A DNA stretch of 64,000 nt from Candidatus Multivoradales bacterium (GTDB taxonomy: Bacteria > Acidobacteriota > Thermoanaerobaculia > Multivoradales > J023): NCBI GenBank assembly GCA_965248925.1, contig CBDFLE010000006.1, positions 1,792,001 to 1,856,000 of the forward strand, given 5' to 3'. How positions within the stretch are numbered: position 1 is the stretch's first letter; each line of letters begins with the position of its first letter. A program made the position numbers and the translations under genes. Under the pieces are notes generated by a model. It did not search any database. It saw only the letters and a program-made list of their open reading frames with translations, and had not been told where the DNA came from. This document shows positions 1-64,000 of the stretch, piece by piece.

Positions 1-176
1 GGATAGAGCTCAAAACCATAGTCCGCCACCCAGGAGAGGAAGCGATCGAGAATTTCGTCCACATCGTCGATCGGCGCCGCCGGCAGACGATCCTTCAACC
101 GAGGCTTGGCACTAGACTTCCGGGTCGAGGCGGCGGGAGACGGGACGGGGCTTGGTTTTTCTTCGTTGGTGATCAC
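1..176 (-). CDS. N-terminus (runs off window) of probable DEAD/DEAH-box helicase, DUF3516-type
   Basis: Read manually from GTG at 176: ...RLKDRLPAAPIDDVDEILDRFLSWVADYGFELYP, resembling the 'FL.W....G.ELYPAQEEA' start of this helicase family; not in the ORF track. Confidence 0.55.
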   Translation of the reverse strand, partial: MITNEEKPSPVPSPAASTRKSSAKPRLKDRLPAAPIDDVDEILDRFLSWVADYGFELY

Positions 177-271
177 CCGGCGATGCTAGCAGGCCCGGCG
201 CAAGCTCGATCATCAGACCCAGTTTCCGATAGGCTCTGGCGGCGGCTACTCCGACCGCCTGACGCTGCGCT

Positions 272-1996
272 ATGAAGATCAAACACCGCACACTCCTACT
301 GGCAATGGCCAGCCTCCTTACCACCTTGGTGCGGGCCGAGAGTGAAGATCGTCCACAAGCTGCTTTCGGCGATCATGTGGAGGTCAACCTGATTAACCTG
401 GAGGTGGTGATCAGCCGCGATGGCGAGCCTGTGCATGGCCTGACGGTCGAGGACTTCATCGTCTTAGACGACGGCCAAGCGGTGGAGATCACCAATTTCT
501 ATGCCATCGAGGAAAGCCGAAGGCGGCTGCCAGTAGATGCCGGTGAAAGCACTGGCGATGCTGCGGAGAACCCTGAGATCGAGCCCTTCGACTTGGTGAT
601 CCTGGTGGACGATCGCTTCCTCACCAGTCGCAGCCGCGGCCTTCTCCTGGGCTTGGTGAGTGAGCAGCTCGATTCTCTTCTGGCCGCCGGTGCCAGGATT
701 CTGGTGGCCCGGCAGGATCGTGGCGTGATCGTCGAACAACCCTTGACCGCCGACCGCGCGGCCCTGGCCAGCACTCTCGACCGTCTAGCCAAAAGTCCCG
801 GCAGCCTGGCTCTGGGGCGCGCCGCCGGGCGCTCGTTGCAAATCCAAATACGCAACGGACCGCTGCCCAGCGTCAACACGGTGGACGCTTCCGGGCGCGC
901 CGACATGGTCGAGCACCTTGCGGCGGTGCTGTGGGGGCAGATCCTCGGTCACATTCAAGAGGTACGGGTCGAGGTCAGCCGTTCGAACCGTTCGCTGGAA
1001 CGTTTCCTCGGCTCGATGGCCGGCCTGCCGCGGCGCAAAGCCATGCTCTATCTCTGCGATCAGCTGCCGGTTCGACCTGGCGAACAGCTGGTCGAAGAAT
1101 GGTGGACCAAGTACGGCCAGGCTTTTGGACTGTCTAACAACGTGCACTCCCCCGAGGAAGTGCTGCAACGCGTCGACGCCGGCATTGAGTTCGCTCAACT
1201 AGCCGCCAGTGCCAGCGCGGCACGGGTGGCCCTCTATTCCATGGGCGACTTGCCCAGTCTGGCGGGCGGTTCGGGTGTCGAACTCAGCTCCGCCTCTCGA
1301 CGCGGCCGAGGAGGTTTTGGCCCCTTGGCCGCTGACGCTGCGGGTCTCGGGCTGCTGGCCAGCACCAGCGGCGGTCGTCGCAGCCACAGCTTGGGCCTCG
1401 GAGCCGAGTTGCTCGGCCAGCTGCAGCATGATCTTTCGAGTTACTACTCCCTGGCCTATCCGTCGCCCCACGGCGGCGACGATGGCAACCACCACGTCGA
1501 GATCAAGCTGCGCGATGCGGATCTTCGCCTCCATCACCTGGCCAACTACCACGACAAGAATGCCCAGCAGCAGATGCGCGATCGCACCCTGGCGGCGCTT
1601 TATTTTGCCAACACTGAGAATCGGCTCGAGGCACGGGTAGAGATAGACAGCATCGAAGAGACCGAGAAAGATCGCTTCGCGGTGTCGATCACCGTCCTTT
1701 GGCCGTTGGCCAATCTGGTGCTGCTGCCCCGCGGTGGGAGCCATTTCGGCCGACTGTCGATCCTCATCATGGCCCGCGATGAGAGCGGCAGGATTTCTGA
1801 CCCCGCGACTTTCGAGGTGCCGATCGAAATCCCTAACCCACAGCTGCTGGCGGCGATGGCCAACGATGCCTCGTTCACCACCCGCCTGGTGATGCGCGGC
1901 GGCGAACAGGTCTTGGTGGTGGGCATCCGTGACGACGTTGGCGGCGAAAACTCAAGCCTGCGCCTGCCGCTGCGGGTCGGCAAGCGGCGGCGATGA
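272..1996 (+). CDS. Secreted VWA-domain protein (acidobacterial VWFA-related type)
   Basis: Signal peptide; 'VEVNLINLEVV...G.PV.GLT.EDF.V.DDG..VEITNF' N-terminus; 'LA..SGG' and 'SYYSLAY' motifs. Confidence 0.85.
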   Translation: MKIKHRTLLLAMASLLTTLVRAESEDRPQAAFGDHVEVNLINLEVVISRDGEPVHGLTVEDFIVLDDGQAVEITNFYAIEESRRRLPVDAGESTGDAAENPEIEPFDLVILVDDRFLTSRSRGLLLGLVSEQLDSLLAAGARILVARQDRGVIVEQPLTADRAALASTLDRLAKSPGSLALGRAAGRSLQIQIRNGPLPSVNTVDASGRADMVEHLAAVLWGQILGHIQEVRVEVSRSNRSLERFLGSMAGLPRRKAMLYLCDQLPVRPGEQLVEEWWTKYGQAFGLSNNVHSPEEVLQRVDAGIEFAQLAASASAARVALYSMGDLPSLAGGSGVELSSASRRGRGGFGPLAADAAGLGLLASTSGGRRSHSLGLGAELLGQLQHDLSSYYSLAYPSPHGGDDGNHHVEIKLRDADLRLHHLANYHDKNAQQQMRDRTLAALYFANTENRLEARVEIDSIEETEKDRFAVSITVLWPLANLVLLPRGGSHFGRLSILIMARDESGRISDPATFEVPIEIPNPQLLAAMANDASFTTRLVMRGGEQVLVVGIRDDVGGENSSLRLPLRVGKRRR

Positions 1997-2003
1997 AGAG
2001 GTG

Positions 2004-4067
2004 ATGAGAATCCGGCTCAAGCTCCGGGGCGTCTCCCTCGTCAGCGGCGCTCTCCTGCTCGCCATGCTGCCGGGGTGGCTGGCAGTCGAAGCGCAGGAGC
2101 CACGAGCCAAGCCGTTGATCGGCCTCAAAGGAGAGGTGGCGAGTTTGATCCTCGGCGGTCGACCAGGGGGCGCCTTCGGCATCTCGGCGGTGGCCCTGCC
2201 ATCACTCACCAAATCGGGCAGCGCCGAACTCTGGCTGGAGATCAACGGCGCGGAGCTACTCGCCGCGGCAAGCGGCGAGATGCAACCGAGCGCTAGCCTG
2301 AAACTGGAGATCTACGCCTACGCCGTGGACTCCAAGGACCAAGTGCCTGGATATCTTGCAGAGAGCTTCACCATCGATCTGGAGCCGTGGGGCGAGTTCT
2401 TACTCACCACTGGCGTGCGTTTCTCCGGCCATCTCGACGGCCTGGAGCCCGGTAGCTACCGGCTGCGAGTGCTAGTGCGCCTACTCGGCGAGCCGGGGGC
2501 AAGCGCCCTGCGCCAACTCGAACTGCTCATCCCTGATGACGCTGAGCCCCGGCAAGCGCTGGCCCTGTCGCTTCCGGGCAGCGAGGAGGGCTGGCTGAGA
2601 GTCACGGCGAGTGCTCCGCGGGCATTGACCACCGCCAGCATCCCAGCCGCCTTGCCGCTGCTCTATTCCGGTCGCTCGATCGGAGTTGAGCTGCTCACCG
2701 GCGGTACCCACAGCAGCGACACCCACAGCAGCGACGGCGCCACCGCCCGCTTGCTCGCGGCTACCGACCAGGAGCCACGGACGGTCGGCGAAGCAAGGCT
2801 TGCTTGGACCGCCGTCGTTACCCGCAATAAGTTCGGTCAAGTCCGGCAGGCTCGAATCGATTTGCCACCAATAGCTGCCGGCGTCTACTGGTTGGAGATC
2901 GAATTCGACAACGGCACCCGGACCCCAAGACGCCAGGTCATGGTGCTGGCTGGCGACCTCGCCCAACAGGCCAGCAGCTGGCCACTGGCGCTGCGCCTGG
3001 CGACGACGGTCTCTTCCGCCATGCCGCGCCGCGAAGCCACCTCCGGCAGCGGCTCCAGCAAACCCGTTCCTCGGCAACAGCGCCGCTACCAGAAGGCATA
3101 TCTCGAAGTACTCGATTCCCTGGCTAGTGGTGCTAGCAAGCTGGCGGCGGAGCAATTGAGCCTTCTCGAGCAAGCCGCCACCCGGCAACACCAGGGGCAT
3201 TGGGGGCCGCTGGCGGCACAGTTGCAAGAGTTCCACCAACGTCTCGCCCGGCAACACCCCGAAAGCCTGCCGCCGATCTTGCTGCTGCACCTCGACCAGC
3301 ACGCCCGCCATGCCCGCGCTCGGCGTTTTCCCTTCGCCGCCGCCAACCGGCAAATGATCACTCAGTTAGCCCGGCTCTACGCCACTTCCTCGACCAGTGG
3401 CCAAGCGCCGGCGCTGGCCGCGCGAGCACTGGCCGGGCTCGGCATCTACCTGCAAGCAGCCAGCCTCTGGGACCCCGGCGGCGAGCTGCTGAAAGAAGCG
3501 CTGACCCTGGATCCTGAGTGCCCCTCGGCACTGTTGCAACTGGCGATCTTTCACGAGGCCCATGGACGCTATGCCGCGGCCGTGCCCTACCTGCGGCAGC
3601 TGGTGGCCAGCAGCGCCGCTCTCGAACCTCGGGTCAGATTGGCCCTAAGCCTGCGGCGCCTCGGTCGACAGAAGAGGGCCGAGAAGCTGCTGCGGGCGGT
3701 GGTCGATGAGTTCGGTCACGGCAACGATCCCTACCTGGTGATCGCCTATCAGGAGTTGGCCAGGCTATACCTGGGCAGCAGCCGAACCGACGACGCCGGC
3801 AGCTTGTTGGACGCCGCCATCGGCCGCTTGCCGCAAGCTTCTCGACTGCGACTGCAGCGGGCTTTCGTCTTTGAGCAGCAGGGTCGGAGTGCCGAGAGCC
3901 GTGCCTTGTTGGCGACGGTGAGCCCCGCGGCCAGCACCCCCTCGGCGCGCTTTCTTTATAACCGCAGCTGGCAGCAGCAGGCTAGGCAACCGCGGCACCG
4001 ACTGCAACGGGGCGCCCACGCTCGGCTGGCGGTGCTGGCGGCAGCGTTGACCGATGAGACCGACTGA
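2004..4067 (+). CDS. Secreted tetratricopeptide-repeat protein
   Basis: Hydrophobic signal after ATG 2004; C-terminal Ala/Leu helical TPR-like repeats; operonic between two VWA genes. Confidence 0.7.
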   Translation: MRIRLKLRGVSLVSGALLLAMLPGWLAVEAQEPRAKPLIGLKGEVASLILGGRPGGAFGISAVALPSLTKSGSAELWLEINGAELLAAASGEMQPSASLKLEIYAYAVDSKDQVPGYLAESFTIDLEPWGEFLLTTGVRFSGHLDGLEPGSYRLRVLVRLLGEPGASALRQLELLIPDDAEPRQALALSLPGSEEGWLRVTASAPRALTTASIPAALPLLYSGRSIGVELLTGGTHSSDTHSSDGATARLLAATDQEPRTVGEARLAWTAVVTRNKFGQVRQARIDLPPIAAGVYWLEIEFDNGTRTPRRQVMVLAGDLAQQASSWPLALRLATTVSSAMPRREATSGSGSSKPVPRQQRRYQKAYLEVLDSLASGASKLAAEQLSLLEQAATRQHQGHWGPLAAQLQEFHQRLARQHPESLPPILLLHLDQHARHARARRFPFAAANRQMITQLARLYATSSTSGQAPALAARALAGLGIYLQAASLWDPGGELLKEALTLDPECPSALLQLAIFHEAHGRYAAAVPYLRQLVASSAALEPRVRLALSLRRLGRQKRAEKLLRAVVDEFGHGNDPYLVIAYQELARLYLGSSRTDDAGSLLDAAIGRLPQASRLRLQRAFVFEQQGRSAESRALLATVSPAASTPSARFLYNRSWQQQARQPRHRLQRGAHARLAVLAAALTDETD

Positions 4068-5260
4068 TGGCTGGCCGGCGACGCTCTCTGCTCTGCTTGA
4101 TCGCTGGTGTTTGGCTGGCGGCTTCCGCAGCGGCGGTCGATATCTTCGTCAGAAGCCCGCAACAGGGAGTACCCCTGTTCGGCAGCGTCGAGTTGGAGGT
4201 AGAGATCTTGAGCGGCACACCGCTGCAGGAAGTGGTGGTGGAACTCGATGGCGTTCTCGTCGGCCAGCGGTCCGCGCCGCCTTTTCGCTGGACGGTGCAA
4301 CTCGGCGAAGACAATCGCCAGAAAGTGATCACCATCCGCGCACGTTCTACCGCCGGCGAAGTCGCCGAGCGCCGAGTGGTGATCCCTCCCCTCACCGTCG
4401 ACCAAGAGGTCGACCTCGGTCTGCAACAGCTCTATGTCACCGTCGACCGCGGCGGCCGGCGGTTGCTGAGCCTTGATCGCGATGTCTTTCGCCTGTTCGA
4501 CGATGGGCAACGGCAGGAGATCATCACTTTCGAACGGGGCAATGTGCCGCTGAGCGCCATCCTGCTGATCGATTCCAGCTGGAGCATGCGTGGCGCAGCG
4601 CTGGCGACGGCGCTGGCCGGGGCTCGTGCCTTCGTCGCCGGCCTGCACCAGCTCGACCGTGCCAAGGTGATGTTGTTCTCTGATCGGCTGCTCGCCGAAA
4701 CCTCGTTCACCGCCGACCCGGCCGCCATCCGCGGGGCGCTGGTTGGGGCCGTCGCGGCAGGCGGCACAGCCATCAACGACCACTTATTCCAAGCCCTGAG
4801 CCGACTGGAGGTCGAGCAAGGCCGGCGGGTCGTGATCTTGCTCAGCGACGGACTCGATGTCGAAAGCGTGCTCGACACCCAAGACCTGCGCAACGCGGCA
4901 AACTACACCCAAGCGCAGCTGTACTGGATCCGCACCGGCGGCGGTGAGCTGCGACGGGGGCGCAACTACTCTGCTTGGCGCGACGCCGATAGCCACGCCG
5001 CGGAACTCCTGGCGCTGGCAGAAATGGTCCGCGCGAGCGGTGGCCAGATCCTCGATATTGACCGCCTCGAGAACACCAGCGCGGCCTTCAGCGAGATCCT
5101 CGCCGAACTCCGCGAACAGTACGTCTTCGGCTACTACCCGACCGTCGATCGTAACGACGGATCGTGGCACCGGGTGAAAGTCGTCGCCAACAGTCGCGGC
5201 GCCAAAGTTCGTACTCGGGCGGGCTATTTCGACGGCCGGCCACGGCCGGCTCCGCCTTAG
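4067..5260 (+). CDS. VWA-domain protein with N-terminal Ig-like domain
   Basis: MIDAS DxSxS (IDSSWSM), 'GGTAIND', 'LLSDGLD', 'ELREQY..GY.P'; start overlaps upstream stop. Confidence 0.85.
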   Translation: MAGRRRSLLCLIAGVWLAASAAAVDIFVRSPQQGVPLFGSVELEVEILSGTPLQEVVVELDGVLVGQRSAPPFRWTVQLGEDNRQKVITIRARSTAGEVAERRVVIPPLTVDQEVDLGLQQLYVTVDRGGRRLLSLDRDVFRLFDDGQRQEIITFERGNVPLSAILLIDSSWSMRGAALATALAGARAFVAGLHQLDRAKVMLFSDRLLAETSFTADPAAIRGALVGAVAAGGTAINDHLFQALSRLEVEQGRRVVILLSDGLDVESVLDTQDLRNAANYTQAQLYWIRTGGGELRRGRNYSAWRDADSHAAELLALAEMVRASGGQILDIDRLENTSAAFSEILAELREQYVFGYYPTVDRNDGSWHRVKVVANSRGAKVRTRAGYFDGRPRPAPP

Positions 5261-5418
5261 CACATGTAAGCGCCACCAGCGGAGCTGGCAGGCCGCGCCT
5301 ACTCGATCACAGAACCCTGACTACCTCATTCTGCCCCTGCAGTGACCGCTGCCGGCAGCAGACGCCAACAGTAGGGACCTTGGTCGGTAAGGATCAGGAT
5401 CTTCGGCCTTGAGTCGCC

Positions 5419-5790
5419 TCACATCAAGATTGGCAAAGTCCGGACCCGAATCCGCGAAGGCTCCAAGACGACGACCGAGCCTCGGTCGATGTCATTTTCA
5501 ATCGTTTCTAGATTCGCTAGCAGAAGAGCTACTTGACCTGCAGGCCGCCGCTCCGCCCGTCGACGAAACAGCACCACCGAGGGCTTCGAGGTCGCACGCT
5601 GAGCCAGGATCGTTGCGAAATCGGTATCGGCAGAGACCACCGTCCGATCCTCCGCTGCGGCGCGATCGAAGATAGTGGGGTCATCCGCAGCGGCAAGTCC
5701 TAGCTCGCGAACGTGGACAGCATCGTATCCCGCTTCCCGTAGAGCTCGAGCGATCACCGGCGACAAAGCGTTGTCGATCAGAAACTTCAC
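5419..5790 (-). CDS. DUF5615-family PIN-like toxin
   Basis: [11 protein letters not shown]...[13 protein letters not shown]...[11 protein letters not shown]; 4-bp overlap with DUF433 gene. Confidence 0.85.
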
Positions 5791-6017
5791 GAGGCCAAGG
5801 CAAGAGGCAACTCGCGCTCCTGGACGGCCTGAGCAGCGAAATACAGGGCTTGGCGGATATCCTCGGACTCAAGATCGGGGTACGCCTCGAGGATCTCTTC
5901 CTCGCTCATCCGGTCAGCAATCATGGCGACGACCGTCGCCACTGGAATCCGCAGACCGCGAATGCAAGGTACTCCGCCCATCTTGTTTGGATCGACCGCA
6001 ATCCGAGTCATGTTCAT
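5787..6017 (-). CDS. DUF433-family antitoxin
   Basis: [19 protein letters not shown]...[17 protein letters not shown] signature. Confidence 0.9.
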
Positions 6018-6174
6018 GCTGGCCTCCTTCGTGTCAGCCCGAGTCTAGCAGAGCCCCCAAGCAGCAGTGGGTGCCTACAGGCATCCCATGCAGTGCGAAA
6101 AGACCTTCCTGCTTGGGTCCGGCGCATTGGCCGTATCAGCCATGGGGAAAACACCAACGACTCGCTGTGAAAGT

Positions 6175-8145
6175 TCAACCACAACAAGCACGGCCCTCGC
6201 GATAGAGCAGCAAATGCTGCCGCGCTTGAGACGCCGCCGGGGAATCGCCACGCTGTGCCGCTTGATCGAGCAATTCCTGCTGCATGCGCACGGCTTCCTC
6301 GTGCCGCCCGGCCTGAGCCAGGGCCATGGCCACGGTGAGTCCGTGGGTGAAGGTCGGCGCGGTGTTGAAGACTTTGATCGCCAAGTCGAAGGCACGGGCG
6401 CCATCCCGCAGCGCGAGTTCGGGGCTGGCGGCCAACAATCTGGCCAAGCTGTGCTGCAATTCGAGGTCTTCCGGTAAGGCCACCAGGCCCACCTCCAGCC
6501 GGTCGCGAGCCGCTCCGGGGTTACCGGCAAGCAGCAGCGAGGTGGCAACCCCGCGCCAGCCGGCGCTGTTCTCAGGGTCGCTTTCGGTGACCGCGTGGTA
6601 TTGCTTGGCCGCGGCCGCGAAATGACCCTGCTGCCCGAGTACACCCGCCAGGGCGAAACTCACCCGTGGACTGGCGGGCTCGATGCCCAGCACCTCTCGG
6701 TAGTGCCCGGCGGCTTCCCCGAGCTGCCCTCTGGCCAACGCCAGGTTGCCGAGTTCGAACAGCGCACCCACCCGCTCGGAAGCGGTCAGGGTGACCCCGA
6801 GGCTGCTGGCGAAAGCCCGCTGAGCACCTTCCGCGTTGCCGCTGAGCTGGTACGAAGTAGCCAACCGAACCCAAACCTCACCACTGTCCGCATCGATCTT
6901 GGTCAACTTCTCGAGATCGCCAATAGCGGCGGTGAAACGCTGCTGCGACATCCACAGAGCGGCCCGCTTGAGCAACGCCGCCGGATGTTGGGGATCACTG
7001 ACCAGCACCTGGCTGTAGGCCGCCTCGGCGGCCTCGAAGCGCTGCTGTCGGACCAGCACGTTGCCCAGTTTGATGCCGGCATCGAGCAAGCTCGGATCGA
7101 GTTCGACCGCGGTTTGAAATCGCTTCAGGGCCCGCAGATCGGCACCGCGATCGACCAGCAAGCCGCCGAGAACATATTGCACGCGAGCGTTCTCGCGCCG
7201 TTGCTCAGGGCTCTCGGACGTGCCCCGCAGTCGCAATACCTCGGCCAGCTTCTCTACCGCCCCCTCGACCCCACTCAGCTGAGTGAGGGCGAAACCGAGA
7301 AAATCCACATCCGAAAACTGATCACTGCTGTCCCGCGCCAGAGCTTGCAGAACCTCGAAAGCAGTGCCGGTCTTAAGCCAAGCCACGGCGTTGCCCAGAG
7401 GGTCTTCATAGGGCACATCGACCGGGCCCCGTTGCGCCAGCTCGGCTCGCGCGCGGTCGATGTCACCCAGACGACGGTAGGCTTGACCCAGCGGGTAGTG
7501 AACGAGGGAAGCCTCCGGAGCCAACTCCAGAACCGCCTCGAAATGCTCCACCGCGGCTGCGTGTTCGCCTGCCTTGGCGGCCAATTTGCCGAGTCCAAAG
7601 CGGCCCGCCGCCCGCGAATCGTCGAGCCCGGCGGCCTGTTCGAAAACCACGGCAGCTGCCTCGGCCTGGCCAAGATCGGCCAAAGCCCGCCCCAACCGCA
7701 CCAGCGTCGCGGAGTCGTCGGGCGAGGTCTTGAGCACTTGGCGATAGTGGCTAACTGCAATATCCAGCTGGCCGGCGGCTTGCTCGATAATGCCGACAAA
7801 GTAGGTCCACCGTGGGTCGCCAGGCACCAGCTCAAGGGCGTTGGCAAAGCAAGCGCCAGCAGCCTCGAAATAGTCGTAGGCCAAGTAATACTGCCCCAGA
7901 CGGCCATAGCCTTCAGCCAACTCCGGGCGGGTCAGATCATTCACCGTTGTCGCCTGCTCGACCTGCTGCCGCAGACCTTCGACCCGCTGCCGAATCCCTG
8001 GCTCGATGCCGCTCAGGTCCGGCACCGGCAGGGGCTCGAGCCGCTCTGCCGGCAGCGACCAGAGCAGCGCTGGCGCACCCAGCAGCTGAACGCAGGCGAG
8101 GAGGAATACCACCGGCCCTGGCGCCAGAGTCCAGCGGCGAATCAT
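6175..8145 (-). CDS. Tetratricopeptide-repeat protein
   Basis: Many TPR motifs, signal-like N-terminus from ATG 8145, which overlaps the stop of the CRTAC1 gene. Confidence 0.8.
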   Translation of the reverse strand: MIRRWTLAPGPVVFLLACVQLLGAPALLWSLPAERLEPLPVPDLSGIEPGIRQRVEGLRQQVEQATTVNDLTRPELAEGYGRLGQYYLAYDYFEAAGACFANALELVPGDPRWTYFVGIIEQAAGQLDIAVSHYRQVLKTSPDDSATLVRLGRALADLGQAEAAAVVFEQAAGLDDSRAAGRFGLGKLAAKAGEHAAAVEHFEAVLELAPEASLVHYPLGQAYRRLGDIDRARAELAQRGPVDVPYEDPLGNAVAWLKTGTAFEVLQALARDSSDQFSDVDFLGFALTQLSGVEGAVEKLAEVLRLRGTSESPEQRRENARVQYVLGGLLVDRGADLRALKRFQTAVELDPSLLDAGIKLGNVLVRQQRFEAAEAAYSQVLVSDPQHPAALLKRAALWMSQQRFTAAIGDLEKLTKIDADSGEVWVRLATSYQLSGNAEGAQRAFASSLGVTLTASERVGALFELGNLALARGQLGEAAGHYREVLGIEPASPRVSFALAGVLGQQGHFAAAAKQYHAVTESDPENSAGWRGVATSLLLAGNPGAARDRLEVGLVALPEDLELQHSLARLLAASPELALRDGARAFDLAIKVFNTAPTFTHGLTVAMALAQAGRHEEAVRMQQELLDQAAQRGDSPAASQARQHLLLYREGRACCG

Positions 8146-9938
8146 CGCTTCACCTCCTCGGCCGGAGCCTTGCCCTGCCCCTCGACCAAGGTGGTGTAGC
8201 GGCCGACCGCCAGGCCGCTCCAGGTTTCCACCCGACCGCCGGGCCAACGCACGGTCAGCTTGCCGATGACGCTCGAGTCGCCCAAGCCAAAAACCACTCG
8301 CGGATCGCTCGATGAGGCGAAGCTGCCATCCACCCGCACCCGCCGCCACAAGGTCGGCTTGCCGGGCCGCTCGAGCCCCACGCGAGCCCCCAAGGCATCG
8401 CGGCCGTGACTCAGCAGGCGGATACCGAACCACTGTCGGTTGTGGCCGATCTGGTTGATCAGCAAGCGCACCGGCCCCGAGTTGTTGCTCATCAAGACAT
8501 CGATATCGCCATCGTTGTCGATATCGCCAAAGGCAGCACCGCGACTTACCTCGGAGAGTTCAAACGGCGGTCCTCCCTCGGCGGTGGTCTCGACAAAACG
8601 GCCGCCGCCGAGATTGCGGAATAGCTGGTTGCGCTGATGGAAGGGAAATGGATCTCCAGCCCGCACCAAGGCCTCGACCGAGCGGACGGCGCCGTTGACC
8701 ACCAGCAGGTCGAGCCAGCCATCGTTGTCGTAGTCAATACCAGCGGTGCCCCAGCTGGTGTAGGTCCAGCTCGGCAAACCCAATCCGCTCTGCTGAGTCA
8801 CGTCTTCGAACAAGCCATCCCCCTCGTTGCGATAGAGAGTGTTGGTCTCTGCGGCCAAGTGGGTCATGAACAGGTCGAGATCGCCATCGCCATCGAAATC
8901 CTGGGCATCGACGCCCATCGAGGCCTCCGGCCGGCCATCGGCATTGACCGCCGTGCCGGCGAGTAGCGACTCGTCGCGGAAGGTGCCATCGGCCTGCTGC
9001 AACCACATCTGATTCGGGCTGCCGTCGTTGGTGATGTAGAGGTCGGGCCGACCATCGTCGTCGAGATCAGCCACCACCACGCCGAGGGACTTGGACGACT
9101 GGGCGCCAATCCGGCTACGCAGCGAGCGGTCGGCGAAGGTACCGTCGCCACGATTGACGAACAAACGATCGCTGATGCCGTTGAACGAATTCGGGCCGCA
9201 GAAGTCGCGGGCGCCGGTGGCGGCGCGGCAGATCTTGTTGTTGTCGTAGGCGAAGTCGAGATAGCCGCCGACATAGAGGTCGAGCCAGCCGTCTCCCTGG
9301 GCATCGAACCAAGCCGCCGGCACGCTCCAGCGTGGATCGTCGACCCCGGCAGCGGCGGTGACGTCAGCGAACTGGCCGTTGCCCAGGTTGCGCCACAGCT
9401 GATTCGATCCGAATTGACTCAAGTAGAGGTCGACCCAGCCATCGTTGTCGTAGTCCGCCGCGAAGACGCCAAAACCATAGCCGCTGGCCGCCAGCTTGCT
9501 GGCGGCAGTTACATCGACAAAATGCAGCCGTGGGCGGCCATCAGGTCCGGTCTCAAGGTCATTTCGGTAGAGCCGATCGGTTAGCGGCAAGGCCGCGGCC
9601 GGCGGTTCGCCAGCCTGCTCACCCAGCCGGCTGCCTTGCACCAGATAGACATCGAGATCGCCATCGTTGTCGTAGTCGAACAGACCGCAGCCCGGGCTGT
9701 TGATCTCCAGCATGTAGAACTGGCCGGAGCGGCCGTTGAAATGGGTGAAATCGAGCCCGCTGTGGGCCGCTCGGTCGACAAAGACCGGCTCGCCCGGAGC
9801 GATCGGCGTCGGCTCCGCGGCCGCTGCCGAAAGAGTCCCCGGCAGACTGACCAGCCAGCAGAACACAGCCAAGCCCTGCAAACACAAGAGTTGCGCGCTT
9901 GGGACCCGGCACGGGAATGCGAACGCAGGATCGGACAT
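8142..9938 (-). CDS. CRTAC1-family protein (FG-GAP/VCBS repeats + ASPIC/UnbV domain)
   Basis: Repeated DYDNDG.LD motifs, 'SRGAAFGDIDNDGDID', C-terminal 'RDALGARV...FGLG...VRWPGG'; start uncertain (9938 or 9950). Confidence 0.88.
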   Translation of the reverse strand: MSDPAFAFPCRVPSAQLLCLQGLAVFCWLVSLPGTLSAAAAEPTPIAPGEPVFVDRAAHSGLDFTHFNGRSGQFYMLEINSPGCGLFDYDNDGDLDVYLVQGSRLGEQAGEPPAAALPLTDRLYRNDLETGPDGRPRLHFVDVTAASKLAASGYGFGVFAADYDNDGWVDLYLSQFGSNQLWRNLGNGQFADVTAAAGVDDPRWSVPAAWFDAQGDGWLDLYVGGYLDFAYDNNKICRAATGARDFCGPNSFNGISDRLFVNRGDGTFADRSLRSRIGAQSSKSLGVVVADLDDDGRPDLYITNDGSPNQMWLQQADGTFRDESLLAGTAVNADGRPEASMGVDAQDFDGDGDLDLFMTHLAAETNTLYRNEGDGLFEDVTQQSGLGLPSWTYTSWGTAGIDYDNDGWLDLLVVNGAVRSVEALVRAGDPFPFHQRNQLFRNLGGGRFVETTAEGGPPFELSEVSRGAAFGDIDNDGDIDVLMSNNSGPVRLLINQIGHNRQWFGIRLLSHGRDALGARVGLERPGKPTLWRRVRVDGSFASSSDPRVVFGLGDSSVIGKLTVRWPGGRVETWSGLAVGRYTTLVEGQGKAPAEEVKR

Positions 9939-10218
9939 GGGGTGACGCATCCTCCAGGAAACTCTGCTCGGGGTGGCGGGTGGCGGACCCATCCGACGGC
10001 TGAGCGGCGGATGCCGCATTGGGGCAGGCCGCAGCGAACCTCTGACCGGCAAATCCTAACATGGCGCCCTCACCGGCTAGCCCGATCCAAGATTCCGCCG
10101 AGGTATTCAAATTTTTGGTGGTTCCCTGCTTCCTCCGGTCTTGCTCACTCATCGCCGCGGCCGTGCTATCTTCAAGCACTGCAACGACTAAGGGCCACCG
10201 CTGCAGACCGCTAGCGAG

Positions 10219-10234
10219 TGGCACGGAACCTGCT
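10219..10234 (+). promoter_or_regulatory. Putative sigma-54 (-24/-12) promoter of TonB-dependent receptor
   Basis: TGGCACGGAACCTGCT fits TGGCAC-N5-(T/C)TGC with GG-N10-GC spacing, about 100 nt upstream of the ATG. Confidence 0.6.
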
Positions 10235-10333
10235 GTGTTGAGCAGCGTGGACCAAAACTAACCTACAGACTTCGGCACCACCTGAGGTAGAGCGTTCCAG
10301 CCTCCTCAGCACCTGCACCAAAAGGAGAATTTC

Positions 10334-13288
10334 ATGAGGTTGAGGGTTTTAATTCTCACACTAATTCTGTCGCTAGCGTTTACCGGCGTCGTACTTGCCC
10401 AGAGTGGTACTCACGGCAAGGTGTCGGGAACCGTTACCAGCAACGAGGGTGATGGCCTACCGGGCGTCACCGTCACCGCCAGCTCACCGTCCCTCCAGGG
10501 GACCCGGGTCACTCAGACCGGTAGCAGCGGCGGCTATGTCTTCCCCAGCCTGTCCCCCGGCGAGTACACCCTGACTTTCGAGCTGGAAGGCTTCGACCCG
10601 GTGGTGCAGCAGCTCAAAGTTTCCGTGCAGCAGCTCACCGGCGCCAGCATCATCCTGGGCTTGTCGACCACCGACCTTGGCGAGGAGATCATCGTCACCG
10701 GTGAGATCAGCACCATCTCGCAGAGTGTCGCCGCCCAGTCGACCTACGAGCAGAGCTTGATCGAGAAACTGCCCACCGGACGCACCGTGCGCGACATCAC
10801 CTTGCTCGCCCCCGGCGTCCAGGAGAGCGGCGTGGCGATCGGCGGCGGCCGTGGCTTGGCGATCTCGATCGCCGGCTCGCAGACCTCCGAGAACCTGTTC
10901 ATGGTCAATGGCGTGACCATCAACGAGAATCTTCGCGGTCAGGCCCTGGACCTCTACATCGAGGACGCGGTACTTGAGACCACCGCCACCATCTCGGGCG
11001 TCTCCGCCGAGTACGGCCGCTTCGCCGGTGGCGTGATCAACGCCATCACCAAGTCTGGCGGCAACAGCTTTAGCGGTTCGTTGCGGGTCAACTACACCAA
11101 CCAAGATTGGGCCGAGCCCACCGCTCTGACCAACGCCCGGGACAACACGGTCAATGAGACTTACGAAGCCACTTTCGGCGGTCGCCTCATCCGCGACAAG
11201 GTGTGGTTCTTCGCCGCCGGCCGCGATCTCGAGCGCGCCGGTTCGGCGACCTTGCAGCTGACCGGGCTGACCGTTTCGCAGCCGCAGACCCAAGAGCGCC
11301 TCGAAGGCAAGTTGACCATCACTCCGCTGCCCAGCCATTCGCTGGTTGCCTCCTACCTGGATCGCGAACAGGAACAGACCAACGTCGGTTTCTCGCCGGT
11401 GGACTTCACCACTTTGAACAACCGAGCTGATCCACAGGAACTGACTTCAGCCAACTACACCGGCATCTTCGGCTCGAACTTCTTCGTCGAAGCACAGTAC
11501 TCAGAGCGTGAGTTCACGATCGCCGACGGCGCTGGCGCCAGCACGACGGATCGCATCGGCGGCACCTGGTTCGTCGACCTACAGACCTTCCAGTTCATCG
11601 CCTCGCCGGTGTTCTGCGCGGTCTGCGTACCGCAGAAGCGCGACAATGAGAACTTCTTCGTCAAGGGGAACTACTTCCTCAACACCGGAAGTTCGGGCTC
11701 GCACGACTTCGTCGCGGGCTACGACACGTTCACCGACATCGTGATCGTAGAGAACCACCAGTCCGGTAGCGACTTCTCGCTGTGGGGTTTCGAGAACTTC
11801 ATCTTGCGCGGCACCACCGTTTTCCCGGCCTTCAGCAACAACGGCGCCAACCAGCTGTGGTTCAACCCAGTACTCAATCCGACCCAGGGCTCGTTTTTCG
11901 AGCAAGACGCCGTATTCGTCAACGACCGCTGGACGCTCAACGACAAGTGGAGCTTCAATCTTGGGGTTCGCTTTGACGAGAACAACGCGGTGGATTCCGG
12001 CGGCGGCACGGTCTCGGACGACAACAAGATCAGCCCGCGACTCGGCGCCACATGGGATGTCAAAGGCGATGGCGATTGGGTGGTCAACGCCAGCTTCGGC
12101 GACTACGTCACCGGCATCAGCAACAGCGGTAACACTGGCGGCGCCGGTGCCAGCGCTGGCGCTCTGGCGACCTTCCAGTGGCTGTACAACGGTCCGAGCA
12201 TCAACCCCGACCCCAACGCCCCGACCGATCAGCTGATCAGTCAGGACGATGCCCTGCGCATCATCTTCGATTGGTTCGCATCGATCGGCGACACCGCCAA
12301 CACCTCGCAGTTGATCGGCGTGGCGATCCCGGGCGTCAGCACCCAGGTCGGCGACAACTTGGTTTCGCCCTCATCGCAGGAGTTCTCCCTCGGCATCACC
12401 AAGCGGCTCGGCAGCAAGGGCCTGGTCCGGGCCGACTACGTGAAGCGTGAGTTCAACGATTTCTACGCCCAGCGCGTCGACACCGGCACCGGCACGGTGA
12501 CCAATCCTGACGGCAGCCTCGCCGACCTGGTCTTGGTGGTCAACGAGGACAACCTGCTGTCGCGCCAGTACGACGGGCTGCACACCCAGTTCGCCTACCG
12601 CGTCAACGACAAGCTGAACGTCGCTGGTAACTGGACCTGGTCCCACGCTCGCGGTAACTGGAATGGTGAGACTCGGGACCAGGGCCCGATCGCCTCGGCG
12701 ATCGTTTCCTACCCCGAGTACCGCGATTTCGCCAACTACGAGCCGCGCGGCAGTCTGGCCGTGGACGTGCGCCACAAGATCAGCCTGTGGGCGGTGTGGG
12801 AGTTGCTGCAGACCGAGCGCCACAACCTCAGCTTGGGCTTGCTGCAGAACTATGCTTCGGGTCGCCCCTTCGGCGCTCAGGGCAACGTTGCCAGCACCAA
12901 CTTCGTTGACAACAGCGCGCTTGGCTACCTGTTCCCGCCGCCTACGGTGCAGTACTTCTACACCGGCCGTGATGCCTTCAAGACCGACGACATCACCCGT
13001 ACCGACTTCACGGTGAACTACGCCTTCCAGGTTCCCTTCTTCGGCCGGCAGTTCGAGATCTTCCTCCAGCCTGAGGTCGTCAACCTGTTCGATGAGGATG
13101 GCGTGCAACGGGCCGATGTAACGGTGCTCGACGCGACCAACAGTGGTCTGGCTGCGTTCAACCCTTTCACCGAAATTCCGGTAGAGGGTATTCATTACGA
13201 CCTCGGTCCGAACTTCGGCCAGGCGATCAACGAGGATGACTTCCAGCAGCCGCGGACCTTCCGCTTCTCGGTAGGCTTCCGCTTCTAA
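10334..13288 (+). CDS. TonB-dependent receptor (Oar-like, carboxypeptidase-regulatory-like N-domain)
   Basis: Signal peptide, 'G..LPGVTVT..SPSLQG', 'SAEYGRF.GGVINAITKSGGN', C-terminal 'PRTFRFSVGFRF'; AAGGAG RBS. Confidence 0.92.
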   Translation: MRLRVLILTLILSLAFTGVVLAQSGTHGKVSGTVTSNEGDGLPGVTVTASSPSLQGTRVTQTGSSGGYVFPSLSPGEYTLTFELEGFDPVVQQLKVSVQQLTGASIILGLSTTDLGEEIIVTGEISTISQSVAAQSTYEQSLIEKLPTGRTVRDITLLAPGVQESGVAIGGGRGLAISIAGSQTSENLFMVNGVTINENLRGQALDLYIEDAVLETTATISGVSAEYGRFAGGVINAITKSGGNSFSGSLRVNYTNQDWAEPTALTNARDNTVNETYEATFGGRLIRDKVWFFAAGRDLERAGSATLQLTGLTVSQPQTQERLEGKLTITPLPSHSLVASYLDREQEQTNVGFSPVDFTTLNNRADPQELTSANYTGIFGSNFFVEAQYSEREFTIADGAGASTTDRIGGTWFVDLQTFQFIASPVFCAVCVPQKRDNENFFVKGNYFLNTGSSGSHDFVAGYDTFTDIVIVENHQSGSDFSLWGFENFILRGTTVFPAFSNNGANQLWFNPVLNPTQGSFFEQDAVFVNDRWTLNDKWSFNLGVRFDENNAVDSGGGTVSDDNKISPRLGATWDVKGDGDWVVNASFGDYVTGISNSGNTGGAGASAGALATFQWLYNGPSINPDPNAPTDQLISQDDALRIIFDWFASIGDTANTSQLIGVAIPGVSTQVGDNLVSPSSQEFSLGITKRLGSKGLVRADYVKREFNDFYAQRVDTGTGTVTNPDGSLADLVLVVNEDNLLSRQYDGLHTQFAYRVNDKLNVAGNWTWSHARGNWNGETRDQGPIASAIVSYPEYRDFANYEPRGSLAVDVRHKISLWAVWELLQTERHNLSLGLLQNYASGRPFGAQGNVASTNFVDNSALGYLFPPPTVQYFYTGRDAFKTDDITRTDFTVNYAFQVPFFGRQFEIFLQPEVVNLFDEDGVQRADVTVLDATNSGLAAFNPFTEIPVEGIHYDLGPNFGQAINEDDFQQPRTFRFSVGFRF

Positions 13289-13308
13289 TCGCTGACCTAG
13301 CGTCCGCC

Positions 13309-13341
13309 AAAGCCCCGGCTCCCAGCCGGGGCTTTTTGTTT
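13309..13341 (+). terminator. Rho-independent terminator of TonB receptor gene
   Basis: AAAGCCCCGGCT-CCC-AGCCGGGGCTTT followed by TTGTTT. Confidence 0.85.
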
Positions 13342-13451
13342 CAGCACTTTACAGAGGTGCCAGGTGAGATGAGTCGGCCGGTCTCCCATCAGTGACATCC
13401 TGCGTGCGAGAAAATCCTCAAGTCTGGGTGGTGCCCGCAAGGAAACCGACC

Positions 13452-13620
13452 ACGGACGTTGTTGGCATCGACGTTCACACAAAGTACAGCGAGATCTGCG
13501 TTCTTTCCTCCCGCGGCCGGGTGCTGGAGCATTTGCAAGTCGCAACTACCGAGACTTCGCTGCGGCGATTCTTTGCCAAGCGGGAGCGCTCTCGGCTAGT
13601 GATGGAGTGCTCTTCTTTCG
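13452..13620 (+). pseudogene. IS110-family transposase remnant (N-terminal DEDD/RuvC fragment)
   Basis: (ACG)DVVGIDVHTKYSEICVL...G.V......TT...LRRFF......LVMEC matches the IS110 N-terminus; ACG in place of ATG after an AAGGA RBS; truncated after ~55 codons. Confidence 0.75.
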
Positions 13621-13625
13621 CGCCC

Positions 13626-13661
13626 AAAACAAAAAAGGCCGGCGAATGCAATCGCCGGCCT
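13626..13661 (-). terminator. Rho-independent terminator of rplQ/alpha operon
   Basis: GGCCGGCGA-loop-TCGCCGGCC stem with A-tract on + strand (U-tract on minus). Confidence 0.85.
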
Positions 13662-13714
13662 CTTGCCTGCTCCCTCGACGCCCTAGGGGGGATTCTCAGC
13701 TGAGTGCGCGGAAC

Positions 13715-14098
13715 CTAGTCGTCGCCGCTAGCTGACGCCGGCTCGTAATCGACGAACTCGATGATCGCCATTTCGGCACCGTCACCGCGGCGGGGACCGA
13801 GTTTCATGATCCTCAAATAACCACCGGAGCGGTCCTCAAAACGCGGCGCGATGTCATCGAATAAGGTCTTAACCACACTGCGGTCAGAGATCCAACGACG
13901 TACCTGACGGCGAGCGTGTAACGTACCTGTCTTGCCCTTGGTGACCAGTTTCTCGGCGATTGGCCGCAACTCTTTGGCCTTGGGCAAGGTGGTGACGATG
14001 CGACCGCTGATCATCAACGAGACCAACTGATTGCGGAACAGCGCCCGCCGGTGGGACGATGTGCGACCGAGCTTTCTTCCGTGTACTGCGTGACGCAT
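13715..14098 (-). CDS. rplQ: 50S ribosomal protein L17
   Basis: MRH....[13 protein letters not shown]; position after rpoA. Confidence 0.98.
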
Positions 14099-14128
14099 TG
14101 ACTTGGCTCCTCAGATCTTGCGCCGCGC

Positions 14129-15121
14129 CTAGAGGCTCGCCGCTAGGCCGGCCGGCGGTTCGGCCGGCACGTCCATGCCGAATTCGAGTCCGAGTTTGCC
14201 GAGCACATCCTGCAGTTCCTCGAGCGACTTCTTGCCGAAGTTCTTGGTCTCGAGCATTTCCTTCTCGGACTTGCGCACCAGATCCCGCAGGGTGTGGATG
14301 TTGGCGTTCTTCAAGCAGTTGGCCGAGCGAACCGACAGATCGAGTTCGTCGATATTGCGGCCCAACAGCTTGTCCAACCCACTGAGTTCTTCGACCTGAA
14401 CTGGCGGCGCCTCTTCCCGCAGGCTCTCCTCGGCATGGGTGAAGATCCCCAAGTGATCGCGAAGTAGCATGGAAGCTAGCGACAGAGTCTCTTCCGGCGG
14501 CAAGGTGCCGTTGGTCCAGATATCGAGGGTCAGCTTCTCATAGTCCGTATCGCGGCCTACGCGGGCTGCCTCGACGCGGTAGTTCACCCTCTTGACCGGG
14601 CTGTGGACCGAGTCGATCGGGATCCAGCCGATGCCCATGGAATCGTCAAAGTTCTTGTCAGCGGTGACGTAACCCCGACCATTCTTCACCTGCACCTGCA
14701 GTTTCAGGTGGCCCTCTTCGTTGAGCGTCGCGATCGGCAAATCCGGATCGCAGATCTCAACGTTGGGATCACCCGCTAGATCACCGGCGATCACCACCCC
14801 TGGGCCCTTGATATCGAGACTGAGATACTTGGTGTCCTCGGTCTCGAGCAGAATCGGCACCTGACGCAGGTTGAGGATGATGTCGGTCACATCCTCGACC
14901 ACGCCGGACACCGACGAGAACTCGTGCAGCACGCCTTCAATCTGCACCGCGGTGATCGCCGCGCCTTCGATGGAAGACAGCAGTGAGCGCCGCAAGGCAG
15001 TACCCACGGTAGTGGCAAAACCACGCTCAAACGGTTGCGCCGTGAAGGTCGCAAAGGTAGAGGTCGCGGATTTCTTATCGATGTCGACCCGCTTGGGTCG
15101 CTGAAAACCCTTCCATAGCAT
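14129..15121 (-). CDS. rpoA: RNA polymerase alpha subunit
   Basis: PFERGF..T.G.ALRR.LLSSIEG; alpha-CTD LSVRSANCL; start MLWKGF after AAGGAG. Confidence 0.98.
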   Translation of the reverse strand: MLWKGFQRPKRVDIDKKSATSTFATFTAQPFERGFATTVGTALRRSLLSSIEGAAITAVQIEGVLHEFSSVSGVVEDVTDIILNLRQVPILLETEDTKYLSLDIKGPGVVIAGDLAGDPNVEICDPDLPIATLNEEGHLKLQVQVKNGRGYVTADKNFDDSMGIGWIPIDSVHSPVKRVNYRVEAARVGRDTDYEKLTLDIWTNGTLPPEETLSLASMLLRDHLGIFTHAEESLREEAPPVQVEELSGLDKLLGRNIDELDLSVRSANCLKNANIHTLRDLVRKSEKEMLETKNFGKKSLEELQDVLGKLGLEFGMDVPAEPPAGLAASL

Positions 15122-15264
15122 AGGAAGTCTCCTTCGTCGAAACCAGCCCGGAGAGAGCGAAGCACCCCGCCCTGGCGGGGACACCTCTCCGGTACCGGCG
15201 TGGGCCGATCGAACAGTTTTCTGAGTCGAGCATCGCGACCGGCAAAGCCGGGCCGCGACCAGCC

Positions 15265-15894
15265 TCAACGGCTGTAGAGCTCGACGATGAGCTGCTCCTG
15301 AACCGGCAGCTTGATTTCTTCACGAGTCGGCATGGCAGTCACCTTGCCGGAGAAAGTCTCCGGATTGAGTTGCAGCCACTCCGGCACGCCACGACCTCGC
15401 GCGGTCTCCACGCTGGCCTTGATGAGTTCGTTCTTGCGACTTCCTTCCTTGACCTGGACCTCTTGCTCGGCCTTCACCTGATAGGAAGGAATCGTCACCT
15501 TCTTGCCGTCTATCCGAATGTGGCCATGGCGCACCAACTGGCGAGCTTGCGCTCGCGAAGCGCCGAAGCCCAGACTGTAGACGACGTTGTCGAGCCGCCG
15601 TTCCAGCATCACCAGCAAATTCTCGCCAGTAATGCCTTTCTTGCGGTCTGCCTTCTTGAAATAGTTGCGGAACTGCTTCTCTTGGATGCCGTAGATCCGC
15701 TTGACCTTCTGCTTCTCACGTAGCTGAAGACCGTAACCCATGGTACGACGACCGCGACGCTGGCCGTGTTGGCCAGGCGGATAGTTACGCCTCTCAATAG
15801 CGCACTTTTCCTTGAAGCAGCGGTCCCCCTTGAGGAACAGCTTCATCCGCTCGCGTCGGCAAAGCCGGCAAACGGATCCTGTATGTCTCGCCAA
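15265..15894 (-). CDS. rpsD: 30S ribosomal protein S4 (Cys-containing form)
   Basis: CRLCRRE..KLFLKG.RC...KC; [10 protein letters not shown]; TTG start. Confidence 0.98.
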
Positions 15895-15972
15895 GGTTGC
15901 TCTCCTTACTCTTGAAAATTCGCAGGCATGACTGTCACCAATCTCACCGTCACCAAATTCACTGTCAGCCGA

Positions 15973-16371
15973 TCAGACCCGGCGGCGCTTACGCGGCCGG
16001 CAGCCGTTGTGCGGGATAGGCGTCACGTCCTTGATCGATTTCACCACCAAGCCGGTCGACTGTAGCGCTCGGATCGCCGACTCGCGTCCACCACCAGGCC
16101 CGTTAACCATCACGTCGATGTTACGGACACCCATGTCGCGCGCCAAATGACCGGCATTCTGCCCCGCCACCTGGGCCGCGAACGGCGTCCCTTTGCGTGA
16201 CCCCTTGAAACCCAGCTTGCCGGCCGAGGACCAGCCCAAAACATTGCCCTCTGGGTCGGTGATCGAGATCAAGGTGTTGTTGAAAGTTGCTTGGATAAAC
16301 GCCACCGCGCTCGGCACGATACGCTTTTCCTTCTTCTTGCCCGACTTGCGGTCTTTTTTGACTTTGGCCAT
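15973..16371 (-). CDS. rpsK: 30S ribosomal protein S11
   Basis: [14 protein letters not shown]; [12 protein letters not shown]. Confidence 0.98.
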
Positions 16372-16386
16372 CGCTCTTACATCTCC

Positions 16387-16767
16387 CTACTTGCGGGCCA
16401 ACTTCTTACCGGCCACGGTCACCCGCTTTGGACCCTTGCGGGTACGGGCATTGGTGTGAGTTCGCTGTCCACGCGCCGGCAGGTTACGGCGGTGGCGCAC
16501 GCCACGGTAGCTGCCGATCTCCATCAAGCGCTTGATGTGAGTGGCTACCTCCTTGCGAAGATCGCCCTCCACTCGCATGTCGTCCTGGACGATTTTGCGG
16601 ATCCTACGCGCCTCGTCCTCGGTGAGATCCTTCACCTTGACAGTCTCCTCGACGCCAGCCTGGGCGAGAAGCTGCTTCGAGGTCGTGACGCCGATGCCGT
16701 GAATGTAAGTCAAGCCTATCCAGACCTGTTTGTTCTGCGGCAGATCGATTCCTGCTATGCGTGCCAT
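16387..16767 (-). CDS. rpsM: 30S ribosomal protein S13
   Basis: [10 protein letters not shown]; [14 protein letters not shown]. Confidence 0.98.
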
Positions 16768-16784
16768 CGCTTCTTATCCTGTGG

Positions 16785-16898
16785 TCAACCCTGACGCTGT
16801 TTATGCTTCGGGTTCTCGCAGATCACCCGCACGACACCGCGCCGCCGGACGACCTTACATTTAGGGCAAATCTTCTTGACCGATGCGCGAACTTTCAT
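16785..16898 (-). CDS. rpmJ: 50S ribosomal protein L36 (Zn-binding form)
   Basis: Translated manually: [37 protein letters not shown]; below ORF-track cutoff. Confidence 0.97.
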
Positions 16899-16937
16899 CA
16901 CTCACACCTTCTTCGCGTTGGGCACCTGCCCATGGTT

Positions 16938-17177
16938 CTAACGCCGAGTGTCCTTGAGCCGGTAGGTGATTCTCCCCCGGCTAAGATCGTACGGCGACAA
17001 CTCGACCCTGACCCGGTCGCCGGGCAAGATTCGAATGAAATGCTTGCGCATTTTCCCCGAGATGTGCGCCAGCACCTTGTGCGTCTGCTCTCGGTTCTCG
17101 AACTCGACTTTGAACATCGCATTCGGCAAGGTGTCTACGACAGTCGCTTCGACCTCTATTGCTTCTTCTTTAGCCAA
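16938..17177 (-). CDS. infA: Translation initiation factor IF-1
   Basis: (TTG)AKEEAIEVE...LPNAMF.V...AHISGKMR. Confidence 0.97.
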
Positions 17178-17268
17178 GTTCTTCTTCCTCGTCCTCAATC
17201 AAGCGGCTCGCGCGGAGCGCCTGGCGGCTAGGCCATCCAGCTCGGCGATTTCCGCCGGGGCGAGATAG

Positions 17269-18048
17269 CTAGCCAAATGCTGCAACCCTCGTGTCGACCT
17301 CGCTATCGACTCCCAGGATCCACGGCCCCGACTCAGTGACTGCCACTGAATACTCGAAATGGGCCGACAACGAACCATCTCGAGTGCGGGCCGTCCATCC
17401 ATCGGCATCCACCCGTACCGCCTTAGAACCGGCGTTTACCATCGGCTCGATGGCCAGTACCAAGCCGGCGCGCAGCTTCGGCCCCTTGCCGGCGCGGCCA
17501 AAGTTTGGCACCTGCGGATCCTCGTGCAATGCAGTGCCGACACCGTGGCCAACGAACTCTCGCACGACCGAAAAGCCTTGCTGCTCGACGTGACGCTGGA
17601 CGGTGTGGCCGATATCGGTCAATCGCGCCCCGGGGCGAACACACTCGACCGCCAATTCGAGAGACTCGCGGGTGACCCGCAAGAGATCCTCGGCTGGCGA
17701 CGAGATCTGACCGACGGCATAGGTTCGCGCGGCGTCTCCATAGTAGCCTTTGTAGAGAACGCCGCAGTCGAAACCAATGATATCACCTTTTTCGAGTTTA
17801 CGCCGGTTGGGTATTCCGTGGACGATGACATCATTCAGGGCGGTACACAGCGTCGCTGGGAATCCCCGGTAATTCAAAAAGGCTGGCACCCCACCTCGGG
17901 TACGAATGAGGTTCTCGGCCCAGCGGTCCATCTCCTGGGTGGTGGCCCCTGGTTCAACCCGCTCGGCGAGCCCCTCAAGCACTTCATGGACGATGCGGTT
18001 GGCATCGTCCATCAGCTCGAGTTCGCCGCGGGTCTTGAGCACCATCAT
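17269..18048 (-). CDS. map: Methionine aminopeptidase type I
   Basis: VHGIP, GD.ART, GHGVG..LHE.P, AIEPM, SAHFE. Confidence 0.97.
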   Translation of the reverse strand: MMVLKTRGELELMDDANRIVHEVLEGLAERVEPGATTQEMDRWAENLIRTRGGVPAFLNYRGFPATLCTALNDVIVHGIPNRRKLEKGDIIGFDCGVLYKGYYGDAARTYAVGQISSPAEDLLRVTRESLELAVECVRPGARLTDIGHTVQRHVEQQGFSVVREFVGHGVGTALHEDPQVPNFGRAGKGPKLRAGLVLAIEPMVNAGSKAVRVDADGWTARTRDGSLSAHFEYSVAVTESGPWILGVDSEVDTRVAAFG

Positions 18049-18051
18049 CGC

Positions 18052-18627
18052 TCAGGCCGCTCCCACCGCTTCGAGAACACTCTGCTGCACCTGCTCGATG
18101 GACTGGTTGCCGTCCACTCGCCGCAACAGACCGATGCCTTCGTAATGCTCGATCAAGGGAGCTGTCTTCTGGGCGTACTCCAGGAATCGCTTGCGGACCA
18201 CGGCCTCTCTGTCGTCATCCCGCCCGCGGCCCAGAGCCCTGGCGATCAGCACCTCTTCAGGAGCATCGATCAGCACCACATGGTCGATCGACCGACCCGC
18301 CGCGGCGACAATCCCTTCGAGAGTTTCGACCTGAGAAGTTGTCCGCGGATAGCCGTCCAGCAGGAAGCCGCCGCTCGCGTCAGCCTGCCGCAGACGGTCG
18401 CGCACTATCTCGGCCATCAACTCATCAGAAACCAGCCGGCCTTTGGCCATGATTCTCTCCACCTGCTGGCCAAGAGCATTTCCCGCGGCAACGGCGGCGC
18501 GCAGCATCTCTCCGGTCGAAATCGCCGGAATGCCAAGTGCCGCGGCCAATCGTCCAGCCTGAGTTCCTTTGCCGGAATTCGGCGGGCCCAGAAAGACGAT
18601 TCGTGCTCCTGCTTCAGCGGCGGCCAC
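18052..18627 (-). CDS. adk: Adenylate kinase (short, no LID)
   Basis: GPPNSGKGTQA, STGEMLR, LLDGYPRT. Confidence 0.96.
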   Translation of the reverse strand: MAAAEAGARIVFLGPPNSGKGTQAGRLAAALGIPAISTGEMLRAAVAAGNALGQQVERIMAKGRLVSDELMAEIVRDRLRQADASGGFLLDGYPRTTSQVETLEGIVAAAGRSIDHVVLIDAPEEVLIARALGRGRDDDREAVVRKRFLEYAQKTAPLIEHYEGIGLLRRVDGNQSIEQVQQSVLEAVGAA

Positions 18628-19999
18628 GGAGCCTTCCCTTCTTGAGGAAGCCGTCGTAGTTGCGCATCACCAGCTGGCTCTCGATCTGCTGCACGAAGTC
18701 CATCGCCACCCCGACCACGATCAGCAGCGAGGTGCCACCGAAGTAGAATTCGATCCCCAGCCCTTGGCTGATGAAGCTCGGCACAAATGGATCGATCTTC
18801 GGCCCGATGAAGGGGATGCCTTCGACCTTGAAGCCGAAGAGCAGCAGCTCCGGCAAGACCGAAACCGCGGCTAGATACAGCGAACCGATCAACGTCAATC
18901 GAGTGAGGATGCGGTCGATGTACTCCGCCGTCCGCCGGCCAGAGCGAATGCCGGGGATAAAACCACCGTACTTGCGCATGTTCTCTGCGGTGTCCTGCGG
19001 ATTGAAGATGATCGAGACGTAGAAATACGAGAAGAAGATGATCGCTGTCGCCAGCATCAGGTAGTAAATCGGCTGACCCTGGGAGAGGAAATCCTGGAAG
19101 GCTAGCGCCCAGCGTTGTCCGGAGAACAGGCCAGCCAGGGTCGGCGGCAGCATCGCCACCGAGCTAGCGAAGATCACCGGGATGACACCGCCGGTGTTGA
19201 CCCGCAGTGGCAGATAGGTGTTTTGCCCACCGTAGACCCGCCGGCCGACCACCTTCTTCGCATACTGCACGGGAATGCGCCGCTGCGAGCGTTCCATGTA
19301 GACGATAAAGCCGGTGACCAGCAGCATGAAGCCCACCAACAGGACAATCAGCACCGGGTTGATAGCCCCACTGCCCATCTTCTGGAAAGTGCTGGCAATC
19401 GCCTTCGGCAGTCCGATCACAATTCCGGCAAAAATGATCAGTGAAATGCCGTTGCCGATGCCGCGCTCTGAAATCTGTTCACCTAGCCACATGACGAACG
19501 AACAGCCCGTGGTGAGCGTCAAGATGGTGAGTAAGCGGAAGCCCCAACCCGGGTTCTCAACCAGCTGAGCGCCACCCGGAGCGGTGATCCGCTCGATGGT
19601 AATAGCAATGCCGGTCGACTGGATCAGCGAGACCAGCAAGGTGCCGTAACGGGTGTATTGGGTGATCTTGCGCCGCCCAAGCTCGCCTTCTTTCGACAGC
19701 TTCTCGAGGTAGGGAACAACGACGGTGAGCAGCTGGAGAATAATTGACGCCGTGATGTACGGCATGATCCCGAGGGCGAAAATCGCCGCCCGCTCGATGC
19801 TGCCACCAGAGAAGGTGTTGAGGAAGCCGAGCACGGAATCTTTGAAGTTCTCCACAACTTCCAACAATGCCTGTGGATTGACCCCCGGCGTCGGAATCAC
19901 ACAGCCGATCCGATAGATCGCGAGCAGCGCAAAGGTAAAGAAAATGCGCTTCCGGAGATCTGGGATCGCAAATATATTGCGCACGCTGTCTGCGAGCAC
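18614..19999 (-). CDS. secY: Preprotein translocase subunit SecY
   Basis: FALGIMPYITASII.QLL; GIGNGISLIIFAGI; multiple TM helices. Confidence 0.98.
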   Translation of the reverse strand: MLADSVRNIFAIPDLRKRIFFTFALLAIYRIGCVIPTPGVNPQALLEVVENFKDSVLGFLNTFSGGSIERAAIFALGIMPYITASIILQLLTVVVPYLEKLSKEGELGRRKITQYTRYGTLLVSLIQSTGIAITIERITAPGGAQLVENPGWGFRLLTILTLTTGCSFVMWLGEQISERGIGNGISLIIFAGIVIGLPKAIASTFQKMGSGAINPVLIVLLVGFMLLVTGFIVYMERSQRRIPVQYAKKVVGRRVYGGQNTYLPLRVNTGGVIPVIFASSVAMLPPTLAGLFSGQRWALAFQDFLSQGQPIYYLMLATAIIFFSYFYVSIIFNPQDTAENMRKYGGFIPGIRSGRRTAEYIDRILTRLTLIGSLYLAAVSVLPELLLFGFKVEGIPFIGPKIDPFVPSFISQGLGIEFYFGGTSLLIVVGVAMDFVQQIESQLVMRNYDGFLKKGRLRGRR

Positions 20000-20433
20000 T
20001 AGCGGATCTCCTCACAGCTGCCGCCAGCGGCCTCGATTTTCTCGCGCGCTGCTTTGCTGAAGCGATGTGCTTTGACTTGCAGGGCCGTGGTGATTTCGCC
20101 CGCGGCGAGAATTTTGACCCGGGCGCCGCGCCGGGCGAGCCCGTTGTCGACCAGCGTCTCCAGCGTGACTTCGCCTTCCAGATCAGCTAGCTGACGCAGG
20201 TTCACGGCAGAATACTCGGTGCGGAAGATGTTGTTGAAACCACGCTTCGGCACCCGCCGAATGAGTGGCATCTGGCCACCCTCGAAACCTAGCCGCTGGG
20301 AGAAACCAGCCCGCGAACGCTGACCCTTGTGGCCGCGGCCGGCGGTTTTGCCAGTACCCGAACCGGGTCCGCGGCCGAGCCGCTTGCGCTGCTTTGTGCT
20401 GCCCTTGGCAGGCTTGAGATCGTGAAGCTTCAT
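19999..20433 (-). CDS. rplO: 50S ribosomal protein L15
   Basis: [17 protein letters not shown]; FEGGQMPL. Confidence 0.98.
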
Positions 20434-20445
20434 GACGAAACTCTC

Positions 20446-20643
20446 CTACTCTTCCGCGATGATGCGCGCTAGATGAGCGATCTTTTTTACCATGCCGCGC
20501 ACCGCAGGAGTGTCCTCGCGCTGTACGACATGACGGATCCGGCGCAAACCTAAGCTGCGCAGCACTTCGCGTTGCGTTTTCGGGTAGCCGATTGGGCTAC
20601 GAACCTGCTCGATAGTGAGCGTGTTGGTTTTCTTCTTCGCCAT
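20446..20643 (-). CDS. rpmD: 50S ribosomal protein L30
   Basis: RSPIG....Q...L..LGLRRI...V...DTP.VRGM. Confidence 0.95.
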   Translation of the reverse strand: MAKKKTNTLTIEQVRSPIGYPKTQREVLRSLGLRRIRHVVQREDTPAVRGMVKKIAHLARIIAEE

Positions 20644-20679
20644 GTACCTAATCCTCTTGCGCTACCTCGGCCAGCACAC

Positions 20680-21195
20680 CTAAGTGCCAGTTTCGGCATT
20701 CTCCGCGTTCTTGGGCGGCAATCGACGCAAGCGCCGCACATCGGCTTCTTGGCGTAGGTTGCGCAGGGCCTCGAAGGTCGCCTTGACGACATTCTGAGGG
20801 TTGGTGGTGCCCAGGGATTTGGTCAGGATGTCGTGAATTCCGGCACATTCGATGACCGCTCGCACCGGGCCGCCAGCTATCACCCCGGTACCCGGTGATG
20901 CTGGTTTGAGCAGCACTTTACCGGCGCCAAAGATGCCGACAATCTCGTGCGGGATGGTCGCGTCTTTGACCGGCACGGTGATCATGCTCTTCTTCGCTAT
21001 TTCGATGCCCTTGCGAATGGCCATCGGAACTTCCTTCGCCTTGCCCTGCCCCCAGCCAACACGGCCGGAGCCATCGCCGATAACCATCAGCGCGGAAAAG
21101 GAGAAATTCTTGCCGCCCTTGACCACCTTGGTCACGCGGTTGATGTATACGACCTGCTCGATGAAATCGCGTTCGCGATCGAAATCCCTAGCCAC
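20680..21195 (-). CDS. rpsE: 30S ribosomal protein S5
   Basis: [14 protein letters not shown]; [11 protein letters not shown]. Confidence 0.98.
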
Positions 21196-21226
21196 TCTAC
21201 GTACTCCTTGTCCGTTTCAGCAGGGC

Positions 21227-21610
21227 CTAGAAAACCAGGCCCTTGCCGCGGGCACCGTCGGCCAACTCTTTGATCTTGCCATGATAGACGTAACCGCCGC
21301 GATCAAAAACCACCTGCTCGACACCGTTCTTCTTGGCCCGCTCGGCAATCGCCTCACCCACAGCCTTGGCCGCGCTGCGGCTCGACGTCGAGCCCTCTAC
21401 GTCGGCGAGCAAACTCGACTCAGCGGACGTGGCCTGCGCCAAAGTACGCCCAGTCTGGTCGTCAATCACCTGCGCGGAGATATACCGCAACGACTTGTGG
21501 ACCGCCAAGCGCGGACGCTCGGCACTGCCTTGGACGCGCTGCCGCAGGCGTTGGTGAGACCGCTTGCGCCGCTGATGCTTGGCGCGGACTTTCTTTCCTT
21601 GATCGCTCAT
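21227..21610 (-). CDS. rplR: 50S ribosomal protein L18
   Basis: RPRL.V.KS; VFDRGGY.YHG. Confidence 0.97.
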
Positions 21611-21631
21611 CGAATTCTCTCCCGGCCGGAG

Positions 21632-22171
21632 CTAACGGGCACCAGCCTTGCCGACCTTGCGGCGGATATGCTCGCCGCTGTATCGAATGCCCTTTGCCTT
21701 GTAGGGATCCGGTGGCCGCAGGCTGCGAATCTCCGCCGCCACTTGCCCTACCGCCTGGCGGTCGGCACCACGCACGGTGATCTTGTTGTTTTTATCGATC
21801 TCTACCTCGATTCCCCTGGGGATCGAGAAGATGACTGGATGGGAAAAGCCCAGGGCAAAATGTGCCTCCTTGCCCTTGACCTCGGCCCGGTAGCCTACAC
21901 CGACGATCTCGAGGCTCTTGACGAAACCCTCGGTGACCCCAAGCACGGCGTTGGCGAGCAGCGCCCGAGACAAGCCGTGTTTTGCCCGCACCGCGCCGGA
22001 GTCGTTGATCCGGCCGACTTTGATCTGGCCGTCTTCGATCTCTATCGGGCACTCGCGGAACACGGGCGCAGTGACCGTGCCCTTGGGGCCTTCAGCGGTG
22101 AACACATCACCATCGATTTTGACCTTCGCCGCCTTAGGCAGCGGGATCGGCTGTTTTCCGATTCGCGACAT
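21632..22171 (-). CDS. rplF: 50S ribosomal protein L6
   Basis: MSRIGKQPI; RPPDPYK.KGIRY. Confidence 0.98.
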
Positions 22172-22202
22172 CGTTACTATTCCCGGAGAAAAACCGGGCT
22201 CC

Positions 22203-22601
22203 TTACCAGATCTCGCACAGGACCTCGCCACCGATACGGGCGGCGCGCGCCTGCCGATCGCTGAGGAGACCCTTGGAGGTGGAGATGATCGACACACCGA
22301 TGCCGTTGAGTATCGGCTTGATGTCGTCCGCACCGCGATAGACTCGACGCCCCGGCTTGGAGACTCGCGCCAAACGCTGAATCGCCGGCACACCGGCTTC
22401 GTTGTAGCGCAGGAAGATCCGCAGGACATCCTGCGGCTGGTTCTCAATGCGCTCGAATCCATCGATGTAGCCTTCTTCGACCAACACCGCGCAGACGCGC
22501 TCCTTCATTCTCGAGATTGGCAAGTCGAGACGGTCATGCTTGACCATCAGCGCGTTGCGAATTCGCGTTAAGAGGTCCGCGATCGGATCTGTCATGCTCA
22601 T
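22203..22601 (-). CDS. rpsH: 30S ribosomal protein S8
   Basis: [15 protein letters not shown]; SKPGRRVY; GGEVLC. Confidence 0.98.
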
Positions 22602-22632
22602 GCTGGCTTCTCCGTTTCCTATCCGTCTCGGC

Positions 22633-23256
22633 TCAGGGAGCACCCTGCTCGGCGAACGGGATACCCAGTTCCTTGAGCAAGAAGTGAGCACGCTCGTCGT
22701 TAGGCGAGGTGGTGACGATGGTGATGTTCATACCCTTCGAACGATCGTGGTTGCTGCTGTCGACTTCGGGAAAAATCAAGTGGTCCTTGATTCCCAGAGT
22801 GTAGTTCCCGCGGCCGTCGAAGCTGCGGTTCGGTACCCCACGAAAGTCACGTACTCGCGGCAAGGCACTCAAGATTAGCCGATCAAGGAAATCCCACATA
22901 CGACCGCCACGCAGGGTAACGCGACAGCCGATCGGCATTCCCTCGCGCAGCTTAAAGGCTGCGATCGACCGCTTGGCCCGAGTAATACAGGCGTGCTGGC
23001 CGGCGATCGCGGTCAGCTCTACCTGGGCGTCGTCGAGCAGCTTGATGTTGCGGGTAGCTTCACCAAGGCCGATATTGAGGTTGATTTTGTCCAAGCGAGG
23101 CACCGCCATGACGTTGCCGATGGCGAATTCCTTCTGCATTTTCGCCAGCACTTCATTGCAGTACTGAGCACTCAGACGCGGCACGTAGTTGGCGTCGACA
23201 TCTCGACCGTCGGAGTTGATACCGGCGGCGCCTTTGGCGGCTTTCTTTTTGGCCAT
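22633..23256 (-). CDS. rplE: 50S ribosomal protein L5
   Basis: [16 protein letters not shown]; LPRVRDFRG; FDGRGNY. Confidence 0.98.
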
Positions 23257-23281
23257 TTACAGCTACTCCACAGAACCCGGC

Positions 23282-23605
23282 TCAGTTGAGCTCGGCTCCT
23301 GAAACTTTCGCCACGCGGACGCCGCGGCCATCTTCGAGTCGCTTGCGCCCGATGCGTGTCGGCTTGCCGGAATCCGGGTCGATCACTTTCAAGTTGGAGA
23401 TCCGGATCGGCGCTTCGCGCTCGACAATTCCACCCTGCACCTGCTTCTGCGGGTTGGGGCGAGTATGCTTTTTCACCAGGTTCACGCGCTCGACGATAAC
23501 CCGGCCAGTTCGCGGGAAAACCCTGAGCACACGGCCCTTGGCTCCCTTGTCGCGACCGGCGATCACCAGCACCTGGTCATTCTTCTTGATTCTCAGCTTC
23601 GGCAT
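23282..23605 (-). CDS. rplX: 50S ribosomal protein L24
   Basis: KOW motif [14 protein letters not shown]. Confidence 0.97.
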
Positions 23606-23633
23606 TGCCTTCCTCTAGCTTCGTCGGTTTGGC

Positions 23634-24002
23634 TCAGAGAACTTCGGGGGCGAGAGAGACGATCTTCATGAACTTCTTCTCCCGCAACTCCCGTGCCACG
23701 GGGCCAAAAACGCGGGTACCTACCGGCTCGCGGGAATCATCGACCAGCACGGCGGAGTTTGTGTCGAAGCGGATGTAGCTACCATCCTTGCGGCGGTACG
23801 CTTTACGGGTACGCACGATGACCGCTTTTACCACCTCGCCCTTTTTCACCGTCCCGTCTGGAATGGCCTCTTTGACCGAGCCCGTAAAGAGATCGCCCAG
23901 CCCTCCATATTGCCCGGTCGAGCCGCCGAGCAACTGAATGCAGAAGATCTTCTTGGCACCAGAATTGTCGGCTACATCGAGAATAGTTCCCATCTGTATC
24001 AT
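23634..24002 (-). CDS. rplN: 50S ribosomal protein L14
   Basis: MIQ....L.VADNSGAK; [10 protein letters not shown]. Confidence 0.98.
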
Positions 24003-24005
24003 GGC

Positions 24006-24284
24006 TTAGCTCTCCACCGCGCGCGCGACGATTTCACGCACCCGCCAGCGCTTGCGCTTCGACAGCGGCCGGCTCTGGACGATCACCACCCGATCGCCGG
24101 AGCGACACTCGTTGCTCTCGTCGTGAGCGGTGAACCGCTTGGTCCGCTTCATGTAGCGCTGGTAGAGAGAATGCATGATCGTGCGCTCAACCATCACCGT
24201 GACGGTTTTGTCCATCTTGTCGCTGACCACGGTTCCCGTAAGAACCTGCCGACGACCTCTTTCTTGGTCTGACGTTTCCGTCAT
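24006..24284 (-). CDS. rpsQ: 30S ribosomal protein S17
   Basis: [12 protein letters not shown]; RPLSK.KRW. Confidence 0.97.
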
Positions 24285-24320
24285 CGCTAGTAACTCCTCT
24301 CTCCTGCCGGGCCGCGAGGC

Positions 24321-24515
24321 CTACGACGAGGCTTCCTTTTCACGCAGCACGGTCAGCACTCGAGCCAGATTACGACGAGCCTGCGATACCTTCGCTGGAC
24401 TCTCGATCTGACCGGTGGTCTTCTGTAGTCGCAAAGTGAATAGCTGCTGCGCTAGGTCGTTCTCCTTGTCGCGCAACTCTTCACGGGTCATTTCACGTAG
24501 CTCGGACGCTTTCAT
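24321..24515 (-). CDS. rpmC: 50S ribosomal protein L29
   Basis: MKASELR...LF.LR.Q...GQ. Confidence 0.95.
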   Translation of the reverse strand: MKASELREMTREELRDKENDLAQQLFTLRLQKTTGQIESPAKVSQARRNLARVLTVLREKEASS

Positions 24516-24527
24516 CGTCAACCCCTA

Positions 24528-24941
24528 CTAATTCTCATGCCGGCTCAAGAACCGAGTCTTGATTGCCAGCTTATGCCGTGCCCGCAAGATAGCTTCGCGC
24601 GCCAGCTCTGGATCTACACCTTCGAGTTCGTAGAGCACGCGGCCGGGTTTGACCACCGCGACCCATTCTTCCGGGCTACCCTTACCCTTACCCATCCGGG
24701 TCTCGAGCGGCTTCTTGGTGATCGGCTTGTCAGGAAAGATCCGGATCCACACCTTGCCACCACGTTTGATATGCCGGGTAATGGCAATACGCGCGGCTTC
24801 GATCTGCCGGGCGGTAACCCAACCGGGCTCCAACGCCTGCAGGCCGTAATCACCAAAGGAGAGTTTGTCTCCACCCTTGGCCCGCCCGCGCATTCGACCG
24901 CGGTGGTGCTTTCTGAACTTGACCTTCTTCGGCATCAACAT
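24528..24941 (-). CDS. rplP: 50S ribosomal protein L16
   Basis: [11 protein letters not shown]; RMGKGKG. Confidence 0.98.
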
Positions 24942-24961
24942 GGCAGCAACCTCTTAGAATC

Positions 24962-25612
24962 TCAAGAACCCGGGCGACGGGTCTTCTCCTTGAGCAAGTC
25001 TCCCTTGTAGACCCACACTTTGACGCCAATCACGCCGTAGGAGGTGCGCGCTTCGGCAAAGCCGTAATCGATGTCCGCTTTGAGGGTGTGGAGCGGCAGA
25101 CGGCCGTCCTGATACCACTCGCGGCGCGCGATTTCGGCGCCGCCCAAACGCCCGGAAATCATGATTTTGACACCTTTAGCGCCGAAACGGAAGGACGATT
25201 CCATCGCCTTCTTCATCGCCCGCCGGAAGGCAATCCGGCGAATCAGCTGGCCACCGATCTGCTCCGCCACCAACTGGGCATCGAGTTCGGGACGCTGAAT
25301 CTCCTGGATGTTGATGTGCACTTCGCGGCCGGTCAGCTTGCGGAGATCGTCACGCAGCTTGTCCACCTCAGCACCCTTACGGCCGATGATGATACCCGGA
25401 CGAGAGGTGTAGATGGTGACCCGCAGGCGATCCGCAGCGCGCTCGATGTCAATCTCGCTCACACCAGCGTGTGACAGGCGTTTCTTCAACCGCTTTCGCA
25501 GATCGAGATCCTGATGCAAGATCTTGGCGTAGTCGCCCTCGGCGAACCAGCGCGAGCGCCAAGTCTTGTTGTAAGACAGGCGAAACCCGTAGGGGTGCGT
25601 TTTCTGACCCAC
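24962..25612 (-). CDS. rpsC: 30S ribosomal protein S3
   Basis: [12 protein letters not shown]; [10 protein letters not shown]; GTG start. Confidence 0.98.
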
Positions 25613-25615
25613 GCT

Positions 25616-25978
25616 CTATCTCCTTCCTTCCGACTCGTCGACTTTGCGCGTCTCGAGCTTGACCGTTATGTGGCTCTGCCGCTTCAATTTGCGGTAGGCA
25701 CGGCCCATGGTAGTGAACCAGATGCGCTTCATCGCCGGGCCGCCATCGACAAAGATCTCTTTGACGTACAGCTGATCGACATCAAGCTCGTCGTCGCGGT
25801 TCTCGGCGTTGGCAACTGCTGCCCGCAGCAGTTTCTCCAAATGCAGAGCCGCATATTTCTTGGTGTTCTGCAAGATGTCAACCGCTTCCTGTACATCCCG
25901 ACCGCGCACCAGATCGGCTACCAACCGAACTTTTTGCGGTGAGGACTGCAGGTGGCGTAGACGTGCTGTGAATTCCAT
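25616..25978 (-). CDS. rplV: 50S ribosomal protein L22
   Basis: SPQKVRLVADLVRG; A.ANAE; position in S10 operon. Confidence 0.96.
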   Translation of the reverse strand: MEFTARLRHLQSSPQKVRLVADLVRGRDVQEAVDILQNTKKYAALHLEKLLRAAVANAENRDDELDVDQLYVKEIFVDGGPAMKRIWFTTMGRAYRKLKRQSHITVKLETRKVDESEGRR

Positions 25979-25989
25979 CGCCGACTCCT

Positions 25990-26277
25990 CTAGCGGCGCG
26001 CCGACGCCATGCGCTCACGACGTCCAGCGTGACCGCGGAAAGTCCGTGTCATGGCGAACTCGCCGAGCTTGTGACCCACCATATTTTCGCTGATGTAGAC
26101 CGGGATGAACTTGATCCCGTTATGCACAGCGATAGTGTGCCCGACCATATCCGGCGTCACCGTCGAGCGTCGTGACCAGGTCTTGATAACCCGCTTTTGA
26201 CCGCTCTCGTTCATTCTGTCTACCTTCACGATCAGGTGTTGATCGACGAAGAATCCCTTCTTTAATGACCTGGACAT
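25990..26277 (-). CDS. rpsS: 30S ribosomal protein S19
   Basis: MSRSLKKG; KTWSRRS; MVGHKLGEF. Confidence 0.98.
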
Positions 26278-26286
26278 AGCCGCCCC

Positions 26287-27120
26287 TTAACGCTTCTTCT
26301 TGCGCCGACGCACGATCATGCCGTCGGTCCGCTTGTTGTTACGGGTCTTGTAGCCCTTGGTGGGCACACCCCAGGGCGTACAGGGATGACGACCGCCACT
26401 TGAGCGCCCCTCACCACCGCCCATCGGGTGGTCTACCGGATTCATGGTGACGCCACGGTTGTGTGGCCGTCGCCCGAGCCAACGCTTGCGACCGGCCTTG
26501 CCAAGCGAGATCACGTCATGCTCTGAGTTGCCAACCTCACCGATAGTTGCATAGCAGTTCAGGTGCACCTTGCGCACCTCACCAGACGGCAACCTGACCT
26601 GCGCATATCCCGCATCCTTGGCCATCAGCTGCGCCGAAGTTCCGGCGCTGCGCACCATCTGCCCGCCCTTGCCGATCTTCAACTCGATGTTGTGAATCAA
26701 CGTGCCGAGGGGAATCCTGTGTAGCGGTAAGGCATTGCCGGGATTGATCTCCGCCTCTGGTCCTGAGACCACCGAACTCCCAACTTCCAGCCCTTTGGGC
26801 CAAAGGATGTAGGTTTTGGCGCCGTCCGCGTAGTGCAGTAGCGCGATCCGCGCCGAGCGGTTCGGGTCGTACTCGAGGGTCGCTACCTTGGCCGGCACGC
26901 CGTGCTTCTGGCGCCGGAAATCGATGATACGGTACCGCCGCTTGTGACCGCCGCCGCGAAAGCGCACGGTGATCCGACCGCGGTTATTGCGCCCACCAAT
27001 CCGTTTCTTGCCCTCGGTCAGCGCCTTCTCAGGCTTGGTTTTGGCAGTCAGCTCCTTGAAAGTCGCCGACGTCTTGAAGCGACTACCAGGGCTAGTCGGA
27101 CGGTATTGTTTGACAGCCAT
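26287..27120 (-). CDS. rplB: 50S ribosomal protein L2
   Basis: [13 protein letters not shown]; MNPVDHP.GGGEG. Confidence 0.98.
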
Positions 27121-27122
27121 GC

Positions 27123-27413
27123 TCAGACCCCTTCGAAGAACTCGATCGGCTTCTGGCCGTCAACGAGCCGCACGTAGGCTTTTTTCCAGTCCGGTTGACG
27201 GCCGACGAAGCGACCCTGCCGGCGCGTCTTACCATGCACGCGGGAGACCCGAACCTCCGCCACCTTGACCTTGAACTGCACTTCTACGGCCCGGCGGATC
27301 TCGATCTTGTTGGCGTCACGGGCTACCTCAAAGGCATAGATCGGGCAAGTTTCCCGCATCACAGTAGCCTTCTCGGTGATCAGTGGCCGGCGAATGACAT
27401 CTTGCACTCTCAT
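27123..27413 (-). CDS. rplW: 50S ribosomal protein L23
   Basis: PLITEKA; ANK.EI..AVE..F; WKKAYV. Confidence 0.97.
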
Positions 27414-28033
27414 TTGCTGAGCACCTCTACCAGGGTTGCGAGAGCCGCCTCGCTCAACACCAGATGTTCTCGATCGATGACATCGTAGACGTTGACCGCC
27501 AACGCATCGACACTCTTCACCTGAGGATTGTTGCGGGCAGCTAGCCGGAGGTTGTCGTTGTCCCGCGAATCCACCAAGAGAGTTTTGGCAGCAAGACCCA
27601 GGCCGGCGAGCACGGAAGCGAGCCCACGAGTCCGATGATCTTGCAACTCCAAGCTGTCGAGCACCAGAATCTGCTCGTCCGCCAGTTTGCGCGACAACAC
27701 CGACTTGAGAGCGTTCTTCTTCTCCCGCACGCTCAGCCCCATGACGTAGGAGCGCGGCTGAGGCCCGTGGGAAATTCCACCCTTGTGCCGATTCGGACTG
27801 CGCGCATCGCCTACCCGAGAACGGCCAGTGCCCTTCTGCCGCCACAGCTTGCGGCCAGAGCCAGCAACCTCGGCGCGGGTCTTGGTCTTGTGGGTACCGC
27901 GACGCTGGGCCGCCATGTAGGCGCGCACTGCGGTGTGAATGAGGTGTTCCTTATAGGGATAGGCGAACACCTCTTCTGGCAGGTCAATTTCTTTGACCTT
28001 CTTGCTCTGACAGCTCTTGACCGTGATCTTCAT
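27410..28033 (-). CDS. rplD: 50S ribosomal protein L4
   Basis: GTHKTKTRAEV.GSGRK.WRQKGTGR. Confidence 0.97.
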   Translation of the reverse strand: MKITVKSCQSKKVKEIDLPEEVFAYPYKEHLIHTAVRAYMAAQRRGTHKTKTRAEVAGSGRKLWRQKGTGRSRVGDARSPNRHKGGISHGPQPRSYVMGLSVREKKNALKSVLSRKLADEQILVLDSLELQDHRTRGLASVLAGLGLAAKTLLVDSRDNDNLRLAARNNPQVKSVDALAVNVYDVIDREHLVLSEAALATLVEVLSK

Positions 28034-28050
28034 GACCGTAGAACCCCCCA

Positions 28051-28680
28051 TCAACCGCGCTTGGCGGGTCGCAAAGCGATGAAACTATTGCGCGCACCAG
28101 GCACTGCGCCCTTGAGATAGATGAGGTTTTCTTCCTCGTTGACCTTCACTACTCTCACGTTCTTCACCGTCACCCGCTTGCCGCCCATACGACCCGGCAG
28201 CTTGACTCCCGGGAACACCCGAGAGGGGTAGGCGGCTTGGCCGATCGAACCTGGCGAGCGGTGAAACATCGAACCATGGGTCGCCCCGCCACCGCTGAAG
28301 CCGTGACGCTTGATGACCCCTTGGAAACCGCGCCCCTTGCTGGTTCCAACAACGTCGACGTAGTCGTCTTCGGCGAACACCGTCGCCACGATCTCGTCTC
28401 CAGGTTGCGCCGGATCATCAGCTTCTACCTTGAACTCCACGATGCGACGGGTCGGCTCGACGCCGTTCTTCTCGAAGTGACCACGCAAGGGCTTGATGAC
28501 GTTGCGCGGCGGACGGTCTTCAACCAAGCCAATCTGCACAGCTTCGTAACCGTCTACTTCATCGGTCTTGCGCTGAACCACTTTACAGGGTCCCGCTTTG
28601 ACCACCGTCACCGGAACCACCTTGCCGTCTTCGGCGAAGATCTGGGTCATTCCGACTTTGATGCCGAGGATGCCTTTCAT
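28051..28680 (-). CDS. rplC: 50S ribosomal protein L3
   Basis: G.K.GMTQ.F; [11 protein letters not shown]; GRMGG. Confidence 0.98.
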
Positions 28681-28694
28681 CAGGGTCGCTCCTC

Positions 28695-29012
<318 letters not shown>

Positions 29013-29058
29013 CTTCTGTCCTTATAGCCGGGCGGTGATCCCTTGCAGCTACCTTTCC

Positions 29059-30243
29059 TTACTCAATGATTTCGGAGACCGTGCCGGCGCCAACCGTGCG
29101 GCCACCTTCGCGGATAGCAAAGCGCACGCCCTTTTCCATGGCGATCGGCGCGATCAACTGGACCGACAGCGCCACGTTGTCGCCCGGCATCACCATCTCC
29201 ACCCCTGCGGGCAGCTCTGAGGCACCGGTGACGTCGGTGGTGCGGAAGTAGAACTGCGGCCGATAGCCGTTGAAGAACGGCGTATGACGCCCCCCTTCTT
29301 CTTTGTTCAGCACGTAGACTTCGCCGTTGAACTTGGTATGCGGGTTGATCGAGCCGGGCTGGGCCAACACCTGACCGCGCTCGACCTCGTTCTTCTTGGT
29401 GCCGCGCAGCAAGATGCCTACGTTGTCCCCCGCCTCACCCTGATCGAGCAACTTGCGGAACATCTCGACCCCGGTGACCACCGTCGTGGCGGTGTCGCGG
29501 ATGCCGATGATCTCGATCGACTCGCCGACCTTGACCACTCCACGCTCGATCCGCCCGGTCACTACCGTGCCACGGCCCTGGATGGTGAAGATGTCCTCGA
29601 TCGGCATCAAGAAAGGCTTGTCGATCTCGCGCTCCGGCTGCGGAATGTATTCATCGCAGGCGGCCATCAACTCCATGATCTTCTCGCTCCAGGCCTCGTC
29701 GCCCTCAAGGGCCTTGAGTGCCGAGCCCTGGATGATCGGGATGTCGTCGCCGGGAAAGTCGTAGGAACTCAGCAGCTCCCGCAGCTCCATTTCGACCAGC
29801 TCCAGCAGCTCTTCGTCGTCCACCACGTCGCATTTGTTCATGAACACGACCATCGAAGGCACGCCTACTTGACGCGCCAACAGGATGTGCTCGCGAGTCT
29901 GCGGCATCGGGCCATCAGCGGCCGAGACCACCAGGATAGCGCCGTCCATCTGCGCCGCGCCGGTGATCATGTTCTTCACGTAGTCGGCGTGACCTGGGCA
30001 GTCGACGTGAGCGTAGTGCCGATTCTCGGTCTCGTACTCCACATGCGCGGTAGCGATGGTGATGCCACGCTCGCGCTCTTCAGGAGCCTTGTCGATATTG
30101 TCGAAAGCGGTGAACTCCGCCAGACCCTTGTCAGCCAGAACTTTGGTGATCGCCGCCGTCAACGTCGTCTTGCCATGATCGACGTGGCCGATCGTGCCGA
30201 TGTTGACATGCGGTTTCGTCCGCTCGAATTTCTCTTTCGCCAT
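29059..30243 (-). CDS. tuf: Elongation factor Tu (str-operon copy)
   Basis: [27 protein letters not shown]; 394 aa. Confidence 0.99.
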
Positions 30244-30348
30244 CGCTTCCTCCTCGCCTGCCCGCTCCGCCTCGGCACCCAGCACCGGTGGCTTTCTAAC
30301 TACGAGCCAAAAAGGGATCCTCGTTCATCTACTCGCTACAACCAGACC

Positions 30349-32424
<2,076 letters not shown>

Positions 32425-32532
32425 GACTGCGATCTCTGAAACCCACCCTTACAGGCGGCAATGATTCTCTCGATATTTAGCGGCCCGCGCCCCCACCAGG
32501 GGACCGCGGCCAAAATCTCGAACTGAAGCGAT

Positions 32533-33003
32533 CTACCAGCGATAGTGCGCGAACGCCTTATTGGCTTCCGCCATGCGGTGAGTATCTTCACGCCGCTTCG
32601 CCGCGGCGCCGCGATTCTCAGCCGCTTCCATCAACTCGTTGGCCAGCCGCTGACGCATGGTCTTTTCGCCACGCCGCAGAGCGCTCTGAATCAACCAACG
32701 CATCGACAGGGCCAATCGCCGAGCCGGTCGCACTTCAATCGGCACCTGATAGGTCGAACCGCCGACCCGACGGGACTTCACCTCAACAGCGGGCTTGACG
32801 TTCTCGACCGCCTTCTTGAAGACTTTCATCGGATCGTCTTCGGTGCGCTCACGGATGGACGCTAGAGCGGAATACATGATGCGCTCGGCGATCGACTTCT
32901 TGCCGTCCACCATCATCACGTTGACAAACTTGGTCAACAGCTGCGACTTATAAACCGGATCCGGCAGGATCTCGCGCTTGGGAACTTCACGACGCCTGGG
33001 CAT
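32533..33003 (-). CDS. rpsG: 30S ribosomal protein S7
   Basis: MPRRR; [11 protein letters not shown]; [15 protein letters not shown]. Confidence 0.98.
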
Positions 33004-33026
33004 TTTCTACTCGCCTCCTGCTCTAC

Positions 33027-33401
33027 TCAGGCCTTGGGCCGCTTGGTACCGTATTTGGAACGACCGCGCCGCCGCCCCTCGACACCAACAGCGTCGAGCG
33101 TACCGCGAACCACGTGATAGCGCACTCCAGGCAGATCTTTCACCCGCCCACCCCGGATCAGCACAATCGAGTGCTCCTGCAAATTATGGCCGACCCCGGG
33201 AATATAGGTCGTAACCTCGATCCCGTTGGTCAGGCGAACACGAGCTACTTTACGCAACGCCGAGTTCGGCTTCTTGGGCGTCTGAGTGTAGACCCGAACA
33301 CAGACACCACGCTTCTGCGGCGAAGCCTGCAACGCTGGGCTCTTGGTCTTCGACACCTGGCGCTTGCGCCCTTTGCGAACCAGTTGATGAATCGTCGGCA
33401 T
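33027..33401 (-). CDS. rpsL: 30S ribosomal protein S12
   Basis: MPTI.QLVRKGR; [10 protein letters not shown]; RVKDLPGV. Confidence 0.99.
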
Positions 33402-33629
33402 CCGACCAAATCTCCTAGTACCGCGCACCTACCCCGAGCAGGCTTACGGCCTTGACCTACAGTGACTCGTCTGTCTCTGAAGCACCCGCGCGAAATCGCG
33501 GGTAACACTTGCCAGTCGAGCTGTCGAAAAGCGTGGCGAAGAGGAAGGATCGTCAGAGGGCCATCATCGAGAGGCAAGCGCCCGGAAGAGCGCTCCCGAC
33601 TGAACCAACTCCTTGCCGCGGGACGGGAG

Positions 33630-33658
33630 AATTTAGCAAAGGCAAACCGAGGCGTCAA
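33630..33658 (-). promoter_or_regulatory. Putative sigma-70 promoter of str operon
   Basis: Minus strand TTGACG-17 nt-TAAATT with extended -10 TG and GC-rich discriminator. Confidence 0.7.
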
Positions 33659-33817
33659 CCCTCAAGTGAAGGAATCTTCACTGCGGTTTGTCTGCGGCCG
33701 GTTCACCAACTCCGCTGATCTCCCCGAGGGTACTGTATCAGAGAGCCCAGGCCCAAAGCGAGCCTTATCCCGCCCGCCCAGGCTTAACGCTACTATCAGA
33801 CGGTTCTACACCCTACA

Positions 33818-33849
33818 CCAAGGGCCAGCTCCGCGGAGCCGGCCCTTGG
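33818..33849 (-). terminator. GC-rich hairpin downstream of rpoC (possible terminator or processing stem)
   Basis: CCAAGGGCCAGCTCC-GC-GGAGCCGGCCCTTGG near-perfect inverted repeat; no clear U-tract. Confidence 0.45.
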
Positions 33850-33879
33850 ATGCAAGGCAGAGTATAGGCGAGTAGGCGA

Positions 33880-38058
<4,179 letters not shown>

Positions 38059-38139
38059 GGGTGACCTCCTTATGGCCTGCCTCAGACCGTGTAGTGCTCG
38101 ATTGCGGGGCTGCGCTGCTCGATTCTCGCGCTCCGCGTA

Positions 38140-41100
38140 TCAGGTCTTCAGCAGTTCGACATCCAGACAAAGGCTCTGTAGTTCACGGACTAGCACATTA
38201 AACGACTCGGGCAGACCGGGCTCGTCCGGCACCTCGCCCTTGACGATCGACTCATAGACTCGGCTGCGGCCTTCGACATCGTCGCTCTTGACCGTCAGCA
38301 GCTCTTGCAAGGTGTAGGCGGCGCCGTAGGCCTGCATTGCCCAGACCTCCATCTCGCCGAACCGCTGGCCACCGAATTGGGCCTTACCACCCAACGGCTG
38401 CTGGGTGATCAGCGAGTAGGGGCCGATCGAGCGAGCGTGGATCTTGTCGTCCACCAGATGGGACAGTTTCAGCATGTAAATGTAGCCGACGGTGACCTTC
38501 TGCTCAAACTGCACTCCGGTCATGCCGTCAAAAAGGGTGGTCTTGCCCGAGGGCGGCAGGTTTGCCTCCGCCATGTACCTCTTCATGTCGGCTTCGCTGG
38601 CACCGTCGAAGACCGCCGTGGCAAATTTCAAGCCGAGAACCTGCCCAGCCCAACCGAGGTGGGTTTCGAGGATCTGGCCAACATTCATCCGACTTGGCAC
38701 GCCGAGCGGATTGAGCACGATCTCGACCGGCGTCCCGTCCGGCATGTAGGGCATGTCCTCCTCGGGCAGAACCCGCGAGATAACACCCTTGTTGCCGTGC
38801 CGACCCGCCATCTTGTCGCCCACCTGCAGCTTGCGCTTCATGGCGACGAAGACCTTGACCAACTTGATGACTCCCGGCGGCAGTTCGTCGCCCTTCTGCA
38901 TCAGTTGCACCCGCTCCTCGTTCACCCGGTGGATGACATCGATCTGCGAGTCGGTCTTGCGGTAGATCTTCTCGACCACTTCAAGGATCTGCGAATCGCG
39001 CACTGGCAGGCGCAGGACCTCTTGCCGAATTAGCCGATCGAGAACTTCGTGATTGACCGCCCCACCCTTCTCGAGCAAGGTTTCGCCATCACGCGCTTTG
39101 ACCTCAGCGGTAACTTTCTGGCCGTCCAGCAGGTCACGGATCTTCTTATTGCGCTCTTCGGTGAGAATCCGCGCCTCGTCCTTGATGTTCTTCTGCAGAC
39201 GAGCGATCTCTTCCTCGTCGATCTCCCGCGCCCGGGCGTCCTTCTCGACCCCCTTGCGGGAAAACACCTTGACATCGACCACCGTACCCTCGATGCCGGG
39301 GGGCACTTTCAGGCTAGCATCGCGCACATCGCCGGCCTTCTCGCCAAAGATCGCCCGCAGCAACTTCTCCTCCGGCGTCAGCTGGGTCTCGCCCTTGGGA
39401 GTGACCTTGCCTACTAGGATGTCGCCTGAACGAACATGGGCGCCAAGGCGCACGATGCCACTTTCGTCGAGATCCTTGAGTGCCGCTTCTGAGACATTGG
39501 GAATATCGCGGGTGACTTCTTCCGGCCCGAGCTTGGTGTCGCGAGCCTCGATCTCGAACTCTTCGATGTGAATCGAAGTGTAGTAGTCCTCTTTGACCAA
39601 CTTCTCGGACACCAGAATGGCGTCCTCGAAGTTGTAACCGCGCCAGGCCATGAATGCCACCAAGACGTTGCGTCCTAAGGCCAGCTCGCCATCCTCGGTA
39701 CACGGCCCGTCGGCCAGCACATGCCCCTTGGCGACCCGCATCCCCTCTTCGACCACCGGCTTCTGGCTGATGCAGGTGTTCTGGTTGGAACGGCGGAACT
39801 TGGTCAGGGTGTAAATGTCGGCACCGAAGTCTTCCTGCTCCCCGGTCTGCCGATTCTCGCCTTCGACCCGGACGATGATGCGCTCGGCATCTACCGAGTC
39901 AACCACTCCAGCGCGCCGCGCCGAGACCACGGCTCCTGAATCGCGAGCGACCGTTCCTTCGAGCCCAGTGCCGACGATTGGCGAATCGCTGCGCAGCAGA
40001 GGCACCGCCTGACGTTGCATGTTGGATCCCATCAAGGCGCGGTTGGCATCGTCGTGCTCGAGGAAGGGAATCAACGCCGCCGCCACCGACACCAACTGCT
40101 TGGGGTTGATATCCATGTACTCGACCCGATCCCGCTCGATGGTGATGAAGTCGCCACCGGCGCGAGCGATAACCCGCTCTTGGGAGAAGCTGCCGTCGGC
40201 TTCGACCTGAGTGTTGGCCTGGGCGATAACGTACTTCTCTTCCTCCCAAGCTGTGAGGTAGAAAGCGAAGGGATCGGCATCGACCAGCAGTTTCTTGGCT
40301 TTCTTGAGCCCTGCGTTCACCTTGGCAAACTCGTCGCCGGTGGTGATCTCGCCGAGCTTATAGGGACCTTCGCCGACTTTGGTGACCCGGAAGTGGTCGA
40401 GCACCCGTCCCTTCTCCACTTTCCTATAAGGGCTCTCGATGAAGCCGTAGTCATTGATCCTAGCGTAGGTCGCCAGCGACGAAATCAAGCCGATGTTCGG
40501 CCCTTCAGGGGTCTCGATCGGGCAGATTCGGCCGTAGTGGGAAGCGTGGACGTCGCGAACTTCGAAACCAGCCCGCTCCCGTGACAGACCGCCTGGGCCG
40601 AGGGCCGACAGGCGTCGCTTGTGAGTGACCTCGGACAGCGGATTGGTCTGGTCCATGAATTGCGACAACTGCGACGAACCAAAGAACTCCTTGATCGCGG
40701 CAATCACCGGCTTGGAGTTGATCAGGTCATGGGGCATCGCCGAGTCGATGTCTTGATGCACCGACATCTTCTCTTTGATCGCCCGCTCCATGCGCACCAA
40801 GCCAATGCGGAACTGGTTCTCCAACAGCTCGCCTACCGCCCGCACCCGGCGATTGCCGAGATTGTCGATGTCGTCGACCCGGCCGATGTCCTTGTGCAGA
40901 CGCATCAGATAGCCGATGACCCGATAGAAGTCATCCGCCGACAGGGTCTTTTGCTCCACCGGCACTTCGGTGTCGAGTTTGATATTGAACTTGAACCGGC
41001 CAACGCGGGAGAAGTCATAGCGCTTGGCATCGAAGAACATGCCGTAGAACAATGATCGCGCGCTCTCCAGCGTCGGAGGATCTCCAGGCCGCATGCGGCG

Positions 41101-42417
41101 GTAGATCTCCATCAACGCCTCTTTAGCGGTGCGCGTCTGATCCTTCGACAGGGTGTTAGACAGCAAATTGCCACACAGTTCCCAATCAGGGAAAAACACC
41201 TCAAGTTCGTTGGTGTTGCGATCCTTGACCCGCTCTTCCAGATCCTCAGGCACCAGATCGTTGGCCTCTAAGAGCACTTCGCCGGTCTCCAGATCCACGA
41301 TGTCGGCTACGAACATGGCGCGATCGAGTTCGGCGATTGTCACCTTGCGATCAACGGTCTTTTCGGCATCGAGCTTCTTGACCTCTTTGTCGGTCAGCGC
41401 AATGTTGGCAAAGAGCTGGTACTTGGCCCGCATGCCGTGGGTCTGGCGATCGCGCAAGCGTTCCTGCTCAAGCACCGTGGGCGGCAAGCTGAGGACGAAT
41501 TTTCCGTTGCCGGCCGACTTGAGCCCGATCGGCACGTAAAACTGGCGCAGGATGGACTCGTTGGTCTCCAATCCGAGAGCGCGAAGGAAAATCGTACCGT
41601 GAAATTTGCGCTTGCGATCGATGCGGACCGACAGCACCTCTTTCTGATCGTATTCGAACTCCACCCACGAACCACGGTAGGGGATGATCTTGGAGAGATA
41701 GGTACGCTTGCCGGATTTGGTGAAAAACACGCCAGGGCTACGATGCAACTGGCTGACGATCACCCTTTCGGTCCCGTTGATGACGAAAGTGCCGTAGTCG
41801 GTCATCAGCGGAATCTCGCCGAAGTAGACTTCTTCTTCTTTGGCGTCGCGCATCATCCGGGTGCCGGTCTCCGGATCTTTATCGTAGACAAAGAGCCGGA
41901 AAGTGACCTTGAGCGGCACCGCGAAGGTCATGCCGCGCTCTTGGCACTCGGTGATCGAATACTTGAGCTGCAGCTCGACCGGACCGCCACAGATATCGCA
42001 GCGAACCACCCGATTCTTGTTGACGAAGCCGCACTCGCCGCAGGTCACCGTCTCTTCGTGCGGGTGCTCGGTCATCACCTTGCAGCCACAATTGCTGCAG
42101 GTCATGCGCAGATATTCAAGCCCCTTGAGAGCGCTGCACTTGCACTGCCAATCGCCGATCGCGTACTTGACGAAATCGAGCGAACAGGTCTCGCGGAAGT
42201 CCGAGAACGGAAAAATACTAGTAAAGACAGCCTGCAAGCCGTGGCTGGCGCGCTCTTCCGGCAGCAAGTTCATCTGCAGGAAACGCTCGTAAGATCGACG
42301 CTGTACATCGATCAGGTTTGGAATCGCCAGCGTCGTCTCGATCTCCGAGAAGTCAACGCGCGTTCCGGCAAGCGCCTGCCTGGGGGTCTGGGAACCGTTC
42401 TTCATGAGAATCACCAC
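38140..42417 (-). CDS. rpoB: RNA polymerase beta subunit
   Basis: [13 protein letters not shown]; [12 protein letters not shown]; GGQRFGEME; start uncertain (42417/42414 GTG or 42405 ATG). Confidence 0.99.
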
Positions 42418-42493
42418 GCTCCTTGCGGATCGAGCCTGTCCGGGCGACGTGCTAAAGCAGTAGCGAGGGGGGTCTCGCTCCGAGACAGGCTGG

Positions 42494-42567
42494 AAAAAAT
42501 CTCAAAAACAGAAGACACCACACCCCACTTCACTGGATTTCGCCAGCGAAGATCGGGGGTGGTTTCG
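42494..42567 (-). terminator. Putative attenuator/terminator between rplL and rpoB
   Basis: Minus strand CCACCCCC..CTTCGCTGG-loop-CCAGTGAAG.GGGGTGTGG stem followed by TCTTCTGTTTTTGAGATTTTTT; analogous position to the E. coli rplL-rpoB attenuator. Confidence 0.55.
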
Positions 42568-42673
42568 ACGCGACCGGCGCAATCAAACCACTCCCCCACC
42601 GGGAGCGACCTCACGCCAACCGCCATCGCGGTGGTACCCGATCGCCGACCGGGCACCTGTCGAGCCTCAGGCA

Positions 42674-43048
42674 CTATTTGAGATCGACCTGGGCGCCAGC
42701 ATCCTCGAGCTTCTTCTTGAGCCCCTCGGCCTCGTCCTTGGAAACCGCTTCCTTGACCGGAGTCGGGGCGGACTCGACGAGATCCTTGGCCTCTTTTAGA
42801 CCTAGGCTGGTGATCTCGCGGACGACCTTGATAACGTTGATCTTCTTGTCGCCGTACGAGGTCAGGACAACGTCGAACTCGTCTTTGACTTCTTCCGCGG
42901 CATCACCGCCACCAGCAGCTGGCGCCGCCGCTACGGCCGCAGCCGCCGAGACCCCATAGTGGTCTTCGAGAGCCTTGACGAGATTGTTCAGCTCGAGCAC
43001 CGTCAAGCCGTCTATCTGCTGGATGAATTCTTCGGTCGCAATCGCCAT
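42674..43048 (-). CDS. rplL: 50S ribosomal protein L7/L12
   Basis: [24 protein letters not shown]. Confidence 0.98.
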
Positions 43049-43187
43049 TTCTGTCTCCTCAGGTCCCCGCGCCCGGGGCCCATTCATTCTGCCTGGTTGC
43101 GTTTTCTTTGCGAGTTCCCAGGCAGCAAATGCCGGGTTCCCGTTAATCTCGTCTGTCGATCTCTTCTCAGTGGAGCGACAAGCCCAC

Positions 43188-43712
43188 TCAACCTTCCTTC
43201 TGCTGCGCGATCTGGTCGAGCACGACCACGAAATCACGACTGATGGCCGACAGGCCACGAACGAAGCGTGTCACCGGCGACTGCAACAAGAACAGCAGCT
43301 TGGCGATCAGCTCCTCGCGACTCGGCATCTTGGCAATTTCCTGAATCGTTTCGGCGGCCACCACCTGACTGTCCAGTAGGCCACCTTTGAATTCGATCGC
43401 CGGCACGGTCTTAGCAAAGTCGGTGAGCGCCTTCGCCAACCCGACCGGATCCTCATCGGTGTAGGCGACGGCGGTCGGCCCCTGGAAGTGCTCACCGAGC
43501 TCCGCCAGAGGCTTACCTTCGGCGGCCCGGACCGCCAAGGTATTCTTGACCACCTCGTAGCTGCCACCGCGCGCACGAATATGAGACCGCAACTCAGTAG
43601 CCTGAGTAACGGTGACACCCTTGAAGTCAAGCAAGAAAGCGTGCGGGGCCAAGGCGAAGCCAGCCTCGTACCGCTCGATCATCGTTTGTTTCTGCGTCCT
43701 GCTCAGAGCCAT
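43188..43712 (-). CDS. rplJ: 50S ribosomal protein L10
   Basis: ELR.......Y.VVKNTL; GPTAVA; MPSREEL. Confidence 0.96.
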
Positions 43713-43722
43713 GGTTGTTCTC

Positions 43723-44427
43723 CTAAGCCTCGGCCGCCACTAGCTGGCTATCTTCTAGCCTGAGCCCCGGCCCCATGGTTGAAGTCAGGCTGGCAGACAA
43801 GACGTAGCGCCCCTTGGCTGCTGCCGGCTTGGCACGGACCACCGAGGTGATCAACGCCTCTGCGTTTTGACCTAATTGCTCGACCTGGAACGAGAGCTTG
43901 CCCAGCGGCGCTTGGATGATCCCCGCCTTGTCGACACGGTACTCGACCTTGCCGGCATTGATGTCGGTGATCGCCTTGGCAACGTCGAAAGTCACGGTGC
44001 CAGATTTGGGATTGGGCATCAGGCCACGAGGACCCAACACGCGACCCAGCCGGCCCGCCACTCTCATCATGTCTGGAGTCGAGATCACGGCATCGAAATC
44101 AAGCCAGCCGTCCTGGATCTTCTTCGCCAGATCTTCGCCGCCAACATGGTCCGCGCCAGCGTCTTCAGCCTCTTTGACCTTCTCGCCGCTAGCGAAAACC
44201 AGAATCCGCACGCTGCGGCCGGTGCCATTGGGCAGCACCACCGAGCCTCGGACCATCTGGTCGGCATGCTTCGGATCAACCCCGAGTCGCATGCTGATCT
44301 CCAGCGTCTCGTCGAAGCCAGCATAAGAATGCTGCTTCAGAAACTCGATCGCCTCGCCCAGCCGGTAGACCTTGTCGGCCTCCATCTTGCTGAGGACACT
44401 GTTGTATTTCTTGCCTCTTTTCGCCAC
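43723..44427 (-). CDS. rplA: 50S ribosomal protein L1
   Basis: [14 protein letters not shown]; [14 protein letters not shown]; GTG start. Confidence 0.98.
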
Positions 44428-44443
44428 CTTATGATCTCCCGAC

Positions 44444-44869
44444 TCAGGCTTCGACTTCGATGCCCATCGACCTGGCGGTGCCGGAGATGATCCGCACCGC
44501 GGCGTCGAGCGACGCCGCATTGAGGTCGACCATCTTAGTCTTGGCGATTTCCTCGACCTGCGCCACCGTCACCGTGCCCACCTTTTCGCGATTCGGCTCG
44601 CCACTGCCCTTGGCAATAGCGGCCGCCTTCTTGAGCAGTACCGCCGCCGGCGGTGTCTTGGTGATGAACGAATAGGACCGGTCGGCGTAGACCGTGATGA
44701 CGACCGGAATGATCGTCCCTTGATCTTGTTGTGTACGGGCATTGAACGCTTTGCAGAAGTCCATGATGTTGACCCCCGCCTGGCCCAACGCCGGACCCAC
44801 CGGCGGAGCCGGCGTGGCCTGACCACCCGGAATTTGCAGCTTGATCTGCCCGATGACTTTCTTGGCCAT
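44444..44869 (-). CDS. rplK: 50S ribosomal protein L11
   Basis: [21 protein letters not shown]. Confidence 0.98.
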
Positions 44870-44900
44870 TGGCTAACCTCTCAAGCTCAGAGCCCGCGGC

Positions 44901-45434
44901 TCAGAGCTTCTCCACCTGAAGGAATTCGAGTTCCACCGGCGTCTGACGACCAAAGATGGTCACCATTACCTTCAAGGTACTGCGATCGAGATTGACGTCC
45001 TCGACGATACCGGTGAAGTTGTTGAACGGACCATCGACAATCTTAACCGTCTCACCCTTGTCGAAAATGTACTTCGGCTTCGGCTTTTCCTGCGCCGACA
45101 TCACTTGCTCGAGAATCTGATCGACCTCTTGCTGGGTCAGCGGCGTCGGCTTCTTGCCGGTGCCTACAAAGCCCGTGACTTTAGGCGTGTTCTTCACCAC
45201 ATGCCACGCCGCGTCGGACATCTCCATCTCGACCAAGATGTAGCCGGGGAAGAATTTGCGCTGGGTCTCGCGCTTCTTGCCTCCCTTGAGCTCGATAATG
45301 GTCTCGGTAGGAATCCGCACCTCACCGAATTGCTCACCCATATCGTGCGCTTCGGCTCGCTGCTTGAGCGTTTCAGCCACCCGCTCTTCGAAGCCGGAGT
45401 AGGTGTGCACGATGAACCACTGCAAATTGGCCAT
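44901..45434 (-). CDS. nusG: Transcription termination/antitermination factor NusG
   Basis: W..VHTYSG.E; FFPGYILV; KOW GPF..F.G. Confidence 0.98.
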
Positions 45435-45640
45435 CAGATCCCCAAAACAGTGAAGATGAGCTGGTATGCACGGACGAAGATCCAGTCAGCCGCGAACAGG
45501 TAGATACTGAAGACGGCGCTGGTCACCACCACCACTATCGTGGTCGAAATCACTTCCGGCCGCCCCGGCTTGGTGACCTTCTTCCACTCGGACTTGACCT
45601 CGGGAAGGAACTCTCTGAAAAAGTAGCGCAGTTTGTTCAT
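45434..45640 (-). CDS. secE: Preprotein translocase subunit SecE
   Basis: EV..EWKKVT.P...E....T.VV; single TM; between tRNA-Trp and nusG. Confidence 0.9.
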   Translation of the reverse strand: MNKLRYFFREFLPEVKSEWKKVTKPGRPEVISTTIVVVVTSAVFSIYLFAADWIFVRAYQLIFTVLGI

Positions 45641-45668
45641 CGCTCGTCTCAGCTTCCTAGATGTCACC

Positions 45669-45744
45669 TGGCAGGCCAGGAGGGTCTCGAACCCCCAACC
45701 CCCGGTTTTGGAGACCGGTGCTCTACCAATTGAGCTACTGGCCT
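45669..45744 (-). tRNA. tRNA-Trp(CCA)
   Basis: Cloverleaf AGGCCAG...anticodon loop CTCCAAA...GGTTCGA...CCA, 76 nt. Confidence 0.97.
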
Positions 45745-45799
45745 AGAAACTCTGCGGCGCAACACCGGCAACACCGGCGCAACGCCAATCACTTCACAC

Positions 45800-46984
45800 C
45801 TACTCGATGATCTCGGAAACGGTGCCGGCGCCAACCGTGCGGCCACCTTCGCGGATAGCAAAGCGCACGCCCTTTTCCATGGCGATCGGCGCGATCAACT
45901 GGACCGACAGCGCCACGTTGTCGCCCGGCATCACCATCTCCACCCCTGCGGGCAGCTCTGAGGCACCGGTGACGTCGGTGGTGCGGAAGTAGAACTGCGG
46001 CCGATAGCCGTTGAAGAACGGAGTATGACGCCCCCCTTCTTCTTTGTTCAGCACGTAGACTTCGCCGTTGAACTTGGTATGCGGGTTGATCGAGCCGGGC
46101 TGGGCCAACACCTGACCGCGCTCGACCTCGTTCTTCTTGGTGCCGCGCAGCAAGATGCCTACGTTGTCCCCCGCCTCACCCTGATCGAGCAACTTGCGGA
46201 ACATCTCGACCCCGGTGACCACCGTCGTGGCGGTGTCGCGGATGCCGATGATCTCGATCGACTCGCCGACCTTGACCACTCCACGCTCGATCCGCCCGGT
46301 CACTACCGTGCCACGGCCCTGGATGGTGAAGATGTCCTCGATCGGCATCAAGAAAGGCTTGTCGATCTCGCGCTCCGGCTGCGGAATGTATTCATCGCAG
46401 GCGGCCATCAACTCCATGATCTTCTCGCTCCAGGCCTCGTCGCCCTCAAGGGCCTTGAGTGCCGAGCCCTGGATGATCGGGATGTCGTCGCCGGGAAAGT
46501 CGTAGGAACTCAGCAGCTCCCGCAGCTCCATTTCGACCAGCTCCAGCAGCTCTTCGTCGTCCACCACGTCGCATTTGTTCATGAACACGACCATCGAAGG
46601 CACGCCTACTTGACGCGCCAACAGGATGTGCTCGCGAGTCTGCGGCATCGGGCCATCAGCGGCCGAGACCACCAGGATAGCGCCGTCCATCTGCGCCGCG
46701 CCGGTGATCATGTTCTTCACGTAGTCGGCGTGACCTGGGCAGTCGACGTGAGCGTAGTGCCGATTCTCGGTCTCGTACTCCACATGCGCGGTAGCGATGG
46801 TGATGCCACGCTCGCGCTCTTCAGGAGCCTTGTCGATATTGTCGAAAGCGGTGAACTCCGCCAGACCCTTGTCAGCCAGAACTTTGGTGATCGCCGCCGT
46901 CAACGTCGTCTTGCCATGATCGACGTGGCCGATCGTGCCGATGTTGACATGCGGTTTCGTCCGCTCGAACTTCTCCTTAGCCAT
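45800..46984 (-). CDS. tuf: Elongation factor Tu (tRNA-operon copy)
   Basis: Protein identical to the copy at 29059-30243. Confidence 0.99.
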
Positions 46985-47275
46985 GGTGCTTCAAACTCCT
47001 CAAAACTGAGTTGTTGGCAGCTGCCCCCGACCGAGTGCGCTGCCAATCGTCTTTAAAACTCTGACCGCAGGGCTCTCAACACGAAACCCCCTCCGGAGCC
47101 AATCTTGAGGCGCTGACGAATCCTGGCCGGACCCGCTTCTCAGCGAGTCGCTTTCCGACTTTCGCGACCAGCTCCGAGAATCAGGAACTTGACGCCAAGC
47201 TGGCTCTAGAATGCTATCTACCGATCGAATCTCTGGCTAAACCTTCGACCCTTAACGATTTAGCGACCAATCCAA

Positions 47276-47350
47276 TGGAGCCCACGACCGGATTTGAACC
47301 GGTGACCCCTTCCTTACCAAGGAAGTGCTCTACCCCTGAGCCACGTGGGC
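47276..47350 (-). tRNA. tRNA-Thr(GGT)
   Basis: GCCCACG...CTTCC-TTGGTAA-GGAAG...GGTTCAAATCC...CCA. Confidence 0.96.
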
Positions 47351-47606
47351 CGAAGTTTGTGCGCCGTCGTCACCAAGGGTATGCGACTGGCTAGCGAGCC
47401 ACCCAAGCGCTCCGTATCCTCCTGGACCTCGAAAACTCTGGATTCGGTATTTCGTCGGTTCCCGACTTCGGCACCGCGATCAAGCTGACTTGATCGACGG
47501 CCCGCCCGAGGTAGCGCCGAAGACAAGTCCGCGCACCCTACCAGCCGCCCTGTTCCCTGTCCAGAGATTTATCTACGAGGCCAGCTCCGCTGGCGGCGAG
47601 CCAAGT

Positions 47607-47681
47607 TGGAGCGGGAGACGGGATTCGAACCCGCGACCAACAGCTTGGAAGGCTGTGACTCTACCCCTGAGTTACTCCCGC
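47607..47681 (-). tRNA. tRNA-Gly(TCC)
   Basis: GCGGGAG...ACAGC-CTTCCAA-GCTGT...GGTTCGAATCC...CCA. Confidence 0.96.
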
Positions 47682-47718
47682 CGGAACGAGCCCGATTCAC
47701 CGGACCCGCAGCTCCAGT

Positions 47719-47804
47719 TGGTGGAGGCGGGTGGATTCGAACCACCGTAGGTTTACACCGGCAGATTTACAGTCTGCTGCCTTTGACCGCTCGGCCACAC
47801 CTCC
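47719..47804 (-). tRNA. tRNA-Tyr(GTA)
   Basis: GGAGGTG...GCAGA-CTGTAAA-TCTGC, long variable arm, CCA end. Confidence 0.96.
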
Positions 47805-47892
47805 CCGAAATCTCTTCGGTATGCCCGTCTGAAGCGACGGAGTCTCCCCCGATTTCCTCAGACGATGCTTCAAAGATCCAAACTCGCTCGAG

Positions 47893-47968
<76 letters not shown>

Positions 47969-48046
47969 GGCTGCGCCCTCTGAGCCGCACGCGGGTTCCT
48001 GGAAGAGCCAAGAATCTTGAATCCGCAAGCCGTCAGCGAGCGGGCG

Positions 48047-48075
48047 AGTCTATACACTCACCTAGTGGGTTGCAA
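48047..48075 (-). promoter_or_regulatory. Putative sigma-70 promoter of tRNA-tuf operon
   Basis: Minus strand TTGCAA-17 nt-TAGACT followed by GC-rich discriminator CGCCCGC. Confidence 0.7.
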
Positions 48076-48083
48076 GAGTCCTT

Positions 48084-48827
48084 CTAGCTCTTTTTCGCTG
48101 CTTTTCCGAGACGCTGCCGCAGGGCCTCGTAGAGCACCGCCGACAGCGCCGTCGAAACGTTGAGCGACTCGACTTTGCCGCGCATCGGTAAACCTACTAA
48201 CGCGTCGCAAGACCGCCTGGTTTGCTCGCGCAAGCCGTTCTGCTCGCCGCCGAAGCACAGCACCAGATTGCCGGTCAAATCGATTTCCCAAGGCGGCATG
48301 CCGGCCGCATCTGCACCATAGACCCAGAACCCCTTGGCCTGTAGTTCGCGGATAGTGCGCGAACTATTGGTGATCCTCTCCACCGACAGCCACTCGCTAG
48401 CACCGGCAGAGACCTTCGCGACGGTAGCTCCCAGCGGGGCAGAACCCCGGTCGCGGACCATTAGTTGGCCAACACCCGCGCCTTCGCAAACCCGGATCAT
48501 CGCTCCTAGATTGTGTGGATCCTGGATGTCTTCCACCAACACCTGGAGCCCCGGATCGGCGCCACGGTGAGTCTCACCGACCGCCAGCCTAACCTCAGCC
48601 ACAAAGCCATTGTGGTGCTCGCTGCCGGCCAGCGTCTTCAACTCATGCTCGGAGACGGTTTCGACTCCGACCTGCCGTCGCATGCCGAGCTGCTCGATCT
48701 CAAGACGCCGTTTGTCAGCCCGCCGCGACGCCGACACCAGCACTCTCAGCACCCGCTGCGGGCGGTGGCGCAGCAACTCGCGTACCGGGTGGTAGCCGTA
48801 GACCAGCTCGCTGCGGGGGGATTTCAT
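48084..48827 (-). CDS. rlmB: 23S rRNA (Gm2251) 2'-O-methyltransferase, SpoU family
   Basis: DPHNLGA.IR; G.E..GL; ESLNVS. Confidence 0.9.
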   Translation of the reverse strand: MKSPRSELVYGYHPVRELLRHRPQRVLRVLVSASRRADKRRLEIEQLGMRRQVGVETVSEHELKTLAGSEHHNGFVAEVRLAVGETHRGADPGLQVLVEDIQDPHNLGAMIRVCEGAGVGQLMVRDRGSAPLGATVAKVSAGASEWLSVERITNSSRTIRELQAKGFWVYGADAAGMPPWEIDLTGNLVLCFGGEQNGLREQTRRSCDALVGLPMRGKVESLNVSTALSAVLYEALRQRLGKAAKKS

Positions 48828-48871
48828 CTCGGGCTAGCTGGCGCGAAGCTGGAAAGGGGAGAAAACCACCG

Positions 48872-49426
48872 CTAGACCGCCAGAATGTCCTTTTCTTTGA
48901 CTTCTAGAATCGAACCGGTGAGGCCGATGTAGTGATCATGGAGTTTCTGCGTCTCGTCATATCCCCGATGCTCCTCGTCCTGGCTTATCTCCTTGTCCTT
49001 CTCTTTGTGCTTCAGACCATCATTGCCTTCACGGCGGGCCTGGCGAATGCCGTTGCGAGTTGCTTCGGCCATGTCGTGCGCTCTCTTTACCAGTTCTTTG
49101 CGCCGCTCCTCGGTCAGCGGCGGAATCGGCAGGCGAATCACCTTGCCGTCATTGGCGGGATTGAGACCAATACCGGAGGAGTGGACAGCGCGTTCGATGT
49201 CACCGATCAACGATGGGTCCCACGGCTGGACCACGATCAGCGTAGCTTCGGCGACCGACAAGTTGGCAACCTGACTCAGCGGTGTCGGTGTGCCGAAATA
49301 GTCGACCCTCACGGAATCGAGGATCGCCAGCGAAGCGCGCCCTGCACGCAGCGTCTTGAGCTCTTCCCGAAAATGATCGACGGCATGCTTCATTTTGACT
49401 TCGATCTCGCGGTAGAACTCCTTCAT
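48872..49426 (-). CDS. frr: Ribosome recycling factor
   Basis: LR.GRA; GLNP.NDG..IRL.IPPLTEERRKEL. Confidence 0.97.
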   Translation of the reverse strand: MKEFYREIEVKMKHAVDHFREELKTLRAGRASLAILDSVRVDYFGTPTPLSQVANLSVAEATLIVVQPWDPSLIGDIERAVHSSGIGLNPANDGKVIRLPIPPLTEERRKELVKRAHDMAEATRNGIRQARREGNDGLKHKEKDKEISQDEEHRGYDETQKLHDHYIGLTGSILEVKEKDILAV

Positions 49427-49546
49427 TGGACCTCCTTGAACGGTCTGCGACTGACACCAGCAGAGTCAGCTTGATGCCTAAGAAATGCTCTTTGGACGCT
49501 CAAATCTTGCCGCGCTTCGCGGCAGCCTGTCAACCTGCAGCCGAGG

Positions 49547-50272
49547 TTAAGCTGAGAGCTGGGCACAGACCACTGAGCCGATCCGTTCGCCAGACGCTAC
49601 GCGACGGATGTTGCCTTTCTGCTGCAGGCCGAAAAGCACGATCGGCAGATCGTTTTCCCGGCACAGGCTGATCGCCGCCGCGTCCATAAAGCGCAGATTC
49701 CGCTCAAGTACCTGCTGGTAGGTAACCGCTGGCAACAGAACCGCGTCGGGATCGAGCCGTGGATCGGCGGTGTATATCCCGGCAACACTAGTCGCCTTGA
49801 GCAGCACGTCGGCGCCAATTTCGTTGGCGCGCAGGGCGGCCGCGCTATCGGTGGTGAAATACGGGCTGCCGGTGCCGGCGGCAAAAATCACCACCCGCTT
49901 CTTCTCCAAGTGACGCACCGCCCGACGACGAATGAACGGCTCCGCCACTTCGCGAATCTCGATAGCGGTCTGCACCCTTGTATCCACGTCGCGCTTCTCC
50001 AACGCATCCTGCAGCGCGATAGCGTTGATCACCGTCCCCAGCATCCCCATATGGTCGCCAGCGACGCGATCGATACCGGCCTGGCTGGCAGCCAGACCGC
50101 GAATGATGTTGCCACCACCGATGACGATCGCCAGCTCGACGCCAAGGGCGCAAACTTCCTTCAGCTCATCAGCGACCGAGCCCACGATGTCAGCGTCCAA
50201 GCCGAAGCTCTTCTGTCCCATCAAAGCTTCGCCGGATAGCTTCAGCAGAACACGGCGATACGCGACGGGCAT
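49547..50272 (-). CDS. pyrH: Uridylate kinase
   Basis: [13 protein letters not shown]; GGGNI.RG; [13 protein letters not shown]. Confidence 0.98.
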
Positions 50273-50286
50273 TCGACGTCCCCCGC

Positions 50287-50940
50287 TCAAGCGCCCGCTT
50301 GTACAGCGGCTACCTCAGCGGCGAAGTCTTCCTGCTTCTTCTCAATGCCTTCGCCAAGCTTGAAACGAGCAAAGCGGCGGATCTGGATGTTCTCACCAAT
50401 CTTGGCCACCTTCTCGGTGATCATCTGGCCGATGGTCTTGTCCGGATCCTTGACGAAAGGCTGTTCCATCAAGACGTTCTGAGAGTAGTACTTCTCCAGT
50501 TTGCCCTCGACGATGCGGTCGACGATTTTCTCCGGCTTGCCACTGGCCAAGGCCTGCTCGCGAAAAATCTCCCGCTCGCTATCGAGATCGGCCTGAGTGA
50601 CCTCTTCCCGCCGCAGGAAGCGCGGATCGCTGGCGGCGATATGCATGCCTATGTCCCGCACCAGCGCCTGGAAATCATCGGTGCGACCCACGAAGTCGGT
50701 CTCGCAGTTGATCTCGACGAGCACACCGATCTTGCCACCGGCGTGAATGTAAGAACCCACCACGCCCTCGGCAGCCACTCGGCCAGCCCTCTTCGCGGCC
50801 TGAGAAAGACCCTTCTTGCGCAGCAACTCAACCGCCTTGTCGATCGAGCCTTCAGCTTCTTGCAAGGCAGTCTTACACTGCATCATCGGGGCGCCAGTCG
50901 CTTGCCGCAGCTCCTTGACCATCTGAGCGGTAACCTGCAT
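50287..50940 (-). CDS. tsf: Elongation factor Ts (short form)
   Basis: VKELR..TGA.MM.CK.AL; EINCETDFV. Confidence 0.98.
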
Positions 50941-51103
50941 TTCTACTACTCCTCAGTAGCCCAGCCAAAGGGCCACGCAATCTCTTTGGGGTGACGCCTG
51001 GCATTTGCCAGACACAGCAAAAGGCCAGTGCTCTAAGAACTGACCTTTGCTTTCTGAGCGACCCACGGGCCGCACTAACGAAATTCCGGCCCGTGGCCCC
51101 TTC

Positions 51104-52048
51104 TCAGTTAGCGACTTCCGTACTCTCGTCGGCGGTCGCCTCGGGAGCGGCAGCGGCTTCGGCGGCAGCCGGTTTCGACGACTCCGCCTCTGGCACAGCC
51201 GCCTCGACCCCAGGGGCCACAGCTTCAACCGGCGCAGCTTCAACCGGCGCAGCTTCAACCGGCGCAGCTTCAACCGGCGCAGCTTCAACCGGCGCAGCTT
51301 CAACCGGCGCGGCTTCAGCGACCGCAGCCGGAGCCGCGTCCTTAGCCTCGATCATGCGCTCTTGCTGCAGCCTGCCAGCGCCCGCGAGATAGGCATCAGA
51401 AATCCGCGCCGCGAACAGTCGGATCGTGCGGATAGCGTCGTCATTGCCTGGGATGACGTAGTCGACCTTCTCCGGATCACAGTTAGTATCGACAATGGCG
51501 ATGACCGGGATACCAAGCTTGTTGGCCTCGGCGATAGCTATCGACTCCTTCTTCGGATCGACGATAAACAACGCATCGGGCAACTGATTGAGATCGCGCA
51601 CACCCGAGAGGTTACGATCGATCTTGGATCGCTCACGATCCATCCGCAGCAAGTCTTTCTTGGTCAGCTGCGACTCATCGTCGGCGAGCTTCTTCTCTAG
51701 CTCCTTGAGCCGCTCGACCGACTTGCGGATCGTAACGAAGTTGGTCAATGTGCCACCGAGCCAACGGTGGGTCACATAGTGCTGACCACAACGCGCAGCC
51801 TCTTGCGCCATCGGCTCCTGCGCTTGCCGCTTGGTGCCGACAAAGAGCAGCCGCCCACCCGAGGCGCCAAGACGCGCAACGTATTCCGCCGCTTCGCGGA
51901 AGTGCCGCAGGGTCTTCTGCAGATCGATGATGTAGATGCCATTGCGCTTACCAAAAATGTAGCGCCGCATCTTGGGGTTCCAACGACGGGTCTGGTGCCC
52001 AAAGTGGACACCAGCCTCGAGCAGGTCTCTCATGCTGACTTGAACCAA
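51104..52048 (-). CDS. rpsB: 30S ribosomal protein S2 with repetitive acidic tail
   Basis: LLEAGVHFGHQTRRWNPKM; IPGNDDAIR; TTG start. Confidence 0.98.
   Translation of the reverse strand: MVQVSMRDLLEAGVHFGHQTRRWNPKMRRYIFGKRNGIYIIDLQKTLRHFREAAEYVARLGASGGRLLFVGTKRQAQEPMAQEAARCGQHYVTHRWLGGTLTNFVTIRKSVERLKELEKKLADDESQLTKKDLLRMDRERSKIDRNLSGVRDLNQLPDALFIVDPKKESIAIAEANKLGIPVIAIVDTNCDPEKVDYVIPGNDDAIRTIRLFAARISDAYLAGAGRLQQERMIEAKDAAPAAVAEAAPVEAAPVEAAPVEAAPVEAAPVEAAPVEAVAPGVEAAVPEAESSKPAAAEAAAAPEATADESTEVAN
51221..51310. repeat. Perfect 15-bp tandem repeat x6 (coding APVEA in S2 tail)
   Basis: AGCTTCAACCGGCGC repeated six times exactly. Confidence 0.95.
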
Positions 52049-52060
52049 GGCAAGTCCTCC

Positions 52061-52453
52061 TTAGCGCTTGCTGAACTGGTAGCGAGCGCGGGCACCCTTG
52101 AGCCCGTATTTCTTACGTTCTTTCATTCGCGGATCACGGGTCACCAAGCCTTCGGTCTTGAGCCGCGGTCGCAGTTCGGAGTCGTACTCCATCAAGGCTC
52201 GGGTGATGCCGTGTCTAATCGCGCCAGCTTGGCCAGCGCTGCCACCACCGCGCACCGTGACCACAATGTCGAAAGTCTCGACGGTCTCGGTCAGCTGCAG
52301 CGGCTGCTTGACGACCATCTTCAACACCTCATTAGCAAAATAGGTGTCGATCGGCCGTTTGTTAATCGTGATATCGCCAGAACCCGGCTTCATGTAGACC
52401 CGCGCGGTCGCGTGCTTACGCCTGCCGGTTCCGTAGTGTATGAGTTCGCTCAA
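52061..52453 (-). CDS. rpsI: 30S ribosomal protein S9
   Basis: (TTG)[16 protein letters not shown]; ERKKYG...AR...QFSKR. Confidence 0.97.
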
Positions 52454-52469
52454 GAATCTCTCCCCTGCT

Positions 52470-52913
52470 CTAGAGCTTGGCGTCTGCCAACTCGAGGATA
52501 GTGGGCTGCTGAGAGGTATGGGGGTGCTCACCACCGGCATAGACCTTCAGCTTGGTGTAGAGGCGACGGCCAAGGCGATTCTTCGGCAACATACCCCGCA
52601 CTGCATGCTCGACCAGCCGGGTCGGGTGCGTTTGTCGCATCTTGCGCGCGGTGACCGTCTTCAGGCTGCCCGGGCGGCCTGAATGGCGATGGTAGACCTT
52701 TTGATCTTCCTTCTTCCCGGTCAGCACCACCTGCTCGGCATTGACCACGATGACGAAATCACCGGTGTCGAGGTGCGGCGCGAAGGTTGGCTTGTGTTTT
52801 CCCCGGAGGATACGCGCCACATTGGTCGACAGGCGACCCAGGTGCATCCCGGCGGCATCGACGACGAACCACTGGCGGTCGATTTCAGAGGCTTTCGGAC
52901 TGTACGTCTTCAT
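52470..52913 (-). CDS. rplM: 50S ribosomal protein L13
   Basis: W.VVDA....LGRL; LRGKHKP.F.PH.DTGD; GMLPKN.LGR. Confidence 0.98.
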
Positions 52914-53067
52914 AACGAGCGACTTCCGTAGGAGTCTCGGCAGATCTCGGTAGATCTCGCGACTATGCTATTCAGATCTCGGCTGTTTAGATCTCGAAAT
53001 GACGGGATCTGCCAACAACAGGAGTCGGCACAGTAGGGCCGTCCCCTCGCGTTGCGAAGGGCCGCTG

Positions 53068-53096
53068 AGCATATGCAGTGACTTGCACGCTGTCAA
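53068..53096 (-). promoter_or_regulatory. Putative sigma-70 promoter of rplM operon
   Basis: Minus strand TTGACA-17 nt-TATGCT. Confidence 0.75.
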
Positions 53097-53212
53097 GCAC
53101 TCTTCGCGACCGATTCGCGACGCGGCGAGGGCCGGCCAACGATACACTTGCCGGCACCGGCCCAGGGCCTGTCGGGAGCGGCAATCTACCCTGTTTTGAT
53201 GAGGAATCCACC

Positions 53213-54190
53213 ATGAAATCAGCCTGTGAGAAGCCGATGAACACTAAGCCCGCGGGAGAGCTGCGTACCAGCACCGTGTTAGATGGCAAGGAGGTTGCCG
53301 CCGAATTGCGGCACGAGGTCGCCATCGAGATCAAACAGCTAATCGCCGCTGGCCAGCGGCAGCCGCGGCTAGTCGCCGTGCTGGTGGGCGACGACCCGGC
53401 TTCGCAGACCTACGTTGCCAGCAAAGCAAGGGCTTGTAAGGAAGTTGGCATCGCCGGCCAAACTCTACGTCTAGCGGCTTCGATCAGCGCCGCTGAGCTG
53501 CTCGCCACCATCGATCAGCTAAACGTCGACGGATCCGTCGACGGCATCCTGGTGCAGCTACCACTGCCCCGGCAGATCGACGAAAGGACGGTTCTCGAGC
53601 GGGTCTCGCCAGAGAAGGATGTCGATGGTTTCCACCCGGTCAACATCGGCCGCCTGTGGCTCGGTCAGAGCGGGCTGACCCCAGCCACCCCGACCGGCAT
53701 TATCGAGCTGCTCCGCCGTTGCGACATCGAGATCTCCGGCCGCCATGCGGTGGTGGTTGGACGCAGCGCCATTGTCGGCAAGCCGATGGCCGGATTGCTG
53801 CTGCGCCACCATGCCACGGTGACCGTCTGCCACTCCCGCACCCGCGACCTGGAAGAGGTGTGCCGCAGCGCCGACATCCTGATCGCGGCGGTCGGCAGGC
53901 CGGCAATGATCGGGCCGCAGCACGTTCGCCAAGGCGCGGTGGTGATCGACGTCGGGATCAACCGAGTCGAGGACCTTCAGCGAGTGCGGGAACTCTATCC
54001 GGGAAACGAGCAGCGACTCGCCGGCTTCGAGCGCCGCGGCTACACGTTGGTGGGCGACGTCGATTTCCACCGTGTCGCGCCACGGACTCGCGCCATCACC
54101 CCGGTACCCGGCGGCGTCGGCCCGCTGACCGTGGCGCAGGTCATCGTCAACACTTTCCGCGCTTACCAGCGGCGCCAGGAACAATTTTGA
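53213..54190 (+). CDS. folD: Bifunctional methylene-THF dehydrogenase/cyclohydrolase
   Basis: VGDDPAS..YV..K; GILVQLPLP; KDVDGFHP; ITPVPGGVGPLT. Confidence 0.97.
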   Translation: MKSACEKPMNTKPAGELRTSTVLDGKEVAAELRHEVAIEIKQLIAAGQRQPRLVAVLVGDDPASQTYVASKARACKEVGIAGQTLRLAASISAAELLATIDQLNVDGSVDGILVQLPLPRQIDERTVLERVSPEKDVDGFHPVNIGRLWLGQSGLTPATPTGIIELLRRCDIEISGRHAVVVGRSAIVGKPMAGLLLRHHATVTVCHSRTRDLEEVCRSADILIAAVGRPAMIGPQHVRQGAVVIDVGINRVEDLQRVRELYPGNEQRLAGFERRGYTLVGDVDFHRVAPRTRAITPVPGGVGPLTVAQVIVNTFRAYQRRQEQF

Positions 54191-54804
54191 AACGGCTACT
54201 AGTCGGCCTGACCGGCGGCATGGCGAGCGGCAAATCAACCGTCGCCCAGTTACTCCGCGAGCACGGTTGCCAGGTCTTCGATGCCGACCGGCTAGTGGCC
54301 GAGCTCTACGCCCCCGACGAAGCCGGCGCCGCTGCGGTGGCCAAGCTATTCGGCTCTGACTTCTTGGATGCCGCGGGAGCGGTCGACAAACCTCGTCTCG
54401 CCAAGCTGATCTTTGCCGACAGCGAGGCCCGGCAGCAGCTCGAGGCGGCGGTCCACCCCTTGGTACGCCAACGCTTCGCCAAGATCGCCGCCGAAGCCAC
54501 TGGGGTAGTAGTCTACGAAGCCACCCTGCTGGTCGAGTCCGGCGCCGCCGCCAACTTCGACCTGGTGCTCTCCGTCGAAGCCGAAGCAGCCACCCGCCTA
54601 CGCCGCGCCATCGCCCGCGGCCTCGACCCAGCCGCCGCCCGCGCCCGCCTCAGCGCACAGGGCGACGGTAGCGAGCGCCGCGCGGGCGCGGACCTACTGC
54701 TGCAAAACAACGGGGGCATGGAAGAGTTGCGCGAGAAAGTCGCGGCGCTGGCCGCCGAGTGGTGGGGAAAAATCGATCCGCAAAACCGGGTGCCAGCCGA
54801 ATAG
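54187..54804 (+). CDS. coaE: Dephospho-CoA kinase
   Basis: (TTG)KRLLVGLTGGMASGKSTV; DAD; LE..VHP.V. Confidence 0.93.
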   Translation: MKRLLVGLTGGMASGKSTVAQLLREHGCQVFDADRLVAELYAPDEAGAAAVAKLFGSDFLDAAGAVDKPRLAKLIFADSEARQQLEAAVHPLVRQRFAKIAAEATGVVVYEATLLVESGAAANFDLVLSVEAEAATRLRRAIARGLDPAAARARLSAQGDGSERRAGADLLLQNNGGMEELREKVAALAAEWWGKIDPQNRVPAE

Positions 54805-54825
54805 TCCACCAGCCATCGAAGAGCC

Positions 54826-54903
54826 GTAGGGGCGCAAGGCTTGCGCCCGCGGTTCATTTTCAACGCGGTGAATCGTAGAGGGCGCACAGCCGTGCGCCCC
54901 TAC
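54826..54903. repeat. GTAG-family REP doublet (REPIN-like)
   Basis: GTAGGGGCGCAAGGCTTGCGCCC ... GGGCGCACAGCCGTGCGCCCCTAC: two palindromic units in inverted orientation, GTAG/CTAC ends. Confidence 0.8.
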
Positions 54904-54961
54904 ATCAAGGCGGGGCGCCAGCCGAACAACCCGCTCCCAAATAACCGGCGCGTCCCGCGCC

Positions 54962-57253
54962 TCAACCCTCCGGAGGGCGCTCCGCACCCACGGGCTCCGC
55001 CCGTCTGGATGCCGGCTCCGCCGGCCCTGGCGCAGGACCTAGAGCAAGGCGGAAGCCCAAGTAGTCGAAGCGGCCCGACGGGTGCCTGCAGTAGCGGCAA
55101 GCCGCACGCACGTCGCGTGCGCCGCTGCTCCACGCACCCCCGCGGATGACCCGGAAGGCGCCTTCGGAAGGTGATGAATAGTCGGGTCGCCAACGATCGT
55201 GGCACCACTCCCACACGTTGCCCAACATGTCATGCAAGCCCCAGGCGTTGGGTCGTTTCTGAGCAACAGGATGAGTCTCGCGAGAACTATTGTGCCGGTA
55301 CCAGGCGATCACATCGAGTTCTGGCGACTTACCCTGGGCATCAGCCGTGAAGGTTCCTTCATAGGTCGCCGTCGTGGTACCCGCTCGGCAAGCGTATTCC
55401 CACTCTGCCTCGGCAGGTAGACGAACGTCCAACTCTGGCGCGGCCTCGTTCACGGCCGCCAAGAAACTCTGGCAATCGTTCCAGCTCACGCGTTCGACTG
55501 GCCGATTCTTGCCCTTGAATTGACTCGGATTTGCCCCGCTCACAGCCTGCCAAAACGCTTGGGTTGTCGGTGTTTCAGCCAACCAGAAACCTCTCTTCAG
55601 AGTAACTTCGTGCTGGGGACCATCCTGGGCAAAGTGCCCCGGCTCTTCTTCCGGCGACCCCATCAGAAAAGTCCCCGGCTCGATCCAGCGAAATCGAACC
55701 TTCACCTGAGCGAAGCTGACCGTCTCCCAGCGGCCGTAGATATCTTGCCCAGAATCAACCACTCGAACCTTGAGTGAGCCAAGCCGCACAGCAAAGGAGA
55801 CCCGAGGCTGGAGACTCGGGGCCGGCTTCGTCGGCACTGTCTCCAGGGCCGGTTGCTCTTGGGCATGGCGCAAAGCAGCGCAGAACTCCTCGACTGTCGA
55901 ATAGCGTTGACCAGGATCAAATAGGGTGCCGCGCTTGAGAACCTGCTTGAGAGCCTCCGAGCAAGTGAGGGGGGCTATCACCGTGGCGGTAGCGTTGATT
56001 GCCGAGTGCGGCACCTGCTGGCCGCGAAGGGCGAAAATCGCCGTCATCGCCAGCGAGTACACATCTGCCGAAGCCTCGACGCGCTTGGCATCGATCAACG
56101 ATTCGGGAGCCGCATAGACGAAGGTGCCCATGGCTGCCTCAGTGCGAGTGTTGCCGGTGCTATCTCCACTCACTTTCACCAGGTCGAAATCGGTGAGTTT
56201 TCCCCTGCCATCGCCGTCGAACACAATGTTGGCAGGCTTGACATCGCGATGGACAATACCCCGAGCGTGAGCGTGCGTCAGCGCGTTGCCAACACTCAGG
56301 ATCACTTTCAAAGCCGCGGCCTCGGACCAGCGACCCCGTAGCCGGGCGTGTAGAAAATCGCCGCCTTCGAAATACTCCATCACGAAGTAATGAAAGCCCT
56401 CATCCTGGGCCTCGGACACGAGCACTCGCACGATCCCCGGATGCTCGCCCAAACGCACCATCTCCCGAGCGCCGCAGAAGAATCGGCGGCGGCGGCTCTC
56501 GTCGCGGGCGAACTGACCATGGAGCACCTTCACCGCGACCACTTGGCGCGTCTTGCGATGGCGGGCCCGCCAGACGGTGGCAAATCCACCCTGCCCGACC
56601 GGCACCTTCAACCGGTAGACACCGCCGAGGAGATCTCCAGGGCGCAGCTGAGCGCCCTCGCGCAAACGTCGCTTCAGCCGCCGGATGGTGCGCTCGACCG
56701 CTCCTGCTGGGCCGCCGGATTCGAGCAGAGCTTCGAGTTCTTCTTCAGCCTTCTCCAGCTGCCGCGAAAGCTTGAGGTGCTCCGGGGTCGGCGGCTCCAT
56801 CCCGGTCGAACCAATGAACTTCGGTAAGAGATCCGGATGTCGATCGCGCAGCAGCGCCACAAGGTTCCCCAGAGCCCAGGTCGAACCGATCTCAAGCGCC
56901 CCCTCGGCGCGGCGGCGTAGCTGGCACTCAGTCTCAGTGGAGATGTTGCAGGTGGCCGCCAAGCGGTAGACCTGCGCTGGCGAATCGCCAGGGTCTTGGA
57001 AGACTTCCTCAAGTGCTGCGAGAGCGGGTGTGGGGCCGAACTGCCGCACCCGCTTGCACTGAACCACCCACCGACGGCCATCAGGACCCACGCTGGCGAG
57101 ATCGACCCCGTGGTCAGCACCCGCGGCACCGGGGTTCGACACCGCGGTGTGACCTTCGGCTTCGAGCAAGGCGAAACACAGTTCCTCGAAGCGCTCGGGC
57201 GCGAGGCCCTCTCGCAAACGGTACTTGATCCAATCGTCGTTCGGTCCCGGCAT
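54962..57253 (-). CDS. Fusion: Mrr-like restriction endonuclease + Ser/Thr protein kinase + FGE-sulfatase (SUMF1/C-lectin-fold) domain
   Basis: FEELC..LL...G...D.GVDL...VVQCKR; GQGGFATV, VAVK, HRDVKPANI, TDFDL, APE; GTFLMGS, P.E.VSW.DC, RLP.EAEWEYACRAG, N.WGL.DM.GNVWEWC, RGGAW, GFRL. Confidence 0.88.
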   Translation of the reverse strand: MPGPNDDWIKYRLREGLAPERFEELCFALLEAEGHTAVSNPGAAGADHGVDLASVGPDGRRWVVQCKRVRQFGPTPALAALEEVFQDPGDSPAQVYRLAATCNISTETECQLRRRAEGALEIGSTWALGNLVALLRDRHPDLLPKFIGSTGMEPPTPEHLKLSRQLEKAEEELEALLESGGPAGAVERTIRRLKRRLREGAQLRPGDLLGGVYRLKVPVGQGGFATVWRARHRKTRQVVAVKVLHGQFARDESRRRRFFCGAREMVRLGEHPGIVRVLVSEAQDEGFHYFVMEYFEGGDFLHARLRGRWSEAAALKVILSVGNALTHAHARGIVHRDVKPANIVFDGDGRGKLTDFDLVKVSGDSTGNTRTEAAMGTFVYAAPESLIDAKRVEASADVYSLAMTAIFALRGQQVPHSAINATATVIAPLTCSEALKQVLKRGTLFDPGQRYSTVEEFCAALRHAQEQPALETVPTKPAPSLQPRVSFAVRLGSLKVRVVDSGQDIYGRWETVSFAQVKVRFRWIEPGTFLMGSPEEEPGHFAQDGPQHEVTLKRGFWLAETPTTQAFWQAVSGANPSQFKGKNRPVERVSWNDCQSFLAAVNEAAPELDVRLPAEAEWEYACRAGTTTATYEGTFTADAQGKSPELDVIAWYRHNSSRETHPVAQKRPNAWGLHDMLGNVWEWCHDRWRPDYSSPSEGAFRVIRGGAWSSGARDVRAACRYCRHPSGRFDYLGFRLALGPAPGPAEPASRRAEPVGAERPPEG

Positions 57254-57548
57254 CCTTCCCAACCTTGGAGCGAAGGATAACAGCCGGCGATAGAACGCCA
57301 AGTAACGTGCCAGCCGAAGAGTGCGGCGGATTCGATGCCCCCGGAATCTAGGTGCTACCGAACTAGGTGCCAACCGCGCACGCCCTCACATCAGGAACCA
57401 CCATCCGCGGTCACGGTTCCCCAGAGCAGATGGACCACAAGCTGCGGCTGGCTGGTTCCTGGCTCTTCTTTCTTCCGCGGGCTATGCTGATGGCACACCG
57501 GCCAATTAGTCGTCGTTCTGGACGGCGACCGGGCCAAGGAGATGCCCC

Positions 57549-57800
57549 ATGACTGTTGTGCAAGTGAAATTCGACACCGACGTGTTTTCGACCCTGCGCA
57601 AGTCTCCGCAGGAGGTTTCTGACGACATGCGTCGCGCAGCTGCAATCGTGTGGTACGCCCAGGGCACTATTTCCCAAGGAAAGGGGGCAGAACTTGCTGG
57701 GCTGAGCCGAGCGGAGTTCATTGATGCGCTCTCGGCTAGTGGCGTGTCGCCGGTTCAAGAGACCCTCGAAGAGATCCGGGAAACGCTCGCGCGTGAGTAA
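57549..57800 (+). CDS. UPF0175-family antitoxin
   Basis: AA..WY..G.ISQGKGAELAGLSR.EF...L; AAGGAG RBS. Confidence 0.85.
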   Translation: MTVVQVKFDTDVFSTLRKSPQEVSDDMRRAAAIVWYAQGTISQGKGAELAGLSRAEFIDALSASGVSPVQETLEEIRETLARE

Positions 57801-58278
57801 GTCCTTCGTCGTCAACGCTTCTCCCTTGATCCTGTTCTCGCGAATCGGTCGGCTGGACCTCTTGGTGGCCCTGGCGGACACCCTTGAGGTCCCGGCGGCG
57901 GTGATGGCTGAGCTTCAAGCTGGCGCCCACCATGACGACGCCGCTGAGGTTGTGCGGGGAGTCTCAGCGATTCGCATCGTACCGGACCTCGAAGTAGCCG
58001 AGGAAGTGAAGGCTTGGAGGCTTGGACCCGGAGAGTCTCAGGTTCTATCCCACGCCCTGCGATCTGGCGAAAACGAAGCGGTCTTGGACGATCGCGCAGC
58101 CAGGAGATGCGCCCAATCCCTAGGTATTGCGCTGATCGGTACCCTCGGAGTAGTGATCAAGTGTCGGCATCTGGGCCTCATCCCAGCGGCCCGACCGATA
58201 GTAGAGAGCTTGAGCAAAGCCGGAATCCGTTTAGTGCCTGCTCTGCTCGACGCAGCACTAGAAGAAGTGGGGGAGTGA
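57793..58278 (+). CDS. DUF3368-family PIN-domain toxin
   Basis: VVNASPLI...I..LDLL; LG.GE; LDD..AR..A..LG....GTLG; GTG start overlapping the antitoxin end. Confidence 0.88.
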   Translation: MSKSFVVNASPLILFSRIGRLDLLVALADTLEVPAAVMAELQAGAHHDDAAEVVRGVSAIRIVPDLEVAEEVKAWRLGPGESQVLSHALRSGENEAVLDDRAARRCAQSLGIALIGTLGVVIKCRHLGLIPAARPIVESLSKAGIRLVPALLDAALEEVGE

Positions 58279-58289
58279 AACAACCCTCG

Positions 58290-58330
58290 GCCGCCAACCA
58301 GCCGCCAACCGGCCGCCAACCAGCCGCCAA
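58290..58330. repeat. 11-bp tandem repeat (GCCGCCAACCR) x3.7, intergenic
   Basis: GCCGCCAACCA GCCGCCAACCG GCCGCCAACCA GCCGCCAA. Confidence 0.8.
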
Positions 58331-58390
58331 TGCCAACCGGAATGCCAGACCGGTCCGTAGGGGCACTAGCCGAGTAGTCCGCTCCACCCC

Positions 58391-59494
58391 TCAACGCTGA
58401 CGGTGGATTTTCCAGCGGTCGACCACCCGGTCACCGCGCACCACAGTGTAGTGGTCGAAGCAAGCTACCGCCAGGCAAGAATGGTTGGGCTGAATCCGCA
58501 CCCGGCTGCCAACCGGCAAGGGGCGGTCGACGATACCGTGCTCCTGCGACAACCCACTCAACCGTGCTGACGACAACTCTGGTGCTTCTGCTGCGCTGCC
58601 AAGCGAATAGTTGGCGTAGAGCGCACCGAAGGTCGGTGGCTCGTCCGGCCCTGGGTCTTTCGACAGCGCCAAGGCGCCTGCATCGACCACGGAGTGGCTA
58701 GCGTCTGGCTGGCAGGAAACCACGCTGGCAAGCACGGTGAGGGCACAATCGGCCACCGCGCAGGAACCCATGGCAATTTGGCTGTAGTCGAAAAAAACAT
58801 AGTTGCCGGGCCGGGCTTCGTCGATCCCCTGAAGATCTTCACAAGCGGTCATCCCTGGAGTAGAGCCGATGCTCACCGCCGGCACCGCGATACCCGCGGC
58901 GCGCAACTTCGCGGCCAGCTCCACCATCACCCGCCGCTCCTCGGCTGCTACCGTGGGCCGGTCGTCGCTGTAGGCGTGGCCACCATGAGTCAATAGGCCG
59001 TCGAAGCGCAGCGATGGCGAGTTGGACAATCGCTGAGCAAACGCGACGGCATGCTCGGAACGGGGATCGACACCGGCACGGCCGTAGCCACAGTCGACTT
59101 TCAACCAGACATGAAACGGGAAATCACACTCCTCGAGAGCAGCGATCGCCTGCGGACTGTCGACCAGCAGTCGCAGCTTGACCCAGCCCGCTAGCTCGCG
59201 GACTTCATCGAGCCGATTGAGGATCACCGGTAAGGCCCAGGTCAGGTCGTCGTAGCCCGCCGCCGCCATCGCCGCCGCTTCTTCGAGGGTCGAAACGGTC
59301 AAACCCTGAGCACCGGCGGCGATCTGCATTCCGGCGATTTGCACCGACTTATGGGTCTTCACATGCGGCCGCAGAACCACCCCGAGCCTGGCGGCATGGC
59401 TTGCCATACACTCGATATTGCTCTGCAGACGGTCCAGATCGAGCACCAAGGCCGGGGTGGGAAGTTTTAGGAGCGAAAGTTGAACACTCGGCAT
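58391..59494 (-). CDS. DSD1-family PLP-dependent enzyme (D-serine dehydratase/D-threonine aldolase-like)
   Basis: TPAL.LD; LRPHVKTHK; R.GV; GSTP; E.RPGNY.F.D; SQEHG; PNHSC. Confidence 0.88.
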   Translation of the reverse strand: MPSVQLSLLKLPTPALVLDLDRLQSNIECMASHAARLGVVLRPHVKTHKSVQIAGMQIAAGAQGLTVSTLEEAAAMAAAGYDDLTWALPVILNRLDEVRELAGWVKLRLLVDSPQAIAALEECDFPFHVWLKVDCGYGRAGVDPRSEHAVAFAQRLSNSPSLRFDGLLTHGGHAYSDDRPTVAAEERRVMVELAAKLRAAGIAVPAVSIGSTPGMTACEDLQGIDEARPGNYVFFDYSQIAMGSCAVADCALTVLASVVSCQPDASHSVVDAGALALSKDPGPDEPPTFGALYANYSLGSAAEAPELSSARLSGLSQEHGIVDRPLPVGSRVRIQPNHSCLAVACFDHYTVVRGDRVVDRWKIHRQR

Positions 59495-59597
59495 CGCTCC
59501 ATCCTGACCTAGGCGAGACTTTTGTTCTAGCCCGCGCTTGCGGTGCCAAGAAACCATTAAGAGAGGCTGGTATGCTGCTCCGCCGCCGAAATTCGTC

Positions 59598-60755
59598 ATG
59601 ATCTCCCCATCGATCCAACTCCCCGAAACCCTCCGCCTGCTACGCCAGGGTATCGACGAGGGCCTCCATCTCGGTGGCCAGCTCTATGTCTCTCTAGCCG
59701 ATGGGCGTTGTCAGACCCAGGTTTTCGGCGAACACCAACCCGGTCAGTCGATGACCGCCGACACACTGATGATCTGGCTGTCGGCGTCGAAACCGATCGC
59801 CGCGGTGGCGCTGGCCCAGCTATGGGAGGCCGGCCTGTTACAGCTTGACGATCCGCTGGTGCGCTATCTGCCGGAATTCTCCGTTTATGGCAAAGAGCGC
59901 ATCACCCTGCGCCAAGTGCTGACCCACACCGCTGGCATTCGCATGCTGACCACCGGCTGGCCGGAGGCCAGTTGGGACGAGATTATTGCCACCATCTGCG
60001 CCCGCCGCCCCGAGCCCCGCTGGACTCCAGGCGAGAAAGCCGGCTACCACCTGAGCTCGAGTTGGTTCCTGCTCGGTGAGGTGATCCACCGCATCGATGG
60101 CCGCAGCTTCAGCGACTATGTACGCCAGGAGATCTTCGAGCCCTTGGGCATGATGGACTGCTGGATCGGCATGCCGGAGCAGCGCTTCACTGGCTATGAC
60201 GAGCGCATCGGCCGTACCTACGGCACGGAAAATGGCCAACGGCTGGAGCGACGCTGGCATAACCAGGCCAATGTCACCGGTTGCTCGCCGGGAGGCAACG
60301 GCTACGGCCCGCTGGCCGAGCTGGGCCGCTTCTACGAGCTGCTGCTCGGCCGCGACGGCTCACCACCCGGCACCTTCGAGGGCCGCCAGCTAGTTTCGCC
60401 GCAGACCGTCGAGGCGCTGACGACACCGCAGCGGGTCGGTATGATCGACCACACTTTCAAACACCGGATCGATTGGGGCCTGGGCTTTATCGTCAACTCT
60501 GAGCATTACGCCGTCGACACCGTTCCCTATGGCTACGGGGCACACGCCTCACGGCGCACCTTTGGCCACAGCGGCTTTCAGTCATCGACTGCTTTTGCCG
60601 ATCCGCGGTGGGGATTGGTGGTGGCCTTGGCGGTCAATGGCAACCCGGGCGAAGTGGCGCACACGCTGCGTTTTCGCCGACTTACCGAATCGATCTACGA
60701 AGACCTGGGGCTGGCGCCGAGCGACTCGGCGTCCAGCGTGGAGACAGCCAAATGA
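59598..60755 (+). CDS. Serine hydrolase, beta-lactamase/EstB family
   Basis: SxxK (SASK), IT.RQ.LTHT.G, PG...GYH, FGHSG. Confidence 0.88.
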   Translation: MISPSIQLPETLRLLRQGIDEGLHLGGQLYVSLADGRCQTQVFGEHQPGQSMTADTLMIWLSASKPIAAVALAQLWEAGLLQLDDPLVRYLPEFSVYGKERITLRQVLTHTAGIRMLTTGWPEASWDEIIATICARRPEPRWTPGEKAGYHLSSSWFLLGEVIHRIDGRSFSDYVRQEIFEPLGMMDCWIGMPEQRFTGYDERIGRTYGTENGQRLERRWHNQANVTGCSPGGNGYGPLAELGRFYELLLGRDGSPPGTFEGRQLVSPQTVEALTTPQRVGMIDHTFKHRIDWGLGFIVNSEHYAVDTVPYGYGAHASRRTFGHSGFQSSTAFADPRWGLVVALAVNGNPGEVAHTLRFRRLTESIYEDLGLAPSDSASSVETAK

Positions 60756-61684
60756 TTCCCTTCTTGCTGATCCTCGTCGGCGTTACCCTGCTGTACTTCG
60801 GCGGCGAGCTGCTGGTCAATCACGCCAGCAACCTGGCTCAACGGCTCGGCGTCAGCCAGATGGTCATCGGCCTGACCGTGGTGTCTTTCACCACCTCGAG
60901 CCCGGAACTCGCCGCCACCCTATCGGCCGCCTTCAAGGGTGTGCCGGAAATGGCCATCGGCAATGCCTTTGGCTCCAACATCGCCAACATTGGTTTGATC
61001 CTGGGTTTCTCGGTGCTGCTCTATCCGGTGCTGGTGAGCTGGCCGTCGGTGCGCCGCCAGGCGGTTTTCATGGTATTGGTGACGATCTTCATCTACCCGC
61101 TGATGCGCGGTGGCCTGCTCGACCGGTTCGAGGGAATTCTGCTGTTGGTGCTGCTGGCCGTCTTCCTCTACGTACTGATCAAATCACCGGCGCCGCAAGA
61201 CTCGCCGGATGAAGCCGACCCTGTAGGTGAGCCGACGCCACTTTGGCGGTCGGTGGGCGGGGTGATGTTCGGCCTCGGCCTGCTGGTGGTTGGCGCCCAG
61301 CTGATGGTCAGCGGCGCGGTCGACATCGCTACCGCCTTTGGTATTTCGGAGCGAGTCATCGGGCTCACCGTGGTAGCCCTCGGCACCAGCCTGCCGGAGC
61401 TTGCCGCCTGCCTGACAGCGGCTCGCAAGCAGCAGTACGACATCGTGCTCGGCAACGTCGTCGGCTCGAATATCTTCAACCTGCTGTGCATTCTCGGCAC
61501 CACCTCATTAGTCCGACCGCTGCAAGTACCAGCCGAGGCAATGCGGTTGGACTTCTGGCTGATGCTCGGCCTGAGCATTCTGATGGTGGTGATGATGCGC
61601 ACCCAACGCCATCTGGTGCGCTGGGAGGGTGGGGTGCTGCTGACCGTCTATATTGGCTACGTGGTCTATCTCTTCGGAGCTTGA
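60752..61684 (+). CDS. Calcium/sodium antiporter (YrbG-like)
   Basis: Two alpha repeats TSSPEL..GN..GSNIAN and GTSLPEL..GNVVGSNIFN. Confidence 0.92.
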   Translation: MIPFLLILVGVTLLYFGGELLVNHASNLAQRLGVSQMVIGLTVVSFTTSSPELAATLSAAFKGVPEMAIGNAFGSNIANIGLILGFSVLLYPVLVSWPSVRRQAVFMVLVTIFIYPLMRGGLLDRFEGILLLVLLAVFLYVLIKSPAPQDSPDEADPVGEPTPLWRSVGGVMFGLGLLVVGAQLMVSGAVDIATAFGISERVIGLTVVALGTSLPELAACLTAARKQQYDIVLGNVVGSNIFNLLCILGTTSLVRPLQVPAEAMRLDFWLMLGLSILMVVMMRTQRHLVRWEGGVLLTVYIGYVVYLFGA

Positions 61685-61693
61685 GTCGACCTG

Positions 61694-62479
61694 CTAATCG
61701 CTCAAATCCATGCCCATGATGTGGAAGCCGCTGTCAACGTAGACCGTCTCGCCGGTGATGCCCGAAGCCATCGGCGAGAGCAGGAAAAGGCCCAAGTTGC
61801 CCACTTCCTCGTGGGTGATGTTGCGACCCAGGGGCGCTGCGGCGCCGACTCGCTTGAACATCTTGGTGAAGCCCGGAATGCTGCGCGCCGCCACCGTCCG
61901 GACCGGGCCAGCTGAGACCGCGTTGACCCGCAAACCCTTGGCTCCCAGATCGTAGGCCAAGTAGCGAACACTGGCCTCGAGAGTGCTCTTGGCGACTCCC
62001 ATGACGTTGTACTTGGGCACTACCTTCTCGGCCGCGTAGTACGACAGGGTGATCATCGAACCACCTTCGGCCAGCCACGGCTCGGCGTGGCGCGCCACCG
62101 CCACCAAGGAGTAGGCCGACACCTCGAGCGCCGTCAGCCAATCGGCGCGGGTGGTCTCGACATAGCGTCCGTCCATTGCTGCCCGCGGTGCGAAAGCGAT
62201 CGAGTGGACGATGTAGTCGATACCGCCCCAGGCCTCGCCGAGGTCGGTGAACAGCCCGCCTAGCTCTTGTTCGTCGGTCACGTCTACCTGATAGAGCCGC
62301 ACTCCGGGAATGCCGGCGGTGAGCTTCTCCGCCTCGCCACGCAGGCGCTCGCCCTGGTAGCTGAAGGCCATCTCGCAACCCGCCTGGTGCAACTTGTCGG
62401 CAATCGCCCAGCCGATGCTGCGAGCATTGGTAATGCCCATAACCAAGGCACGCTTCCCCTGCAAATCGATGTGTAGCAT
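61694..62479 (-). CDS. fabI: Enoyl-ACP reductase
   Basis: G..N.RSI.W.IA; VHSIAFA; YNVMGVAK..LE.SVRYLA; SAGP.RT. Confidence 0.95.
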   Translation of the reverse strand: MLHIDLQGKRALVMGITNARSIGWAIADKLHQAGCEMAFSYQGERLRGEAEKLTAGIPGVRLYQVDVTDEQELGGLFTDLGEAWGGIDYIVHSIAFAPRAAMDGRYVETTRADWLTALEVSAYSLVAVARHAEPWLAEGGSMITLSYYAAEKVVPKYNVMGVAKSTLEASVRYLAYDLGAKGLRVNAVSAGPVRTVAARSIPGFTKMFKRVGAAAPLGRNITHEEVGNLGLFLLSPMASGITGETVYVDSGFHIMGMDLSD

Positions 62480-62574
62480 GGGCGTATCCTAACCGTATTC
62501 GCCAGCGCTGGGAACCAGGGCCGCGGCGCCACGTAGGGCTCGGGACGGGGAATTGGCCGCCTGCGAAGAGTTAG

Positions 62575-63498
62575 CTACAGACAGCCGCGGTAAAAGCGCC
62601 CTATCGCTCGGTAGTAACGCAACGGCCGGTGTCGATGCACATCGTTGTGCCCAGCCTGGGGAACCGCCAGCCACTGCTTGGGTTCGACCGCCGCGGCGAA
62701 CAACTGCTCGCCCATCGAGAACGGCACAGTGCCGTCGGCGGTACCGTGGATAAACAGCTTGGGCAGGGCTAGCCGCGGCACCTTCTCAATACTGCGAAAG
62801 GCATTGCGCGCCAACCAGCGGACCGGCGAAGAGGGATGGAAATGATGCGCCATGGAGCGCACATCGGTAAAGCTCGACTGCACCACCAGGCCGGCTACCG
62901 GCCGATGCAGGGCGCCATCGATGGCCACCGCCCCACCCATTGAGTGACCAAACAGCAGGGTGCGAGAAGGGGCCTTGCCCAGCTCACCGGTGACGTAGTC
63001 GACCGCCGCCCGCACGTCGGCACACACCCCATCTTCAGTCGGCCGGCCAGCACTGCGGCCGTAGCCACGGTAGTCGAAGGTGAAGATGTTGATCTTCAGC
63101 CGACGCAGCTCGAGGTAGATCGCCAGCCGATCTGCGATGCTGCCGGCATTGCCATGGCAGTAAACCACCGTCGCCCGCGCCTTCTCGTGCTCGATCCACC
63201 AGCCGTGCAGGGCGACTCCATCCTCGCTCTCGAACCAAATGTCGCGATAGGGCAGGCCATAGGTGCTGGGCTCCCAAATGCCGGTGGGATAGCGGCTGGG
63301 AACAAACATCTGCCGCTGTTGAAAACGGCTACGAATGAACTCGAGGCCAGCCACCGCGCCGGCCACCGCCGCCCCGCCTAGCGCATAGCGCAGCGAACGC
63401 CGCAGATCCCAAGACGCGGTTTCGCACGCAGACCGGGGCGCGGCGCATAGTTCCTCTGGCAGGGCCGAGGAAAGGGCAGTCTCGACCTCAGTGGCCAT
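62575..63498 (-). CDS. Alpha/beta hydrolase
   Basis: HGNAG, DYRGYGRS.G, GHSMGG nucleophile elbow, HG..D..VP, GHND. Confidence 0.88.
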   Translation of the reverse strand: MATEVETALSSALPEELCAAPRSACETASWDLRRSLRYALGGAAVAGAVAGLEFIRSRFQQRQMFVPSRYPTGIWEPSTYGLPYRDIWFESEDGVALHGWWIEHEKARATVVYCHGNAGSIADRLAIYLELRRLKINIFTFDYRGYGRSAGRPTEDGVCADVRAAVDYVTGELGKAPSRTLLFGHSMGGAVAIDGALHRPVAGLVVQSSFTDVRSMAHHFHPSSPVRWLARNAFRSIEKVPRLALPKLFIHGTADGTVPFSMGEQLFAAAVEPKQWLAVPQAGHNDVHRHRPLRYYRAIGRFYRGCL

Positions 63499-63535
63499 AG
63501 CAGCAAGAACCCATGGCTCGCCGGCAAAATTCCGC

Positions 63536-63913
63536 TCAGCTGCCCTGCGGACGGTAAGTAGCCGAACAATCTGGCCCCTCCCAGACGGTCACAGCGGCCA
63601 CCCCGGCCGCCGGCAGACGAGTCGCCAACTGCTGGTGAAACCAACGCGCCAGGTGCTCAGTGGTGGGGCTGAGCCGATCGAAAGGGGGTACCGTATTGAT
63701 GTCGCAATGGTGAAAACCCGCCGCCAGATCACCCAGGGCCGCCTTGGCCTCGACGAAGTCAAACGCCATGCCCTCCTCATCGAGCTGCTCCGCTTCTAGC
63801 AACAATTCGACTCGCCAACTGTGACCATGCACCGGCTCCGGCGCGCCCCGGTAGGAGCGCAAATGATGAGCCGCCTCGAAACGTTCGCATATCCTCAACA
63901 CAAACTGCGCCAT
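63536..63913 (-). CDS. 6-pyruvoyl-tetrahydropterin synthase/QueD family protein (PTPS-III-type motif)
   Basis: F.AAH.L; EPVHGHSW (Glu, no Cys); DF; PT.E.LA; V.VWE. Confidence 0.85.
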   Translation of the reverse strand: MAQFVLRICERFEAAHHLRSYRGAPEPVHGHSWRVELLLEAEQLDEEGMAFDFVEAKAALGDLAAGFHHCDINTVPPFDRLSPTTEHLARWFHQQLATRLPAAGVAAVTVWEGPDCSATYRPQGS

Positions 63914-64000
63914 GGTTCGACCTCTATGTATAGAGAGTGCGGATGGCAACGGTACCGGCGGAGAATCACCTTGTTTCTCGCGGTAAACTCGCACAGCCAA

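Follow-up and report, generated by a model that had tools for sequence, protein, structure and literature searches.

A probable remote variable repeat of an HRDC-type diversity-generating retroelement in a nuclease-kinase-lectin gene of a Candidatus Multivoradales bacterium

Remote targets of diversity-generating retroelements (DGRs) are known as a kind. According to the account in PMC6602519, the DGR of Treponema denticola, in which HRDC takes the place of Avd, has one target by the reverse transcriptase (RT) and seven scattered over the genome, and these targets are described as FGE-sulfatase/CLec1 proteins of the lectin fold. In multicellular bacteria, such as Thiohalocapsa PB-PSB1 with its nine loci and members of RT clade 5, remote targets that are identical to a template repeat (TR) at all non-A sites have been taken as diversified in trans (Dore et al., 2024; PMC10907252), and Pkinase is among the target-protein domains annotated in the legend of Fig. 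2 of that paper. The words "hairpin" and "HRDC" do not occur in its main text. For cyanobacteria, Vallota-Eastman et al. (2020; PMC7517822) report 76 remote targets, accepted at a TR identity above 50%, and suggest that cruciforms or IMH sites activate them. Proteins built of an effector, a kinase and a C-terminal FGS (FGE-type) domain were described by Kaur et al. (2020; PMC7159879), who mention a TR nearby or elsewhere in the genome. Among the papers listed in a literature search, DGRs were paired with Acidobacteria only in passing mentions.

The window, i.e. the whole stretch of 64,000 nucleotides that was analysed (C6:1792001-1856000), carries on its minus strand a gene (Table 1) for which the first-pass annotation had proposed a DGR variable region at the 3' end. 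Alignment to a 129-nt TR (G000:C6:1660772-1660900), the single template for this variable repeat (VR) in the genome, bore out the proposal. The window VR (C6:1847039-1847167) is identical to the TR at 98/98 non-adenine positions and is changed at 18 of the 31 adenines; the chance of so many mismatches falling on A, with two flank bases added on each side, is 1e-10. The gene has therefore received a copy of the TR, being identical to it wherever the TR is not A and carrying its own pattern at 18 A sites. The location proposed earlier (55040-55159) was right, and its limits were not: the true repeat (55039-55167) is slightly longer at the 5' end. It is placed within the PF03781 domain, near the 3' end of the ORF. 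The TR lies upstream at a distance of about 186 kb, on the same contig and the same strand, and this separation, together with the restriction of all 18 differences to TR adenines, supports the suggestion that the gene is a remote target, hypermutated in trans.

Table 1. Coordinates of the target gene, its domains, the variable repeat and the adjoining elements in the window.
Feature	Position in window	Strand	Details
Target gene	54962..57373	minus	803-aa ORF from TTG; Mrr-like nuclease, Ser/Thr kinase, FGE/C-type-lectin-fold domain
Mrr_cat, restriction-endonuclease-like	56996..57205 (residues 57-126)	minus	PF04471, E 2.4e-7, 31.3 bits, cut-off 21
Hanks-type protein kinase domain	55937..56617 (residues 253-479)	minus	PF00069 Pkinase, E 1.2e-36
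FGE-sulfatase (C-type lectin fold)	55043..55687 (residues 563-777)	minus	PF03781, E 1.4e-42
DGR variable repeat (VR), 129 nt	55039..55167 (codons 736-778 of 803)	minus	Alignment to the TR
VR 3' flank (GTC..CTGCGC..)	55026..55038	minus	Alignments; partly common to three VRs; after the TR the sequence reads CGC... instead
Hairpin 1, GCCGGC-GGA-GCCGGC	55011..55025	minus	13 nt past the VR
Hairpin 2, ACGGGC-GGA-GCCCGT	54990..55004	minus	Hairpin scan
Hairpin 3, GGGTGC-GGA-GCGCCC	54975..54989	minus	Relaxed-stem scan; one G-T pair
Terminator-like hairpin, GGCGCG-GGA-CGCGCC, then T-rich run	54947..54961	minus	Just past the stop codon; consensus scan only

Nine codons of the template are AAC, 27 of its 31 adenines occupy the first or second place of a codon, only one codon (AAA) is able to mutate to a stop, and its translation, QKGANRVIRGGAWNNNARNVRAAYRNYRHPSNRNDNLGFRLALA, is close to the pattern given in the first-pass annotation for templates of CLec/FGE targets. 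The peptide at the end of the FGE domain, FRVIRGGAWSSGARDVRAACRYCRHPSGRFDYLGFRLA, and the 14 codons listed as non-scaffold are exactly as had been recorded, 13 of them ending in C. It had been cautioned that NNC codons are common in GC-rich DNA, and the genome does have a G+C content of 62%; the observed pattern could in principle reflect the preferred codons of a GC-rich gene at the C-terminus of an FGE domain that is simply a conserved motif, the more so as the codon positions were chosen by a reader. The count nevertheless exceeds the gene's own codon usage, from which 7.4 of the 14 codons would be expected to end in C given their amino acids (P(>=13) = 8e-4; P = 4e-6 when the expectation is taken simply from the frequency of C in third position, 0.32; both values are indicative only, the positions being reader-picked). 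Moreover, each of the 14 codons has an A as its first or second base in the TR, and this template sits beside an RT, which leaves chance with a practically negligible probability. A reading of the codon pattern alone can thus reveal a DGR target even if the template lies a long way from the window.

When the six contigs were scanned on both strands, with changes at A tolerated and up to 35 mismatches allowed at the 98 non-A positions of the TR, exactly four places were obtained: the TR and three VRs. The whole-genome blastn search (word size 7) proposed in the first-pass annotation found three copies near C6:1.66 Mb beside the RT, one of them, the template, reading AAC where the codons vary. 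The genome has 12 RVT_1 matches, all of them outside the window, and the invariant 24-nt core occurs once within it, in line with the statement that the window holds neither template nor RT. The two further VRs belong to targets next to the TR, and they follow the same rule as the window VR, with 19/31 (VR1) and 12/31 (VR2) adenine sites changed and no non-A mismatch in either. Since the window VR differs from VR1 at 21 sites and from VR2 at 17, it is a copy of neither. Ordinary paralogy or gene conversion, by which an exon-like C-terminal piece was recently acquired from a cassette target through duplication or conversion, with no reverse transcription involved, would account for the FGE domain and the hairpin-bearing tail that the three targets have in common. 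However, conversion from a VR would carry over the A-site pattern of the donor, no other donor copy with the window's exact pattern is present in the genome, and every difference between a VR and the TR, in all three VRs, is at a TR adenine. In addition, identity between the window gene and the two cassette targets falls to 55-66% immediately upstream of the VR (three to four 150-nt bins); because the remaining FGE domain is only this similar, the VR match is explained by copying of the TR and not by a recent duplication. Paralogy is for these reasons considered very unlikely. Remote DGR targets are seldom documented this cleanly: one template has three recipients, the 98 scaffold sites are free of drift, and divergence in the flanking domain amounts to about 40%. 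At codon 737 all three VRs have GAA where the TR has AAA, which could result from selection or from a fuzzy 5' boundary.

The cassette that carries the template (G000:C6:1659719-1665153) is encoded entirely on the minus strand, in the order long target (908 aa, VR1), HRDC accessory gene, RT, TR and short target (301 aa, VR2), and both targets bear an FGE domain. The RT (RVT_1, E 6.5e-17) contains the motifs IGALTSQ and YMDD and has 35.6% identity with the Brt protein of BPP-1, a phage (E 7e-33); [ILV]GxxxSQ is a mark of DGR RTs. The accessory gene, an ORF of 158 aa with an HRDC domain (E 4.4e-20), comes after target 1 and before the RT. A 110-aa cassette ORF in another frame, considered as a candidate Avd, had no family match and was rejected. 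[quoted passage not shown] No vWA domain was found in the scanned cassette proteins, and on these the cassette does not qualify as a vWA-MoxR (VMAP) ternary conflict system. The RT has relatives at 44-60% identity, among them Chromatiaceae, Thiohalocapsa and Lamprocystis records, plus one outlier at 35%, and A-biased repeat pairs of their own were detected at 11 of 24 distinct loci of these relatives. There are three complete DGRs in the present genome as against the nine loci of PB-PSB1. [quoted passage not shown]

The 3' surroundings of the repeats are a further feature that separates recipients from the donor. The genome contains 94 perfect C-GGA-G hairpins (stem of at least 5 bp, both strands) and, in 8 Mb, only three clusters of at least two within 200 bp; each VR has one of these clusters immediately on its 3' side. 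After the TR the same genome scan found no GGA-loop hairpins. The rows comprise three to four GC-rich hairpins with stems of 4-10 bp and a 3-nt GGA loop closed by C-G; they are located inside the coding tail in the window gene and in target 1, and past the stop codon at VR2. The short flank at 55026..55038 is likewise a candidate marker that would distinguish recipient from donor. In phage BPP-1 a GC-rich inverted repeat, conserved in its loop and variable in the sequence of its stem, also lies shortly past the VR and is missing after the TR, at 4-34 bp from the VR as compared with 13-17 nt for the window VR and VR1 here; the phage has one hairpin with a 7-10 bp stem and a 4-nt GRNA loop, and Avd, in place of three to four hairpins with a GGA loop, and HRDC (Guo et al., 2011; PMC3240598). 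The hairpin rule given for MyDGR (7-10 bp, GRNA; PMC6602519) would miss the hairpins described here. Among related DGRs of other phyla, at least one GGA-loop hairpin follows 14 of 19 usable VRs, one duplicate locus having been dropped, and the GGA-loop density past their VRs is 13.1 per kb against 0.28 per kb across the loci (a comparison that still includes the duplicate). Because no experimental dissection of an HRDC-type DGR was found in the texts consulted, the roles assigned to hairpins and flank rest on the analogy with BPP-1. A scan of the window and the cassette against Rfam at gathering thresholds gave five tRNAs and nothing else.

The gene that carries the remote repeat probably starts at the ATG at 57253, which would give a protein of 763 aa; this start is preferred because a promoter-like site, found by consensus scan only, overlaps the TTG. 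At the other end, the ORF reads through an in-register-looking CTAG and continues for 25 more codons (GPAPGPAEPASRRAEPVGAERPPEG) to 54962. In the translation, the Mrr_cat domain contains GVD...VVQCK, and its D...QxK is presumably the Mrr catalytic motif. The kinase motifs GQGGFATV, VAVK, HRDVKPAN, DFD and AAPE are present, with DFD where DFG is usual. Among solved structures, the FGE domain is closest to 2y3c_A (E 3.2e-26), the Treponema denticola variable protein 1 (DGR variable protein TvpA). PADLOC matched the protein with PD-T4-6 (E 1.7e-52) and mad6 (E 3.4e-47), both over the kinase domain only (residues 244-521); the NCBIfam model MAD6 scored 138 bits against a cut-off of 460, and every score of the NCBIfam enzyme models on the protein was far under the cut-off.

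The window gene is a member of the large effector-kinase-FGE family. Among the 120 homologues listed, 102 combine a kinase with FGE, and 62 of those have a TIR-type domain (hand count); Mrr_cat, CHAT, SIR2_2, DUF4062 and EAD domains are other heads in the listed kinase-FGE proteins. In the description of Kaur et al. (2020; PMC7159879), the effectors of NTP-dependent conflict systems include TIR, caspase-like, S/T/Y kinase and Mrr-like REase domains, and the FGS domain is always the C-terminal-most, as here. In contrast to those systems, the window gene stands alone among the housekeeping genes rpsB, tsf, pyrH, rplM, rpsI, folD and coaE, and no MoxR or vWA partner, nor a trypsin-like peptidase gene as in the cassette, adjoins it among the neighbouring genes examined. 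The cyanobacterial remote targets are alike in that the VR is at the 3' end of lectin-fold genes with N-terminal signalling domains, including Ser/Thr kinases; they belong to another phylum, the match to the TR is perfect here at non-A sites, and a nuclease-kinase-lectin architecture was not found among them in the sections of PMC7517822 that deal with these targets.

The window repeat may alternatively be a fossil, once rewritten from the TR and now a fixed allele after retrohoming to the distant site ceased. Sequencing data from four runs of one sample and study, available as contigs from which rare variants are dropped and compared at 80% likeness, contained in each run one contig identical to the window, and such a single allele is what a fixed repeat would give. 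Other contigs across the VR, the longer ones, correspond to the TR (13 differences in 55039-55154), VR2 (13) and VR1 (19); a letter expected for VR2 (55126 T>A) did not appear in the VR2-like contig, and several pieces of low depth (2-5, with 10-15 differences) were matched to no repeat. An exact 40-nt stretch comprising the VR end and the window-specific flank had no matches in metagenome contigs. The relatives G001 and G011 have homologous cassettes, and TR queries found the cassette VRs only, plus two weaker matches beside another RT in G011; as judged by these queries, trans-targeting is not conserved in the two genomes, and the lack of a remote VR there also favours a fossil. G001 also has an Mrr-kinase-FGE gene (L015), in which no match to the TR of that genome was found. 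The best match to the window protein is 49% identical in 40 related genomes and 52% among non-self proteins, and its 90% cluster has one member; by these figures it has neither a close relative nor an orthologue with a comparable VR. A precedent is one remote target (DGR 1) in the account of Dore et al. (2024; PMC10907252), which fits a TR at all non-A sites and is invariant. On the other hand, drift has affected 0/98 non-A sites, neither the flank nor any of the three hairpins is disrupted, and the reading frames of RT, HRDC and TR are open, with an RT match free of stops. A fossil target is therefore regarded as rather unlikely.

The reading preferred here, held with high confidence, is that positions 55039-55167 are a remote VR of the HRDC-type DGR at C6:1659719-1665153. 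By the established DGR mechanism, the RT would copy TR RNA into cDNA, misreading adenines, and the cDNA would take the place of 129 homologous nt at the 3' end of target genes. Recognition in trans may depend on the invariant 3' end of the repeat, the flank found only after VRs and the three GGA-loop hairpins. The rewritten residues would be in the ligand-binding C-terminal part of the lectin-fold domain, as suggested by the domains and their relatives. In this one-chain protein, the variable lectin domain may be the sensor, the kinase the switch and the Mrr-like nuclease the effector of a conflict or defence pathway, all three activities being predicted from sequence. A broader proposal, possible and put forward tentatively, is that effector-kinase-lectin proteins form a germline family, one paralogue of which was enrolled by a portable label consisting of the repeat 3' end, the short flank and the row of GGA-loop hairpins. 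This label would be sufficient to open any gene of the genome to rewriting by an HRDC-type DGR, and the enrolled gene would act as an anticipatory immune receptor that combines variable lectin, kinase and Mrr nuclease in one chain. The row of GGA loops would then represent a form of the phage GRNA hairpin that is typical of the whole clade and overlooked by current DGR finders. The contrast between the repeat and its diverged surroundings isolates what a distant target may need, namely homology over 129 nt, a short flank and a row of hairpins seen nowhere else in 8 Mb, and the choice of targets in trans by DGRs, a long-open question, becomes testable with a small construct. The homologues are publicly named 'SUMF1/EgtB/PvdO family nonheme iron enzyme', a name derived from the fold and given to hundreds of effector-kinase-FGE proteins. 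The swappable TIR, Mrr, CHAT and SIR2 heads and the link to a DGR point instead to conflict-system sensors, which corrects this naming habit.

The repeat at the 3' end of the nuclease-kinase-lectin gene (window VR, variable repeat) is very probably a genuine target of a diversity-generating retroelement (DGR), rewritten in trans. The first-pass annotation had proposed hypermutation of a remote target, and this was supported: a template repeat (TR) and a reverse transcriptase (RT) lie 186 kb away, and all 18 differences between the window VR and the TR fall at TR adenines, of which ten became G, six T and two C. Both the peptide and the set of 14 codons given earlier were reproduced exactly. 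Thirteen of these codons end in C, against 7.4 expected for these amino acids under the codon usage of the gene itself (P(>=13) = 8e-4, an indicative value, as the positions were picked by eye).

In the source genome (7.98 Mb, 6 contigs, 62% G+C), where the window spans C6:1792001-1856000, a blastn search (word size 7) with window positions 55000-55200 returned three matches of 82-88% identity, all around 1.66 Mb of contig C6 and sharing the strand of the window repeat. One aligned copy has AAC where the other copies vary. The Pfam search of the whole genome gave 12 RVT_1 matches; one is located among the blastn matches (C6:1661203-1661748) and none inside the window, as the first-pass annotation had claimed. 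The TR was defined as a 129-nt stretch with 31 A, translated in frame as QKGANRVIRGGAWNNNARNVRAAYRNYRHPSNRNDNLGFRLALA. Nine of its codons are AAC, 27 of the 31 adenines occupy codon position 1 or 2, and each of the 14 codons noted earlier corresponds to a TR codon with adenine at one of these positions. The TR permits 4^31 DNA variants and about 1.2e16 proteins, and AAA is the sole codon able to become a stop. Every position of all contigs was scanned on both strands, with mismatches counted only at the 98 non-A positions of the TR. Exactly four places genome-wide had 35 or fewer mismatches, namely the TR, the window VR, and VR1 and VR2 of the two cassette targets, and all four had zero.

Upstream of the repeat, the target gene is 55-66% identical in DNA to target 1 (four 150-nt bins nearest the VR) and likewise to the shorter target 2 (three bins). 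Inside the repeat, the three VRs are identical at every non-A site, and downstream the identity to the cassette targets falls back to 49-71%. The diverged flanks, together with a patch differing only at TR adenines, form the core of the case for trans rewriting. The window VR is a copy of neither VR1 nor VR2, since 21 sites separate it from the former and 17 from the latter. Duplication or VR-to-VR conversion was rejected, as it would not leave, in old paralogues, a homogenised 129-nt patch differing only at template adenines. Such a patch is what mutagenic retrohoming leaves. On this sequence pattern, the distant target gene appears to have undergone at least one rewriting in trans, too recent for any scaffold site to have drifted.

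Coordinates and properties of the DGR features, the target gene and two further DGRs of the source genome (hairpin counts: stem of 4 or more, G-T pairs allowed)
Feature	Location	Strand	Details
Cassette locus (L009)	C6:1654001-1668000	-	Genes 1-8 in transcription order
1, trypsin-like peptidase		-	
2, AAA_5/MoxR-like ATPase		-	
3, target 1		-	908 aa; FGE domain 648-862; VR1 near its end
4, HRDC protein		-	158 aa, E 4.4e-20; ATG overlaps stop of target 1
5, RT		-	ORF of 410 aa from TTG
6, TR	C6:1660772-1660900	-	Begins 30 nt past RT stop; 0/98 non-A mismatches
7, target 2		-	301 aa; FGE only; contains VR2
8, PIN-domain gene		-	
VR1	C6:1662564-1662692	-	19 A sites changed, 0 non-A mismatches; three hairpins 3'
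VR2	C6:1659745-1659873	-	12 A sites changed, 0 non-A mismatches; four hairpins 3'
Window VR	C6:1847039-1847167 (window 55039-55167)	-	18 A sites changed, 0 non-A mismatches; three hairpins 3' (GCCGGC/GCCGGC; ACGGGC/GCCCGT; GGGTGC/GCGCCC)
Target ORF	Window 54962..57373	-	803 aa from TTG
Mrr_cat	Target residues 57-126		Pfam, E 2.4e-7
Pkinase	Target residues 253-479		Pfam, E 1.2e-36
FGE-sulfatase	Target residues 563-777		Pfam, E 1.4e-42
Second DGR	C6:4814692-4817399		Complete
TR	C6:4815904-4816028	+	
RT	About C6:4816178-4817065	+	
VR	C6:4814692-4814816	Opposite to other VR	11/11 differences at A
VR	C6:4817275-4817399	Opposite to other VR	16/16 differences at A
Third DGR	C5:145049-147857		
TR	C5:146306-146423	+	
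RT	About C5:146598-147416		
VR	C5:145049-145166		13/14 differences at A
VR	C5:147741-147857		

The system shows every DGR membership feature that could be tested. The cassette RT shares 35.6% identity with BPP-1 phage Brt (E 7e-33) and carries the motifs IGALTSQ and YMDD; [ILV]GxxxSQ marks DGR RTs. Because its relatives align from about residue 60-76 of the ORF, translation probably starts at Met68, giving 343 aa. Pfam found no family besides FGE in target 1. With its HRDC accessory and this order of genes, the cassette matches 'Architecture C', the HRDC class of Wu et al. 2018 (PMC5758913).

In the target protein, the Pfam matches to Mrr_cat, Pkinase and FGE-sulfatase bear out the earlier 'nuclease-kinase-C-lectin' label. 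Translation more likely begins at the ATG at 57253, giving 763 aa, because a promoter-like site, found by consensus scan, overlaps the TTG. The ORF continues 25 codons past a CTAG inside the repeat. The kinase domain contains a glycine loop, VAVK, HRDVKPAN and AAPE, with DFD in place of DFG, and the Mrr domain contains GVD...VVQCK, which we take to be the Mrr catalytic pattern. Among solved structures, the FGE domain is closest to TvpA, the variable protein of a Treponema denticola DGR (E 3.2e-26). A 503-aa ORF (C6:4544832-4545311) has a similar N-terminal Mrr-like module, 51% identical to target residues 35-197. The gene lies among housekeeping genes and in no defence island: its downstream neighbours are pyrH, tsf, rpsB, rpsI, rplM, folD and coaE, and upstream of it are a DUF3368 protein and a D-serine-dehydratase-like gene. 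Between it and the coaE-like gene, which is convergent and stops at 54804, are two more GC-rich inverted repeats, GGGCGCA...TGCGCCC (window 54825-54910); these might act as terminators or form a repeat family, and their loops are unlike those of the VR hairpins. A cluster of five tRNA genes occupies window 45672-47968 (-; Rfam).

A search over 5.8 billion proteins revealed no close relative of the target protein; the best non-self match was 52% identical, and its 90% cluster has one member. Among the 120 matches listed, tallied by hand, 102 combine kinase and FGE. A TIR-type domain (PF13676, PF01582 or PF08357) is present in 62 of them, EAD domains in five, DUF4062 in four, and CHAT, SIR2_2 and Mrr_cat in two each. 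The two with Mrr_cat are the target protein and P0017, a homologue with 40% identity across 95% of the query length; two more of the 120 have Mrr_cat plus kinase without FGE. The TIR and CHAT names are as given in PMC10907252. The family resembles the conflict systems of Kaur et al. 2020 (PMC7159879), whose accessible text describes TIR, SIR2, caspase-like or nuclease domains interchanging in the N-terminal slot as their signature, FGS domains always C-terminal, and a TR that may lie elsewhere in the genome. Kinase-FGE proteins occurred in 40 of the 41 related genomes searched, whereas RTs matching the cassette RT (E <= 1e-25) occurred in only 11 (the source genome included in both); therefore, most family members are probably not hypermutated, and the target gene looks like a paralogue enrolled into hypermutation. 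PADLOC/NCBIfam matches to PD-T4-6, Mad6 and PglW cover the kinase domain only, below family cut-offs, and these identities were rejected. Effector-kinase-FGE proteins go under the public names 'SUMF1/EgtB/PvdO family nonheme iron enzyme' and 'formylglycine-generating enzyme required for sulfatase activity', which reflect their fold rather than their likely role.

Each of the three VRs is followed by GTC and then by bases that they have partly in common, whereas what follows the TR starts with CGC and is unrelated. Past the VR flank come hairpins of the form stem-C-GGA-G-stem. Counting both strands, the genome has 94 perfect ones whose stem is at least 5, and 44 to 542 with other 3-nt loops. 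Clusters (2 or more perfect GGA hairpins within 200 bp) were found genome-wide only at the three VR flanks, and none after the TR. The coding tails of the target gene and of target 1 contain the hairpins, which accounts for the AEP/AER repeats there; target 2 stops ahead of the perfect-stem hairpins. Such hairpins are not private to this genome. Across 25 loci of RT relatives (Acidobacteriota, Gemmatimonadetes, Nannocystaceae, Alphaproteobacteria and others) and of the related genomes G001 and G011, 22 VRs were found in 12 loci, 21 with enough flank. A GGA-loop hairpin lay within 120 nt of 16 of these 21 (14/19 after removal of one of the identical loci L044 and L021), the exceptions being L020, L029, L031, one VR of L040 and one of L053. 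With the duplicate included, the density was 13.1 per kb after VRs and 0.28 per kb across the full loci. Across these hairpins the stem sequence differs and the loop is constant, as in the phage DGRs of Guo et al. 2011 (PMC3240598), where, in the available text, a single hairpin with a GRNA loop is needed for efficient homing. By analogy, the GGA-loop rows may serve homing here. The rule published for MyDGR (7-10 bp stem, GRNA loop) would miss tandem GGA-loop hairpins.

The window repeat may also be a fossil, once rewritten and now silent, which we consider rather unlikely; it is conceivable because Dore et al. 2024 (PMC10907252) report, beside live remote targets, one that is silent although it matches its TR at every non-A site. 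Public runs with the target gene come from one sample, stored as contigs, and hold the window allele and other pieces, which, where attributable, match paralogous repeats. An exact-match scan of metagenome contigs gave no match. Homologous cassettes in same-family genomes (L043 and L053 in G011, L044 in G001; RT 50-56% identical) have two to three VRs each, all local, with GGA-loop hairpins after all but one (in L053); TR queries from L043 and L044 found no remote VR.

Each element of the rewritten target is known in kind. The texts available already describe remote targets in T. denticola, cyanobacteria and Thiohalocapsa, as well as HRDC accessories, kinase-bearing targets and hairpins after VRs. 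Four things set this case apart: a remote target that is a nuclease-kinase-lectin chain, the acidobacterial host lineage, the sharply homogenised patch within otherwise diverged paralogues, and the tandem GGA-loop hairpins. No account of these turned up in the main texts searched.

The genome holds further retroelements. In the second and third DGRs, three of the four VRs are each followed by one longer hairpin, its loop being GCA, AGA or GGA; in the third DGR the loops are AGA or GGA. An RT ORF of 325 aa (RVT_1, 112 bits) adjoins an array of about 3 kb (C6:4116630-4122326; period about 76 bp, 37-nt near-exact repeats), which looks like an RT-associated CRISPR array. Three RTs with identical scores of 143.4 bits (ORFs 465-518 aa; C5:1072953, C6:2421218 and C6:4643316) are likely copies of one group II intron. 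Moreover, three large RT ORFs of 838-990 aa are located at C6:286704, 308310 and 1642818, one of them only 17 kb from the DGR cassette.
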